DNA of 64,000 nt, taken from Acidobacteriota bacterium. Its GTDB lineage: Bacteria; Acidobacteriota; UBA890; WLXD01. Location: assembly GCA_963666055.2 (NCBI GenBank), contig CAXWPH010000011.1, positions 192,001 through 256,000 on the forward strand. Direction: 5' to 3'. A program made the position numbers and the translations under genes. The notes beneath the pieces are model-generated. The model saw nothing but the letters and a program-made list of their open reading frames with translations. It made no database searches and was not told the origin of the DNA. Below, one piece after another: positions 1-64,000 of the stretch (its first letter is position 1; each line of letters begins with the position of its first letter).

Positions 1-386
1 CGCGGTGATGGTAAACCCCGGCTGGCGGGCGAGTCCGTGCGCGGTTTGGCGGAAGTCCGTTGCCCATCCGTTCCTCCAATCTCGCTCGTGCCCGGCTAAT
101 CTGATGACTCGGCGACGGTTGAGCTTCGGGACCTGGCGGGAATTTTCGACCGGGGCACCAGGGTCCGATTGTCCGTCCCGCTCCCAGCGTGCCCGAAGTC
201 GAGCGCGCAGCAAGCCGAAGACCAGCGACAGGCTCTCGCGGACGTACCAGAGCTCACCGGCAAGCTTGCCAACGCCGGGGCGGATGCGCTCCTCCATTCC
301 TCGTCGAGGTCGCCGACCACCATGTCGCGATCGCTGGCCGGCGAGGCGACCAGGACAAGCGCACGCATCAGCCAGCGAACGGACAT
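1..386 (-). pseudogene. ABC-type (ADOP-like) permease, N-terminal part; frameshifted near 291 and running off the window start
   Basis: The ORF starts MSVRWLMRALVLVASPASDRDMVVGDLDEEW (permease prefix). Adding one G at 291-292 continues it as RERIRPGVGKLAGELWYVRESLSL...ATDFRQTAHGLARQPGFTITA, the typical 'D.R.A.R.L.R.PGFT' start of ADOP permeases. Lies directly downstream of padR. Confidence 0.8.
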
Positions 387-389
387 GAC

Positions 390-716
390 TCAACCATCCG
401 ATAGCGCGGTATCGAGGCCTTCCCGCATCTGATCGACGGCGCGGGTGGAGGCTCGAATCGCGCCTAACCCGGAATCGGTGACCGAGAAATAGCGCTTGGC
501 GCGGCCGCCGCGTACCGGCGTCGGCTCGCCCATCGCGGAGGCCAGACAGCCGCGGCGTTGGAGCCTCGTGATGGTGCTGTAGATGGCTCCCCGGCTCAGC
601 GCCCGCCCGGTCCGATCCCGAATCTCGTCGCGGATCGAGACCCCATAGGCGCCCTCCCCCAGCCGCAGCGTGGCCAACAGCACCAGTGTCTCCAGCTCAC
701 CGAACGCAGTAGGCAT
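390..716 (-). CDS. PadR-family transcriptional regulator
   Basis: GELETLVLLA...YGVSI...GAIYSTITRL..RG...RGGRAKRYFSVT winged-helix motifs. Confidence 0.92.
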   Translation of the reverse strand: MPTAFGELETLVLLATLRLGEGAYGVSIRDEIRDRTGRALSRGAIYSTITRLQRRGCLASAMGEPTPVRGGRAKRYFSVTDSGLGAIRASTRAVDQMREGLDTALSDG

Positions 717-844
717 ATTGTGTTGTCTCGTCGGTTATTTAGTCGGTGTAGCAGACTATATTGGCGACGGGGCGCTTTGTCGAGATCCGGCAACGCCCGC
801 CCTGTCGCTGCAGCACCGCTGAGGATCAAAATCCTCGACTCTCC

Positions 845-885
845 TTGACACTCGACAAGAGCCCGGGTCACTCTTGTCGAGTGTC
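845..885. promoter_or_regulatory. 15-bp perfect inverted repeat overlapping a TTGACA -35 box; putative PadR operator
   Basis: GACACTCGACAAGAG (847-861), 9-nt spacer, CTCTTGTCGAGTGTC (871-885); TTGACA at 845-850; between divergent padR genes. Confidence 0.6.
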
Positions 886-969
886 TAGAGGAACGGGCGC
901 GAATGAGCGTCAAGGTGCTGGACGCGATGACCATCGATTTCCCGTAGACGAACTGCGCGAGAAGAGCCG

Positions 970-1302
970 ATGACCAAGGCCAACGTCGACCTGCTCCAGG
1001 GCACCCTGGACATGCTTATCCTCAAGACCCTGCAACTCGCCCCGCAACATGGTTGGGGCGTCTCGCAGCGTATCCAGCAGATGTCCAGGAACGTTCTGCA
1101 AGTCAACCAAGGCTCGCTCTATCCGGCCCTGCATCGACTGCAACGGCACGGCTACATCGGTGCGGAGTGGGGCACCTCGGAGAACAACCGCCGCGCCAAA
1201 TACTACCGACTCACCACCAAGGGAAAGGAGCAGCTGGCGGACGAAGCGCGTAACTGGGATCGGCTCTCGCGAGCGGTGAGCGCGATCCTACAAACGGTAT
1301 AG
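970..1302 (+). CDS. Acidobacterial PadR-family transcriptional regulator
   Basis: LLQGTLDMLILKTL...HGWG...QGSLYPALHRL...WGTSENNRRAKYYRLT signature; directly upstream of an ADOP permease. Confidence 0.95.
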   Translation: MTKANVDLLQGTLDMLILKTLQLAPQHGWGVSQRIQQMSRNVLQVNQGSLYPALHRLQRHGYIGAEWGTSENNRRAKYYRLTTKGKEQLADEARNWDRLSRAVSAILQTV

Positions 1303-1311
1303 AGGCTACGG

Positions 1312-3969
1312 ATGGGCAAGAGAGCTTGGGGAGGCCTGCTGGCGCGATTGCGCAGCGACGGGCGGCCGGCGGAAGATCGCGTGCTCGACGACGAGCTGTC
1401 GTTCCACCTCGAGATGGAAGCCGACAAGTACCGACACCAGGGCCTGGGCGACGAGGAAGCCAGGCGGAGGGCTCGCATGAGCTTCGGCGCCACGCAGCGC
1501 TTCAAGGAAGAGTGCCGCGACGAGCGCAAGGGGAACCACTTCGACATGCTGATACAAGATATCCGCTACGCCCTTCGGACGCTCGGCAAGAGCTGGGGAT
1601 TCACCGCCACGGCGGTGCTGACACTAGCGCTTGGCATCGGCGCCAACACCGCCATCTTCAGCATCATCTACGGGGTACTGCTTCGGCCTCTGCCCTACGA
1701 GCACGGCAACCGGCTGGTGTTGCTGCAGCAGTCCGCCCCCGGCGCACGTATCGCCAACGTCCAAGCCTCTATCCCGGAGCTCTACGACTACCGTGAGCAA
1801 GCCACCAGCTTCGAGGAGTTAGTCGAGTACCACACGATGTTCTTCGTGCTGCTCGGCAAGGATGAGCCGCAACGGATCCAGGCCGGGGTCGTGTCGGACA
1901 ATTTCTTCGACACGCTCGGGGTGGCCCCTTTGCTGGGACGGACGTTCGTGGAAGGTGAGGACGACCTCGACTCCGAGGCGGTGCTGGTTCTGAGCTACGA
2001 CTACTGGCGCAACGCCCACGGTGCAGATCCTGACGTCGTCGGGCAGGTATACGAGGTCAACACGCGTCCGCACACCGTAGTAGGCGTGCTACCGCCGATT
2101 CCTCAGTTCCCCAACGCAGTCGACGTGTACATGCCAACCTCTGCCTGCCCGTTCCGCGCCAACGCGGAGCGCAACATGGCGGGCAACCGCAACGCCTTCC
2201 GCAACCTGTTCGTCTTCGGCCGGCTGCAGGACGGTGCCACGGTTGACAGCGCCAGCGCCGAGATCGCCGGCGTGGCTTCGCGCTTCGAAGCGGACTTCCC
2301 CGACGCCTACCCGGCCAAGATGAACCTTACAGCGGGGGTCGTCGACCTCAAACAGGAGCTCACCCGGAACGCCCGGCCGGTGCTGTTCATGTTGCTGGCC
2401 ACCGCCGGGCTGGTGCTGCTGATCGCCTGCGCCAACGTAGCCAACCTGAGCTTGGCCCGCGTGATGCGTCGAGAACAGGAAGTAGCGGTGCGTGCGGCAC
2501 TCGGCGCCAGCCGCATTCGCCTGATGCGCCAGCTGTTCACCGAGAGCGCGGTCCTGGCGATAATCGGTGGCGCGGTTGGCTTGGTGTTTGCCTATGTCGG
2601 ACTCGATATGCTCGTCGAGTTCGCCGGGCGGTACACGCCGCGCGCCGCGACGGTAACCATCGACGGTTGGGTGCTGGCATTCACGTTGCTGATCTCGCTC
2701 GGCACCGGCATCGCCTTCGGCACCTTCCCGGCGTTCCCCGGCACGCGCGACCTCGGCGGCGCCATCAAGGACGGCGCCCGCTCCACCGCCGCCGGTGGGC
2801 TGCGGCTGCGCCGTGCGCTGATCGCCGCGCAGGTCGCCTTGGCGTTCATTCTGCTGATCGGTGCGGGCCTGACGCTGCGCAGCCTCCTGCGACTGCAAGC
2901 CATCGACCCGGGTTTCGACACCGAGCACGTGCTGACCGCACGGGTCTCATTGGACTTCACGGCGTTCAACGGCATGACGGAGATGCACGACTACCTGCAA
3001 GAACTGGTCGTTGCGATCGGTGACAGTCCCTTGGTGCGAACCGCGGCGCTGACGCAGAAGCCGCCGTACCGGCAGACGAATCCGAACCTGGCTGACTTCG
3101 TCATCGAAGGACGCGCCGTTGAGGAGACCCAGACGCGACCCCAGCTGGACCTCAACGTCGTCACGCACGAGTACTTCGAGGTCCTCGGGATTCCGTTGCT
3201 CAGCGGTCGCTTGCTGGATAGCCGCGACGAGCCCAACGCCGCCCCTGTCGCGGTAATCAACCAGACACTCGCCCGGCTGTACTGGCCCGAGGAGGAGCCG
3301 ATCGGTGCACGCGTCACCTTCGACGACGGCGACACCTGGATCACCATCGTAGGCGTGGCGGGCGATACACGACTCTATGGTCCGGAGACATCTGTCACGG
3401 CGGAGTTCTACCGTCCCTTCGGTCAGGCCGGCATGCCGACTTGGCTCATGATACGAACGGTGGGCGATCCGGCAAGCGCTGGCCAGAGCGTCAAGGACGC
3501 TGCCTATGCCCTCGGCGCCAACCCGATCAGCGACCTACAGCCGATGGCCGCGCTGCGTGCCGACGCAGTAGCATCGCCGCGACTGACCGCCTCCCTATTG
3601 GGTATCTTCGCCGTCCTGGCGCTCATCGTCACGGTAACCGGTATCGCCGGCGTCATGGCGTTCTCGATCACGCAGCGAACCCGCGAGCTGGGCCTACGGA
3701 TGGCACTAGGTGCGCAGCCTCAGCGCATTTTGGCGATGGTAGTTCGTCAGGGCATGGTGCAGGTGATCATCGGGCTAGCGGTCGGACTCGCCGGCGCGAT
3801 CGCCTTCGGTCGCGTCCTCAGAGGGCTGTTGTTCGAGGTTCAGCCGAGCGATCCGATTACCTTCACGGCCGCGCTGTTGGCGCTCGCCGCCGCCGCACTG
3901 ATCGCCATCGTGATACCGGCTCGCCGAGCGGTAGCGGTCGACCCGGCCATCGCCCTTCGGCAAGGCTGA
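1312..3969 (+). CDS. ADOP-family duplicated ABC permease (MacB/FtsX-like)
   Basis: LDDELSFHLEME prefix, QDIRYALRTL...TLALGIGANTAIFS, LLIACANVANL, REVAVRAALGA, RTRELGLRMALGA, PARRAVAVDP. Confidence 0.95.
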   Translation: MGKRAWGGLLARLRSDGRPAEDRVLDDELSFHLEMEADKYRHQGLGDEEARRRARMSFGATQRFKEECRDERKGNHFDMLIQDIRYALRTLGKSWGFTATAVLTLALGIGANTAIFSIIYGVLLRPLPYEHGNRLVLLQQSAPGARIANVQASIPELYDYREQATSFEELVEYHTMFFVLLGKDEPQRIQAGVVSDNFFDTLGVAPLLGRTFVEGEDDLDSEAVLVLSYDYWRNAHGADPDVVGQVYEVNTRPHTVVGVLPPIPQFPNAVDVYMPTSACPFRANAERNMAGNRNAFRNLFVFGRLQDGATVDSASAEIAGVASRFEADFPDAYPAKMNLTAGVVDLKQELTRNARPVLFMLLATAGLVLLIACANVANLSLARVMRREQEVAVRAALGASRIRLMRQLFTESAVLAIIGGAVGLVFAYVGLDMLVEFAGRYTPRAATVTIDGWVLAFTLLISLGTGIAFGTFPAFPGTRDLGGAIKDGARSTAAGGLRLRRALIAAQVALAFILLIGAGLTLRSLLRLQAIDPGFDTEHVLTARVSLDFTAFNGMTEMHDYLQELVVAIGDSPLVRTAALTQKPPYRQTNPNLADFVIEGRAVEETQTRPQLDLNVVTHEYFEVLGIPLLSGRLLDSRDEPNAAPVAVINQTLARLYWPEEEPIGARVTFDDGDTWITIVGVAGDTRLYGPETSVTAEFYRPFGQAGMPTWLMIRTVGDPASAGQSVKDAAYALGANPISDLQPMAALRADAVASPRLTASLLGIFAVLALIVTVTGIAGVMAFSITQRTRELGLRMALGAQPQRILAMVVRQGMVQVIIGLAVGLAGAIAFGRVLRGLLFEVQPSDPITFTAALLALAAAALIAIVIPARRAVAVDPAIALRQG

Positions 3970-4667
3970 TGGATGTTCCGCGGCGGCGGTCCCCGGGTCG
4001 GGGACGCGCCGTCGTTGTCGGTCTTCTGGCCGTCGCGGTCATCGCCGGGTACGGACCGCTCAAGCGAGCCGGCGTCGACCTCTTAGAACTGGCGGGGCGC
4101 ACCGGAGCCGCCTGGCTACAGGCAACGCCGGAGCCGTCGAGCGGCCAGACGACGCTCGCCGCCGCGCCCTTCACGCTCGCTTTCAGTGTCGGTGGGAACT
4201 TGAAGTTTCCAGACACGTACCGGGAGTGGGTGTTCGTGGGCTCTGCCACCGGCCTGGCCTATGGCGAGCCCTCGGCAACACGTCGGCGCGGTGATCGTCA
4301 CGGCCAGGATCACCCTGGCATGTTTACCCAGGTTTACCTCGAGCCTGGCGCGTACCATCACTTCCGACAAACGGGGCAGTTCAAGGAAGGCACCGCCTTC
4401 GCCCTCGAGATGCGCCAGCCGACGACCGGCGTCTCGATAGCCCGCGACGGCTGGTTCGCCGGAGACCTTCAGGGCATCCACGCCGCCATCAAGGACACCG
4501 AGCGTTTCGGGGGTTGGGCCTACTTCAACGTCGACACGTCCGGCGTCGCCCGTCGCGTACGTACCCCAGCCTGCGGCGCGTGCCACGCGGAACACGGCGC
4601 GCTCGACAACGTCTTCGTGCAGTTCTACCCACCGCTGACCGAGGCGGCGAGCTCAAGCGGCCACTGA
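3969..4667 (+). CDS. Cytochrome P460/c'-beta family heme-c protein
   Basis: ATG overlaps the permease TGA; N-terminal hydrophobic segment; [26 protein letters not shown]-terminal CGACH followed by DNVFVQFYP. Confidence 0.85.
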
Positions 4668-4777
4668 GCTCGTTTTACCACCCTGCACGAGCCTGCTACG
4701 ATGATCATCGGCGCACGGCTCGGTACCGCCCGCCTCCGAGAGCCGCTCGGCGCCCCTTCCGCTTCCGCTTGCCCACG

Positions 4778-9855
<5,078 letters not shown>

Positions 9856-9858
<3 letters not shown>

Positions 9859-9919
9859 CAGGCCGAAATCTGCGAGCTTATGCGGCTCGCAACACCTCCA
9901 CCTCGGCCTGCACAGCTAG
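9856..9919. repeat. Decayed short copy of the CTAG-flanked palindromic element (variant type)
   Basis: TAGCAGGCCGA (9856-9866) and CCACCTCGGCCTGC (9898-9911) match the ends of the 24308 copy; internal hairpin TGCGAGC/GCTCGCA; between convergent genes. Confidence 0.55.
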
Positions 9920-10365
9920 GCGCCGGAGACGGCTTCGTCGACGCCGATGATGCGCACGTCGGAGCGGTCCGGGTGATGATCAACCTCGACGATGATCGAC
10001 GATCCCAGATCCCATCCGGCCTCCTCGAGACGCTCGGCCCACTCGATCACCACCACGCACCCCCGACCGTAGAGGTCCTCTAGGCCCAGGTCTGGGAGGT
10101 CGGCTGTGCTCAGCCGGTATAGATCGACATGGTAGAGCGTTCGCCGCCCGGTGTACTCGTTGATGAGCGCATACGACGGGCTCGACACCTGGCCGGGATC
10201 GAGCCCTAGCCCGGCCGCGATGCCGCGCACCAGCTGCGTCTTACCGGCGCCAAGCGGGCCAAAGATCAGGATCACCTCGCCACCGCGGAGCCGGCGACCG
10301 AGGCCGGCACCGACATGCTCGGTCTCCTCGGCGCTATGGGTCACGTAGTCGCGTGTGCGGCTCAA
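9916..10365 (-). CDS. tsaE: tRNA threonylcarbamoyladenosine biosynthesis ATPase TsaE
   Basis: GPLGAGKT, VSSPSY, YHVDLYRL, IEWAE. Confidence 0.95.
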   Translation of the reverse strand: MSRTRDYVTHSAEETEHVGAGLGRRLRGGEVILIFGPLGAGKTQLVRGIAAGLGLDPGQVSSPSYALINEYTGRRTLYHVDLYRLSTADLPDLGLEDLYGRGCVVVIEWAERLEEAGWDLGSSIIVEVDHHPDRSDVRIIGVDEAVSGA

Positions 10366-11927
10366 GGCTCCGCCCCCTCGGCGACGCGCCGGAAAGCGCC
10401 AGGGATCTCGTCGACGAGATCCGAAGCCAGGCAGCCCGTCTGCCCGAGGCGTTGTGCTGCGAGATCGCCCGCCAGCCCGTGCAGCCAGGCCCCGGTCCAG
10501 GCGGCCGCCCCCGGGCGCAACCCCTGCGCGATGAGAGCGGCGATCAGGCCAGTCAACACATCGCCCGTTCCGCCGGTAGCCATCCCCGGATTGCCGCTCA
10601 GGTTGACGACCGGCGCCTGCTCCGGCTCAACGGTGAGAGAGCAGTGCCCTTTCAACAACACTACCGCCCCGGACGTCTCGGTAAGCTCCCGTACGGCGCC
10701 GACTCGATCCGACTGTACGGCGGCGACCTCGACACCCAGCAGCCGCGCTGCCTCGCCAGGATGCGGAGTGAGCACACGCGGCCCGGCCGCTTCTGTCAAC
10801 TCTTCGAGGACACCGACGAGCGCGTTGAGGCCATCGGCGTCGATCACCATGGGGCGGGCACACTCCGTCGCCAGCTGCCGTACCAACGCGACCGTTTCGG
10901 TAGCGGTGCCGATGCCCGGCCCGATCGCCACGGCGTCAGCTGCCTCGGCACGCTCGAGCGCCGCCAGCACGGCGTCTGCACCGAGGCCACCGCTGGCTCC
11001 GGCCGGGGCGACGTGCACAAGCGCCTCCGTAAGCTGGCAGGCAATAGGTAAATAGGCGGTCTCGGGGCACAGCACGTGCACCAGACCTCCCCCACCCCGC
11101 AGCGCACCGCGCGCCGCCAGCACCGCGGCGCCGGCGGTACCCGGAGCCCCACCGATGACAAGTACGCGGCCATAATCCCCCTTGTGGCTGTCGGACCAGC
11201 GGGGCGGCAATCCCGCCGCACAGTCCTCCCGAGTCGGTCGCCACAGTGCGGCCGGCGCCGCTTCGATGACCGCAGTGGGGAGGCCGATGTCCACGACCAC
11301 CACCTCGCCACACGTCTCGCTCGCCGGTGCCAAGAGGTGGCAGACCTTCGGTGCGCCCAGAGCAACCGTCAAGGCCGCCTCCACGACAGCGCCCTGAATA
11401 GCGCCCGTATCGGCCGACAGCCCGCTCGGCAGATCCACCGCAACAACCGGAACATCCGATGCGTTGATGCTCTCGATAGCGGCCGCGATGGCGCCCCGAG
11501 GCGCGCTTTCGAGCCCCGTTCCCAGCAGCGCATCGACGATGCAGTCGAACTCCGCCAGGTCGTCCGCCAACGGACCCCATGCCTCCTCGTTGTGTACTTC
11601 TACCACCGGCACGCCGAGGGTCACCGCAATTCGATGGTTGGTGGCGGCGCCATCACGCAGCACCGATCCCTCTCCGAACAGGTACGCCACCACCTCGCCG
11701 CCCATGTTGTGGAGGTGGCGCGCCACCACGAAGCCGTCGCCACCGTTGTTGCCGCGCCCGCACAAGAGCGCGATGCTCGCCGGAGGCTGTTCGCCGAAGT
11801 GGCTCGTCAGTGCCTCGACCACCTGCAACCCGGCGTTCTCCATCAGCACCTCACCTGCGATGCCGTAATCGTCGATCGCAGCGCGATCGCACGCTTGCAT
11901 GGTGGCCCGGTCCAGAACCTTGATCAT
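10362..11927 (-). CDS. nnr: Bifunctional NAD(P)HX epimerase/dehydratase (YjeF)
   Basis: LMENAG, GRGNNGGDG, DLPSG, HKGDYG, DADGLN, TPHPGEAARL, GGTGDVL. Confidence 0.95.
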   Translation of the reverse strand: MIKVLDRATMQACDRAAIDDYGIAGEVLMENAGLQVVEALTSHFGEQPPASIALLCGRGNNGGDGFVVARHLHNMGGEVVAYLFGEGSVLRDGAATNHRIAVTLGVPVVEVHNEEAWGPLADDLAEFDCIVDALLGTGLESAPRGAIAAAIESINASDVPVVAVDLPSGLSADTGAIQGAVVEAALTVALGAPKVCHLLAPASETCGEVVVVDIGLPTAVIEAAPAALWRPTREDCAAGLPPRWSDSHKGDYGRVLVIGGAPGTAGAAVLAARGALRGGGGLVHVLCPETAYLPIACQLTEALVHVAPAGASGGLGADAVLAALERAEAADAVAIGPGIGTATETVALVRQLATECARPMVIDADGLNALVGVLEELTEAAGPRVLTPHPGEAARLLGVEVAAVQSDRVGAVRELTETSGAVVLLKGHCSLTVEPEQAPVVNLSGNPGMATGGTGDVLTGLIAALIAQGLRPGAAAWTGAWLHGLAGDLAAQRLGQTGCLASDLVDEIPGAFRRVAEGAEP

Positions 11928-12125
11928 GACAATGGCACGCGAGTGGCTGGTTTGATGCAGGATGCGCGAGGTAGAGAATCACCCGTATGCCCAAGTATCT
12001 CAGGGCGCGGCTGTTCTTGTCGGTACAGGGAAGGGCGGAAGGAGCGCCGGGGCGCCGTAAGAGTGCTTCACCGCATAAACTCGTTCGCGTACATAAGAGC
12101 TAACTCTCGAACCCAGGGGTCAATC

Positions 12126-13394
12126 GTGTCGCTGCGCTGCCTGCGCTTTCTCAGCGCCGGAGAGTCTCACGGACCGATGCTGGTCGGCCTGCTCGAAGGC
12201 CTGCCCGCCGGGATTCCCATCGATGTCGACGCCATCAACGCCGATCTGCGCCGCCGCATGGGTGGTCATGGCCGCGGCAAACGTATGAAGATCGAGGCCG
12301 ACGCCGTGCGCCTAGTGGGCGGTGTGCGCCTCGGTGAGACGCTGGGCAGCCCGATCGCCTGGCTGATCGAGAATCGCGACTGGGTCAACTGGCAGGAGGT
12401 GATGGCGGTGGAAGCTCCTGCCGGGGGCGGCACTTCGTCGGATGGCGATGGCGCCGTCGTCGGATCGCACGCTGTGGCCGAGAGCGGAAACCGACCGTCG
12501 GCGGTAGATATCCGCCGCATCACGAGGCCGCGGCCGGGGCATGCTGACCTGGCCGGCGGGCTGAAGTACGACCGCGACGATCTGCGTGATGTGCTGGAGC
12601 GCGCCAGCGCCCGCGAGACCGCTGTGCGGGTGGCAGCAGGCGCGTTGTGCAAACAGTTTCTAGGCCATCTCGGCATCGAGGTCACGAGCCACGTGACGCG
12701 CATTGGCGCCGCCGCGTTCGAGGCTGGCGCCCCACCGACGCCGGTGGCAACTGTCCGCCAGCGCGCCGATGCGTCGCCGGTGCGATGCGTTGACCCCGAC
12801 GTCGAGGCCGCAATGATCGCCGCCATCGACCACGCCCACGATGAGCTCGAGACCCTCGGTGGCGCGTTCGAGGTCATTGGGACGGGGTTGCCACCCGGTC
12901 TGGGGAGTCACATCCAGTGGGACCGCCGACTGGAGGCTCGGCTCGGCCAGGCGTTGCTATCGATCCAAGCACAGAAGGCGGTGGAGATCGGGCCGGCGAT
13001 CTGGTGCGCCTCACAGCCCGGCTCGATGGCGCACGACGCGATCATCAGCGAACCGGACAACCGCTGGGGCCGTCCGACCAACCGCGCCGGCGGCACCGAG
13101 GGCGGTATCACGTACGGTGGTGAGCTGCGCGTGACTGTCTACATGAAACCACTATCGACGCTTCGACAGCCGCTGCCCTCCGTCGATATCGTCAGCGGCG
13201 AAGCGGTCGATGCTGTGGTGCAGAGGACCGACACCTGCGCCGTGCCCGCCGCCGCGGTCGTAGGCGAGGCGATGACCGCGCTGGTATTGGCCGACGCGTG
13301 CATCGAGAAGTTCGGCGGTGACAGCCTGCGGGAGACGCTGCGCAACTTCCGCGGCTACATGAAGCAGGTGGCCGACTTTCCGTCAGTCGACTAG
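12126..13394 (+). CDS. aroC: Chorismate synthase
   Basis: LRFLSAGESHG, RPRPGHADL, ERASARET, NRAGGTEGG, MKPLSTL; start approximate; stop TAG lies in the CTAG of the repeat element. Confidence 0.96.
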   Translation: MSLRCLRFLSAGESHGPMLVGLLEGLPAGIPIDVDAINADLRRRMGGHGRGKRMKIEADAVRLVGGVRLGETLGSPIAWLIENRDWVNWQEVMAVEAPAGGGTSSDGDGAVVGSHAVAESGNRPSAVDIRRITRPRPGHADLAGGLKYDRDDLRDVLERASARETAVRVAAGALCKQFLGHLGIEVTSHVTRIGAAAFEAGAPPTPVATVRQRADASPVRCVDPDVEAAMIAAIDHAHDELETLGGAFEVIGTGLPPGLGSHIQWDRRLEARLGQALLSIQAQKAVEIGPAIWCASQPGSMAHDAIISEPDNRWGRPTNRAGGTEGGITYGGELRVTVYMKPLSTLRQPLPSVDIVSGEAVDAVVQRTDTCAVPAAAVVGEAMTALVLADACIEKFGGDSLRETLRNFRGYMKQVADFPSVD

Positions 13395-13669
13395 CAGGCC
13401 GTGGTGAAAGTGTGGTGGGTCTGGTTACGGCGAGTTGGGGCCAGATGCAAGGCGGCCTGGCGCAGGCGATGCCCTAGCCATCGTCCAGGAAGGGCAACAC
13501 CGCAAATGGCCCCAAATCGCCGTAACCCTTCGGGCGACAGGGGGTTGCGCGCGTAGGCTGCGTCGTTCCTCGTCAACGATGCGGTAACCATCGCCTCCTC
13601 CTCTCTCCTTGCCTTCACTTCGCAAGACCCTGTCGCCAGACCCACCACACTTTCACCACGGCCTGCTAG
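13391..13669. mobile_element. MITE-like element, full-length copy (279 bp)
   Basis: 34-bp perfect terminal inverted repeat CTAGCAGGCCGTGGTGAAAGTGTGGTGGGTCTGG; near-identical copy in inverted orientation at 28727; no credible ORF. Confidence 0.88.
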
Positions 13670-13799
13670 TGCTCCTGCGTCGGTCCCGTTGACCGGCGAC
13701 AACCGCGAGCCTACGGTGTCTGTGCGCCGATGCACGGCGCCCAACTCACCAACCTGGCGGCCGACGGCTCGAGCCGAGCCCGCAGGGAAAAGATCGAGG

Positions 13800-14912
13800 A
13801 TGGGCCGCATGCATGCCTCTCGCGCTCTGGTAGTGATAGCGATGGCCGGGACGGGCGTCGGAGTAGCGGCTCAGGACAGGGCGATCGAGTTTCCCGATGT
13901 CTCCGGCTACCACACGCTGATCGTCGACCCGCACACGCACTCGGTCTTTTCCGACGGCCTGGTGTGGCCCTCCATCCGCATCGACGAGTCGGAGCTGGAC
14001 GGGCTCGATCTGGTGGCGGTGACCGAGCACCTCGAGTACCAACCGCACTCGGAGGACATTCCCCATCCCGATCGCAACCGCTCGTTTGTGCTGGCCACCG
14101 ATCACGCCGAGCGCGTCGGGTCGGAGCTCATCATCGTCAACGGTGCCGAAATTACCCGCCAACCGCCCCTCGGGCATGTGAACGCCGTCTTCCTGAACGA
14201 CGCGAACGCCCTCCGGGCCGACGACCCGATGAGCGTCTTCCGCGAAGCCAACCGTCAAGGCGCTTTCCTGTTCTGGAACCACCCGTGGTCATACGGGACC
14301 GACGGCGTCGCCGCGCTTACTGACATGCACCGATCGCTGATTGCCGACGGCCTGTTGCATGGCATCGAGGTGGCCAACGGGAACAACTACTCGTCCGACG
14401 CGCTTCAGATCGCGCTCGATCACGACCTCACGATTCTTGGTGTCTCCGACATCCACGGGTTGATCGACTGGGCCTACGACATCCACGGCGGCGGGCACCG
14501 CACCGTCACGCTTGTGTTCGCATCCAGCCGCACCGCCGAGTCGATCCGCGAGGCGCTGCAGGCGCGACGAACCGTTGCCTGGATGAACAACACGCTGATT
14601 GGGCGCGACGAGGTCCTGATGCCACTGATCGAAGCGTCGCTGACGGTAACGGAAGTCGTCAAGAGACGCCAACGTGACATCGTCGACGTGACGCTATCCA
14701 ATGCGTCGGACGCGACCTTCGAGCTGGCGAACCGCGGCGGCCATCGTTTCCAAGACCAAGCGTCGCTGATCCGGGTACCGGCGCACGGCGAGGTCACGCT
14801 TGTCGTTGCCGGCGAGCCCCGTTCGGCTTTCGATCTCGAGCTCCAGGTGATGAACGCCATCACCGCACCCGGCGCGCATCCGATGCTGCGCCTCGATGTA
14901 CAGGTACGCTAG
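13800..14912 (+). CDS. Secreted PHP-domain phosphoesterase
   Basis: Signal peptide; DPHTHSVFSDG, VTEH, GAEIT, GHVNA, WNHP, GIEVANG, SDIHG. Confidence 0.85.
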   Translation: MGRMHASRALVVIAMAGTGVGVAAQDRAIEFPDVSGYHTLIVDPHTHSVFSDGLVWPSIRIDESELDGLDLVAVTEHLEYQPHSEDIPHPDRNRSFVLATDHAERVGSELIIVNGAEITRQPPLGHVNAVFLNDANALRADDPMSVFREANRQGAFLFWNHPWSYGTDGVAALTDMHRSLIADGLLHGIEVANGNNYSSDALQIALDHDLTILGVSDIHGLIDWAYDIHGGGHRTVTLVFASSRTAESIREALQARRTVAWMNNTLIGRDEVLMPLIEASLTVTEVVKRRQRDIVDVTLSNASDATFELANRGGHRFQDQASLIRVPAHGEVTLVVAGEPRSAFDLELQVMNAITAPGAHPMLRLDVQVR

Positions 14913-14945
14913 CAGGCCTGTCACACTTTCACCACGGCCTGCTAG
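14909..14945. mobile_element. Minimal 37-bp copy of the MITE-like element (ends only)
   Basis: CTAGCAGGCC-TGT-CACACTTTCACCACGGCCTGCTAG fills the space between two convergent stop codons. Confidence 0.8.
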
Positions 14946-15983
14946 CTACGCGCTCTCCACCAGCGGCAGCAGCCGCGCCAACGCTTCATCGACGGCCCGC
15001 GTCGTGATGTGCCGGTGGGTAACCAGCCGCACCGCACCGGCAGCGGTTGGCGTGCAGAGCACGCCTCTCTCCTGCGCCGCCTGGCAGAAAGCAGGCGCGG
15101 TCATGCCATCGACATCGAAGACCACGATGTTGGTGTCGACATGGCCGAAGGTCAACGAGACGTGCCCGGTCTGCAACAGTCCGTCGGCCAGACGACGGGC
15201 GCTGGCGTGATCCTCGGCCAATCGATCGATGCCGGATTCCAACGCCACGAGCGCCGCTGCGGCCACCACCCCGACCTGGCGCATGCCGCCGCCGAACATC
15301 TTGCGCACCCGCCTCGCCTCACGAATCAGATCAGCACCTCCTGCAAGCAGCGAGCCCACCGGCGCCGACAGGCCCTTCGACAGCGACACCATGACCGAGT
15401 CGAAATCAGCCGCCAGGTCCGCCGCGGGTCGTTCGGTGGCCACCGCCGCGTTGAACAAGCGCGCCCCGTCAAGATGTGCACGCAAACCCCGCTCCCGACA
15501 GACCGCGACGACCTCGCGGGCTATCTCGAGTGGGTACACCCTCCCTCCGGCCATGTTGTGCGTGTTTTCGAGCACGATCATCGTGCAGCGCGATTGATAG
15601 TAGGGGCGCGACACCAGGTGGGGCTCGACGTGGTGTGGGTGTAGCACGCCCGCCTCGCCGGCGATGGCACGCAGCTGCAGGCCCGAGAGCACCGCCGCCG
15701 CCCCGAGCTCCCAGTCGTGGCCATGCCCCGATGCCTCGATCAGCACCTCGTCACCCGGCCGCGTGTGCAGATGCGCCGCCACCTGGTTGGCCATCATGCC
15801 GGTGGGCATGAACAGGCTCGCCGGCTTGCCGAGCAAGTCGGCGCCGACCTCCTGCAGGCGCTCAACGGTGGGATCCTCACCGTAGACATCGTCGCCAACC
15901 TCGGCCGTCGCCATGGCGTGGCGCATGGCATCCGTGGGCTGCGTCACCGTGTCGCTGCGCAGATCGATAGGAGGCGAGGTCAT
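14946..15983 (-). CDS. ltaE: Low-specificity L-threonine aldolase
   Basis: [47 protein letters not shown]; start set at [11 protein letters not shown]. Confidence 0.93.
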
Positions 15984-15990
15984 CGGAGCA

Positions 15991-18811
15991 CTAGTCGTCG
16001 TCAAGAACTTCGCGTAGGTAGCGGGCGGTGTGCGATCCGTTGCAGGCGGCAACTTCTTCGGGGTGTACCCGACGCTACCAGCGAGCCGCCCCCGTCACCG
16101 CCCTCGGGGCCAAGGTCGATGACCCAGTCCGCCGCTTTGATGAGGTCGAGGTTGTGCTCGATGACGATGGCCGAGGCGCCGGTGTCGATCAGCCGGTTCA
16201 AGGCGAACAGTAGCTTGGCGATATCGTCGAAGTGCAGCCCGGTAGTGGGTTCGTCAAACAGGTAAAGCATCCCCTTGCCGCCACCCTGGAGCAGATGTGA
16301 CGCTAGCTTGACGCGCTGCGCCTCGCCGGCCGACAAGGTACTGGAAGGCTGCCCCAGGCGGAGGTACCCGAGACCGACGTCCTCCAGCGCCTTCAGCCGC
16401 GACTCCGCCTTGGGCAAATCGGCGAAGAACCGACGTGCCTCTCCGACGGTCAGTTGGAGCACGTCGTGGATATTCTTGCCACGCACGCGAATATCGAGTG
16501 TTTCGCGGCGGAAACGAGTGCCGCCGCACTCCTCGCAAGGCAGGTTGACGTCTGGAAGGAACTGCATCTCCACGAGAATCTGCCCGGCGCCCTCACACAC
16601 CTCGCAACGCCCCCCGGCGACGTTAAACGAGAAGTGCCCAGGCCTGTATCCACGCGCGCGCGCCGCGCGCGTCGCCGCGAAGAGCTTTCGGATAGGGTCG
16701 AATGCCTTTACGTAGGTCACCGGGTTCGATCTTGCGCTTCGACCGATCGGCGCCTGGTCGACCAGTACCGCCTGGCGAATCAATCCCGCCCCTTCGATGT
16801 CGTCGTGATCGCCTACCGCGCCGCTCCACTCCCCCAGGCGCCGAAGCAAGCCGGCGTGGAGGACGTCGTGAATAAGCGTGCTCTTGCCGGATCCCGAGAC
16901 CCCGGTGACGCAGCAAAGCACGCCGAGAGGGAATGTAACGTCGATGTTCTTGAGGTTGTGCTGCCGCGCACCGATGACCCGCAGCTCATGAAGGCGATGC
17001 CGCCGCAGCGCCGGCATCGGGACCCTGCGATCACCCGAAAGGTAGGCTGCGGTAACCGACTCGGTGGCGGTGTGGATCTTGCTTGGCTCGCCCGCGAACA
17101 CTACGCGGCCGCCGAGCACTCCTGCCCCGGGACCCATATCGATCAGGTGATCGGCACCCTCGATCATCTGGCGGTCGTGCTCCACCACCAAGACGGTATT
17201 TCCGAGATCGCGGAGACTTTCGAGGATCGAGATCAGCTGCTCGTTGTCGCGCGGGTGGAGTCCCACGCTAGGCTCGTCGAGCACGTACATAGATCCCACC
17301 AGCATTGAGCCGAGGCAGGTGGCAAGGCTTATTCGCTGCGCCTCTCCGCCCGACAAGGTACCGGTGAGGCGATCGAGAGTGAGGTAGTCGAGGCCCACTT
17401 CGATCAAGTAGCGGAGCCGCGCACGAATCTCTCGTAGGACCTGATCGACCACCACCGCGACGTGCACCGGTAGCTCCAGATCGCGGAAAAACGCGGCGAT
17501 CTCACCAATGCTCAGGCAGGAGATGTCGGGCAAGGTGCGGTGGTCGATATGAACGGCGTGGGCATCGATGCGAAGGCGCGTGCCCTGGCACGCTGGGCAG
17601 CTCACGTAGCCACGATATCGCGCCAGCAAGACGCGAACGTGGAGCTTGTGCTGCTTCTTGCGAAGTCCGGCGAAGAACCCGTGCACTCCAACGAACCCAT
17701 CACCGCCGTCGAGAATCGCGTCACGCTGCCCGGGCTCGAGATCGGCCCAAGCGACATCGAGTGGAATGCCACGCTCGGCAGCGAAGCCGCGCATCGAGCT
17801 TCGAATGCGATGTCTGCTCTCCTTGTTCCACGGCTCCACGGCTCCGTCGGCGAGACTCCTGCGGCGGTCGGGGATGACCTTGTCGAAATCGATCTCGATG
17901 ATGCTGCCGAACCCGTTGCACTCGGGGCAGGCGCCGTACGGATTGTTGAATGAGAATAGCCTGGGCTCCGGTCGAAGAAAGTCGCGGTCGCAATCGGCGC
18001 ACCGGTAGCGATCGTCGAAGGAGCGCAGCTCCAGCCGGTCATCAAGCTGGATCCAAACGCGCGCTCGGCCCTCGCCCTCGCGAAAGGCGACACCTACCGA
18101 GTCGAGCAGGCGCTCGTGCGACCGCTGGCGTAGATGCAGTCGGTCGACGATGATGTCGACCTCGTCGCCCCGCAGCTTCGACGCCAACTCCGGGAGCTGG
18201 GATGGTGCCAGCTCGCACACCGCACCGGCGACCAAGAGACGACGGAAACCCGACTTGAGCAGATGCTGGAGGAGTCCAAGGCGTGCTGCGTCATCTCGAG
18301 GTAGCGGGCGCGGACAGGCTATCAAGGCGCGCTGCTCCGCATGCTCCTCCAGCAACCGAGCGGCGACCTCTCCAGGCGCGTCGGCGCGCACCGCGTTGCC
18401 GCAGCTTGGGCAGATCGTCGTCCCAGCACGTGCAAACAGCAGCCGCAGATAGTCTTGGATCTCGGTGACCGTGCCTACGGTGGAGCGAGAGTTGCGCGGC
18501 GGCACCCTTTGCTGAATGGCGATGGCCGGACATACGCCACGAACTTCGTCCACCAACGGCTTGTCCATGCGCTCCAGAAACTGGCGCGCATAGGCGGATA
18601 GCGACTCCACATACCGTCGCTGGCCCTCGGCATAGACGGTGTCGAAGGCGAGGCTCGACTTACCGGATCCGGACACGCCTGTAACCACCACCAGGCGGCC
18701 GGCCGGGATCTCTACGTCAATGTTCTGCAGATTGTGGACGCGTGCGCCTCGGACGACGATCGGCTCACTCGCTGCCGTCGCGGACGTGCCCACCGTGGCT
18801 TCGACCCCCAT
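15991..18811 (-). CDS. uvrA: Excinuclease ABC subunit A; apparent one-base frameshift near the C-terminus
   Basis: Two GVSGSGKS Walker A motifs, [22 protein letters not shown], zinc fingers. Removing one base from GGGG 16060-16063 gives the canonical ending [18 protein letters not shown] and a stop at 15991. Confidence 0.95.
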
Positions 18812-19041
18812 GACCCCGCATTCTCCGAAGAGACCACCGCCGCGATTCTATTTCGCCCAACGGACAAGAGATCGATATTACCAGGCCGCAGCTCGCCTCA
18901 AGCCCCCTGCCACGGCTTCCCGATGCAGGCTTTGCGAAGCGTGCCGACTTGCACTTGCCGCACCGGTGGCGGAACGTTCGGCAGCGGCATCAGATCACGG
19001 CAACCGACGACCGTCTCCAGTCTGCGTGAGCGACGGACACG

Positions 19042-19620
19042 ATGAGCAACCAGCACGAGGGCGACGACGAGGCACGTCGCGACGACTACTTCCGGCAAAT
19101 CGAGCGGCACTTCGGCATACGCCGCGGCGGCCCGCTGCTGCTGTCGCCGCGCGACTGGCAGGTCGTCGAGCGCTGGCACGACCGTGGCATCCCGCTGGAT
19201 ACGGTGCTGCGAGGCATCAATCGCGCCTTCGACCGCTTCGACGCGGGCGCCTCGTCGAGAACGAAGGTGAACTCGCTGTCGTACTGCAAGCAGTGGGTCG
19301 AGGCGGCATGGGAGGAGCAACGCCGGCTCGGGATACTCCCGAACGCCGACACGGGTGGCGGCGGGGATCCGGCCGCCGATCACCTCGAAGGCGCCGCCAC
19401 TACCTGCCGGGCGGCCATCGAGACGACGCCGGAGCTTGCCGAAGCACTGGAGATCGCGGCGACCGCTCTCGGCCGTCTAGCAGTTGAAGCCAGCGCCCTC
19501 GGAGCCACCGAGCTCGACCGTCGAGCCAATGCCATCGAGGCCACGTTCCGCAACGCCGCCGAGGCACGGAGCGGACAGCGTACCCTCCGACTACCACGCT
19601 TTAGTCCCTGGACCGTGTGA
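19042..19620 (+). CDS. Hypothetical protein with DnaD-like helical motif
   Basis: [26 protein letters not shown]...[13 protein letters not shown]...VNSLSYC resembles the DnaD/DnaB_2 C-domain pattern; function is inference. Confidence 0.7.
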
Positions 19621-19651
19621 CCGCTGGCCTGCCGTTGCCCGTGTCGCGACG

Positions 19652-21964
19652 GTGGTTACATGGAGCGGCGCCAGCTCCTGGGCCAACGCCGTCGCCCCAG
19701 GCCAGCTCGAGAGTGTTCCGTGGTCGAGCGCCGCCTCGGTGCTCGCCAGCCGTGTGCTCTGGGTCGCCGCCGGGCGCGTCAAACAACCGCAGGGGGCGAT
19801 CGCCATCCTGGTCGTCGCCGCGCTATTGGGAGGGGTCGCGGGCAGTAGCGCCTCCCGGCCAGGCTCTCTGCGTTACCTGGCCGAGCACGACGGCGGCCTA
19901 GATGGGCCTTGGAGAATCCAAGGCCGTGTCGTCCGGGAGCCGACGGCGGCGGCGCGCGGATCGACGCTGACCGTCGACGTGGATCGCGTATGGCTAGAGC
20001 AGCGGTGGCAGTTGCTTCACGGACGAGTCGAGCTGCAGATCCCCGAAGCCCCACCACGGCCCAACTGGTACTCCGGAACACGGTTGGAAGCCTGGCTGCG
20101 ACTGCAGCCCGACCGCCCGCCGGCAAATCCGGCGCGTGCGACGACCGACCGTCTACGACTGCGCGGCATTGATCTGCGCGCGCGATTGAAGAGCTACGGC
20201 CAGCTACGGATGCGCGCACCACCGGCGTCGTACCTAGCGACCCTACCCGGACGAGCTCGCGATTTCGTCCGCGCGCAAATCGCGGCGACCTTCCGGCGCC
20301 ACCCGAATCTGGTGCGCGCGTTACTGCTCGGTGAACGACGCGACCTCGATGAGACCCTGCTGCAAGACATGGCGCGTAGCGGGCTGATCCATCTGCTAGC
20401 CATATCCGGGCTGCACGTTGGGCTGCTCGCGATGGCACCGATGGCAGCCCTTCGGGTGCTGGGCCGCTCGCCGCGGGCGGGCTGGTGTGCGGCGCTCGGC
20501 GCCACCCTGCTGCTCGTATTCTTGGTAGAGCCGCGGGCGCCAATCCGGCGCGCCGCGACGATGACCGCGTGCCTGCTCGCAGGTCGCCTGGCGGGGCGGC
20601 GGATCGCGTCCACCGACGCACTTGGCTTCGCCATCCTGGTCATCGTCGCCGTCGATCCCGTCGCACCGGAGCAGTTCGGCTTCCAACTGAGTGTTGCCGC
20701 AACCGCGGCGATCGTCCTGGCCGGCCACCGTAGCGAATCGCTGCTCGCCCGCATGTTCGGCACCAGCCTGGCGGCTAACAGCGCGGTGGCGCCCCTGCTA
20801 GCGATAAAGACCGGTACCGTTCCGGTCGCCGGACTGCTGCTCAACGTCGTTGCCATCCCGGCCGTTTCTGCTGCCTTGGTGCTCGCGGTGGTCGCGCTGA
20901 TGGCTGCGGCAAGCGGCCTGGTGGCGCTTCCGAGCGGCCTGTCGGCCGGTGCTGAAGCGATGCTCGACGTCGTGCTGGCGTGTTCGCGAGCGTCTGCTTC
21001 CCTGGGAATGGGTCCGGTCGCCCTCGCGTCGGCCAGCACCGCGTCAGGGCTGTTGTACGGCCTCGGCATGATCGTTGCCATGCGCGCCCGCCGCCGGCGG
21101 CGCATCATGGGCTTGCTATCGATGGTCGTCGCCGGCGGCCTCGCACTCCAATCGCCGCACCAGCCAGCGTACCCGCGCCTGCTCGCCCTCGACGTGGGAC
21201 AAGGCGACGCCCTGCTTCTGGTCTCGGCCGACGGAGCGGTGCTGGTCGACGCCGGCGGCTACCCGGGCATCGATTACGACACCGGCTACCGCATCGTCGA
21301 GCCGGAATTGCGTCGCCTCGGCATCGGCCGCCTCGAAGCGTTAGCGATCACCCACGACCACGCCGACCATATCGGCGGAGTACCGACGATCCTGCGCCAC
21401 TTTCGAGTCGCTGAGTTGTGGCTAGGTGCAACCCCGGTCGAGTCCGAGACCGCAGCCCGCGTATTCGAGCTGGCTTGGGCGCGCCACACCGCCGTGCTCA
21501 CTCCCACCGCCCTCGAACGGTCGATCGCCGGCTGCCGTTGGCGCAGCTTTCCGGCCCCAGGCAACCAACTGCGAGCCAGCGCCGGCTCCGTGAAGAACGA
21601 GGCTTCGCTAGTTCTCGTAGCGACCTGCGGGACCAAGCAGATGCTGCTCACCGGAGACGCCGGTACCGCATCGGAGAGGAACTGGGACCTTACGCGCATG
21701 GCAGGCGCTTTCCTGAAGGTCGGACATCACGGCAGCGCCAGCGCCACCTCGGACAGGTTCCTGAGCCGCCTGCGGCCACGCCACGCGGTGGTGTCGGTGG
21801 GCGCTGCCAACCCCTGGTCACTGCCGCGTTCGAGCGTGCTAGCACGACTGAGAGCACATCGCACAGCGGTGTACCGCACAGACCGTGACGGAGCACTTAC
21901 CGTCGAGTTCGGAGCGCGGGTGCGGGTAAGAGGCGAGCGATGGCGCAGCGGCTCCGGGGACTGA
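19652..21964 (+). CDS. comEC: DNA internalization competence protein ComEC/Rec2
   Basis: ALLLGER, GLIHLLAISGLHVG, GFQLS, LDVGQGDA, THDHADHIGG, KVGHHGS, YRTDRDGA; start uncertain (ORF open from 19484). Confidence 0.9.
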   Translation: MVTWSGASSWANAVAPGQLESVPWSSAASVLASRVLWVAAGRVKQPQGAIAILVVAALLGGVAGSSASRPGSLRYLAEHDGGLDGPWRIQGRVVREPTAAARGSTLTVDVDRVWLEQRWQLLHGRVELQIPEAPPRPNWYSGTRLEAWLRLQPDRPPANPARATTDRLRLRGIDLRARLKSYGQLRMRAPPASYLATLPGRARDFVRAQIAATFRRHPNLVRALLLGERRDLDETLLQDMARSGLIHLLAISGLHVGLLAMAPMAALRVLGRSPRAGWCAALGATLLLVFLVEPRAPIRRAATMTACLLAGRLAGRRIASTDALGFAILVIVAVDPVAPEQFGFQLSVAATAAIVLAGHRSESLLARMFGTSLAANSAVAPLLAIKTGTVPVAGLLLNVVAIPAVSAALVLAVVALMAAASGLVALPSGLSAGAEAMLDVVLACSRASASLGMGPVALASASTASGLLYGLGMIVAMRARRRRRIMGLLSMVVAGGLALQSPHQPAYPRLLALDVGQGDALLLVSADGAVLVDAGGYPGIDYDTGYRIVEPELRRLGIGRLEALAITHDHADHIGGVPTILRHFRVAELWLGATPVESETAARVFELAWARHTAVLTPTALERSIAGCRWRSFPAPGNQLRASAGSVKNEASLVLVATCGTKQMLLTGDAGTASERNWDLTRMAGAFLKVGHHGSASATSDRFLSRLRPRHAVVSVGAANPWSLPRSSVLARLRAHRTAVYRTDRDGALTVEFGARVRVRGERWRSGSGD

Positions 21965-21981
21965 ACGGCGCTAGCGACTGG

Positions 21982-22566
21982 TTAGCAGGCGTCGTCGTGC
22001 GGATCGAAGCAGTGACGGCAGCGGGCCTCGTATACATCCGATGCACCCACCACGACGCGCTGCTTGCTGGCGGTCAGGCGCTGCGAGAAGTTGGCGGGGC
22101 GTCCGCATCGCATGCAGATCGCGAGGGTCTTGGTGATGTACTCGGCAATCGCCAGCAACGCCGGTATAGGCTGGAAGGGCTCGCCGCGGTAGTCCTTGTC
22201 GAGCCCAGCCACGATGACGCGATGCTCCTCGGCGGCAAGGCGTTGGCAGACCTCGACGAGCCCGTCGTCGAAGAACTGTGCCTCATCCACGCCGACCACC
22301 TGCGTGTCGGCGCGAACACTCGCGTACAGCTCCGTGGAGTCACGGACGCGGGCGCTGGGCAGTTTTTGCCGGTTGTGCGACACGATGTGATCATTGTCGA
22401 AACGATCGTCGACTCGCGGCTTGAAAACCTGCACTATCTGTTTGGCGATCTGAGCTCGCCGGAGGCGGCGAATCAACTCCTCGCTCTTGCCGGAGAACAT
22501 GCTGCCGCAGATCACCTCGATTGTTCCGAACTCGTGATGCGGTGCTCTCGGCTCGAGTCGTGCCAT
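21982..22566 (-). CDS. tdk: Thymidine kinase
   Basis: CGSMFSGKSEEL, DEAQFF, AGLDKDYRGEPF, YEARCRHC. Confidence 0.96.
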   Translation of the reverse strand: MARLEPRAPHHEFGTIEVICGSMFSGKSEELIRRLRRAQIAKQIVQVFKPRVDDRFDNDHIVSHNRQKLPSARVRDSTELYASVRADTQVVGVDEAQFFDDGLVEVCQRLAAEEHRVIVAGLDKDYRGEPFQPIPALLAIAEYITKTLAICMRCGRPANFSQRLTASKQRVVVGASDVYEARCRHCFDPHDDAC

Positions 22567-22671
22567 TGCCCTACCCTGATCTCGGCGCCAAGCGGCCGGC
22601 GCCCAGGTCGCTGCCGCGGCGGAACCACGGGCTGCTAGAATTCGTTCCCCCGCATCCACTCCCAGCGTGCC

Positions 22672-23427
22672 ATGACGACCGAATCCGCGACCGAGCCCGA
22701 GCCGGACGACGACTCCCCGCTACGTACGCTGCTGGCGGGTATGGACCGTGCCCGCAAGCTTACCGTCTGGTCACTCCTGGCGTTGGCGATCGGCACGTCG
22801 TTGGCGTGGACTTGGTCGCGCGAGATATACCAGTTCCTGGCGAGCCCGCTCACCGACGCGCTCGCCGTACGCGGCCACGATCCGCGACTGACGTTCACTG
22901 GGCTAACCGACCCGTTCGTGCTGTACTTCACCGTTTCGTTGTCGACCGGCCTGGTATTCGCGATCCCGGCGCTGGCTCTACAGCTCTATGTGGTCGTGGC
23001 GCCGCGCGTCCGGCTGCGCTCCGCGGTCGCCATCGCAGGCTTTGTGCTGACCGCCTGCGCGCTGTTCCTCGCCGGGCTCAGCTTCGCGTATTTCATCCTG
23101 ATTCCCTTCGCTGTGAGCTACCTGCTCGATGTCGGCGAGGAGTTCGCACACGCCATCACAATCCGCGATTTTCTGCGCTTTACTGTGCGCCTTCTGCTAG
23201 CCATGGGACTCGGCGCGCAGCTCCCGCTGATTATCTTCAGCGCCTCACGCGTTGGGCTGGTGAACGCACGCGGCCTGCTGCGATGGTTCCCCTACGCGGT
23301 GCTGATAGCCTTCGTCCTGGCAGCGATGCTGACACCGCCCGACGGGATGAGTCAGTTCCTGGTGGCCGTTCCGTTGCTGGTGTTGTACCTGGTCGGCGTG
23401 GTGGTGGCGGCGATCGCCGGACGTTAG
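22672..23427 (+). CDS. tatC: Twin-arginine translocase subunit TatC
   Basis: Multiple TM segments, L.FTGLTDPF, F.YF.LIP, AAMLTPPD..SQ.L.AVPL..LY. Confidence 0.88.
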   Translation: MTTESATEPEPDDDSPLRTLLAGMDRARKLTVWSLLALAIGTSLAWTWSREIYQFLASPLTDALAVRGHDPRLTFTGLTDPFVLYFTVSLSTGLVFAIPALALQLYVVVAPRVRLRSAVAIAGFVLTACALFLAGLSFAYFILIPFAVSYLLDVGEEFAHAITIRDFLRFTVRLLLAMGLGAQLPLIIFSASRVGLVNARGLLRWFPYAVLIAFVLAAMLTPPDGMSQFLVAVPLLVLYLVGVVVAAIAGR

Positions 23428-24236
23428 TGTGCCTCGCCCTCCTTCACGCGCCGCCACTCAGCCTCGAGCTCGCCGCGCGTCGCGCCGATTCGCTCATCGC
23501 CGACAGCTGCTTCCAGTTGCCGAAACCGACGCTCGAACTTACTGCTGGCATCGTTGAGCGCGACCTCGGCCGAGTGCCCCAGATGACGGGCGAGGCTGGA
23601 CAGGGTCAGCAACAGGTCGCCGAGTTCTTCTTCGGCGCCGGGCGCGATACTCTGCTCCAGTGCAGACGACAGCTCATCGAGCTGCTCACGCGCCTTGTCG
23701 ACGACATCCGCCACTGAGGCCCAGTCGAACGACATCTGCGCGGCGCGCTTTCCAAGCTTCTGGGCGCGCTCCAGAGCCGGAAGTGCTCGCGGCACGTCGT
23801 CGAGCAATGACCCGGCACCGCGCTCCTGGCGCTTGATCGTCTCCCAGTTGCGCAGCACCGCTGCCGCGTCGTCGACTCGGACGTCGCCGAATACATGCGG
23901 GTGGCGTCGCACCAGCTTGCTGCTGATCGCTTCGATGGCATCGACGATCGTGAAGCTCCCCTCCTCCGCACTGATCTGTGACAGAAAAACGATCTGCAGC
24001 AACAGATCCCCGAGCTCCGCGCTGAGCACCCTCGGGTCGCCGTCATCGATCGCCTGCACCACCTCGTAGGCCTCCTCGAGCGTGTAGCGCCGCAGGGTGG
24101 AGAGATCCTGCTCACGATCCCAAGGACACCCGTCAGGACCGCGCAGCCGACGCATGATGCCAACCAGACGGGAAAAAGCCTCGCCCGCTAGGCGGTCATG
24201 TGACTCGCCTTTGCCCCGATCTTCCCCTTCGACCAT
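23424..24236 (-). CDS. mazG: Nucleoside triphosphate pyrophosphohydrolase MazG
   Basis: LRGPDGCPWDREQ, EEAYEV, ELGDLLLQ, KLVRRHPHVF, second EEELGDLL. Confidence 0.95.
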   Translation of the reverse strand: MVEGEDRGKGESHDRLAGEAFSRLVGIMRRLRGPDGCPWDREQDLSTLRRYTLEEAYEVVQAIDDGDPRVLSAELGDLLLQIVFLSQISAEEGSFTIVDAIEAISSKLVRRHPHVFGDVRVDDAAAVLRNWETIKRQERGAGSLLDDVPRALPALERAQKLGKRAAQMSFDWASVADVVDKAREQLDELSSALEQSIAPGAEEELGDLLLTLSSLARHLGHSAEVALNDASSKFERRFRQLEAAVGDERIGATRGELEAEWRRVKEGEAH

Positions 24237-24307
24237 GGACGCAGTCTATTGCTCGCAAGTGCCGACCGCGCCGCGACGCTGCCCGTCGATGCCGTCTTTG
24301 GAGAGCC

Positions 24308-24422
24308 CTAGCAGGCCGAGGTGGAAGCGTGGCCGGCCTGGTCGCGACCCGTTGAGGCCAGTTGCCTCCGCCTCGCAAGACCCTGTCGCCAGGTCCGGCA
24401 CGCTTCCACCTCGGCCTGCTAG
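24308..24422. mobile_element. Variant MITE-like copy (115 bp) with co-varied termini
   Basis: CTAGCAGGCCGAGGTGGAAGCGTG...CACGCTTCCACCTCGGCCTGCTAG; shares the internal TCGCAAGACCCTGTCGCCAG with the other copies. Confidence 0.8.
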
Positions 24423-24454
24423 AGTCACATGTACTACCTGCTAGACTCGTGCCC

Positions 24455-24997
24455 ATGAACGACAACGACTTGCTAGACGGTCAGCGGCCGAAGATCAAGG
24501 TCATCGACCGGCGGTTGTTCGATAGCGACGGCAACCTGCGCGATGAAGCTCCGTCGCCTCCGTCAGACGCCCCGACAACCGAGCCCGCCGGCGCCGCTGA
24601 GCCGGCGCCTGCCGGGGACTTGATCGAGTCCACCGACGCGTCAGCCGACGATGCCCCGAGCAGTGCACCGTCGGAGGTCGAGGACGTCGCCACCGCGGGC
24701 GACAGCGACGCGACGCCGAAAACCGCGCCGAAGCTCAAACTCAACGACCAGGCAATGCTCAAGTTCATCGAGGAGCAGTATGTCGGCGGGCTCCTCGCTC
24801 TGGGGGCCATGCCGGAGCCACAGAGCGGTCAAATGGTCGAAGATCTCGACCTGGCGCGCCTGCGCGTCGAGGTTTTGGGATTGCTGCAGGAAAGCACCGA
24901 AGGCGGGCGCTCCGACGACACCAGCAAGGCCCTCGAGGACGTGCTCTACCAGCTGCGCATGGCCTACTTGCAGAAACGCAAGGTGGCCAAACTCTAG
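24455..24997 (+). CDS. DUF1844-like protein
   Basis: IKVIDRR N-terminus, acidic linker, LG..P.P.SG....DL..AR...LGLLQE.T.G...LEDVLYQLRMAY. Confidence 0.75.
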   Translation: MNDNDLLDGQRPKIKVIDRRLFDSDGNLRDEAPSPPSDAPTTEPAGAAEPAPAGDLIESTDASADDAPSSAPSEVEDVATAGDSDATPKTAPKLKLNDQAMLKFIEEQYVGGLLALGAMPEPQSGQMVEDLDLARLRVEVLGLLQESTEGGRSDDTSKALEDVLYQLRMAYLQKRKVAKL

Positions 24998-25138
24998 CGC
25001 GCTCGCCTGAGCATCGCTATCGAGTCGGAAAGTATTTTCTGATCACCAGCACGCCGCGTTGCTCAGCACAGCGTGCTTTCCGCATAGTTACGCGACCGCA
25101 ATTGGCGCACCGCAGTGAAGCTGCCCGGCACAATTAAG

Positions 25139-25167
25139 TTGACGATACCTAACTAAGGTTTTATACT
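25139..25167 (+). promoter_or_regulatory. Sigma70-type promoter of the dnaK operon, with possible HspR operator
   Basis: TTGACG (25139-44), 17 nt, TATACT (25162-67) in an AT-rich patch; CTAACTAA repeated 24 bp apart; only a partial HAIR-like match. Confidence 0.75.
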
Positions 25168-25276
25168 TTTATCTAACTAAACTGCATAAAGGCCCGGCTT
25201 GTCACGAACACCGGCAGCCGGGGAACCGAAACCTCTCTGGGACCCCGTTGAAAGGGGCCTCGATCAGGAGCTCGAC

Positions 25277-27175
25277 ATGTCCAAGGTCATCGGTATCGAC
25301 CTGGGCACCACCAACTCGGTGGTCGCGGTGATGGAGGGCGGTGAGCCCACCGTCATCCCGAACGCCGAGGGTGGTCGCACAACGCCCTCCGTGGTCGCCT
25401 TCACGGAGAAAGATGAGCGTCTCGTCGGCCAGGTCGCCAAACGCCAGGCCGTCACCAACCCCGAGAACACCGTTTTCTCGATCAAGCGCTTCATGGGACG
25501 CCGCCACAGCGAGATCAGCGAGGAGCTGACCATGGTCCCCTTCCAGGTAGAGCAGGAAGGCGACGACGTCAGCATCCTGGCCGCCGGTAAGCACTACTCT
25601 CCGCCGGAGATCTCGGCGATGATTCTGCAGAAGCTCAAGCAAGCGGCGGAGGACTATCTCGGCCAGAAGGTCGAGCGCGCCGTCATCACGGTTCCCGCCT
25701 ACTTCAACGACGCCCAGCGGCAAGCCACCAAGGACGCTGGGCGCATCGCTGGCCTGCAGGTCGAGCGCATCATCAACGAACCCACGGCTGCAGCTCTCGC
25801 CTACGGGCTGGAGAAGAAGACCGACGAGAAGATCGCCGTCTACGACTTCGGCGGTGGGACGTTCGACATCTCGATCCTGGAGGTGGGCGACGGCGTCGTC
25901 GAGGTCAAGGCAACCAACGGTGATACCCACCTGGGCGGCGACAACTTCGACCAGCGCATCATGGACTGGATCATCGAGGAGTTCCGCAAGGATCAGGGCA
26001 TCGATCTGTCGAGTGACCGCATGGCGCTACAGCGCCTCAAGGAGGCGGCCGAGAAGGCCAAGATCGAGCTGTCGAGCGTCGTCGAGTCAGAGATCAACCT
26101 GCCCTTCATCACCGCCGATCAGACTGGCCCGAAGCACCTCAGCCTGAAGCTCACCCGTGCCAAGTTCGAGAGCCTCGTCGCGGACCTGCTCGAACGTGCC
26201 GTCGGGCCCTGCAAGCAGGCTCTGGCCGATTCCGGCCTCAAGGCCGGCGAAATCGATGAGGTGGTCCTCGTCGGCGGATCCACACGGATGCCGGCAGTCC
26301 AGGAACAGGTCCGACAGGTCTTCGGCAAGGAGCCTCACAAGGGGGTTAACCCCGATGAGGTCGTGGCGCTGGGCGCGGCCATCCAGGGTGGCGTGCTGGC
26401 CGGTGAGGTTAGCGACCTGCTGTTGCTTGATGTCACTCCGCTGTCGCTCGGCATCGAGACGCTCGGCAGTGTCACTACGGTGTTGATCTCACGCAACACG
26501 ACCATCCCGACGCGCAAGAGCGAGACCTTTACCACCGCAGCGGATAACCAACCCTCGGTAGAGGTACACGTGCTGCAAGGCGAACGCGAGATGGCGGCCT
26601 CCAACCGCACACTCGGGCGTTTCCACCTCGAGGGAATCCCCGCCGCCCCGCGCGGCGTGCCTCAGATCGAGGTGACCTTCGATATCGACGCCAACGGCAT
26701 CCTCAGCGTCACTGCGAAGGACCTGGGTACCAACAAGGAGCAGAAGATCACCGTCACGTCATCGAGTGGCCTCTCCGAGGCCGAGATCGAGCAGCTCGTC
26801 AAGGATGCCGACGCGCACTCCGAGGAAGACAAGGCGCGGCGCGAGCAAATCGAGGCCCGCAACCAGCTCGACAGCCTCGTATATCAGACCGAGAAGCTCC
26901 TCAACGACAATCGTGAGCAGCTCGATGCCGGAGCCATCTCCGATGTCGAGGGCGCCGTGAAGGCGGCTCGCGAGTCGTTGGACAAGGAGGAGGCCGGCAC
27001 CGACGAGCTCAAGCAGGCGACAGAGGCGCTGCAGCAAGCGTCGCATCAGCTAGCGCAAACAATGTACGCCCAGGCCGACGCTGCGGATGCCGGCGCGGGC
27101 GAAGAAGCTTCCCCCGACGATGACAGCGAGGTCATCGAGGCGGAGGTCGTCGAAGACGAGAGCTCGAGCTCGTAA
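25277..27175 (+). CDS. dnaK: Chaperone DnaK
   Basis: [42 protein letters not shown]; AGGAG RBS upstream. Confidence 0.99.
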
Positions 27176-27228
27176 CCAGGGGGCTATGCGGGGCGCCCAC
27201 GGCGCGGCGCCCGCACAGCATCAAAGCC

Positions 27229-28317
27229 ATGTTGGCACGCGATCATTACGCTACTTTGGGGGTTCCACCCGACGCCGACGCTGATCAGGTCGAGGGCGCC
27301 TATCGGCATCTCAGCCGCCGCTATCATCCGGACATCAACCCGGGGGATCCGCACGCCGCGACGGTTTTCGAACGCATTCAGTCAGCCTACCAGGTGCTCT
27401 CGGATCCGCAGCGCCGAGCCCGCTACGATCGCGAAGGCTCAGTGGTGGACTCTATCGAACCGACCGTACCGGACCTCACCGTGCGGGTAGTGCCGGAAGG
27501 CACCGAGCCCGGCACATACGGCGACCTGTTCCGACACCTGAAGGATCATCGCCGGCGCTCCAGCGCGCAGCGCGGCAACGATCTCTACGTCGACGTCAGC
27601 GTTGCCCTGGTGGATTCCGAGCGCGGCCGGAGGACGACTGCACGAGTCACCCGTGACGACCGCTGTGAGGACTGCGGTGGACGCGGACGGGTGCAGCTGC
27701 AGCGGGCGCGACCGTGTAACACCTGTCGCGGTAGCGGCCAGGAGACCTTCGTAAAGGGTGCCCTGTCGGTGACCTGTGGGTGCGCTGACTGCGACGACGC
27801 CAGCGGCCTGCTCCGCGGCGTCCCATGCGTCCGCTGTGCTGGTCAGGGCATCTGTTCGCGCACCGAGACGATCCTCATTCGCGTGCCTCCCGGTGTCATC
27901 GATGGGCAGGAAATCCGCGTCGCCGGGCAAGGACACTGCGGTCGGATCGGCGGCGAGCGCGGAGACCTGATTCTCCGTTGTCGCGTTGAACCGGCCCGCG
28001 GGTTCCGGCGCGAGGGCCCACACCTTTACACCCGGCAGCCGATCTCGCCGCTCGAGGCGATCCTGGGGGGCCGCATCGACGTGCCGGCACTCGGCGGCGA
28101 TCAGGCCAGCCTACCTCTGCCCCCCAACACGCAGACCGGCCACGTCTTCAGGCTTCGTGGCCGCGGCCTCGAGCTGCCGGACGGGCGGCGAGGGGATATG
28201 CTGGTGCGCGTCGAGGTGCATCTCCCCGAAATCCTCGACGAAGATTCCAAGGAGATGGTTCGACAGCTCGCAGCGCGCCACCCCTTCAACCCACGCAACC
28301 GCGAAGGCGAGCCCTGA
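27229..28317 (+). CDS. DnaJ-family co-chaperone (divergent paralogue)
   Basis: J domain with YHPD, CxxCxGxG motifs (third degenerate), C-terminal DnaJ domain. Confidence 0.88.
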   Translation: MLARDHYATLGVPPDADADQVEGAYRHLSRRYHPDINPGDPHAATVFERIQSAYQVLSDPQRRARYDREGSVVDSIEPTVPDLTVRVVPEGTEPGTYGDLFRHLKDHRRRSSAQRGNDLYVDVSVALVDSERGRRTTARVTRDDRCEDCGGRGRVQLQRARPCNTCRGSGQETFVKGALSVTCGCADCDDASGLLRGVPCVRCAGQGICSRTETILIRVPPGVIDGQEIRVAGQGHCGRIGGERGDLILRCRVEPARGFRREGPHLYTRQPISPLEAILGGRIDVPALGGDQASLPLPPNTQTGHVFRLRGRGLELPDGRRGDMLVRVEVHLPEILDEDSKEMVRQLAARHPFNPRNREGEP

Positions 28318-28730
28318 TGATGAGCGCCGATCCCAGGCGGAAGAAGGGCACCTACATGATCAGTGCGGTGGCCGAGCGCTACGAGATCCATCCTCAGACG
28401 CTGCGGCTGTATGAGCGCGAGGGGCTGTTGCGACCATCGCGCTCCGGCGGCAACACTCGCCTGTACGATGACGAGGACTTGCGTCGGCTCGAGGTCATCC
28501 TGTCGCTGACCCGCGACCTCGGCGTGAACCTTGCTGGGGTAGAAGTCATCCTCAACATGCGCCAGAACATGGAGCGACTCCAGAACGAGGTCGCCGAGCT
28601 GATGTGTTTCGTCCGCGACGAACTGACCATCGACGATCAGAGGTTGTCGACCGAGTTCGTCCAGGCGCTGGTGCGAATCGAGCGGAGCGCCCTGGTGCGG
28701 CAGCGTCCGCGGACCACCGAGGACAGCTAG
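28317..28730 (+). CDS. hspR: MerR-family heat-shock repressor HspR
   Basis: YMISAVAE...HPQTLRLYEREGLL.P.RS.GNTRLY...LGVNLAGVEVIL; follows dnaK-dnaJ. Confidence 0.9.
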   Translation: MMSADPRRKKGTYMISAVAERYEIHPQTLRLYEREGLLRPSRSGGNTRLYDDEDLRRLEVILSLTRDLGVNLAGVEVILNMRQNMERLQNEVAELMCFVRDELTIDDQRLSTEFVQALVRIERSALVRQRPRTTEDS

Positions 28731-29003
28731 CAGGCCGTGGTGAACGTGTGGTGGGTCTGGCGACAGGGTCTTGCGAAGTGCAGGCAAGGAGAGAGGAGGA
28801 GGCGATGGTTACCCCATCGTTGACGAGGAACGACGCAGCTTACGCGCGCAACCCCCTGTCGCCCGAAGGGTTACGGCGATTTGGGGCCATTTGCGACGTT
28901 GGCCTTCCTCGACGATGGCTAGGGCATCGCCAGTGTCAGGCCGCCTTGCATCTGGCCCCAACTCGCCGTAACCAGACACCACACTTTCACCACGGCCTGC
29001 TAG
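28727..29003. mobile_element. MITE-like element, full-length copy (277 bp), inverted relative to 13391
   Basis: CTAG-flanked terminal inverted repeats; interior nearly identical to the reverse complement of 13391-13669; contains the hspR stop. Confidence 0.88.
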
Positions 29004-29046
29004 TGTCCAGCGATACGCAACGAACCTCTGAGACAGGATACTAGTC

Positions 29047-29880
29047 TTGGCGTCAGCGGAGCTCCAGGATTGCGTCCTTTGCGGCGGGACCGGATGGATC
29101 TCCTCGGCAGATGCCGATGACCGGTCGGTGCAACGTTGTGAATGCCGGCTACAAGCCCGCCGGCAGCGGCAGGTCGAGCGCGCCCGCATTCCGCGCCGCT
29201 ACGAGCACTGTCGTCTCAGCAACTTCGAAGCGGAATACGCCGGGGCGCACAGCACGCTGGGGGGCGCCAAGCTCAAGTGTGAGAGATACGTCGAGGAGTA
29301 CCCCCGCCTCGAATACGGCCTGTTGTTCATTGGACAGTTCGGCGTCGGCAAGACCCACCTCGCGGTTGGGGTGCTGAGCGCGCTGCTGGACCGCTACTCG
29401 ATCAGCGGACGATTCGTCGACTACCGTGACCTGCTGCGCGACATTCAGGAGTCGTACAACCCGGTCTCGGAGACCTCGGAGCTGCAGGTGCTTCGCCCGT
29501 TGCTCGAGGCCGACGTGCTGCTGCTCGACGATCTCGGCGCCCGCCGCCCGAGCCCCTGGGTGTTCGATACCGTCACGCACATCCTCAACGACCGGTACAA
29601 CCGCAAGCGCATGACCCTTATCACCACCAACTTCGGAGACGCTCCAGAAGCACCGAGCAAGGCAGGCTCGTCGAGTCCTGCCGCCGCTGACACGAGCCGG
29701 GTGAGATCAGCTCCGCAGCCGCTGCGGGCGCGGCGAGCAGCGCCGGACGGCCCGGCGACGCTCGAGGACCGCATCGGCCCGGCGCTCCGGAGTCGACTGC
29801 ACGAGATGTGTGACGTGATCCGCATCAAGGGCGAGGACGCGCGCAAGCTGCTGAAAAGCGCTGCGGTCCCTTACCGTTAG
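29047..29880 (+). CDS. DnaC/DnaI/IstB-like AAA+ ATPase
   Basis: CxxCGGTGW...CEC zinc motif, ARIP.RY, GQFGVGKT, LLLDDLG, ITTN, RSRLHEM; no adjacent istA. Confidence 0.88.
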   Translation: MASAELQDCVLCGGTGWISSADADDRSVQRCECRLQARRQRQVERARIPRRYEHCRLSNFEAEYAGAHSTLGGAKLKCERYVEEYPRLEYGLLFIGQFGVGKTHLAVGVLSALLDRYSISGRFVDYRDLLRDIQESYNPVSETSELQVLRPLLEADVLLLDDLGARRPSPWVFDTVTHILNDRYNRKRMTLITTNFGDAPEAPSKAGSSSPAAADTSRVRSAPQPLRARRAAPDGPATLEDRIGPALRSRLHEMCDVIRIKGEDARKLLKSAAVPYR

Positions 29881-29932
29881 TCGGGCGCTCGGGCTCTTGC
29901 CGCGGAAGGCACGTGATTAGGTGCCGCCGCCC

Positions 29933-30685
29933 TCAGCCGAGATCTCCCCAAGCGTGCTGTAACACCGCCAGCGCCGCCGCGCCCGCGGTGTCGGCGCGCA
30001 GCACACGTGGGCCGAAAGCGACGGTCGTCGCGTTCGAAGCCTCAGCAACGGCGCGTTCCTCGCCATTCCAGCCGCCTTCGGGCCCGACCATGAGCGCCAC
30101 ACTCGCGGGGGCCCGGCCACGCAACGTCCGCGCCAACTCTCCCTGCCGACCGCTCGGATCACATATCAGCCGTAGCGCCGGCATCGAGGTCCAGTCGAGG
30201 TGGCGCAGCTGCATCGGCATACCAACGTGCGGCACGACGCTGCGGCCACTCTGCTTCGCCGCCGCTCGCGCCACACGCATCCAGCGTTCGCGGCGTTCGT
30301 CGATCACCTCGACTCCCCCGCTCGGCACCTGGCTGTGCGCTGCAACGACCGGGAGCAGATGGGTCATTCCGAGCTCGGTGCACTGACGCACAATGAGGTC
30401 CATGCGAGCGAGCTTGGTGGGAACCGCCTGGACCAGCCATACTGCGAGCGCGGACTCGGTCGCCGGGGTGTATCGCTCCAGCACCTGCGCCGCGACCCCG
30501 TCTGCTGTAACCACCTCGAGCCGGGCTATCGCTTCCTCCCCTACCCCATCGAAGAGCACCACACGATCGCCGACACGCAGCCGCATGACCCTTACGTGGT
30601 GTCCCTCGCCGGGGTCGAGGCTGACGCGCGCGGTATGTAGAGTGCCACCGGCGACCTTGAACCGCCCGCGGGGACCGGCGTTCAT
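29933..30685 (-). CDS. rsmE: 16S rRNA m3U1498 methyltransferase
   Basis: HH.RVMRL, CTELG, AAKQSGR, VGPEGG, GPRVLRADTA. Confidence 0.93.
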   Translation of the reverse strand: MNAGPRGRFKVAGGTLHTARVSLDPGEGHHVRVMRLRVGDRVVLFDGVGEEAIARLEVVTADGVAAQVLERYTPATESALAVWLVQAVPTKLARMDLIVRQCTELGMTHLLPVVAAHSQVPSGGVEVIDERRERWMRVARAAAKQSGRSVVPHVGMPMQLRHLDWTSMPALRLICDPSGRQGELARTLRGRAPASVALMVGPEGGWNGEERAVAEASNATTVAFGPRVLRADTAGAAALAVLQHAWGDLG

Positions 30686-30687
30686 CG

Positions 30688-31797
30688 CTACGCGAAAGCG
30701 TCGCGGAACCTGTCCCACCAGGAGCGCTCGCTTTCGAGCTCCAGGGGTTCGGGCCGCAGCTCCTCGAGCTCATGCAAGAGCTGCTCTTCACGCTCGCTCA
30801 ACCTACGGGGCGTGACGGCCTGAACCGCCACCCGGAGATCACCGCGCCGGCCGCCGTTCACCGAAGGCAGGCCTTGGCCACGCAGCTCGAGCAGTTCCCC
30901 CGACTGAGTACCGGCGGGCACATGCAAGGTCACCGTCTTGTCTCCGAGGATCGCCACCTCGATCTCACCGCCTAAAGCGAGCTGCGCAAAGCTGACCGGC
31001 GCCCGCGTGTAGAGGTCCTGGTCGCGACGAGCGAAGCGCTCGTGCTCACGCACCTCGATGAGAATCTGGAGGTCGCCCGGTGGGCCGCCGTTCAGACCGC
31101 TCTCGCCCTCATCGCGAAGCAGAAGTCGCATTCCCGTGTCGACACCGGGCGGCACCTTGACCTTGAGCGTACTGGTCTCCCGGGCCCGTCCCTCACCCCG
31201 GCACGTCAGGCATGGGTCGACAATGATCGTTCCGGCACCGCGGCACCGCCCGCAGGGCCGCGCCATCGTGAGAAACCCGTGCCGTTGCTGCACTTGCCCC
31301 ATGCCGCCGCACGCGACGCAAGGATTGCGGCCGGTGCCCGACGCCGAACCGGTGCCGCCACAAGGGCGGCAGGCGCGCCGGCGAGGCACGCGAATCTCGA
31401 TCTCGTCACCCGAGGCTGCTTGTTCGAGGTCGATCTGGAGCCGATATTGGAGGCTCGACCCACGCGACGAACCACCTCGCCGGCCGCTTCCAAAGCCCGA
31501 GTCGAAACCGAACAAGCCTCCCAGGATGTCTCCGAAGTCAGCAAAGATGTCGGACCCGAAGTTCGGAGAACCACCGCTGAAGGCGGCGTCGCCGAAGCGG
31601 TCGTAACGAGCTCGCTTCTCGGCATCGCCCACCACCGCATAGGCCTCCGCCGCCTGTTTGAAGCGGTCCTCCGCCAAGGGGTCGTCGGGATTGCGGTCCG
31701 GGTGGTTGGCCATCGCCGCGTGGCGATAGGCCTTCTTGATCTCCTCCGCCGACGCGTCACGGCGGACCCCCAGCACCTCATACGGGTCGGTCGCCAT
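30688..31797 (-). CDS. dnaJ: Chaperone DnaJ
   Basis: DPYEVLGV, HPDRN, G/F-rich region, four CxxCxGxG motifs. Confidence 0.96.
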   Translation of the reverse strand: MATDPYEVLGVRRDASAEEIKKAYRHAAMANHPDRNPDDPLAEDRFKQAAEAYAVVGDAEKRARYDRFGDAAFSGGSPNFGSDIFADFGDILGGLFGFDSGFGSGRRGGSSRGSSLQYRLQIDLEQAASGDEIEIRVPRRRACRPCGGTGSASGTGRNPCVACGGMGQVQQRHGFLTMARPCGRCRGAGTIIVDPCLTCRGEGRARETSTLKVKVPPGVDTGMRLLLRDEGESGLNGGPPGDLQILIEVREHERFARRDQDLYTRAPVSFAQLALGGEIEVAILGDKTVTLHVPAGTQSGELLELRGQGLPSVNGGRRGDLRVAVQAVTPRRLSEREEQLLHELEELRPEPLELESERSWWDRFRDAFA

Positions 31798-31798
31798 C

Positions 31799-32392
31799 TC
31801 AGGCGTCCTGTTGAGGGTCGGCGACCGGCTGGCGCGCCACTGCCACCATCGCCGGTCGCAAGAGTCGCTCGGCCACTCGATAGCCGGGCTTGTAGACGCT
31901 CACAATGCGACCGGCGGGCACCTCGTCGGTAGGCAGTTGCTGAACGGCATCATGTAGCGTGGGGTCGAACTCCTCGCCGTGCGGATCGAGGCGGCTAACG
32001 CCGAAGCTCCCCAGCAGGTCACGGAGCGATTTGAGAATCAGCTCCACACCTTCGCGGTAGCCGTCGGCTTCGGCGTCTGCGTCGATGGCGCGCTCGAAGT
32101 CGTCGAGCACCGGCAGCAGGTACTGGATCACTTCGATGCGGCCTCTCTCCACACGTTCGCTGCGCTCCTGTTGTGTACGACGGCGGTAGTTGGCCATCTC
32201 GGCCTGTTGTCGCAACAGCTGATCTTTGAGCTCCGCGACCTCCGCCTCGAACGGCAGGAGCTCCCGCGTCTCGCCCAGATCCTCGCCGGCAGGGGCATCC
32301 GAGGCAGCATCCTCGCTCGCCGTGCCCTCGGCGCTCTCCTCGAGCGTCGCCGCCCACTTGTCCTCCAGGGAGGTGCGCTTGTCGTCGGTCAT
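31799..32392 (-). CDS. grpE: Nucleotide exchange factor GrpE
   Basis: AEMANYRRR, LLPVLDDFERA, FDPTLHDAV, GY...ERLLRPAMV.V. Confidence 0.95.
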   Translation of the reverse strand: MTDDKRTSLEDKWAATLEESAEGTASEDAASDAPAGEDLGETRELLPFEAEVAELKDQLLRQQAEMANYRRRTQQERSERVERGRIEVIQYLLPVLDDFERAIDADAEADGYREGVELILKSLRDLLGSFGVSRLDPHGEEFDPTLHDAVQQLPTDEVPAGRIVSVYKPGYRVAERLLRPAMVAVARQPVADPQQDA

Positions 32393-32434
32393 TCGTAGTC
32401 CTCGCAGCCGCCGCACAGCCGAACGCGGCCGAAG

Positions 32435-33478
32435 TCAGAGCGTGACACGCCCCAACACATCCGAAGTGGCCTGCGCCATGGCCTCGACCAGCGCGATGGT
32501 CCGAGCGTAATCGAGCCGCGTCGGACCCAGCACTGCGAGCGAGCCAAGAGCGTGACCGCTCGACCAATAGGTCGCGACCACTAATGAGCACGCTCCCAGT
32601 GTCGCAGGAAGAGGATCGGCACCGATGAAGATACGAGCCTCCTGGTCGCCAGTGCTCTCCATGGCACCGCGCAGCTCGCGGCGCTCTTCGAGCGTCTCGA
32701 TCATCGCCTGCAGGCAGCCACCACCGTCAAAGTCCGGCTGCCCGAGAAGGCTTGCGGCGCCCTCCACCATGACCTCAGCCTCGTTGAGATCCGGCGTCAA
32801 GGAGCGAGCACCCAGTCGAATCGCCCGCGACTGACATCGATCGAGATGCGCGTCGGCCTTGAGCAACAGCTCGCGCACCCGCGCCGATACCCGGCGCAGG
32901 CTGCGGCCGGCAAAGCGACGCACCAGGTACGCCGCCGATCGATCAAGCTGCTCCTGGGTCATGGGCTGGTCCAGCGCCACCACCCGATTCTTCACCTGGC
33001 CGCTGCGAGCAACAACCATGGCAAGCACCCGGTTGCCCTCCAGGGCAATGAAATCGATGTGCTGAAAAACCGTGTCGGCCAGCGTCGGACCAGATACCAC
33101 GCCCACTAAGTCGGATAGCTCGGCAAGGAGATGACAAGTGCGCCGCAGCAGCTCGCGCACCTCGATCGGATCCGTCTCCAGGCAGGATCGCAGCGGCGCG
33201 GGGTCGAGCTCATCGACTCGTCCGGCCGCCATTAACCCACCCACGTAGCGTGTGTACCCGGCCCGTGTAGGTGTACGCCCAGCGGAGGTATGCGGCTGCT
33301 CGAGAAGTCCGAGCCGCTCGAGCTCCGCCATCACGTTGCGGATGGTCGCCGGCGACAGCGACTCAGGCAGCTGATCGGCGATCGCCGACGACCCCACCGG
33401 TCCGCCGGTGGTGATGTGGCGCTCGACGACCGCGTCGAGAACAGCCGCACTGCGCGCTGTCAGCTCAGAAACCCGCAT
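32435..33478 (-). CDS. hrcA: Heat-inducible transcription repressor HrcA
   Basis: PVGS, SPATIRNVMAELE..GLLEQPHTSAGR.PT, GPTRLDY. Confidence 0.95.
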   Translation of the reverse strand: MRVSELTARSAAVLDAVVERHITTGGPVGSSAIADQLPESLSPATIRNVMAELERLGLLEQPHTSAGRTPTRAGYTRYVGGLMAAGRVDELDPAPLRSCLETDPIEVRELLRRTCHLLAELSDLVGVVSGPTLADTVFQHIDFIALEGNRVLAMVVARSGQVKNRVVALDQPMTQEQLDRSAAYLVRRFAGRSLRRVSARVRELLLKADAHLDRCQSRAIRLGARSLTPDLNEAEVMVEGAASLLGQPDFDGGGCLQAMIETLEERRELRGAMESTGDQEARIFIGADPLPATLGACSLVVATYWSSGHALGSLAVLGPTRLDYARTIALVEAMAQATSDVLGRVTL

Positions 33479-33567
33479 GCCAAGTGCCCTGCGTCCGGGC
33501 GAAGCACCCTACTCCCGGGTTAGAAGAATGGAACTCAAAAATACGTGCCCCCTTGTCTCGGCCCCGC

Positions 33568-33594
33568 TTAGCACTCTCTCGGTTCGAGTGCTAA
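33568..33594. promoter_or_regulatory. CIRCE operator
   Basis: Perfect TTAGCACTC-N9(TCTCGGTTC)-GAGTGCTAA about 90 bp upstream of hrcA. Confidence 0.97.
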
Positions 33595-33746
33595 CGTAAT
33601 GAAACAATCCCCCGACCTGCCCGTCAAGCATCTTCTTGCAGAGCGTGTCGAAGCGCGCCCACCCGACGGCACCAGCCGACCCCATGCTACCATCCCGGTG
33701 GGTCGAATCCGCCTCCACGAGTGCCATCGAGAACTCCGGCAACCGC

Positions 33747-36140
33747 ATGATCGACCGTTTTCTCGCCGCCGCCGCTCGCACCGTAGCACCGATGATCCGG
33801 CATCCCGTGCTCGTCGCCCTGCCATTCGGGGCTGTAATTAGCGGCCTCGCAGCGGGCTTCATGATCGCCTACGTCCCGGATGCGGCGATCGTTGACGCAC
33901 TGCGGATCTACGAGCCAAGCCTGGTGACGCGGATCTACGATCGCGACGGGGTGCAGTACGCCGAATGGCTACAACAACGACGTGAGGTGGTGAACTTCGA
34001 CGAAATCGCCCCGGTCATGGTGCAAGCGGTAATCGCGGCCGAGGATGCGCGGTTCTTTGACCACGTCGGTATTGACCCCCAGGCCGTCCTACGTTCGCTA
34101 CTTGCCGACCTGCGCTGTGGCTACTTCTGTGAGGGGTTCAGCACCATCACGATGCAGGTGCCGCGGAACCTCGATCGCTACCTGGGCGGCGACAACTGGC
34201 TGCCACGGGACAAGACGCTGGAGCGCAAGATCCGCGAGGCGATCTATGCGATCCAGATCGAGCGCCACTACACGAAGGAGCAGATTTTCAGCATCTACGC
34301 GAACCAGATCTTCATGGGCAGCAGTGCCTACGGCTTCCAGGCGGCGTCGAAATTCTACTTCGGTAAGCCGATCTCGGATGTCACGCTGCCCGAAGCAGCG
34401 CTGCTCGCCGGGATGATCCAGCGACCTTCGAGTTATCGGCCAGACCTGCATCCGGACAACGCCATCGCCAAGCGAAACATCGTGCTGGACCGGATGCTCG
34501 ACGAGGGCTTCATCAGCGCAGAGGAAAACGCCGAGGCGAAGGCAGCACTTCTACTCGTGGCTGAGGATACCCGCAACAACAAGCTCGGCGACTATTTCAC
34601 CGAGGATATTCGCAAGACGCTGATCCAGACCTACGGCATGGAGGGCATCTATCGCTCCGGCCTTCGAGTGCAGACGACGCTCGACCGACAGCTCCAGCGC
34701 GCCGCCGAGGTCGCACTCGACCGTGGGATTCGCGAGGTCGACAGACGCTCTGGCTGGCGCAGCGACCAACGGAACCTGCACGACGAGGGTATCGACCTCG
34801 CCGTCTACGAAGACCCCCGCTGGCAAAGGACGATGCAGCCGGGCGATTTCGTGCCCGCCGTCGTCACGCAAGTGAGGCCACAGGCGGCCAGGGCGCGGAT
34901 CGGCGACATGATCGTCGAGATCAACCCCGACGACGCGGAGTGGACCGGGCGCACCACCATGGGTCGGCTGGTGCGCGCTGGAGATCTGATCGAAGTTCTC
35001 TTGGAGTCTCGGGTCGAGGGCGGAACCTGGGAGGTCGAGCTCGACCAGACACCGAAGTTGCAGGGTGCTGTGCTGGTGGTGGAGAACGACAGCGGCGAAG
35101 TCCGCGCCATGATCGGGGGACGCGTCTTCGACGATTCGGAGTTCAATCGCGCCACCCAGGCGGTCCGCCAGACAGGGTCGATCTTCAAGCCCTTCGTCTA
35201 CTCCACGGCGGTGACGATGGGCCTCACTCCGTCCTACCTGTTCGTCGATCAGCAAACGACGTTCCGCGATCCCACCACGCGCCAGCCGTACTCGCCGGCA
35301 AATTTCAACAACGAGTACATCGGCGTTACCTCCATGGCCGAAGCGATCTCCAAGTCGCGCAACGTGCCAACGATCATGCTTCAACAGAAGATCGGGGTGG
35401 AGAACGTCATCGACATGGCTCGCAAGTTCGGCCTCACTGCCCCGTTCGGCCCCTATCTATCGCTCGCACTGGGCGTCATGGATATCTCGGTCTGGGAGAT
35501 CGTGCGCGCCTACACGGTGTTCCCCAACATGGGCGTTCTGGTCGAGCCTCACTTGGTTCGGGCGGTTTACGACCGGCGGGGCAAGCTGCTCGAAAAAACC
35601 CAGCAGTCAGCGCGCTCGGTGATGAACGCCGACGAGGCCTATGTGATGGCGCGCATGCTGGTCGCCGGTATCCAACGTGGTACGGGCGTGCGAGCCCGGG
35701 CGCTGGAGCAAGAGCTGCAGCAAATGCTGGGCGGAAAATCCGGCACAACCGACGATCGGACCGACGTCTGGTACGTCGGCTTCTCCCCCAATCACACCGT
35801 AGGCGTATGGCTCGGCCACGACAAGAAGGAGCGGATTCACCGCCGCGCCACTGGCTCGAACTCGGCCCTGCCAATTTGGATCGAGATCATGCGTGTGGCC
35901 GAGACCGGCAACCCGCCGGCGGTGCTGCCGCGGCCGGGCAACATCGAACTGCGCACAGTCGATCCGTTCACCGGCCTTCTCTACAGCGCGTATTGCAAGG
36001 AGGCGCTCGAGCTGGCGTTCATCGCCGGCACAGCGCCGACTCGCGCGTGCGGGCCAGCCGAACGCGCCATCCTCAACCTCGAGGCGTATCAGCAGGCCTA
36101 CTTCGTCAAAGATGGACGCCTCGACACTACCGGGTACTGA
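33747..36140 (+). CDS. Class A penicillin-binding protein (PBP1A family)
   Basis: EDARFFDH.GID, G.STITMQ, RKIREA transglycosylase motifs; SIFK, SRN, KSGT transpeptidase motifs; start approximate. Confidence 0.94.
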   Translation: MIDRFLAAAARTVAPMIRHPVLVALPFGAVISGLAAGFMIAYVPDAAIVDALRIYEPSLVTRIYDRDGVQYAEWLQQRREVVNFDEIAPVMVQAVIAAEDARFFDHVGIDPQAVLRSLLADLRCGYFCEGFSTITMQVPRNLDRYLGGDNWLPRDKTLERKIREAIYAIQIERHYTKEQIFSIYANQIFMGSSAYGFQAASKFYFGKPISDVTLPEAALLAGMIQRPSSYRPDLHPDNAIAKRNIVLDRMLDEGFISAEENAEAKAALLLVAEDTRNNKLGDYFTEDIRKTLIQTYGMEGIYRSGLRVQTTLDRQLQRAAEVALDRGIREVDRRSGWRSDQRNLHDEGIDLAVYEDPRWQRTMQPGDFVPAVVTQVRPQAARARIGDMIVEINPDDAEWTGRTTMGRLVRAGDLIEVLLESRVEGGTWEVELDQTPKLQGAVLVVENDSGEVRAMIGGRVFDDSEFNRATQAVRQTGSIFKPFVYSTAVTMGLTPSYLFVDQQTTFRDPTTRQPYSPANFNNEYIGVTSMAEAISKSRNVPTIMLQQKIGVENVIDMARKFGLTAPFGPYLSLALGVMDISVWEIVRAYTVFPNMGVLVEPHLVRAVYDRRGKLLEKTQQSARSVMNADEAYVMARMLVAGIQRGTGVRARALEQELQQMLGGKSGTTDDRTDVWYVGFSPNHTVGVWLGHDKKERIHRRATGSNSALPIWIEIMRVAETGNPPAVLPRPGNIELRTVDPFTGLLYSAYCKEALELAFIAGTAPTRACGPAERAILNLEAYQQAYFVKDGRLDTTGY

Positions 36141-36156
36141 GTGACCAGGGCGTCTC

Positions 36157-37270
36157 CTACGAGTCGGTACCGCTGCCCGCCCCGGCGCGCCATTTCAGAA
36201 AGCCGTCCATGAACGGCTGTAGGTCGCCATCGAGAACAGCATCCACATTGCCCTTCTCGACGTCGGTGCGGTGGTCCTTGGCCATTTGATAGGGGTGCAA
36301 CACGTAGGAGCGGATCTGCGACCCGAAGCCGATCTCCATCTTCTCGCCCTGTTTCTCGGCGATCTCCACCTCGCGTAACTGACGCTCGCGCTCGTACAAG
36401 CGCGCCCGCAAGACCTTCAGCGCCATCGCCTTGTTGCGGTGCTGCGAGCGCTCCGCCTGGCTCTGGGCGACGATTCCCGTCGGCAGATGGGTAACGCGAA
36501 CCGCCGAGTCGGTCACGTTGACATGCTGCCCGCCCGCTCCACTGGCGCGATAGGTATCGACGCGAACGTCTTTGTCGTCGAGCTCGATCTCGATGTCATC
36601 GTCGATCTCGGGGGCAACCGCAACCGAGGCGAACGAAGTGTGCCGCCGGCTCGCAGCATCGTACGGCGATATCCGCACGAGACGGTGCACGCCAGTTTCT
36701 CCTTTGAGGTATCCGAACGCGTACGGCCCCTCGATGCGTAGCGTTGCGCTCTTCAGACCGGCTTCCTCACCGGGCTGCTCATCGATCATCTCGACCTTGT
36801 AGCCCCCTGCCTCCGCCCAACGCTCCAGCATGCGCAGCAGCATGGCGGCCCAATCTTGTGACTCGGTTCCCCCGGCCCCCGGGTGGATATCGATCAGCGC
36901 CGGACGCACGTCGTCCGGATCGCCCAAGAGCAACTGCACCTCGTAAGCGTCGAGGCGCTTGCGCAGCTCGACGAGGGCCACCTCGGCCTCGCCTACGGCC
37001 TCCTCCTCGCCCTCGTCGGCAAGCTCGAGAAACGCTTCGGCCTCATCGACTTTCTCGCTCAGAGCAGCATCGAGTTCAATGCGTGCCTGCAGCTCACTGC
37101 GCTCACGCACCAGGTTCTGGTCGCCGCCGTCATCCCAGAACGCCGGTGCGACCATCAGCTTCTCGATCTCGCTCAGTCGATCTCGAGTCCCAGCAGGGTC
37201 AAAGATGACCTCCAAGCGCCTGGTATCGCGAGCGCAACTCATCGAGAGCGCGACGGGGTTCTTCGATCAT
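36157..37270 (-). CDS. prfB: Peptide chain release factor 2 with programmed +1 frameshift
   Basis: MIEEPRR...GGHL then CTT-TGA-C (37204-37198) preceded by an internal SD GGAGGT; GAGGTESQDW, RISPYD, GAGGQHVN. Confidence 0.97.
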
Positions 37271-37337
37271 GCTCGTGTCCCTTGGGAAGCCGATCCGCAT
37301 CAGCGAATGTATCGTGAATCCCACCGCTGCGTGGCCA

Positions 37338-38858
37338 TCAGGCTGCGGGCCGATACAACCATCCGAGGCGCGGCCAAATGGCGCCCGCCACGCACGCTGC
37401 CGCCAGCAGGGTACAGGCGAGCGCAAACGCGTCGCCGATACGTACGTACAGAGTCAAATCGTGACGAGCCCGCACTTCGCCCACGATGACAGCCTCCGTT
37501 TCCATCTCGGTGCGCTTCAAGGCGCGACCCCAGGGGTCGACGATACCGCTGATACCGGTGTTGGCCGCGCGTAGCAGCCAGCGCCGGTTCTCGATGGCGC
37601 GTAGACGCGCCATGTCGAAATGCTGATAGGGGCCGCTGGTGGTGCCGTACCACGCGTCGTTGGTAATGGTTATCAGGAACTGCGCACCGGCGCGCACTTG
37701 CCCACTCACCAGGCTCGGAAAGATGATCTCGTAGCAAATCGCCAGGCCGAAGGGCGGCACCCCGGCAGTCGGCGCCGACAGGAGCGGCTGCGACGAATCG
37801 CCCGCCCGCATCGCGCCTACCGACTGCACGAGTGGCCCCAGGAACCGTAGGTACCGTTGTAGAGGCAGGTACTCGCCGAACGGAACAAGGTGCGATTTCT
37901 CGTACCGCCCGGCCCAGTCGCCATTGGCGTCCACCACTACGGCGGCGTTGGCGACCGTGTACCCGAGCTCGCTGTCCTCGACGTGTACGGTGCCAACGAC
38001 TAGCGCGGCCCGGGTGCGTCGCGCCATGGCTGTTAGTAGCCTCGATGCCTGCGCGTCGCGCTCGACACCGTAGGGATCGGGCCAGCTGCTCTCAGGCCAC
38101 ACCAGCAACCGGGCGCCGCTCTGTGCGCCGCGCTCAGACAGCAGCAAATGGCGCTTCAGCGTGCGCTCCCTGAGGCCGGGATCCCACTTGTTGTCCTGTG
38201 CCACGTTGCCCTGTACCAGCGCCACAGGCACGGTCGTGCCGACGTCCGTCGCCGGTCCGGTGGACAGTCGTCCATACCCATAGAGGATGCTAGCCGCCAG
38301 CATGACGACCGCCGGCATCGCCGTCGCGCGCCAGCCAGGCCTGCCGCGGGCGGCCGCCGCAAAGGCGCCGTTCCCCAGCATCACGAGGAAAGACAGCCCG
38401 TATACGCCGGCGAGATCAGCGACCTGGGCCACCGGCAGGTAGGCAGCCCCGGCATACCCCAGTAGCGCCCAAGGGAACCCGCTCAGGAAAACCGATTGCA
38501 CGTACTCCAGACCGGTCCACGTCGCCGCCAGCAGCAGCACCGCCTCGGGCCGCTCGACCCCGGCGCGGTTCACCACTAGTGCGAACAGGCCCCAATAGGC
38601 GGCCAGATAGGCAACCAACAAAGCGACACCCAGGGCAGCAATCGGCAGGGACAAGCCGCCGAAGCGCGTCATCGCATGGATCACCCAATACAACGTCGCG
38701 GCGCGAAACGCCGACCCGAAGAGGAACCCGTACCACCAGGCGCGCACCGGGGAGGTATCGGTCACCGCCATGAGCAGCGGCGCAACCGCCACCCAGGCGA
38801 GCGGATACCATCCGACCTTGGGGAAAGCCGCGGCCAGAGCGAGGCCGCTGACAAGCAC
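37338..38858 (-). CDS. lnt: Apolipoprotein N-acyltransferase
   Basis: GFPWALLGY, QGNV, WPES, YEK.HLVPFGEY, ICYE, TNDAWYG, RAANTGIS; start approximate. Confidence 0.94.
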   Translation of the reverse strand: MLVSGLALAAAFPKVGWYPLAWVAVAPLLMAVTDTSPVRAWWYGFLFGSAFRAATLYWVIHAMTRFGGLSLPIAALGVALLVAYLAAYWGLFALVVNRAGVERPEAVLLLAATWTGLEYVQSVFLSGFPWALLGYAGAAYLPVAQVADLAGVYGLSFLVMLGNGAFAAAARGRPGWRATAMPAVVMLAASILYGYGRLSTGPATDVGTTVPVALVQGNVAQDNKWDPGLRERTLKRHLLLSERGAQSGARLLVWPESSWPDPYGVERDAQASRLLTAMARRTRAALVVGTVHVEDSELGYTVANAAVVVDANGDWAGRYEKSHLVPFGEYLPLQRYLRFLGPLVQSVGAMRAGDSSQPLLSAPTAGVPPFGLAICYEIIFPSLVSGQVRAGAQFLITITNDAWYGTTSGPYQHFDMARLRAIENRRWLLRAANTGISGIVDPWGRALKRTEMETEAVIVGEVRARHDLTLYVRIGDAFALACTLLAAACVAGAIWPRLGWLYRPAA

Positions 38859-38884
38859 CGCCCAACTGGAGCGCGACAGGCCCT

Positions 38885-39487
38885 CTAGCCCTGGGTGATC
38901 CAGGTATCGACGATGTCGCGACGGCCGCTGAGCGCAACCGCGACACGCTCGGCAGCCGACTCCTCGCGATAGCGCCCGACGCGCACGCGGAACATTGTCG
39001 TCCCGGCAACATCGCCGGACACGACAAACGCCGGAAAGCCCGCCGATGCGAGGCTTGCCTGGAGCGTGTCCGCCTCTTCGCGATCGCTCGTCGCCTTAAC
39101 CTGCACGACATAGCCGCTGGCGATCGAAGGGTCCGCCTCCGGCAGATCGTTTGTAGCGACCGACGTCGACGCGGCGGCCGGCCGAGATGTAGCGATCGGC
39201 TCCGCCGCCTCTGTGCCGAGGTTGGCGCTCGTCCCCTCCGCCGGCTCTTCCATGCGTCCGAGGAAATCCGTATCAGCAGGAGCGACCGCCGCTACAAGGC
39301 CAGCGTCGTCGCCGAGCGCCTCGACCAAGCCACCTTCCAGCAACGGCTGCGGTCCCTGACCGCGCCCTACCATGACCCCGAGCATGAACACGGCAACGCC
39401 CAGGCCGACCGCCACCAGAAAGGCCACGATCAGGCTGCTGTTGCTGAGTTGGATCTCGTAGAAACTCTGCTTGCCCGATCCGTTCAT
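38885..39487 (-). CDS. SPOR-domain membrane protein (FtsN/DedD-like)
   Basis: N-terminal TM (VFMLGVMVG), low-complexity linker, YVVQV.A...FRVRVG. Confidence 0.85.
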   Translation of the reverse strand: MNGSGKQSFYEIQLSNSSLIVAFLVAVGLGVAVFMLGVMVGRGQGPQPLLEGGLVEALGDDAGLVAAVAPADTDFLGRMEEPAEGTSANLGTEAAEPIATSRPAAASTSVATNDLPEADPSIASGYVVQVKATSDREEADTLQASLASAGFPAFVVSGDVAGTTMFRVRVGRYREESAAERVAVALSGRRDIVDTWITQG

Positions 39488-39617
39488 CTTCCCACCCCGC
39501 ACGCAGGACCCACGCCGTGATAGCGGCGCGCTAGCGTGGCCAATATTCAGCAAAGTCTATCGCATCGAGAAACGATTCTCTGCCCGGGCGGGACGTCGCT
39601 ACCCGCGCCCGAACTAC

Positions 39618-40412
39618 TCAGTCGTCTGCGTCGTCACTGCGCGCCGCTGTGGCCCCACCGCTACCGGCACCCAGTCCGCGTATCATCATGTCCATGGGAA
39701 GCGGGAATACGATGGTCGAACTGCGATCGGAGGCCACCTCGGTCAACGTCTGGAAGTAACGCAGCTGAACGGCAACAGGCTCCTGCGCCAGAACCGTCGC
39801 CGCCGCAAACAAACGTTCCGACGCCTGCGCCTCCCCTTCCGCATGGATGATCTTGGCTCGCTTCTCGCGCTCCGCTTCGGCTTGGCGCGCGATGGCGCGG
39901 ATCATCTCCTGCGGCAGGTCGACGTGTTTCACCTCCACCATCGACACCTTGATGCCCCACGGGTCGGTATGGTCGTCGAGGATCGACTGCAACTGTGAGT
40001 TGAGGTTATGACGCTCCGATAGCAGTGCGTCGAGTTCGACCTGGCCGATCACCGAGCGCAACGTCGTCTGCGCCAGCTGCGAGGTAGCGTACATATAGTT
40101 CTCGACTTCGACCACAGCGCGCGTCGAATCCATGACGCGGAAATACACCACCGCGTTTACCTTCACCGAGACGTTGTCGCGCGTGATCACGTCCTGCGGG
40201 GGCACGTCGAGAACGATCGTGCGCAGCGACACTCGCTCCATCTTGTCGATCGGCCAGAAGACGAAGATGATGCCCGGCCCCTTGGTATCCGGCAGGAGCC
40301 TGCCGAGCCGAAAGATAACCGCGCGCTCGTACTCCTTGAGAATGTTCACCGAGCTGAGCAGGTAAAAAGCGAGCAGGATGAACAAGAACGTTACGGGCGA
40401 AAGCAATCCCAT
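39618..40412 (-). CDS. SPFH/stomatin-like (slipin) protein
   Basis: [45 protein letters not shown]. Confidence 0.95.
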
Positions 40413-40419
40413 GGGTCAG

Positions 40420-41757
40420 CTACCTTTCGTGTGCGTGGCTGGGGCGCACCCGGATGACCATGCCACTCTCCACCCCGACGACCTCCACTCGGTCGCCGGA
40501 GCGAACTGGCACGTCCGACCGAGCTCGCCATAGCTCTCCGTGAACGAATGCCGAACCCGGCTCTCCGGGTGCGAGGTCCGAAGCCGCGTGTCCGGTCTTG
40601 GTTACGAGGCCCTTCAGGCCAGTCTGGACGCGCGCTCGATGCGAGTGTACGACGAGCCATACGAGCGACCCGGTGATCGCCAGTACGCCGAGCGCCGTCG
40701 GAAGGACGAAGCCCAGTTGCAACCGTAGCTCCGGAATCGGTCCAGGCACCAGCATCAACGAGCCGAGCACGAATGCCACGACTCCCGCTACTGTCAGCAA
40801 GCCGTAGGAGGTCACCTTTACCTCGAGGATAAAGAACAGAAGTGCCAGGCCGATGAGCAACAGGCCGGCAAAGCTGATCGGGAGTATCTGGAACGCTTGT
40901 AGCGCCAACACCAGGCAGATGCCGCCGAGCACGCCCGGCAACACCGCGCCGGGTGTGGAGAACTCGAAATACAACCCTGCCAGCCCGGCCAACATGAGGA
41001 TGAAGGCTACCTGTGGGTCCGCCAGAACGGCAAGGACTCGCTGCCGCAACGACAGCTCCAGCGTCTCGACCTGGGCGCCATCTAGCTGCAACACGATGTC
41101 CGCGCCACCCTTGCTGATCCGCCTGCCGTTTATGGTCGCCAGCAAGGCATCGATATCGTCGACGATGAAGTCAGCCAGCCCCACATCGAGCGCCTCCTGA
41201 GCCGCGAAGGAGCGTCCGTCGGTAACCGCCTCGGCGGCCAGATCGACCGGGCGGCCGAGCTCTTCAGCCAGGCTGCGGATGTAGGCCTCGGCGTCCTGGA
41301 TCATCTTCTTCTGCATCGTCTCGTCGGCGCCGCCCCCTACCAGCACCGGGCTTGCAGCACCCATGTTGGTGCCCGGCGCCATTACCACGACGTCTGCTGC
41401 CATGGCCATGAAGAAGCCGGCCGAGGCGGCGCGCGCTCCCGACGGCCCGACGAACAGACACACCGGCACGGGGCTGGCTCGGAAGGCTTGAATGATGTCC
41501 CGCATCGACCGATCCAGACCACCCGGCGTGTCGATCTGTAGCAGAAATAAATCGGCACCGCGGTCGATTGCCGTATCGAGCGCCTCGACGACGTACTCCG
41601 AAGTAATGGAGTGGATGGTGTCGGCGAGCTCTGCCACCAGGACGAACGGCTGTCTTTCGGGAGCCTGAGCGGCAGCGGGGAGAGCTACACACAGCAGAAC
41701 TGCCGCCGGCACCAGGCAACACGCACCACGACGAGTTCTCACTCCCCTATTGTGCAC
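40420..41757 (-). CDS. NfeD-family membrane-bound serine protease
   Basis: IDTPGG, AASAG, GAASPV, TM region, C-terminal OB fold (VHGELWRA); paired with SPFH gene; true start may be GTG 41742. Confidence 0.93.
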   Translation of the reverse strand: MHNRGVRTRRGACCLVPAAVLLCVALPAAAQAPERQPFVLVAELADTIHSITSEYVVEALDTAIDRGADLFLLQIDTPGGLDRSMRDIIQAFRASPVPVCLFVGPSGARAASAGFFMAMAADVVVMAPGTNMGAASPVLVGGGADETMQKKMIQDAEAYIRSLAEELGRPVDLAAEAVTDGRSFAAQEALDVGLADFIVDDIDALLATINGRRISKGGADIVLQLDGAQVETLELSLRQRVLAVLADPQVAFILMLAGLAGLYFEFSTPGAVLPGVLGGICLVLALQAFQILPISFAGLLLIGLALLFFILEVKVTSYGLLTVAGVVAFVLGSLMLVPGPIPELRLQLGFVLPTALGVLAITGSLVWLVVHSHRARVQTGLKGLVTKTGHAASDLAPGEPGSAFVHGELWRARSDVPVRSGDRVEVVGVESGMVIRVRPSHAHER

Positions 41758-41921
41758 GCTGCCCGCGCAAAGCGCACCGTGGAGAGTCCGCCTCCGCCAG
41801 TGCTTTCACATCTGGTCAAAGAGCGCGGCGCAATCTTCGTGGCGGCTCTGACCACCGTCATTCACCGAGGGCCGGGCTGCGGCCGAGTGCATGTTCACCG
41901 CTCAGGGCTCGATCGATTGAT

Positions 41922-42095
41922 CTAGCAGGCCGTGGTGAAAGTGTGGTGGGTCTGGCGACAGGGTCTTGCGAAGTGGAGGCAAGGAGAGAGGAGGAGGCGA
42001 TGATTACCGCATCGTTGACGAGGAACAACGCAGCATACGCGCGCAACCCCCTGCCGCCCGAAGGGTTACACCACACTTTCACCACGGCCTGCTAG
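41922..42095. mobile_element. MITE-like element, internally deleted copy (174 bp)
   Basis: Same termini and same module as the first part of the 28727 copy; the other hairpin module is missing. Confidence 0.88.
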
Positions 42096-42100
42096 CGCCA

Positions 42101-42454
42101 CTAATCGCCGGTTTTCCGTCCGTAGCGATCTTCGAGCCTGACCACGTCATCGAGATGGGGTGTGGAGACCTCGAAGACATCGCAGGTGGTCAACGCCCGC
42201 ATGCGATGAATGGTCCGCGGTGGGATGTGCTGTACTTGCCCGGGCTCGAGGATCACGGCGCGCAAATCGCCATCAACCCCCTCTCCGATCTCGAGCTCGA
42301 GACGTCCCGACTGGCAGAAGAGCGTCTCCTCCTTGACCTCGTGATACTGGAGGCTGAGCTGCTCGCCCTCGTCGATGTGCAGGATCTTACCTACGTAGCT
42401 GTCTGTCTCGGCCCAGATGATCTCATGGCCCCAGGGCTTGTCGACTTTGCGCAT
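42101..42454 (-). CDS. Cupin protein (mannose-6-P isomerase type II C-terminal-like)
   Basis: KPWGHE, LSLQYHE.KEET, IPP.TIHR, EVSTP.LDDVVRLEDRYGR. Confidence 0.88.
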   Translation of the reverse strand: MRKVDKPWGHEIIWAETDSYVGKILHIDEGEQLSLQYHEVKEETLFCQSGRLELEIGEGVDGDLRAVILEPGQVQHIPPRTIHRMRALTTCDVFEVSTPHLDDVVRLEDRYGRKTGD

Positions 42455-42550
42455 TCCTTCGCCCCGCCGTGGCCGGATCCCGTCGTCAGGCGAATCCGAC
42501 GCTTGCGGCGGCCCAGCGGTCGCCGCGCCCGGCTTTGGTTAATCGTAGGT

Positions 42551-42571
42551 ACCGTCGGGGAAGTGTGCCAT
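42551..42571. repeat. 21-bp direct repeat of the ptsI 3' end (att-like, distal copy)
   Basis: ACCGTCGGGGAAGTGTGCCAT is identical to 44328-44348; on the minus strand it reads MAHFPDG-TYD-stop. Confidence 0.85.
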
Positions 42572-42809
42572 CCAAGACCTGAGTCTGCTGACCGTCTGTG
42601 AACACTCAGCATCTACGCCTCTGGAGTTGCCCAAACACTTGCGGCAGGTCACCTTCCTCAGATGAAACTTGAGCTTCTCACCGATCGATTGTTTCTTCGT
42701 CCCCTTTCGTCTCGATGACCTATAACTGGGGGCGTCTCAGGAGCTTCCCGGCGCGGGTCAGGCAAGTGAGTACTAGACTAATACCTCACTTTTACGGAAA
42801 GGAGCCAAC

Positions 42810-43118
42810 ATGCCGAGGTTCGTCAAAGTAGCCAGAACATCGGAGATCGCCGACCAATCTGCCACGTGCGTCGAAGTCGAAGGCAAGACCATCGCCATTT
42901 TCAACCTTGGTGGCAAGTTCTACGCTATTGATGACACATGCACGCATCATGGCGGGCCACTCAGCGAAGGCTCTGTCGACGGCGAGAAAGTCGAATGCCC
43001 TTGGCACGGCGCCCACTTCAACATCAAGTCCGGGGAGGCCACCGGACCCCCGGCCACTGAAGGTGTCACCAACTACACCGTTCGGCTCATAGGGGACAGC
43101 ATAGAGATCGAGGTGTAA
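42810..43118 (+). CDS. Rieske 2Fe-2S ferredoxin
   Basis: CTHHGGPL and ECPWHGAHF Rieske motifs; AAGGAG RBS. Confidence 0.95.
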   Translation: MPRFVKVARTSEIADQSATCVEVEGKTIAIFNLGGKFYAIDDTCTHHGGPLSEGSVDGEKVECPWHGAHFNIKSGEATGPPATEGVTNYTVRLIGDSIEIEV

Positions 43119-43339
43119 CACTGGACTAAACCCTCGGCGGCCCAACACACGTGAGCCGAGCGTCTCACGGAGTGTGTCGTCACCGTCCGGTGAGCCAGAG
43201 GCTGCTGTCGGGGGCTCACGACCGTCCTCGCGTGCCTCAGCGATAGGCTTCAGGCTGCTCACCTACGCTGCTGGATGCGCCATGGAGCCCGGCACGCGAC
43301 CAGGTCAACACTGGGAAACAGTCCGGGCGAGGAGAAGCC

Positions 43340-43667
43340 ATGTCCGACTACACGTACGAGGAGCTCAAGTCCAAGCCCGTCGCCCTGCTAAGGGAGATCG
43401 CAGCGGAGCTGGAGCATGAGGCGGTGCACGGCTACACCATCATGCACAAGGAGCCATTGCTGCACGCTGTTTGCACCGCGCTCGGTCTCGAGGAGCACGC
43501 GCACCACGACATCGTCGGTATCGACAAGTCTGAGGTCAAACGGCAAATCCGCGAGCTCAAGGTCGAGCGCAACGGCGCCCTGCAGGCCCACGACTCGCGT
43601 GAGCTCAAGCGGATCCGTCGACAGATTCCGCGGCCTCAAGCGCAAGATCAGGAAGGCTACCGTCTGA
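43340..43667 (+). CDS. Hypothetical protein with Rho N-terminal-like domain and basic coiled coil; apparent frameshift near 43627
   Basis: YEELKSKPVALLREIA...HK..L. Removing one base from ATTCCGC gives RRQIRGLKRKIRKATV-stop at 43667. AGGAG RBS. Confidence 0.7.
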
Positions 43668-43721
43668 TCTCGGGACACCCCGAAAGCTCCGACACGGTTG
43701 GTGTTCCGTCTCTCGAGACGA

Positions 43722-43800
43722 GGCGCTGGCGGCATGGGCAAGGTGTAGCTGGCCCGGGACACACGCCTGGACCCCAAGGTGGCGATCAAGGTGCCTGCCG
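43722..43800 (+). pseudogene. Relic of a Hanks-type Ser/Thr protein kinase N-terminus
   Basis: Translates GAGGMGKV*LARDTRLDPKVAIKV, then LP after a one-base shift, versus canonical GAGGMGEVYLARDTRLDR.VAIKVLP. Confidence 0.8.
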
Positions 43801-43814
43801 CCGCACTACCTAGG

Positions 43815-44237
43815 TCAATCCTCTGGAAAGCCCCTCTCATGCCGGGGCAAGCCGTCATCTAGGCGGAGCCATTCGAGCCGGCTCGCCGTCCAGACATGCT
43901 CCCCAGGTATCATCTGTTCCGGCTCGTCCAGGCTACAGACGGTCACCCAGACTCCCCCCGAATCGTCCGGCCGCTGGTACGTCATCTGGGTGCCACAGGC
44001 GCTGCAAAACTGACGGCGGGCTCGTGCTCCGGCATCGTTCCGCGACTCGTAGCATCCCGGTGAGCCGGCTGTGAACTCGAACTCGTCGGTAACGAAGTTG
44101 GCCCACGCCAAGCAGGGAGCACCTGAAGACCGGCGGCAATCGCTGCAGTGGCAGAAGTGCACCCGAGAATCCGCCAGTACCCCGCGATAGCGAATGGCGC
44201 CACAGAAACACCCACCCTCGACGATCACACCCTCCAC
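43815..44237 (-). CDS. GFA/CENP-V family protein
   Basis: GGCFCGAIRY, CHCSDCRRSSG, RQFCSACGT. Confidence 0.92.
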   Translation of the reverse strand: MEGVIVEGGCFCGAIRYRGVLADSRVHFCHCSDCRRSSGAPCLAWANFVTDEFEFTAGSPGCYESRNDAGARARRQFCSACGTQMTYQRPDDSGGVWVTVCSLDEPEQMIPGEHVWTASRLEWLRLDDGLPRHERGFPED

Positions 44238-44306
44238 CGGATCCTCCCGGCCGTCTCATTGCCTGAATCGATTGATCTACCCGCGCCGTTGTCTCTACAG
44301 GACTCG

Positions 44307-46073
44307 CTACTGGTCGAACGACAGAAGACCGTCGGGGAAGTGTGCCATAAGCCGCTCGAGTGCGAGCTCCTCGACTTCCTGTGCGGTGCGGAACTCCATG
44401 GCCTGTGCAAGCAGTTGGCGCGTATCCCGCGCTGGCACCTTCCGGATCAGCCGCTTGATCACCGGAACGGAGCTCGGGGTCATGCTGAGCTCATCGATGC
44501 CGTATCCGAGAAACACCATCGCGGTCAATGGATCCGAGGCCGCTTCACCACACAGGCTGACGGGAACACCACGCTCACGGGCTCTGCTCACCACCTGTTC
44601 GAGCAATCGCAACACCGCCGGATGCAAGGGCTCGTAGAGATGCCCCACGCCGTCGTTGTTTCGATCCACCGCCAGCAGGTATTGAATCAAATCGTTGGTT
44701 CCGATCGAGAAGAAATCAACTTCCTCGGCAAGATGATCGACGATCAAGGCTGCAGCTGGCACCTCCAGCATCACACCAATCGGGACTTGTTCGGCGACGG
44801 CGTGCCCGGCAGCCAGCACCGCTTCCCGGGCTCGCCGTAGCGCTGCTTTCGCCTGGCGCACCTCGTCGAGATCGGTCACCAGCGGAAACACGACGCGCAA
44901 ATCGCCATGCACGCTCGCCCGATACAGGCCGCGCAACTGAGTTTCGAACAGTTCCAGCTTCTCGAGCGACTGCCGGATACCGCGCACGCCGAGCAAGTTG
45001 CTGTCCGCTTGAATGGCGCCCTGACGACCCGGGAGCGCTTTCTCACCGCCCAGATCGAGGGTGCGGATAGTAACCGGTTCGGGGCTCATGGCCTCCAGAA
45101 CGGCACGGTACTCCCGATAGTGGGCTTCTTCGTCGGGCAGACAGTCAGGTGACCTCAGATAGAGGAACTCCGATCGGAACAACCCCACCCCCGCAGCGCC
45201 GAACCGCAGCGCCGTTTCAGCCTCGTCGGCGCTCTCGATGTTCGCGGCCAACCGTACCTGGACGCCATCGGGGCTGATCGCAGGCAGGTCGCGGTCGCGT
45301 AACAGCGCCTTGTCGCGGCGGCGAGTCGACGATTGTTTGTCGCGATATCGGGTCAGCAACTCGGCGTCAGGATGAACGACGACCGTGCCGTCGCTGCCGT
45401 CGACAATGACCTGGTCCCCAGTGCGAACCCACTCGCTGGTGTCGTGGGCGCCGACGACGGCCGGGATCTGCAGCGAGCGGGCCATGATCGCCGTGTGGCT
45501 GGTGCGTCCACCAACATCGGTCACAAAGCCCAGCACTCGATCCCGATTCAGCAGAGCGGTATCCGAGGGCGAAAGGTCGTAGGCAAAGAGCACCGGCAAG
45601 TCGCGGAGATCCTCGAGCCTCATTCCCTCCTCGCCGCTCAGAGTCCGCAGCAACCGCGTTGTCAGATCACCGAGATCATTGCGACGCTCGCGCAAGTACG
45701 GATCGGCGATGCGGGCGAAACGCGCGCTCAGATCGTCGCCCACCGACTTGACCGCCCACTCGACGTTCTGCCCGAGCTTACGTATGCGATCACGGATGGG
45801 TTCAACGAGGCCGCTGCCGTCGAGCATCAGACGCTGCGCATCGATGATCTGGGCAATGTCGTGGCCCAGTTCCCGGTCGGTTATCTCTTCGATTGCCGCG
45901 AGCTGTTGCCGCACACTCGCGACAGCGGCGTCCAGTCGCACCAGCTCATGCTCGATCCGATCCTCCGACAGCTCGTAGCGCGGCACGTGGCTCACGCGGC
46001 GCTCGATCACGAATGCGGTTCCGATGGCAATGCCCGCAGACACCCCGATCGCCTGACGAACGACGGGCTCCAT
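44307..46073 (-). CDS. ptsI: PEP-protein phosphotransferase (PTS enzyme I)
   Basis: GGRTSHTAIMARS, GLFRSEFL, RTLDLGG.K, FFSIGTNDLIQY, CGEAA; start set at MEPVVRQAIGVS. Confidence 0.96.
   Translation of the reverse strand: MEPVVRQAIGVSAGIAIGTAFVIERRVSHVPRYELSEDRIEHELVRLDAAVASVRQQLAAIEEITDRELGHDIAQIIDAQRLMLDGSGLVEPIRDRIRKLGQNVEWAVKSVGDDLSARFARIADPYLRERRNDLGDLTTRLLRTLSGEEGMRLEDLRDLPVLFAYDLSPSDTALLNRDRVLGFVTDVGGRTSHTAIMARSLQIPAVVGAHDTSEWVRTGDQVIVDGSDGTVVVHPDAELLTRYRDKQSSTRRRDKALLRDRDLPAISPDGVQVRLAANIESADEAETALRFGAAGVGLFRSEFLYLRSPDCLPDEEAHYREYRAVLEAMSPEPVTIRTLDLGGEKALPGRQGAIQADSNLLGVRGIRQSLEKLELFETQLRGLYRASVHGDLRVVFPLVTDLDEVRQAKAALRRAREAVLAAGHAVAEQVPIGVMLEVPAAALIVDHLAEEVDFFSIGTNDLIQYLLAVDRNNDGVGHLYEPLHPAVLRLLEQVVSRARERGVPVSLCGEAASDPLTAMVFLGYGIDELSMTPSSVPVIKRLIRKVPARDTRQLLAQAMEFRTAQEVEELALERLMAHFPDGLLSFDQ
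44328..44348. repeat. 21-bp direct repeat within the ptsI 3' end (att-like, proximal copy)
   Basis: Identical to 42551-42571. Confidence 0.85.
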
Positions 46074-46241
46074 GCCGACTAGTGTCCTGTAACAGAGGTT
46101 CGTTGCATATTGTGGCGCGCGCCACCAAGTCGGACCCAAGGTGGCTCGATGAGGGCGATGCTGTGCGCATCGCAGAGGAGGGCGGATGGCGCAGACGGTC
46201 GGTCGCGCGGCCACCCGCTCAACATGCTCCCCGCACCGGCG

Positions 46242-46508
46242 CTACTCCTCGCCGAAGAGGTTGTTCACCAGGTCCGTCAGGGCATCGACCGCGTTGTGCT
46301 CATCGGGACCGTCGGCGATTACCAGGATCCGGCTTCCCTTGGGCGCCGCCAGCAGCAGGACGCCGATGATGCTCTTGCCGTTCACCGTTATGGCGTCCTT
46401 GCCGACCTGAATCTCGCACTCGAAAGGACTGGCGCACTTGACGAACTTGGCGGCAGCACGGGCATGTAGGCCGAGCTTGTTGAGGATCACCAGTTCTTTT
46501 TGGATCAT
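46242..46508 (-). CDS. ptsH: Phosphocarrier protein HPr
   Basis: NKLGLHARAA (His15) and NGKSIIG (Ser46). Confidence 0.96.
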   Translation of the reverse strand: MIQKELVILNKLGLHARAAAKFVKCASPFECEIQVGKDAITVNGKSIIGVLLLAAPKGSRILVIADGPDEHNAVDALTDLVNNLFGEE

Positions 46509-46538
46509 CTGCTCATGCCGCGCGTCGCATCCATCGGT

Positions 46539-46985
46539 CTACAACTTTTCCTGAGTCGAGAGGATCTCGCTAGCCACACGCACGCTGCTCTGGCCGCGGT
46601 CGCGCACCTGGCAAGCGATTTCCGCCAGCGACGCGCCGCTACCTTGCAGGTTCGCCAGCTTGACCAACATCGGCAGGTTGACGCCGGTAAGAATCTCCAC
46701 GCACCCGGTTTCGAGGAACGAGAGGCTGACGTTGGTGGGCGTGCCGCCGAACATGTCCGTGAAGATCAGCACACCGCTCGGCGCGGTCACCTCGCCGATT
46801 GCCCTTTCGATCTGGTCGCGCGCGTCGGCGACCTCACCATCCCAGTCGATCGACACCGCGCGGATATGTTCGATCGGACCGACGATGCGCTCGGCAGCCT
46901 TGAGGAGCTCCGTTGCCAGTCCCCCATGAGTAACCACAACTGCCCCGACGGAAACGGGTGGCGGGGCGTTACTTCCGCCGGTCAT
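46539..46985 (-). CDS. PTS EIIA component, mannose/fructose family
   Basis: VVTHG.LA, TDMFGGTP.N, GVNLPML. Confidence 0.93.
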   Translation of the reverse strand: MTGGSNAPPPVSVGAVVVTHGGLATELLKAAERIVGPIEHIRAVSIDWDGEVADARDQIERAIGEVTAPSGVLIFTDMFGGTPTNVSLSFLETGCVEILTGVNLPMLVKLANLQGSGASLAEIACQVRDRGQSSVRVASEILSTQEKL

Positions 46986-47866
46986 CGAGCCGCGCTACGC
47001 GCCGTCGCGTCGCTGAGGTCTGCGTGCGTGAGCGTAGTCGGATACCCGCGTTCGCCCAGGTGTGCGGCCACCAAGCTGGCTATGGCGACAGACCGGTGCC
47101 GTCCGCCCGTGCATCCGAATGCCAGCGTGAGGTACGTCTTCCCTTCCTCGCCATACCGCGGCAGAAGGAACGACAAGAGCCGTTCCAGATGTTGGAGAAA
47201 CTCTGCCGTGCCGGAGCTCGACTCTACGAAATGGCGCACCGGATCGTCCAAACCGGTAAGCGCTCTGAGCTCGGGATCGTAGTGCGGGTTCGGCAGGAAC
47301 CGTACGTCGAAGACCAGATCGGCGTTCGGCAACACGCCGTTGCGATACGCAAAACTAGTAACTGCGACATTGAGAGACGGAGCTTCCTCTTCGGCGAAGC
47401 GCTTGAGCAAGAACTCACGCAGCGAACGAACGCTGAACTCGCCGGTATCGATCACCGCATCCGCGAGGCTGCGCAATGGCAGCAGCACTTGGCGCTCCTG
47501 CAGAATTCCCTCCGCCACGGACCCCCTCGGGGCCAGGGGATGTGGCCTACGAGTCTCGGAGAAACGCTGCACCAATACGCTGTCGGGAGCATCGAAGAAC
47601 AGCAGCAGAGACCGAGGTGAGCGCTCCTTGACATCCGACCATGCCGGCCCGAACTGCTCCAGAAACTCCCCGGTGCGTGCGTCGACCGCCAGCGCCAGGC
47701 GCGGCAAGCTAGGGGTGCTCCGATGGCATAGGTCGATGCAGGTCTCCATCAGCGGCGGCGGCAAGTTGTCGACGCAGTAGTAGCCAATATCCTCGAAGGC
47801 GCGCAACGCGCTGGTCTTGCCGGCACCAGACATCCCCGAGACGATCAGGATGCGGCGCCCGCTCAT
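46982..47866 (-). CDS. rapZ: RNase adapter / P-loop NTPase RapZ (YvcJ)
   Basis: GMSGAGKT, CVDNLP, RFSETRRPHPL, DVRFLPNP, GCTGGRHRSV. Confidence 0.95.
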   Translation of the reverse strand: MSGRRILIVSGMSGAGKTSALRAFEDIGYYCVDNLPPPLMETCIDLCHRSTPSLPRLALAVDARTGEFLEQFGPAWSDVKERSPRSLLLFFDAPDSVLVQRFSETRRPHPLAPRGSVAEGILQERQVLLPLRSLADAVIDTGEFSVRSLREFLLKRFAEEEAPSLNVAVTSFAYRNGVLPNADLVFDVRFLPNPHYDPELRALTGLDDPVRHFVESSSGTAEFLQHLERLLSFLLPRYGEEGKTYLTLAFGCTGGRHRSVAIASLVAAHLGERGYPTTLTHADLSDATARSAAR

Positions 47867-48870
47867 TCGAGATCTCCCTCGTCTAATCCATAGGCGCCCA
47901 CCTTGAAGTGCGGGTGCGGCTGCTCCATCGCGTTGCGCAGCCGTAATTCCAGGTCGGCCGCCGGGTTGAGCCCCTTGAAACGCAACAGCAGGTTGCGGGC
48001 CGCAACCTCGACGAGGTTCGAAAGACTGCGGCCGGGCACCACCGGCAGCCGCACCAGCGGAATCTCGACGCCCAACAGCTCAGTGGTCTCGGCATCGAAG
48101 CCCAGTCGCTCGCAATCGTCGTTGACATCGCCACGCTGGAGATCGATGACCAACTCAACGCGCTTGCGCTGACGGGTCGCGGCTACGCCGAACAAGTGCG
48201 CGATGTTGATGATTCCGAGTCCCCGCACTTCCATGTGATGACGCACGAGCTCAGACCCACGCGCCACCAGAATTTCGTCCTGTCGGCACCGGATCTCGAC
48301 GACATCGTCCGAGACCAGCCGATGGCCGCGCATCACCAGGTCGAGCGCACACTCACTCTTGCCGATCCCCGAAGGCCCGGTGAGCAGCACGCCGACGCCG
48401 AAAACATCGACCATTACTCCGTGCACGGTCGTACGCGGTGCGAAGTGCGCGTCGAGAAAGTGGTTCAAGCGATCGATGAACGTTGACGACAACAGCTGGC
48501 TGCGCAGCAGTGGAATGTCCTGCGCCTCGCACAGCTCGGCGAGCTCCGGCGGCACCCCCAAACCCTTCGTAATCGCCACGCACGACAGCGGACAAGCGGT
48601 GATCGGCTCCAGCAGTTCGCGCTGGCGTTCGGCATCGAGAGCCACCAGGTAGGTGATCTCGGATTCACCGAAGACCTGCACGCGTCCAGGATGGATAGAG
48701 GCCACATGGCCGGCCATCGCCAGGCCCGGCTTCTGAATGCGTTGGTGGGTGATTAGCTTCTCGACGCCCGATCCCCCGGCAATGAGCTCCACCTCCAGGT
48801 AATCCTTGCCGGCATCGAGCAGCTCGAGAACCGCTACTCCGGCAGTTGCATCCGACGCCGCTGAGCTCAC
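47863..48870 (-). CDS. hprK: HPr(Ser) kinase/phosphorylase
   Basis: HGVMVDVFGVGVLLTGPSGIGKSECAL, GHRLVSDD, EVRGLGIINI. Confidence 0.96.
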   Translation of the reverse strand: MSSAASDATAGVAVLELLDAGKDYLEVELIAGGSGVEKLITHQRIQKPGLAMAGHVASIHPGRVQVFGESEITYLVALDAERQRELLEPITACPLSCVAITKGLGVPPELAELCEAQDIPLLRSQLLSSTFIDRLNHFLDAHFAPRTTVHGVMVDVFGVGVLLTGPSGIGKSECALDLVMRGHRLVSDDVVEIRCRQDEILVARGSELVRHHMEVRGLGIINIAHLFGVAATRQRKRVELVIDLQRGDVNDDCERLGFDAETTELLGVEIPLVRLPVVPGRSLSNLVEVAARNLLLRFKGLNPAADLELRLRNAMEQPHPHFKVGAYGLDEGDLE

Positions 48871-48891
48871 TCGTCTACGTCCCGATCAACC

Positions 48892-49236
48892 TCAAGAAGC
48901 GTCGACCGTTTCGGTGATCACCGAGACGGCGTGACGTCGACGCTCGACGAGTTTGTCGTGTGCCTTTCGCGTCTGGCTGTCGAGTCGTCGTAGCACGTCG
49001 CGCACGGCGACGGCGGGGTCAGGCGACTCCTGCTTGGCGGTGAACGTGCCCAAGCGGTGTCGCACGATAATCTCCACCGTATGTCGTTCCAAGGGGCTGT
49101 CTCCCTCCTTCGTCACGACCACATGCGCTCCCCGATCGCCTTGCAGGAAACGTTCGAGCTTACCCAAGTGCTGTTCGATCTTGTCGCGCAGCTCTCTGCC
49201 CACCGAAGTGCCACGGGCGGTCCAGTCAATCTTCAT
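48892..49236 (-). CDS. hpf: Ribosome hibernation factor (HPF/RaiA family)
   Basis: MKID.TAR...LRD.IE..L.KL.RF pattern; directly downstream of rpoN. Confidence 0.8.
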   Translation of the reverse strand: MKIDWTARGTSVGRELRDKIEQHLGKLERFLQGDRGAHVVVTKEGDSPLERHTVEIIVRHRLGTFTAKQESPDPAVAVRDVLRRLDSQTRKAHDKLVERRRHAVSVITETVDAS

Positions 49237-49296
49237 GGAGTCGGCTTCCTCCTTGACGAAAAAGGACGATCAGTCCGATACCCACTCAGCACACTA

Positions 49297-50733
49297 CTAC
49301 CCTATCGCGCGCCGGACCCTCGAGGCAGGTATCCGCATTTCCTCGCGGTACTTCGCCACCGTGCGTCGGGCGATCACCAGCCCCCCTTCTTTGAGCCGGT
49401 TGGCAATGGCGGCGTCGGACATCGGCTTCCGTGCCTGCTCCGACTCGATGAGCCTACGGATCTTGTCCTTGACGCTTACCGATGACACCTCTGAGCCGCT
49501 CGCGTGTCCTAGGCCGCTGTGGAAGAAGAATCGCATCTCCAACAGGCCCTGCGGCGTATGCATGTACTTGCCGTTGACGACGCGCGAGACCGTTGACTCG
49601 TGCATGCCGATGTCGTCCGCGACATCCCGCAGCACCATCGGGCGTAGCGCTGTCAGCCCGTGATCGAAGAAGTCGTGCTGATACGCAAGGATGCTTGCCG
49701 CGACCTTGCCGATAGTTCGCTGCCGCTGGCCATATGACTTGATGAGCCACAGCGCCGAACGCATCTTCTCCTGCAAGTATTCGTTTGCCTTCTTGGAGAG
49801 GCCGTTGTCGGAGCGCAGCATGTCACGGTACAAACGCGACACGCGCAGCTTCGGAAGGCCGTCATCGTTTACCGTGGCCACGTAGTCGTCTCCGTCCTTG
49901 CGGACGTATACGTCCGGAACGATGTAACGCGGCGACTCCGACGTAAACTGCTGTCCGGGCTTGGGATTGAGCGTGCGGATGATGTCGACCGCTTCAGAAA
50001 TCTCTTCGGCGCGCGCGCGGGTAGCACGTGCGATCTCCTTGAAGCGGTAGGCGGCTAGCGCGTCCATGTGGTCCCGCACAATGATGCCCGGCAACTGCTG
50101 CTCGACGCCGAGGCGCTCCAGTTGCAAGAACAGGCATTCGCGCAGGTCACGCGCTGCTACCCCGAGTGGATCCAACTCCTGCACCGCAGCTAGGACCCTC
50201 TGGACCTCGAGAACGGGCCACCGCCCCATTTCGGCGATCTCCTCGCAGCTGGCGCGCAGATAGCCGCTCTCGTCCAGGTTGCCAAGAATCATCCGGCCAA
50301 TTGCCATCCGGCCAGGAGCCAAGGACGTCGTTTCCAATTGCCAGATCAGATGATCAACCAACGAGGGCAGGGCGGTCAGCGTGTTCTCGAACGGCAACGC
50401 CTCGCCCTGCTCGTACATGTTCGCGGTGGTGGGCTGATAGTCGAACATCTTGGAGAAGAACTCGTCGGCGTCGAAGTTGTCGCCCAACTCCTCGGTGCCC
50501 GCTGCCACCTCGTCCGTCGTCTCGGTGGCCGCTTCGGCCTCGGCGAGCTCGGCAGCACTGGGCTCCTCACGTTCCTCGCCCTCCTCCAGGACGGGGTTCT
50601 CCACCATCTCCTGCTGTAGCGTGGCCTCTAACTCGAGCCTGTTGAGCTGCAGAAGCTTGATCGCCAGCTGCAAGGCCGGTGTCATCACCAGCCGTTGCTG
50701 CAAGCGCATGGAAAGTCGTAGTTCGAGTGCCAT
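49297..50733 (-). CDS. rpoN: RNA polymerase sigma-54 factor
   Basis: MTPALQLAIKLLQL, HESTVSR, RpoN box ARRTVAKYRE. Confidence 0.98.
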   Translation of the reverse strand: MALELRLSMRLQQRLVMTPALQLAIKLLQLNRLELEATLQQEMVENPVLEEGEEREEPSAAELAEAEAATETTDEVAAGTEELGDNFDADEFFSKMFDYQPTTANMYEQGEALPFENTLTALPSLVDHLIWQLETTSLAPGRMAIGRMILGNLDESGYLRASCEEIAEMGRWPVLEVQRVLAAVQELDPLGVAARDLRECLFLQLERLGVEQQLPGIIVRDHMDALAAYRFKEIARATRARAEEISEAVDIIRTLNPKPGQQFTSESPRYIVPDVYVRKDGDDYVATVNDDGLPKLRVSRLYRDMLRSDNGLSKKANEYLQEKMRSALWLIKSYGQRQRTIGKVAASILAYQHDFFDHGLTALRPMVLRDVADDIGMHESTVSRVVNGKYMHTPQGLLEMRFFFHSGLGHASGSEVSSVSVKDKIRRLIESEQARKPMSDAAIANRLKEGGLVIARRTVAKYREEMRIPASRVRRAIG

Positions 50734-50736
50734 GGC

Positions 50737-51549
50737 TCAGTTGAGGCTAAAGGACTCGCCGAGGTAGATCTTGCGGACCTGCGGATCGCGCTCGAGATCT
50801 CCAGGGGCACCGGAGCGGAATATCTGGCCATCCGTGAGGATGTAGGCGCGATCGGTGATGCGCAGCGTCTCGCGCACGTTGTGATCGGTTACCAGCACGC
50901 CGATCCCGCGCATCCGCAGCTCGCGTACGAGCTTCTGGATATCGCTGATGGCTATCGGATCGATGCCCGTGAACGGCTCGTCAAGAAGCAGGAAGGACGG
51001 ATTGGTCGTCAGGGCACGAGCAATCTCGACCCGCCGGCGCTCGCCACCCGAAAGAGTGTAGGCTCGATGGTCTGCGAGATGGGTGAGCCCGAGATCGGCC
51101 AGCAACACCTTGCAACGGCGCTGGCGCTCCTGGCGGGTAAGTCGCAGGCCCTCGAGGATCGCCATGAGGTTTTCCTCTACGGTGAGGCGTCGGAACACGG
51201 ACGGCTCCTGCGGCAGGTACGAGATCCCATGGCGACGCGCCCGGATGTACATAGGCTCGCGGGTAATCTCGATGTCAGCAGCGTAGATTCGTCCCTCGTC
51301 GGGACGAACCAGCCCGACCACCATGTAGAACGTGGTCGTCTTTCCGGCACCGTTGGGGCCGAGCAGGCCGACGACCTCACCCTGAGAGATGCTGAAGTTG
51401 ATCCCGTCGACCACCCGGCGACCGCCGTACGCCTTGACCAGACCGTCAACCCGTAGAGTCCGCGCCGGCAGGTCCGGCTCCGTGCCCGGCAGCGGCCCTG
51501 CACCGCTCACCGACACCGCCGGCGGCGAGAGATTCGATCGTTCATGCAT
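50737..51549 (-). CDS. lptB: LPS export ABC transporter ATPase LptB
   Basis: [54 protein letters not shown]; start at 51549 supported by TGGTACGAT 6 nt upstream. Confidence 0.96.
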
Positions 51550-51599
51550 GCAGATATCGTACCAATGTGGCAGCAACTCGGTCAACGTGACAAGAGACC

Positions 51600-51830
51600 G
51601 CCGATTCGTTGATTTTCTGTGTGTTTAAACGAACTTACGCTCGTCGATCGAATCTTTTGAGCTCCGATATCGGAGACTCGCATACCTGTGCTGCATACTC
51701 AGAGATGACTTATATTAAGTTATACAGATGTATATAGGCTAATACTATTGTTTAACAATGAATTAAAGATTTTAGTTGATTTATTATATGGTTTACTGCT
51801 TTTATAGTCACTGAGATCCAAGAACAAGCC
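51600..51830. promoter_or_regulatory. AT-rich divergent promoter region with several dyads
   Basis: 51721-51780 has only 13 G+C in 60 nt; palindromes CTCCGATATCGGAG (51662-75), TATACA-GA-TGTATA (51721-34), ATTGTT-T-AACAAT (51747-59); TATAGT at 51803-08. Confidence 0.6.
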
Positions 51831-51848
51831 CCCGCCGGACAAGGCCTA

Positions 51849-52289
51849 ATGAAGCTCGGACAGATACTTCTATTCCGCAAGCTGATCGGGCGCGATCAGC
51901 TTCGTGAAGCGCTGCGGCGCCAACGCGCTACGGGTCGCCCAGTCGGCGAGATCCTGCTGCGTATGGGCGTAATCTCCCGCGCCAATATCGTCGAAGCGCT
52001 GCTCGCACAGCCGAAAGCGTCGGTGAACGCCGCCGCGTTGGCGAAGGTGAGTGCAGAGGTCGTTCATGCAGTTCCACGTCCCCTAGCAGAACGGCACTGC
52101 TGCCTCGGGCTGGTACGCAGCGACGGGCATCTGGTACTTGCAATGGTGGACCCTCTGGATCAGTCGGTGATCGCCGAGGTCGAGGCGGCAACGCAGCTCT
52201 GCGTCCTACCCGTAGCAGCATCTGGCGGTGATCTACGGGACGCAATCGCAACCAAGTACACGAGCTCGCAAGCGTGCGGCGCAGACTAG
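51849..52289 (+). CDS. Stand-alone MshEN / T2SSE_N domain protein (putative c-di-GMP receptor)
   Basis: Tandem motifs KLGQILL...QL..AL..Q and VGEILL..G......EAL..Q, then AMVDPLD; no ATPase domain. Confidence 0.85.
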   Translation: MKLGQILLFRKLIGRDQLREALRRQRATGRPVGEILLRMGVISRANIVEALLAQPKASVNAAALAKVSAEVVHAVPRPLAERHCCLGLVRSDGHLVLAMVDPLDQSVIAEVEAATQLCVLPVAASGGDLRDAIATKYTSSQACGAD

Positions 52290-52314
52290 GCACCTCCCGG
52301 GGCTGAGGCCGACA

Positions 52315-54462
52315 ATGCGCACCGACAGCATCCAAACGGACGCGGCTGAGCCTGACGGAGCCCTGGCGGAAGCGCTACAGCGGCTCGACATCGCCGTACA
52401 AACAAGCCGCATGTACCCCGCATCGGCGCCGACGGTCGTACAGTCCGTCGAAGTGGCTCATGCTTCGCTGGTGGCCGCGATAGGCGACGAGCCGGTTTCA
52501 CTCCAGATCCGACCCCAAGAGATCTCGTGGGTCGACCGCCTCACCAAGGAGACTCAATCCGCCATTCTCGAGCGCCTCGCAGAACAGCTTCACCGGCGGC
52601 ACGTTGCACGCCTCACTCTAGGCCCCGGCCTGTCTCTGGAGTCGGTCCTGACGCTGATTGGCGCCCTGGCGCAACGGGAATTCGAGCATAACGACGACGC
52701 CCTGTTGCTCGGAACGATCCCTGGGATCCGCGCGGATCCGCTGGAGCTGCAGGGCTTGGTCGACGGAGGCTCGCAACGCTTCGACCCGGACGACGTCTGG
52801 GGCCAGATCCTGGCTGAGTTCGGCAGCGGCACCGACGATAGCCCCGACTGGGAAGGCATCGCTTTGGATGCAGAGCGTGCGCGGGGCTTTCTCCGGTGGG
52901 CTCTGGATCCCGAGCATCAGCCGGCCGCGATGGCTCACCATTCCCAGACAGACGGTTTCACGCTGCTCGTCGAGCAGATCGCCGGGCGCGCGCCTCAGGT
53001 CGAGAACCTCATCGAAACGCTGGTCGAGGCCTCCACAAGCCTGTTCGACGAGCTCGACCTAGAGGCCTGGATCGACATCCTGACCGACCCGTTGCCGCTG
53101 CAGACTGACGAAGCGAGCGCCCCAGTCGATCTCACGAAACGCCTCGCGAAAGCACTCTCCAGCGGTCAAGTGATGCGCCTAGTGAACTACACCATGAGCT
53201 CGCGGTCGCGAGCTACGCCGCGACTCTACAAGTTCCTGTCGCGGGTCGTTGCCAGCCGCCCAGAGCGATCGGAGATCGCCAACCGTGCGGTACAGATGAC
53301 CAACAGCTCTCCGGTCGAGCTCGCCAAGGCATGGCCCGATCTAATCGAGGTCATGACAGGCGAGAACCCGGATCCTTTCCTGCACCGCGACTATCGAGCG
53401 TTGCTGGAGGACGACTCTGAGATCGGCAAGTCGGCATGGAACAGCGCCAAGGTCCGGGCGCGCTTCGGCGAGCTGGACGGCGACTCCCTGCGTGTACGAA
53501 AGACGCGGATCGCCCACTCGTTGTTGGTGAGCAATCGCGAGTCCCGCTTCTACGAGCACCTGGTGGATGCCCTCGGGAGCTCCCTCGAGACCATCGTGCG
53601 AATGGGCGAGCTGACGCTGCTGGAGGAGATCCTGCTCACGCTGGCGCAACATATCAGTGATGCCGACCGACCCGGCGCAGAGCGCCAGCTAGCCCATCAA
53701 GCGCTGCTTGGCATGCAACAGCGGGAGCTCATCGTGCTGCTCGTCCAGCGCCTCGCCCGGGCCGGCGGGGACGGCTTCCACGCCCTCTGGAGAATAGTGG
53801 AGCATCTGGGACAGCAGTTCCTGCCCGAATTGCTCCAGGCGCTTGCGACAACTAGGTCGCCCTCATACCGGCACCATCTACTACGCATCCTGCGAGGAGT
53901 CAGCGAGCTGCCGCTAGAGGAGTTCGGAGAGTCGCTCAACGACCGCCGCACACCGTATGTACGGGATTTCGTGTGGTTGCTGGCGGAGCTGCGCCGGCCG
54001 GAGCTGGCCCCGCTGCTGCAGGCTGCGGCAACCCACGCCGATGCCAAAGTCCGCAGCGAGGCGCTCGGCGGCTTCGCCTTCCTGTCCGACGAGCCATCGG
54101 AGCTTGCACTCCTTGAAGCCCTCGCAGACACCTCTCTCGAGGTGCGCGTGGCAGCGTTGCGGGCGTTCCGACAACGGTTCGCGAGCCGCTCGCAAGAGCG
54201 CCTGCTGGGCTATTTGTCGCTGCCCAACTGGAACGGCGAAAATACGCGGCTGATTGCCGCAGCCCTCAGTGTGCTCGGTCAGATCGGCGACGAAGCGGCT
54301 CTGGCGGCCATCGTGCCGTTGGCGCGGCGGACTTGGATATTCCGACGGCGTAGACGCACGGTGACCCAGGCGGCTATCGGCGCGGTGCAGAGCATCAACC
54401 AACGTGCGCAGCAGCGGAGCGCAGCAGCGCCACAACCGCAGGAAACTACCCGTGCCGCCTGA
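52315..54462 (+). CDS. Large helical protein with C-terminal HEAT repeats
   Basis: LND.R.PYVR, H.D.KVR.EAL, LAD.SLEVR.AAL repeats; N-terminal MYP..AP domain. Confidence 0.75.
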   Translation: MRTDSIQTDAAEPDGALAEALQRLDIAVQTSRMYPASAPTVVQSVEVAHASLVAAIGDEPVSLQIRPQEISWVDRLTKETQSAILERLAEQLHRRHVARLTLGPGLSLESVLTLIGALAQREFEHNDDALLLGTIPGIRADPLELQGLVDGGSQRFDPDDVWGQILAEFGSGTDDSPDWEGIALDAERARGFLRWALDPEHQPAAMAHHSQTDGFTLLVEQIAGRAPQVENLIETLVEASTSLFDELDLEAWIDILTDPLPLQTDEASAPVDLTKRLAKALSSGQVMRLVNYTMSSRSRATPRLYKFLSRVVASRPERSEIANRAVQMTNSSPVELAKAWPDLIEVMTGENPDPFLHRDYRALLEDDSEIGKSAWNSAKVRARFGELDGDSLRVRKTRIAHSLLVSNRESRFYEHLVDALGSSLETIVRMGELTLLEEILLTLAQHISDADRPGAERQLAHQALLGMQQRELIVLLVQRLARAGGDGFHALWRIVEHLGQQFLPELLQALATTRSPSYRHHLLRILRGVSELPLEEFGESLNDRRTPYVRDFVWLLAELRRPELAPLLQAAATHADAKVRSEALGGFAFLSDEPSELALLEALADTSLEVRVAALRAFRQRFASRSQERLLGYLSLPNWNGENTRLIAAALSVLGQIGDEAALAAIVPLARRTWIFRRRRRTVTQAAIGAVQSINQRAQQRSAAAPQPQETTRAA

Positions 54463-55822
54463 GCGCTGTTCCCGAGAAGAGGTTCTGATAGATCTCGGCC
54501 GACATCTGCTGTGCGCCCAGCAGAGCCAAGCCATCTACCCAACAAACCACCCGCGCGCGGTCACCGCGCTCCGCGACCTTTACCTTCGTACGGTTGAGTT
54601 GCTGACCGAAGAGGGTGATCTGCGGTTCGCGCTGGCCGACCGCACGTTCATCTTCGACAACGAGGTCCTGCCGATCAACGGCGAGGTACTCGAAGGATTG
54701 GCGGAGCTGTTCTGTCGACGGGGCATCGGCCGCATGGCAGTGTCACGCGGGCTACGCCGGTGGGAGATTACGTCCCTTGTGCAGGCACTCAACGCGCAGA
54801 CCGAAGCCGACGAAGGCATCGAAGCTCTCCTTGCACGGGAGGGCGTCCAGCACGTCGAGGCAGCGCCACTAACCGGCCGAACCGGTGACCCGCGCGGTGG
54901 GTCGGCATCGAGCGGCCCGACGTTGTCGCGGGCCTGGGAGGTCTACTCGGCCAGCCTGGAGAACATGCGCCAGCTCAAGAGCCGCCTCAGCGACGGTATC
55001 GACGCCGACGCGATTGCCCAGGCTGGCTGTCTGGCCGGTGACTTGGTCGACGTCGTGCAAGCGCAGCCACAAGCGTTCTCGCTGCTGTACGCACTCAAGA
55101 ACCACGACGACTATTCGTACACGCACTCCCTGAACGTGGCGATGCTCTCCTTGACGATCGCCCGGTGGCTGGAGCTGCCGCACGAGATGCTCACGCAAGT
55201 CGCCCTCGCAGCTATTCTGCACGACATCGGCAAGGTGATGGTGCCCGACGGCGTGCTCAACAAGCCGGGAAAGCTAACCGACGAAGAGTGGGCGGTCATG
55301 CAGCGCCACGGCGACGACGGAGCGCGCCTGTTGCTCGAATCGCCGGTCAACGATCTGGTCTTCGTGGTTGCCTACGAGCACCAGCTGGCCTACGACGAGC
55401 GGCACACCGACTTCGGCCGGTGGCCGCTGCACCTGGTATCCGAGCTGGTGTGCCTAGCCGATGTATACGACGCGCTGCGGTCGGTTCGACCGTACCGCGA
55501 CTCGCTGCCACCCGACGTCGCCATGAGAATCATGGAGGAGGACGCCGAGACTAAGTTCGATGCCGACTTGTTCGCGGGATTCCGGCGCATGCTGGGCTAC
55601 TATCCTCCCGGAACTTGCTTGAGGCTCAGCGATGGTCGCACGGCGGTCGCGCGCACCACCAACCTCCTCGATCCGGAGCACCCGCGAGTGCTGGTTGTCC
55701 GCACCGTCGACGGCGACGAGATAGAGCCGCCGGAGGCTCTCGACCTGGCGCAAGCCGAGATCGACGTTGAGGAGGTCGCGGACCCGGAGCTCCTAGACAT
55801 CGACCCCGTCGACTATCTCTGA
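54452..55822 (+). CDS. HD-GYP-like phosphohydrolase with degenerate GYP motif
   Basis: HDDYSYTHSLNV, LHDIGK, LNKPGKLTDEEW.VMQRH, ADVYDALRS.RPYR; GTG start overlaps the HEAT gene end. Confidence 0.88.
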   Translation: MPPERCSREEVLIDLGRHLLCAQQSQAIYPTNHPRAVTALRDLYLRTVELLTEEGDLRFALADRTFIFDNEVLPINGEVLEGLAELFCRRGIGRMAVSRGLRRWEITSLVQALNAQTEADEGIEALLAREGVQHVEAAPLTGRTGDPRGGSASSGPTLSRAWEVYSASLENMRQLKSRLSDGIDADAIAQAGCLAGDLVDVVQAQPQAFSLLYALKNHDDYSYTHSLNVAMLSLTIARWLELPHEMLTQVALAAILHDIGKVMVPDGVLNKPGKLTDEEWAVMQRHGDDGARLLLESPVNDLVFVVAYEHQLAYDERHTDFGRWPLHLVSELVCLADVYDALRSVRPYRDSLPPDVAMRIMEEDAETKFDADLFAGFRRMLGYYPPGTCLRLSDGRTAVARTTNLLDPEHPRVLVVRTVDGDEIEPPEALDLAQAEIDVEEVADPELLDIDPVDYL

Positions 55823-55834
55823 CGTACCGGCCTG

Positions 55835-58141
55835 CTACGGACTCTGCACTTCCTCGCGCGGCACCGGGATGGTCTGAGTCCTGCCATCCTCGGTCGACTC
55901 GATGACAACCTCGTCGGTCTCGTAAACGACGCGCAAGGCGTCCCGACTCTTGTACTCGATGCCTCGATAGGCGAAGCGGGCGGGCACGGCAGGCGTTCCC
56001 CGTAGAAGTAACTCGCCGCTTTCCATGTTGTAGGTAAGCTCGTTTCCGCTTGCCTCCGCCTGGGTATCGCGGAACTGCACCGCGTCCTCGGCGACGACCT
56101 CGCTCCAGCCGCCTTCCTCACTGACCTCCACCCGGAGCTTGTCGGCCTCGATGATACGAGAGCGTTGGCGCATGCTGGCGGCACCACCGAGGCGCAGCTG
56201 CATACCGTCTTGCTCGACGAGAAGGTTGGCTGCGCTCACCGTGGCGTACTCGGGCTCCCCATCCTCGCCGGTCGCCGCTACCGCTACCAGCTCGACCGCG
56301 CCCTGGGCCCGCAGTCGCCCCGGATTCGACTCCAATCGCAGCTCGGCGGTTTCCAACGATTGTGATTCCCAGATGACCTGGACGTTGTCGCGCAGGATCA
56401 GCACCCCTTCGACATCGAGCTCGGCTGACTCGGCGGTCATCTCGACGGCCGGGGTATCGCCGAACAGCACGCTGGCCGCGTCGAGATACTCGTCGGCCAC
56501 GTCGGCGCGGATCGACCCAGTCGCCTCGATGCCCTCGTCCGGTCGCCACGTCATCTCGTCGGCGTACAGATCTACACCACTCGCCGACAGGACCGGGGCG
56601 GGGTCGCCATGTAGTCTCCAGGCGCCCGAGTCCGCGGTATACGAGGCGGCCCCCGCCGACATAGCGCGACCGTCAGCCTCGAACTCGACTCCATCCGGCC
56701 ATTCTGCCTCGTCAAGCGCCCCCTCGACCCAACTGGCAATCAGCTGCTCTCCGGTGAAAATGAGCGAAGCCTCGGAGCTCGACATCGCCAGATCTGCCAC
56801 GACGTTGCCGGCCGCTTCGACGCTCTGCAGGCCAGCTTCGCCAGCGGTGAGCATGAGCTCCGACGCAGTAAGCTCGCGCAAGCTCTCGGCGTCGCCGCGC
56901 GCGCGCCATGCAACGCCGCGGCGCGCCTCGACCGACTGACGGTCGCCATCGGGCCGGAGCTCGATCTCCCGCGCCTCCAGCCGCCCAAAGCCAGGCAACG
57001 TGAGTCGGGAACCCAGCCGTCCACTGATCGCTACGAGGGCGGCCAACTCACCGGTGGCAAATTCGATCCGGATGGTAGCTCCACGAAGGAGACGCACGTC
57101 GCCATCATCGCCGCCGCCTGTCGGGCTCGTGTCGCCAGCGGCTGGGCCGATATCGGCCACACCAGCGATGTCGGTGCTGTCGGTGCCAGCGACATCGACA
57201 GAGGCTACTTCGGAGTCCATCCCTGGCAGCCTGGTCACCTCGTCGTCAAGAGGTTCGACCTGCTCGCCGTCGCTTTCCAGCGCGGCCTGCGCGGCAGCCG
57301 CCGGATTGTCCGCGCGCGGGAAAAACCTTACCCGCGCCCCGCCCGTGGCCTCGATACGGCGCAGCTCGCTGACTCCTGATCCGACGTCGAGAACGATCTC
57401 GTCTGCGCGAACCGAGGCCTGGTTCATCTCCAGCTCGGCGGTTCCCTGCAGGCGCACCTGATCTCCGCCCGGCCGTACCCGCATCTCCTCGGCACTACCG
57501 CGCAGACCTGCCGGCATGGCGCCCTCACCGGCACCACGCCGCAGGGTCAAATCGCCCCACATCCGCAGCTCCTCTGCCACCACGTTCTGTCCGCTGGTAA
57601 CGTCGCCGGCCGTCTGGAAGTGAAGACAGTCCCCGCGCGACTCCATGCCCGCATAGAACAATGTGCTGCGGTTGCAGTTGCTGACCACACCGCTCACCAC
57701 GTCGTAATTGAGCCGCCGTGTTTCGAAGTACCCGTTGTTCGGCAACTCGGCGCGCACGTTACCGATGATGCGAATTTCGTCGAAGTCATCACCGTCCCCG
57801 CTTGTTCGCATCGTGTCGCCAACCACAACGACGTCCTTGTCGGGCCCGTCTTTGCCGAAGATACGCATGCGCACGCCAGCCCACGTGTTCCAGCCGTCGG
57901 AAAAATCGAGCAGCTCGTCGGCAGCAATCTCGTAGAGCTTGCGATTGCCGCGGAACTTGACGAAGTTGATCTTCTCGGTGTGCGACTCGACGCTACGATC
58001 GCCCTCCGGCATTGCCGGAACCTCAACGCGGTCGGAGGCGCGCTCGAGTCCCGCTGCCGGCTGCCAGCTGAGATACACCACCAACGACACCGCGACTGCG
58101 AGGCTTGCGAACGCGAGGCGGAGAAAGGCCGTGACTCGCAT
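55835..58141 (-). CDS. Long LptC/LptA(OstA)-like beta-jellyroll periplasmic protein
   Basis: N-terminal TM, repeated A.G.V and ADE/ADK beta-strand units, ASGNELTY...G.L.L.G.P C-terminus; same strand as and upstream of lptB. Confidence 0.72.
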   Translation of the reverse strand: MRVTAFLRLAFASLAVAVSLVVYLSWQPAAGLERASDRVEVPAMPEGDRSVESHTEKINFVKFRGNRKLYEIAADELLDFSDGWNTWAGVRMRIFGKDGPDKDVVVVGDTMRTSGDGDDFDEIRIIGNVRAELPNNGYFETRRLNYDVVSGVVSNCNRSTLFYAGMESRGDCLHFQTAGDVTSGQNVVAEELRMWGDLTLRRGAGEGAMPAGLRGSAEEMRVRPGGDQVRLQGTAELEMNQASVRADEIVLDVGSGVSELRRIEATGGARVRFFPRADNPAAAAQAALESDGEQVEPLDDEVTRLPGMDSEVASVDVAGTDSTDIAGVADIGPAAGDTSPTGGGDDGDVRLLRGATIRIEFATGELAALVAISGRLGSRLTLPGFGRLEAREIELRPDGDRQSVEARRGVAWRARGDAESLRELTASELMLTAGEAGLQSVEAAGNVVADLAMSSSEASLIFTGEQLIASWVEGALDEAEWPDGVEFEADGRAMSAGAASYTADSGAWRLHGDPAPVLSASGVDLYADEMTWRPDEGIEATGSIRADVADEYLDAASVLFGDTPAVEMTAESAELDVEGVLILRDNVQVIWESQSLETAELRLESNPGRLRAQGAVELVAVAATGEDGEPEYATVSAANLLVEQDGMQLRLGGAASMRQRSRIIEADKLRVEVSEEGGWSEVVAEDAVQFRDTQAEASGNELTYNMESGELLLRGTPAVPARFAYRGIEYKSRDALRVVYETDEVVIESTEDGRTQTIPVPREEVQSP

Positions 58142-58182
58142 ATGTCAGGCGCCAGGCGTCCGGCCGAGCAGCGAGCGTCCTG

Positions 58183-58464
58183 TCAGCGGACGGGACGGTG
58201 CCGGTCGAATTCCTCGCGGTAGTACTGCCGGTAGAGAATCTCCCATTCCCTTCCCCCCTCGGGAATGTCGCGCTTCTGCGAGGCGATCTTCTGCTGCACC
58301 TTACGGTCGATGTACTCGTCGCGCCGAAGCTCCTCCTGGAAGATCTCGACGATCGCCAGCCGTACGGTGTTCGGCTCGCGGCGCAGCTCCACGGACTCAT
58401 CCTCCCCTAGTGCATCGACCAGGAGGCGTGACAAATGGTTGACCTTGGCGCGAGATAAACGCAT
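58183..58464 (-). CDS. DUF507-family protein
   Basis: MRLSR.KVNHLS...ID..V..KI.SQKRDIPEG..EW.ILY..YY.EE. Confidence 0.85.
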   Translation of the reverse strand: MRLSRAKVNHLSRLLVDALGEDESVELRREPNTVRLAIVEIFQEELRRDEYIDRKVQQKIASQKRDIPEGGREWEILYRQYYREEFDRHRPVR

Positions 58465-58469
58465 ATCGA

Positions 58470-58748
58470 TCAGAGGATGATGTTGCGTTCCCTGGCGAGC
58501 TTCGCCTTGATCACCTTGAACATCTCGTGAAGCTCGACATCGGCGCGCCGGATCTGGTCATTGTAGGTGCGCATGATTTCGCGTACCTCGTCGTTGAGAC
58601 GATCCTCGACCATCAACTCGTCGACGACGATCCCGCTCATGCGGCCTTCTGTTTCTGCGGCGTTTTCGACGCGGATCAACCCGAGTTTGCCGAGGTCGCG
58701 GACGACTCGGAAGGCGATCACGTCGATCTGCTCCTGAGTCATGCGCAT
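58470..58748 (-). CDS. DUF507-family protein
   Basis: EL.VEDRLNDEVREI...EMFK..K.KLARER..IL; tandem with its paralogue. Confidence 0.85.
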   Translation of the reverse strand: MRMTQEQIDVIAFRVVRDLGKLGLIRVENAAETEGRMSGIVVDELMVEDRLNDEVREIMRTYNDQIRRADVELHEMFKVIKAKLARERNIIL

Positions 58749-58867
58749 TGGTGCCGCCGGGGATCAGCTCGTGGTGAGCGTGGAGTGGTCGCGTTTTTGT
58801 GGATCGTACCACGCCCCTGCCCCGCGCCAGGCGGCAACCTACCAGGCTAGCACGCCGCGAACGGTGG

Positions 58868-60313
58868 TTACTCGATGCGTACCTTCGCCTCCAACGGAAC
58901 GGCGCCATCATCCAGACGGAGGCGCAGCACGTAGTCGCCGGCGACCCCTGCTGGCATCATTGCTTGAACGATCAGGGGGCCCGCCACCGCGTTGGTGCCC
59001 CAGTCGGCGCTCACCTCTTCGAGCTCAACCTCGGCGCCGGCCGAGTCGACTAGCGTCATGCGCACGGTTTCCGCATCAGGGACCTTGCCCCGAAGCCAGG
59101 TGAGGGCAGAGAAGCTGTCGCCCGCAATCAACCGCGGCTCGGCTCCGGAGATGATTCCCACCTCGCCCTCGCGTAACCGAGTCACTGACCGACCAATGAT
59201 CAGCGGGCTGGCAGCGCTACCGCTGTCGGAGATCTCCACCTCTCCATCCCACGTGAACGCCGTCTCCGAGAGCGGATCGAGCACGCGTACGTCTAGCGTG
59301 TATCCGCCTGCTTCCGCCCGCAATAGCAGTGCCGTGCGCAGCGACGCGGCCCCGATGCGCGCCACATCCGCCGCTGGCAAATCGACGGTCCATTCTTGCG
59401 TTCCACGCAACTCATCGGTACCGCCCAGACGCAGCAGCGATGCGTCAATCCGGAGCGTCGCCCGCAGACCATCACCGACAGGTTCGAACAACAGCCCCCG
59501 CAGAGGAATCTCGATTGGGATCACCAGGGCGCCCGCCACCCCGTTGATACCCCAGGTCTCGGCCAGCACGGTGAGCGGCTCGGTTCGCGCCACCGTCTCG
59601 CGAATCGCTACCCTCGTGCTGGCTGCTCCCGCACCGGGCCGGAACTCAGTCACGGTATCTACTAGAGCGCCCTCGTTGGTGAACAAGAACGCGGTTCGCA
59701 GGTCGGTCGGCATACCGCCGACGCCGAGCATGCCCGGATCGCAGAGCTCGAACTGGCCGATACGCGTCTCGACGAAGACCACGTGGAACTCGCCCATCTG
59801 CGACCGAAAGGCCATGTTGTTGGTGCGGTAGGTCCACCACTCCCCCTCCGGATACGAGCAGCGGCCGAAACCCCGCAAGTCCCTCCGGCGCATGCCTCCG
59901 GTGGGTCGGCCGAGGATAACCCAAACTCGGCCACGATCGGACCTCCAGCCACGAGGGAACCCGCGAAACCGCTTGTTCACGAAGGCTACCCGTCGGTAGA
60001 ACTCCTCCTGGAACGCGTGCCCCTCGTCGCGAGTATCAAGGTCGCGCCGGTCCCAGAACCACTTTATGAACTGACGGCGGAGCTCGTCGGTCTTCTGGTC
60101 CTTCCAGGTGTCGTGCTCGTAGTCCAGGATGAGGTATTCGACCGGGCCCCCAGCCCAGTCTTTGAGTGGCCGCTCCTCCTCATAGAAGCGTCGTGCCGCC
60201 TCCATGGTCTTGGGGAACTCGTCCTTCTGTGCAAACGCTGGACGGGTGGTGCCGATCGCTACGATCGGCAGAACAAGGACGATGAGGGCGCGAAATCGGT
60301 CAGGCAAAACCAT
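58868..60313 (-). CDS. GWxTD-domain secreted protein
   Basis: Signal peptide; FW.RRD, EEFYRRV...N.RF, GWRSDRGRVWVILG.P. Confidence 0.85.
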   Translation of the reverse strand: MVLPDRFRALIVLVLPIVAIGTTRPAFAQKDEFPKTMEAARRFYEEERPLKDWAGGPVEYLILDYEHDTWKDQKTDELRRQFIKWFWDRRDLDTRDEGHAFQEEFYRRVAFVNKRFRGFPRGWRSDRGRVWVILGRPTGGMRRRDLRGFGRCSYPEGEWWTYRTNNMAFRSQMGEFHVVFVETRIGQFELCDPGMLGVGGMPTDLRTAFLFTNEGALVDTVTEFRPGAGAASTRVAIRETVARTEPLTVLAETWGINGVAGALVIPIEIPLRGLLFEPVGDGLRATLRIDASLLRLGGTDELRGTQEWTVDLPAADVARIGAASLRTALLLRAEAGGYTLDVRVLDPLSETAFTWDGEVEISDSGSAASPLIIGRSVTRLREGEVGIISGAEPRLIAGDSFSALTWLRGKVPDAETVRMTLVDSAGAEVELEEVSADWGTNAVAGPLIVQAMMPAGVAGDYVLRLRLDDGAVPLEAKVRIE

Positions 60314-60603
60314 TCGATGTGCTCCAGGCGGACCAGGCTAGCACCCTGGTGGCCGCGGCTACGGGACAACGACGGCAGCTGGCTGCCCTCCCGGACCCCG
60401 TGCGTACTCGGTTACGATTGTAGCCGGCCGGAGAACGTGCCGGCAAAGGATACCGCCGCGTTGGCGTCGTCTGATCGGCAATCGCGAAGCCACCCTACAG
60501 CTCTGGACAAACGCGAATTCGGGTGGCGTGACGATCACCGGCGGACGGAGGTTGCGGCCGGGCCTCGACACGACGGCCGCCAACAACTATCGGAGAGTCC
60601 ACC

Positions 60604-61944
60604 TTGACCCAGCTGGAGGCGTATCTCGACCAGGCCACGTCCGCCGCCATCGAGCAGCTACAACAGCTCATTGCTGTGCCGAGCGTGTCGGCGCGCGGCG
60701 AGCATCTGCCGGAGGGCGCGGCGGCATTCGCCGCCCTGTTGCAAGAGTGCGGGCTGCAAACGACCGTTTGGGAGTCCTCGGGCGCACCAGTGGTTTTCGC
60801 CCACCATCCGGCACCGCCAGGCAAGCCGACAGTACTTATCTACGGCCACTACGACGTGCAGCCACCGGATCCGATCGACGAGTGGCGCACCGATCCGTTC
60901 GAGGGAGTGTTGCGCGACGGTGCGGTTTACGGGCGCGGCGCGGCCGACAACAAAGGGCAGCTGCTGGCGCACATCATGGGTGTCGCGCTACTCCAGAGGC
61001 TCAACCGACTCGATGTCGGGATCAAGTTTCTTATCGAGGGCGAGGAAGAAACGGGCAGCCCCCATCTCGCGCAGGTAGCAGAGCAGCATCGACCTGAGCT
61101 AGCCGCTGATCTCGCCCTGACCTCCGATGCCCCATTCCACGACGATGGGACTCCCGTGGTCATCTTCGGCGTACGCGGCCTCCTCTATCTCGAGCTCGAG
61201 GCGCACGGTGCCGATCGCGACGTACACTCGGGCAATCGGGGCGGTATCGCCCCGACGCCCGCTTGGGATCTCGTCGCCGCCCTGGGCTCGATGTGCGGCC
61301 CCGGCGGCGGCGTGCGCGTCGCGGGTTTCTACGACGATGTCCGCCCACCATCGGCAAACGAACAGGAGCTGCTACGACGACTTCCCTTCGATCGCCAGGC
61401 CTTGCGGCGCGAGCTCGGCGTCCGGCGGCTCCCACCGCTGGCCGAGGAGGACCCGGCACAGGCCCTGATGTTCTCGCCCACCTTCAACATCTCCGGGCTA
61501 ACCAGTGGCTACGGCGGCCCCGGCGCCAAGACGATCGTGCCCTCGCGGGCCACCTGCAAGCTCGATCTTCGGTTGGTCGCCGACCAGGATCCGGAACGGA
61601 TCTTCGCGTCCATCGAAACGCACCTGCATCGACAATTTCCGTCCATTCGCCTGACGAAGCTCGCCTCGGTGCCACCATCAGCAACGTCACCGGATACTCC
61701 GTTCGCCGAGCCGATCATCTCCGCCGTGGCACGCGCCTGTGGCCAACCGCCGCTCCTGAGGCCTCGCTTGGGCGGCACGACGCCCGACTTCATCTTCACA
61801 CGGGTGCTCGGAATGCCCAGTCTGCTGATCCCCTACGGACAACCGGGGATGAATCACCACGCTCCGAACGAGCACATCACCGTAGCGGCCCTACGCCGCG
61901 GCATCGGCTGCACCGTCGAGATCTGCGAGGCACTGGGGCGCTGA
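60604..61944 (+). CDS. M20-family metallopeptidase (dipeptidase-like)
   Basis: YGHYDVQP, GRGAADNKG, EGEEETGS, HSG, HAPNE. Confidence 0.93.
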   Translation: MTQLEAYLDQATSAAIEQLQQLIAVPSVSARGEHLPEGAAAFAALLQECGLQTTVWESSGAPVVFAHHPAPPGKPTVLIYGHYDVQPPDPIDEWRTDPFEGVLRDGAVYGRGAADNKGQLLAHIMGVALLQRLNRLDVGIKFLIEGEEETGSPHLAQVAEQHRPELAADLALTSDAPFHDDGTPVVIFGVRGLLYLELEAHGADRDVHSGNRGGIAPTPAWDLVAALGSMCGPGGGVRVAGFYDDVRPPSANEQELLRRLPFDRQALRRELGVRRLPPLAEEDPAQALMFSPTFNISGLTSGYGGPGAKTIVPSRATCKLDLRLVADQDPERIFASIETHLHRQFPSIRLTKLASVPPSATSPDTPFAEPIISAVARACGQPPLLRPRLGGTTPDFIFTRVLGMPSLLIPYGQPGMNHHAPNEHITVAALRRGIGCTVEICEALGR

Positions 61945-61966
61945 GACGGGGTGGCGACGGCCGTAC

Positions 61967-64000
61967 TCAAGGCTGCGCGGCGCAGAAGACCTCGAACGCG
62001 GGAGCCACAGTGCCGGGCGGCGCACCCGCACGCAGTAGTTCGGAGATCAGCGGCGTCGCAGCACAGGCGCCAGGTAGCAGGCTCGCCAGCGTCTGGCCAT
62101 CGTCGCGCCCCGCTCCGATGAGCCACCGGAGCGCCGCGTGAAGATCGTGGAGCGTCGCCAGGACCGACTCCAACGACATGTCGTCGCGTGGGCTGGCGAA
62201 GCGCACGAAGGCCTGCGCGATGCCCAACGGGGTCAGCACTCGGCCGAGAGTCTGGCCAGATTCGTCGAGCACTCCCCACCAGCCGTGCAAAGTCTCGTCG
62301 CCACGGTCGATCGGTCGCGCCAATCCCACCAGCAGCCGCCCGTTTGCGAGGTCAGCCTGTGCCACCGATTGGGCCGCAGCCGGCCATTGCTCTGGCGAGG
62401 CATCCTCGGCGAGCCACCACTGCAACCGGCCGCCGCTGCCGACAGCCCGTAGCGTCACGTCAAAGGCAGTCACCGGCGGGCGGTCTGCAACACGGTTCAA
62501 CACCTGGCCCGTGAGTGCCGAGCGCAACAGCCCGTACGCGCCGGCAGTCGCCGATCTCTGGTGGCGCTCCAGCCCGCCGAGGCGCAGCGGATCGCTCGTC
62601 CAAACCGTCAGTCGACCCTCGCTCTCCACAGCGGGCGGCGTCCAGTGCACGGCTGCCATGCGGGCGGAACCCCGATACGCCCCCCGGGCGGGTGGCCGCA
62701 GGCTCTCACCAGCCACCAGCAGGGCAACAGCGATGGCATCCAGGCCGTCCCTTTCGAGCACCTGCCAGGACCGTAGTGCGGCGATGTGCAACGCCGTTGC
62801 CGGGTGCTCGGGGTCGCCGGCCTCGACCTTCGGTCCGGCTGGCCGCAGCTCCAGCACCGGTCCCACGGGCGGCGACATCGAACGGTTGCGCGGTCGCACC
62901 GCCCACGCTTCGAAAGCTGCGAGCTCGGCAACCGACAGCTCACTCAACGCGTCGAAAAGGGGCACCGTCCGATCCCGGAGGTAGGCTCGCGGCATCGCGC
63001 CAGAAGCGAAGACAACCGCCAGGCGCGCCAGCGGGTCGGCGCCGAACGGGATGCGGGCATGAATGTCAGACCCCATTGGGACGTCAACGTCGATCTCGAG
63101 CTCGACCTGTGCAAGTTCAGCAAGCTCAATCAGCGGGGTAATGGCCGTTCGGCCCGCAGCCCTGAGCTGCAGCGCCACGGATCCAACCGGGGCGGGAACC
63201 AGCACGTCGGCGAGGGCCGCGGCAAGTCGCGCTGCCGCTTCGGCTTCTTCGCCGAGTGGCTCATCAGGCGGAGCGTCCTCCAGCGAAGCCTCCGTATCCA
63301 CGACCACGACCTCGACGAGATCCTCCGAGGCGTTTTCTACGACGCGATCTAGGCGCACGATCGAGCCAATCAACTCGCCCAGCGGCAACTCCAGGTTCAC
63401 AAGCGTAGCTTCGTCGAGCTGAACGCGGATCGACGCCATCGTACGGAGAACCGCCGGTGGCGCATCGAAGGCCGCACCTCGTTGCCCGACCGTCTCGCCA
63501 ATGGCGGTGCCGGCAAACGACGCATCCATGGCAATCCATTGATCGTCCCGACGTACTTCTAGCCACCAGTGGTCGGCGGCCATCTCGATCCACCGGAGCC
63601 AGGGATCGCCACGGCCAGTGTGTGTGGCGGCAGGTTCGCCTACCAGCGCCACCGCGTCGCGCCACGCAAGGCGGCCGCGCACCAGCCTCACAGCGATGCC
63701 ACGGGCGCGATAAAGCCCCGCAAGCAGCAGCGTCTGGTCGAGCGAGTTACCGCTGGACGCCAGCAAAGCGCCGCGAGCGCCGCGCACACTGCCGGCGTAG
63801 GGCTCGTATCGTACCTGGCGTTGAACGAAACGAAACGGCCCCTCGATACCGGGTTCGAGTCTGGCGCTCAGCGTTGCTACGTCATCGCCCGCTGGTGCGC
63901 GGCGGGGCGACTGGAGCCCCAGCATTACCTCCTCGACATCGACACGCTCAAAAAACGTTCGCAACGTAGCGACCGCCGCGTCAGGCCATTGAACGACCGG
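61967..64000 (-). CDS. Hypothetical protein with transglutaminase-like core; 5' end beyond the window
   Basis: YEPYAGSVRGA.GAL...SGNSLDQTLLLA...DHWWLEV...WIAMD; frame open to 64000. Confidence 0.65.
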   Translation of the reverse strand, partial: PVVQWPDAAVATLRTFFERVDVEEVMLGLQSPRRAPAGDDVATLSARLEPGIEGPFRFVQRQVRYEPYAGSVRGARGALLASSGNSLDQTLLLAGLYRARGIAVRLVRGRLAWRDAVALVGEPAATHTGRGDPWLRWIEMAADHWWLEVRRDDQWIAMDASFAGTAIGETVGQRGAAFDAPPAVLRTMASIRVQLDEATLVNLELPLGELIGSIVRLDRVVENASEDLVEVVVVDTEASLEDAPPDEPLGEEAEAAARLAAALADVLVPAPVGSVALQLRAAGRTAITPLIELAELAQVELEIDVDVPMGSDIHARIPFGADPLARLAVVFASGAMPRAYLRDRTVPLFDALSELSVAELAAFEAWAVRPRNRSMSPPVGPVLELRPAGPKVEAGDPEHPATALHIAALRSWQVLERDGLDAIAVALLVAGESLRPPARGAYRGSARMAAVHWTPPAVESEGRLTVWTSDPLRLGGLERHQRSATAGAYGLLRSALTGQVLNRVADRPPVTAFDVTLRAVGSGGRLQWWLAEDASPEQWPAAAQSVAQADLANGRLLVGLARPIDRGDETLHGWWGVLDESGQTLGRVLTPLGIAQAFVRFASPRDDMSLESVLATLHDLHAALRWLIGAGRDDGQTLASLLPGACAATPLISELLRAGAPPGTVAPAFEVFCAAQP

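Follow-up and report, generated by a model that had tools for sequence, protein, structure and literature searches.

A conserved gene trio between lptCA and lptB of an Acidobacteriota bacterium: a tentative candidate for a cyclic-di-GMP-responsive signalling unit

What could three genes with MshEN, HEAT and HD domains be doing between lptCA and lptB? The question is raised by a locus in a 64,000-nucleotide stretch of DNA from an Acidobacteriota bacterium (contig CAXWPH010000011.1, positions 192,001 to 256,000 of the forward strand; hereafter the window). An earlier note on this DNA had reported three + strand genes behind an AT-rich stretch between lptCA and lptB-rpoN, and the open reading frames (ORFs), domain matches and a GC scan confirm this arrangement (Table 1). 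Our analysis suggests that the trio is a conserved operon that may act as a cyclic-di-GMP-responsive signalling unit, a tentative reading to which we give a little less than an even chance and in which the cyclic-di-GMP role is the part that we infer.

Table 1. Features of the locus, with positions counted in the window
Feature	Position	Strand	Remarks
lptB (ABC ATPase)	50737..51585	-	ABC_tran 2.8e-38; left flank, reads away from the module
AT-rich divergent intergenic region, 263 nt, presumed promoters	51586..51848	.	lowest GC in the window
Stand-alone MshEN protein, 146 aa	51849..52289	+	Pfam MshEN and NF053729; residues 2-54 MshEN_N four-helix c-di-GMP motif, then MshEN_C subdomain
Scaffold protein, 715 aa	52315..54462	+	N-terminal unnamed domain (~14-142), helical middle, C-terminal HEAT repeats
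HD-GYP-fold protein without GYP, 456 aa	54452..55822	+	unnamed N-domain 8-138, HD-GYP-like domain 152-388, small C-terminal beta domain 389-456
LptC/LptA fusion, 768 aa	55835..58141	-	LptD_N 7.7e-13, LptC 2e-4, TIGR04409, TIGR03002; right flank, convergent with the HD gene

The three ORFs are tightly spaced, with 25 nt between the MshEN and HEAT genes and an overlap of 11 nt between the HEAT and HD genes. The HEAT gene starts with ATG and has the same length of 715 aa in the database gene call P0121; the length of the HD protein follows the database call P0001, and its longest ORF begins at 54404. On the left flank, lptB is the first gene of lptB-rpoN-hpf-hprK-rapZ and stands beside rpoN in all related loci. 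The 263-nt gap between lptB and the MshEN gene is richer in AT than any other part of the window, its GC content falling to 0.33 (200 nt at 51611) from 0.648 for the whole, and this AT-rich core is kept in five of six intergenic regions of the family, with a minimum 100-nt GC of 0.30-0.35. The sole sigma-70-like site called by the promoter scan in the gap 51586-51848 is on the - strand and points to lptB. No + strand sigma-70-like site was called upstream of the MshEN gene, a sigma-54 pattern search in the same gap gave nothing convincing, and no RNA family of Rfam matched in 51450-52000. The idea of an invertible promoter, prompted by an inversion in one locus (L014), was rejected as a switch because no inverted repeats flank the segment. 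The contigs of runs X1-X3 match the window orientation across 51342-52700 with zero differences and no strand-changing joints, although rare variants may escape contigs. Cyclase and pilus genes had been said to be absent nearby, and indeed no GGDEF gene or PilB-like ATPase was found on the contig of the window; the five GGDEF genes and the other T2SSE ATPases of the genome are all on other contigs.

How did the three genes come to lie here? In 14 of 18 outgroup loci lptB has an LptC/LptD_N ORF as its immediate upstream neighbour on the same strand, which supports the claim that lptCA-lptB-rpoN is normally contiguous and that the module was inserted. A recent event does not fit, since the insertion is common to two families of one order; it is old and dates to the base of the order. 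By itself, the insertion site implies no role in LPS transport. The order lptB<- ->MshEN-HEAT-HD<-lptCA was found in all seven loci of the window's family that were fetched, in addition to the window.

The sister family tells where the first gene of the trio came from. Its first ORF at this position is 659-675 aa long (five loci), and the positional orthologue in L030 is an ATPase with MshEN, T2SSE (1.5e-125) and DZR domains, followed by a DnaJ-domain gene; L093, a genome of the same family, has the DnaJ gene alone at this site. In the window the ORF stops at residue 146 and no T2SSE ATPase domain follows MshEN. The window MshEN is closest to the ATPases of the sister-family clusters (88-99 bits), as against 59-64 bits for the genome's own PilB paralogues. 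The 146-aa protein derives from the N-terminus of a MshE/PilB-type ATPase gene, which the sister family still has in full at this place, and relative to that family ~2.5 kb, with the ATPase domain and the DnaJ gene, have been lost. The earlier note's free receptor thus stands as a stand-alone MshEN with a c-di-GMP motif, with the correction that it is the remnant of a full ATPase gene.

The protein consists of one complete MshEN domain, with no other part. It matches the Pfam MshEN model (PF05157) with 44.1 bits and 2e-11 (curated cut-off 23.1) and the NCBIfam model NF053729 'c-di-GMP_motif' with 55.8 bits (cut-off 38), residues 2-54 covering the full model 1-53. The reported MshEN layout of two 24-residue motifs and a 5-residue linker (PMC12943098, PMC5013675) is reproduced with exact spacing (2-25, 26-30, 31-54). 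When we mapped the protein onto the VcMshEN residues that PMC5013675 names, 14 of 16 key positions proved to be conserved, among them Asp108, whose equivalent is D101. Motif II agrees with the relaxed motif given in PMC5013675. At position 10 of motif I, the Gly18 turn position, the protein has a Lys, for which that relaxed motif wants G, A or S; in our alignment this Lys is common to the whole clade, including the full-length ATPases of the sister family. At the start of motif II, Pro takes the place of Arg38 of VcMshEN, and R38G is among the changes that PMC5013675 lists for the non-binding XpsE. Another genus of the family (L021) differs within motif II, where Ala replaces Gly40 and Pro replaces Gln61.

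The domain is intact in six genomes from four genera of the family, the window included, and in four genera its ORF ends at the domain boundary as given by the VcMshEN1-145 crystal construct (PMC5013675). Within the genus its dN/dS is 0.058-0.082 at dS ~1-2, and that of HEAT is higher, 0.17-0.22. MshEN is thus under strong purifying selection in the window's family, although it is broken in some close relatives: the first 32 codons are inverted in G003, a frameshift lies near codon 126 in G002, where the HEAT gene is also split into three ORFs, and the MshEN of clusters P0133 and P0134 is cut short after residue ~88.

The second protein had been called a HEAT scaffold, and it is an alpha-solenoid: a HEAT_2 match of 35.9 bits (9e-9, cut-off 27.7), an AlphaFold model (pLDDT 78.9) that is all-helical over residues 158-703, and Foldseek matches of this model to PP2A PR65, importin-alpha and alphaRep. 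A homologue search with this protein gave only eight close relatives, and a scan for related loci with a single protein gave one close relative and four unrelated HD-GYP proteins. The clusters found in the ESM Atlas are all named 'hypothetical protein', with Gemmatimonadota as the commonest taxon.

The third protein matches HD_5 (2e-18) and HD (4e-15) of Pfam, and its HD domain has the HD-GYP fold. The GYP motif is missing: 'EHQLAYDERHTD' is aligned to 'EHHERWDGTGYP' of PmGH. The motif HHExh[D/N]GxGYP, which is given as defining for HD-GYP (10.1101/2021.11.05.467447), fails at six of nine specified positions; what is kept is the first of the two His, the hydrophobic residue and the Asp. Among 43 sequences H225, H257, D258, H286, H310, D337 and K271 are invariant, i.e. 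six of seven metal ligands and the Lys equivalent to Lys235; the second His of HH is Gln in the window. At the second-His position the 22 aligned rows shown have Gln in 12 and His in 10, and 'SGYP' is kept in four of these rows, in distant relatives with the same N-domain. The second-best PDB sequence match is the cGAMP-specific enzyme 5z7c (2.5e-21). The earlier description as a GYP-less HD-GYP protein therefore holds for the fold; its phosphodiesterase activity is uncertain, and hydrolysis of c-di-GMP is not assured because the sequence departs from the defining motif.

The trio had also been expected to occur together, which holds in the window's family and fails elsewhere. HEAT is directly followed by HD, without MshEN, in 13 of 21 loci from other families, so that the make-up of the module varies; its conserved core is HEAT-HD, a gene pair that occurs across the phylum without MshEN. 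An ATPase near the pair was seen only in L078 among these 21 loci, ~7 kb off and on the other strand. The neighbours of 17 other HEAT-HD pairs are heterogeneous, with a REC-EAL gene 4 kb away in L073 only, and HEAT-HD paralogues stand beside unrelated genes elsewhere in the same order.

The two proteins of the pair are also related to each other. Their N-domains of ~130 aa are homologous (hhalign 98.3%, E 1.8e-14, 135 columns; BLASTP 2e-4), and a profile of this domain matches only these two genes in the window's genome (G000). No consistent Pfam family was obtained at E up to 1 for any of 14 N-domain sequences. The domain was found in at least 6,669 protein clusters. Among the 85 scanned of the best 150 matches, 24 have HD or HD_5, 23 have HEAT only and 19 have GGDEF-AAA_16, and 16 of these 19 also have HEAT_2. 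The resulting GGDEF-AAA_16-(N-domain)x2-HEAT proteins are ~1,400 aa long, and one is named 'MAG: diguanylate cyclase [Deltaproteobacteria bacterium]' by NCBI. The NCBIfam MshEN model matched none of 23 N-domain proteins with N-terminal extensions. We found no description of the gene trio or of the N-domain in the literature searched; the bioRxiv supplements of 10.1101/2021.11.05.467447 may list the architecture.

In the mechanism that we propose, the MshEN protein would bind c-di-GMP through its two predicted 24-residue motifs, and the scaffold and the hydrolase would associate via their paralogous N-domains. Ligand-bound MshEN might then dock on the HEAT-HD pair through its MshEN_C (T2SSE_N1-type) subdomain and so tune a metal-dependent phosphohydrolase, with c-di-GMP or a related nucleotide as the substrate. 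A broader and doubtful speculation is that the N-domain is the coupling device of a widespread, undescribed 'scaffolded c-di-GMP turnover', with HEAT joined in trans to HD-GYP-type hydrolases and in cis to GGDEF-AAA ATPase cyclases. The pair of this order would have captured a MshE-type ATPase, and one family would have dropped the motor and kept the sensor as a free receptor feeding back on the hydrolase.

Three other explanations have to be weighed. The HEAT-HD pair could serve in signalling or housekeeping without acting on c-di-GMP: the HD protein would cleave another phosphoester (another cyclic or linear nucleotide) or be a non-catalytic sensor, and MshEN would be an ATPase leftover that is tolerated or otherwise used. 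We regard this as rather unlikely, even though the HD protein has lost the GYP and the second His of HHE, the pair has no MshEN or c-di-GMP gene nearby in 16 of 17 other annotated loci, some close relatives carry disrupted MshEN and HEAT genes, and a cGAMP-specific enzyme ranks second among the PDB sequence matches. Degenerate HD-GYPs that regulate by protein contacts are also known, namely HnoD and ECA3548 (10.1101/2021.11.05.467447). However, six invariant metal ligands and an invariant Lys235 equivalent in 43 sequences would rarely be seen in a dead domain, purifying selection on MshEN is strong, 19 of the 85 proteins scanned join the N-domain to a GGDEF cyclase, and relatives with an intact GYP exist. 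The same selection (dN/dS 0.06-0.08 at dS ~1-2) makes it improbable that the 146-aa ORF is a piece of the ATPase gene that is decaying as a pseudogene and has no function of its own. Its origin by loss of the ATPase domain and the DnaJ gene and the independent disruptions in close relatives would suit such decay, but the frame is intact and ends at the domain boundary in four genera (PMC5013675), and the binding-motif positions are conserved.

Regulation of the envelope suggests itself from the place of the module between lptCA and lptB and from the divergent AT-rich control region that it has in common with lptB-rpoN; LPS transport or the expression of sigma-54 could in this way respond to a nucleotide signal. 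The position is kept across two families, the divergent region is conserved with a promoter-like site pointing to lptB, and the HD-GYP regulator DVU2933 is reported in an operon regulating lpxC (10.1101/2021.11.05.467447). We nevertheless give such a role little chance, as HEAT-HD has unrelated neighbours elsewhere in the phylum, as do its paralogues in the order, L093 of the sister family keeps the DnaJ gene alone at the site, and no DNA-binding or Lpt-binding domain was found.

If the reading as a c-di-GMP-responsive unit is true, the locus would be a natural case of a secretion-ATPase sensor domain freed by gene truncation as a stand-alone receptor, together with a two-gene unit of a solenoid scaffold and a GYP-less HD-GYP-fold enzyme that is conserved across Acidobacteriota, whose signalling has, to our knowledge, hardly been studied by experiment. 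A large domain family without a Pfam model would then tie HEAT scaffolds to the making (GGDEF) and presumed breaking (HD-GYP-like) of c-di-GMP. The N-domain would offer an annotation handle for thousands of hypothetical proteins now labelled 'HD domain-containing' or 'HEAT repeat', and the trio, small and expressible, would be a model for how local c-di-GMP signalling complexes are built.

Among known systems, the MshEN domain of Vibrio cholerae MshE (PMC5013675) is like the window protein in its domain and in the length of the crystallised construct (1-145), and the window keeps its two-motif layout, hydrophobic triad, both Gln and the Asp108 equivalent. The window protein, a predicted receptor, differs in lacking the T2SSE ATPase and in having Lys for Gly18 and Pro for Arg38. 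A free MshEN receptor is not unprecedented, since PA3740 of Pseudomonas aeruginosa, listed with MshEN and a highly diverged T2SSE_N1 (Supplementary Tables 4 and 6 of PMC5013675), is a natural MshEN protein that already lacks the ATPase domain, and its c-di-GMP KD is reported as ~30 nM. We liken the two by description; PA3740 belongs to another phylum and another gene context, and its MshEN_C is described as highly diverged, whereas that of the window matches the Pfam model. For the HD protein, Bd1817 of Bdellovibrio (HD-G'Y'P without Tyr; PDB 3tm8) has 16-19% identity and lacks the Tyr, whereas the window protein has lost the whole GxGYP stretch. PmGH (4mcw) and PA4781 (4r8z) are active HD-GYP phosphodiesterases; the window protein has no GYP, Gln for the second His and Tyr for the Glu185 equivalent, and we therefore expect no third metal. 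The GGDEF-AAA_16-(N-domain)x2-HEAT proteins share the N-domain, and their C-terminal HEAT aligns with the window HEAT (hhalign 93.9%, E 1.5e-7, 257 columns); unlike the window, they have the cyclase in cis with an AAA_16 ATPase and neither an HD domain nor MshEN. Finally, FrgA (MshEN-UNK-HEAT; likened by description) and MXAN_2809 (MshEN-HD-GYP-REC-DUF4388) of Myxococcus xanthus, as listed in Supplementary Table 4 of PMC5013675, are fusions: domain types that neighbouring genes encode in the window are joined there in a single polypeptide.

The three plus-strand genes between lptB and the LptC/LptA fusion gene form a real, conserved operon (see the table). An MshEN, a HEAT and an HD gene in this order, with lptB and lptCA on the opposite strand at either side, were found in each of the seven loci fetched for the window's family; these loci span four further genera. 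Genes 1 and 2 are separated by 25 nt, and genes 2 and 3 overlap by 11 nt. The gap of 263 nt between lptB and gene 1 is the AT-richest part of the window, with a GC content of 0.33 over 200 nt versus 0.648 overall. The earlier note had described this locus correctly, i.e. three tight ORFs, the AT-rich gap and the lptB-rpoN and LptC/LptA flanks, and its domain calls (MshEN, HEAT and an HD-GYP without the GYP motif) were right as judged by Pfam and NCBIfam matches, structure models and motif comparison.

Genes and sites at the lptB-lptCA locus, in window coordinates
Feature	Position	Strand	Remarks
lptB-rpoN-hpf-hprK-rapZ		-	one flank of the trio
Sigma-70-like site	51783-51811	-	best site of the AT-rich gap; GTGACT-17-TATAAT (10/12); faces lptB, not the MshEN operon
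Gene 1, MshEN	51849-52289	+	146 aa
Gene 2, HEAT	52315-54462	+	715 aa; same length in database gene call P0121
Gene 3, HD	54452-55822	+	456 aa, matching database call P0001; alternative GTG upstream at 54404 gives 472 aa
LptC/LptA fusion	55835-58141	-	768 aa; other flank
Split DUF507 pair	58183-58748		other flank; encoded as adjacent small genes of 92 and 93 aa, which match the two halves (N and C) of the Pfam model
GWxTD protein			other flank

Several features of the flanks were observed along the way. LptC and LptA are fused (635-962 aa, with a long middle region) in the window and in 12 of the 14 outgroup loci with a detectable Lpt ORF beside lptB (L096-L111); in L109 the two ORFs are separate, and L093, not being an outgroup, is left out of this count. 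The splitting of DUF507 is kept in relatives. No hpf match was found between rpoN and hprK in the sister family (L019, L026 and L030), and the window's family has one. One contig of the sequencing run X4 (depth 7) lacks 32 nt just 5' of the MshEN start (window 51809-51842) and has a single G instead.

The conserved core of the operon is the HEAT-HD pair, which is found phylum-wide. The HEAT-protein profile matches proteins of ~750-800 aa across many of the phylum's families, and 149 of 301 genomes match it at 1e-10, many of these matches spanning the HEAT repeats only. An HD gene of the same type lies immediately 3' of the HEAT gene in 13 of 21 loci from other families; in the other eight it does not, in one of them owing to a contig end. 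The sister family also has paralogous HEAT-HD pairs away from lptB (L024, L025, L027 and L031). No MshEN gene was found beside the pairs outside the lptB site, neither in the other-family loci nor among the sister-family paralogues, and only L078 has an ATPase, ~7 kb off on the opposite strand. Unrelated housekeeping genes surround these pairs, and in L073 a single REC-EAL gene lies 4 kb off. The three genes of the self-contained c-di-GMP module proposed in the earlier note co-occur in all loci of the window's family, and the pairs away from lptB have no adjacent MshEN. A more fitting description of the trio is a widespread scaffold-hydrolase pair to which one order added an MshE-type ATPase, later cut to its sensor domain.

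The insertion between lptC/A and lptB is real as well, but ancient. In 14 of the 18 outgroup loci from the same phylum, the ORF immediately 5' of lptB, on its strand, has LptD_N and/or LptC domains; no such ORF was detected among those scanned in the remaining four. Hence lptCA-lptB-rpoN is contiguous in the ancestral state, and the plus-strand genes came in before the window's family and its sister family of the same order split, in their common ancestor. In a sister-family genome (G011, L093:3437-6682) the DnaJ-domain gene stands alone at the lptB/lptCA site, and the HEAT-HD pair is elsewhere (L024).

The sister family also shows where the free MshEN came from. The gene at the MshEN position encodes 659-675 aa in five of its loci; in L030 it has MshEN, T2SSE (1.5e-125) and a double zinc ribbon, and downstream of it come a DnaJ-domain gene (264 aa), HEAT and HD, in this order. 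The window MshEN is 35-38% identical to the N-termini of these ATPases (88-99 bits), compared with only 59-64 bits against those of the genome's own PilB-like ATPases, and the window's genome lacks an orthologue of the DnaJ-domain gene. The simplest reading of these comparisons is that ~2.5 kb, i.e. the ATPase domain and the DnaJ gene, was lost in the ancestor of the window's family, leaving the free MshEN.

In the window's lineage this remnant shows no decay and is under purifying selection: three intact members of the genus give it a dN/dS of 0.058-0.082 (dS ~1-2), and HEAT has one of 0.17-0.22. Lesions in several close relatives are the counter-evidence. In L014 of the relative G003, a ~250-bp segment that spans the AT-rich gap and MshEN codons 1-32 is inverted (9755-10018, corresponding to window 51640-51945), which leaves an ORF starting at the Met39 equivalent; no inverted repeats were found at the flanks of the segment. 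In the closest relative (G002, L016:7461-10201) MshEN is frameshifted near codon 126 and HEAT is in three ORFs (182, 260 and 298 aa), with HD, lptB and lptCA intact. MshEN stops after residue ~88 with an out-of-frame tail in the metagenomic clusters P0133 and P0134, which together with P0126 and P0127 suggest similar truncations in other assemblies. Some of these lesions may be assembly errors; the genome G004 also has a split rapZ.

The most useful lead is the unnamed N-terminal domain shared by the HEAT and HD proteins. HEAT 26-131 and HD 37-143 are 28% identical by BLASTP (E 2e-4), and a profile comparison of the two N-domains gives 98.3% probability (E 1.8e-14, 135 columns). Both AlphaFold models have the same topology: two long helices with a 'YPxxHP/YPxSSP' loop between them, then three strands, helix, strand, helices and strand. 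None of the 14 sequences scanned gave a Pfam match for it with E ≤1, and only these two genes carry the domain in the window's genome. Among 1.84 billion representative proteins, its profile matches 6,669 with E ≤1e-3, of which 1,912 reach 1e-10. Pfam was scanned for 85 of the best 150 matches, covering most of the longer ones; the other 65 are nearly all <350 aa. Among the 85, 24 have HD/HD_5, 23 HEAT repeats only, 19 GGDEF-AAA_16 (~1,000-1,450 aa; HEAT_2 in addition in 16), four PAS and/or histidine-kinase domains, two TPR (probably spurious) and 13 no Pfam family. P0182, P0187, P0188, P0190 and others (~1,400 aa) have GGDEF, AAA_16, two N-domains and HEAT repeats in this order. The C-terminal part of one GGDEF protein matches the window's HEAT region with 93.9% probability (E 1.5e-7), and its cluster has one member named diguanylate cyclase, from a deltaproteobacterial MAG. 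Since the domain also heads PAS-HisKA-HATPase_c histidine kinases (P0231, P0247 and P0276), it resembles a general input or interaction domain of signalling proteins.

Gene 3 has the HD-GYP fold but not the motif. Structures matched by residues 152-388 are Bd1817 (19.4; rmsd 3.1 over 224 aligned residues), DvhD (15.3), PmGH (14.3) and PA4781 (14.2); by sequence, PmGH (4.8e-22) ranks best in the PDB, together with V-cGAP3, a cGAMP enzyme (2.5e-21). H225, H257, D258, H286, E309, H310, D337, D340, K261 and K271 are invariant in 43 sequences of the family; among them are six of the seven ligands of the binuclear site and the counterpart of Lys235, described as a c-di-GMP-contacting residue (10.1101/2021.11.05.467447). 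The defining motif HHExh[D/N]GxGYP reads 'EHQLAYDERHTD', and a Tyr occupies the Glu185 equivalent, the would-be third-metal holder. 'SGYP' persists in more distant members with the same N-domain (P0045, P0047, P0050 and P0117); the clade thus derives from genuine HD-GYP proteins. According to the same source, a missing His need not end the activity, as in Lysobacter RpfG, and degenerate HD-GYPs such as HnoD and ECA3548 can work via protein contacts. Gene 2 has a HEAT_2 match above the cut-off, and its all-helical model, similar to PP2A PR65, importin-alpha and designed alphaRep proteins, indicates an alpha-solenoid.

Gene 1 encodes an entire MshEN domain without further parts. It has matches to Pfam MshEN at residues 66-134 (44.1 bits versus a cut-off of 23.1) and to the NCBIfam model NF053729 'c-di-GMP_motif' at residues 2-54 (55.8 bits versus 38), and is in register with the two 24-residue motifs and 5-residue linker described in PMC5013675 and PMC12943098 (2-25, 31-54 and 26-30, respectively). 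Among the VcMshEN residues named in PMC5013675, L10, G11, I19, L25, L29, Q32, L39, G40, G47, L54, L58, Q61 and D108 are retained as L3, G4, L12, L18, L22, Q25, V32, G33, G40, I47, L51, Q54 and D101, respectively; R9, G18 and R38 are replaced by Lys, Lys and Pro. The relaxed motif stated there permits Pro at the R38 position, not Lys at that of Gly18, which is non-Gly throughout the clade, the full-length sister-family ATPases included. The protein ends at the same point as the crystallised construct VcMshEN1-145.

We propose that the N-domains of HEAT and HD would associate with each other, and that MshEN would bind c-di-GMP, dock on this pair and modulate a phosphohydrolase with c-di-GMP or a relative as its substrate. 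Domain fusions support such a link: MshEN-UNK-HEAT (FrgA) and MshEN-HD-GYP-REC-DUF4388 (MXAN_2809) are recorded for Myxococcales in Supplementary Table 4 of PMC5013675, and the N-domain-HEAT unit is also fused to GGDEF cyclases among the Pfam-scanned proteins. The window's genome has five GGDEF proteins. The free MshEN protein itself has a precedent, since P. aeruginosa PA3740, which binds c-di-GMP as reported in PMC5013675, consists of MshEN and a diverged T2SSE_N1 and has no ATPase.
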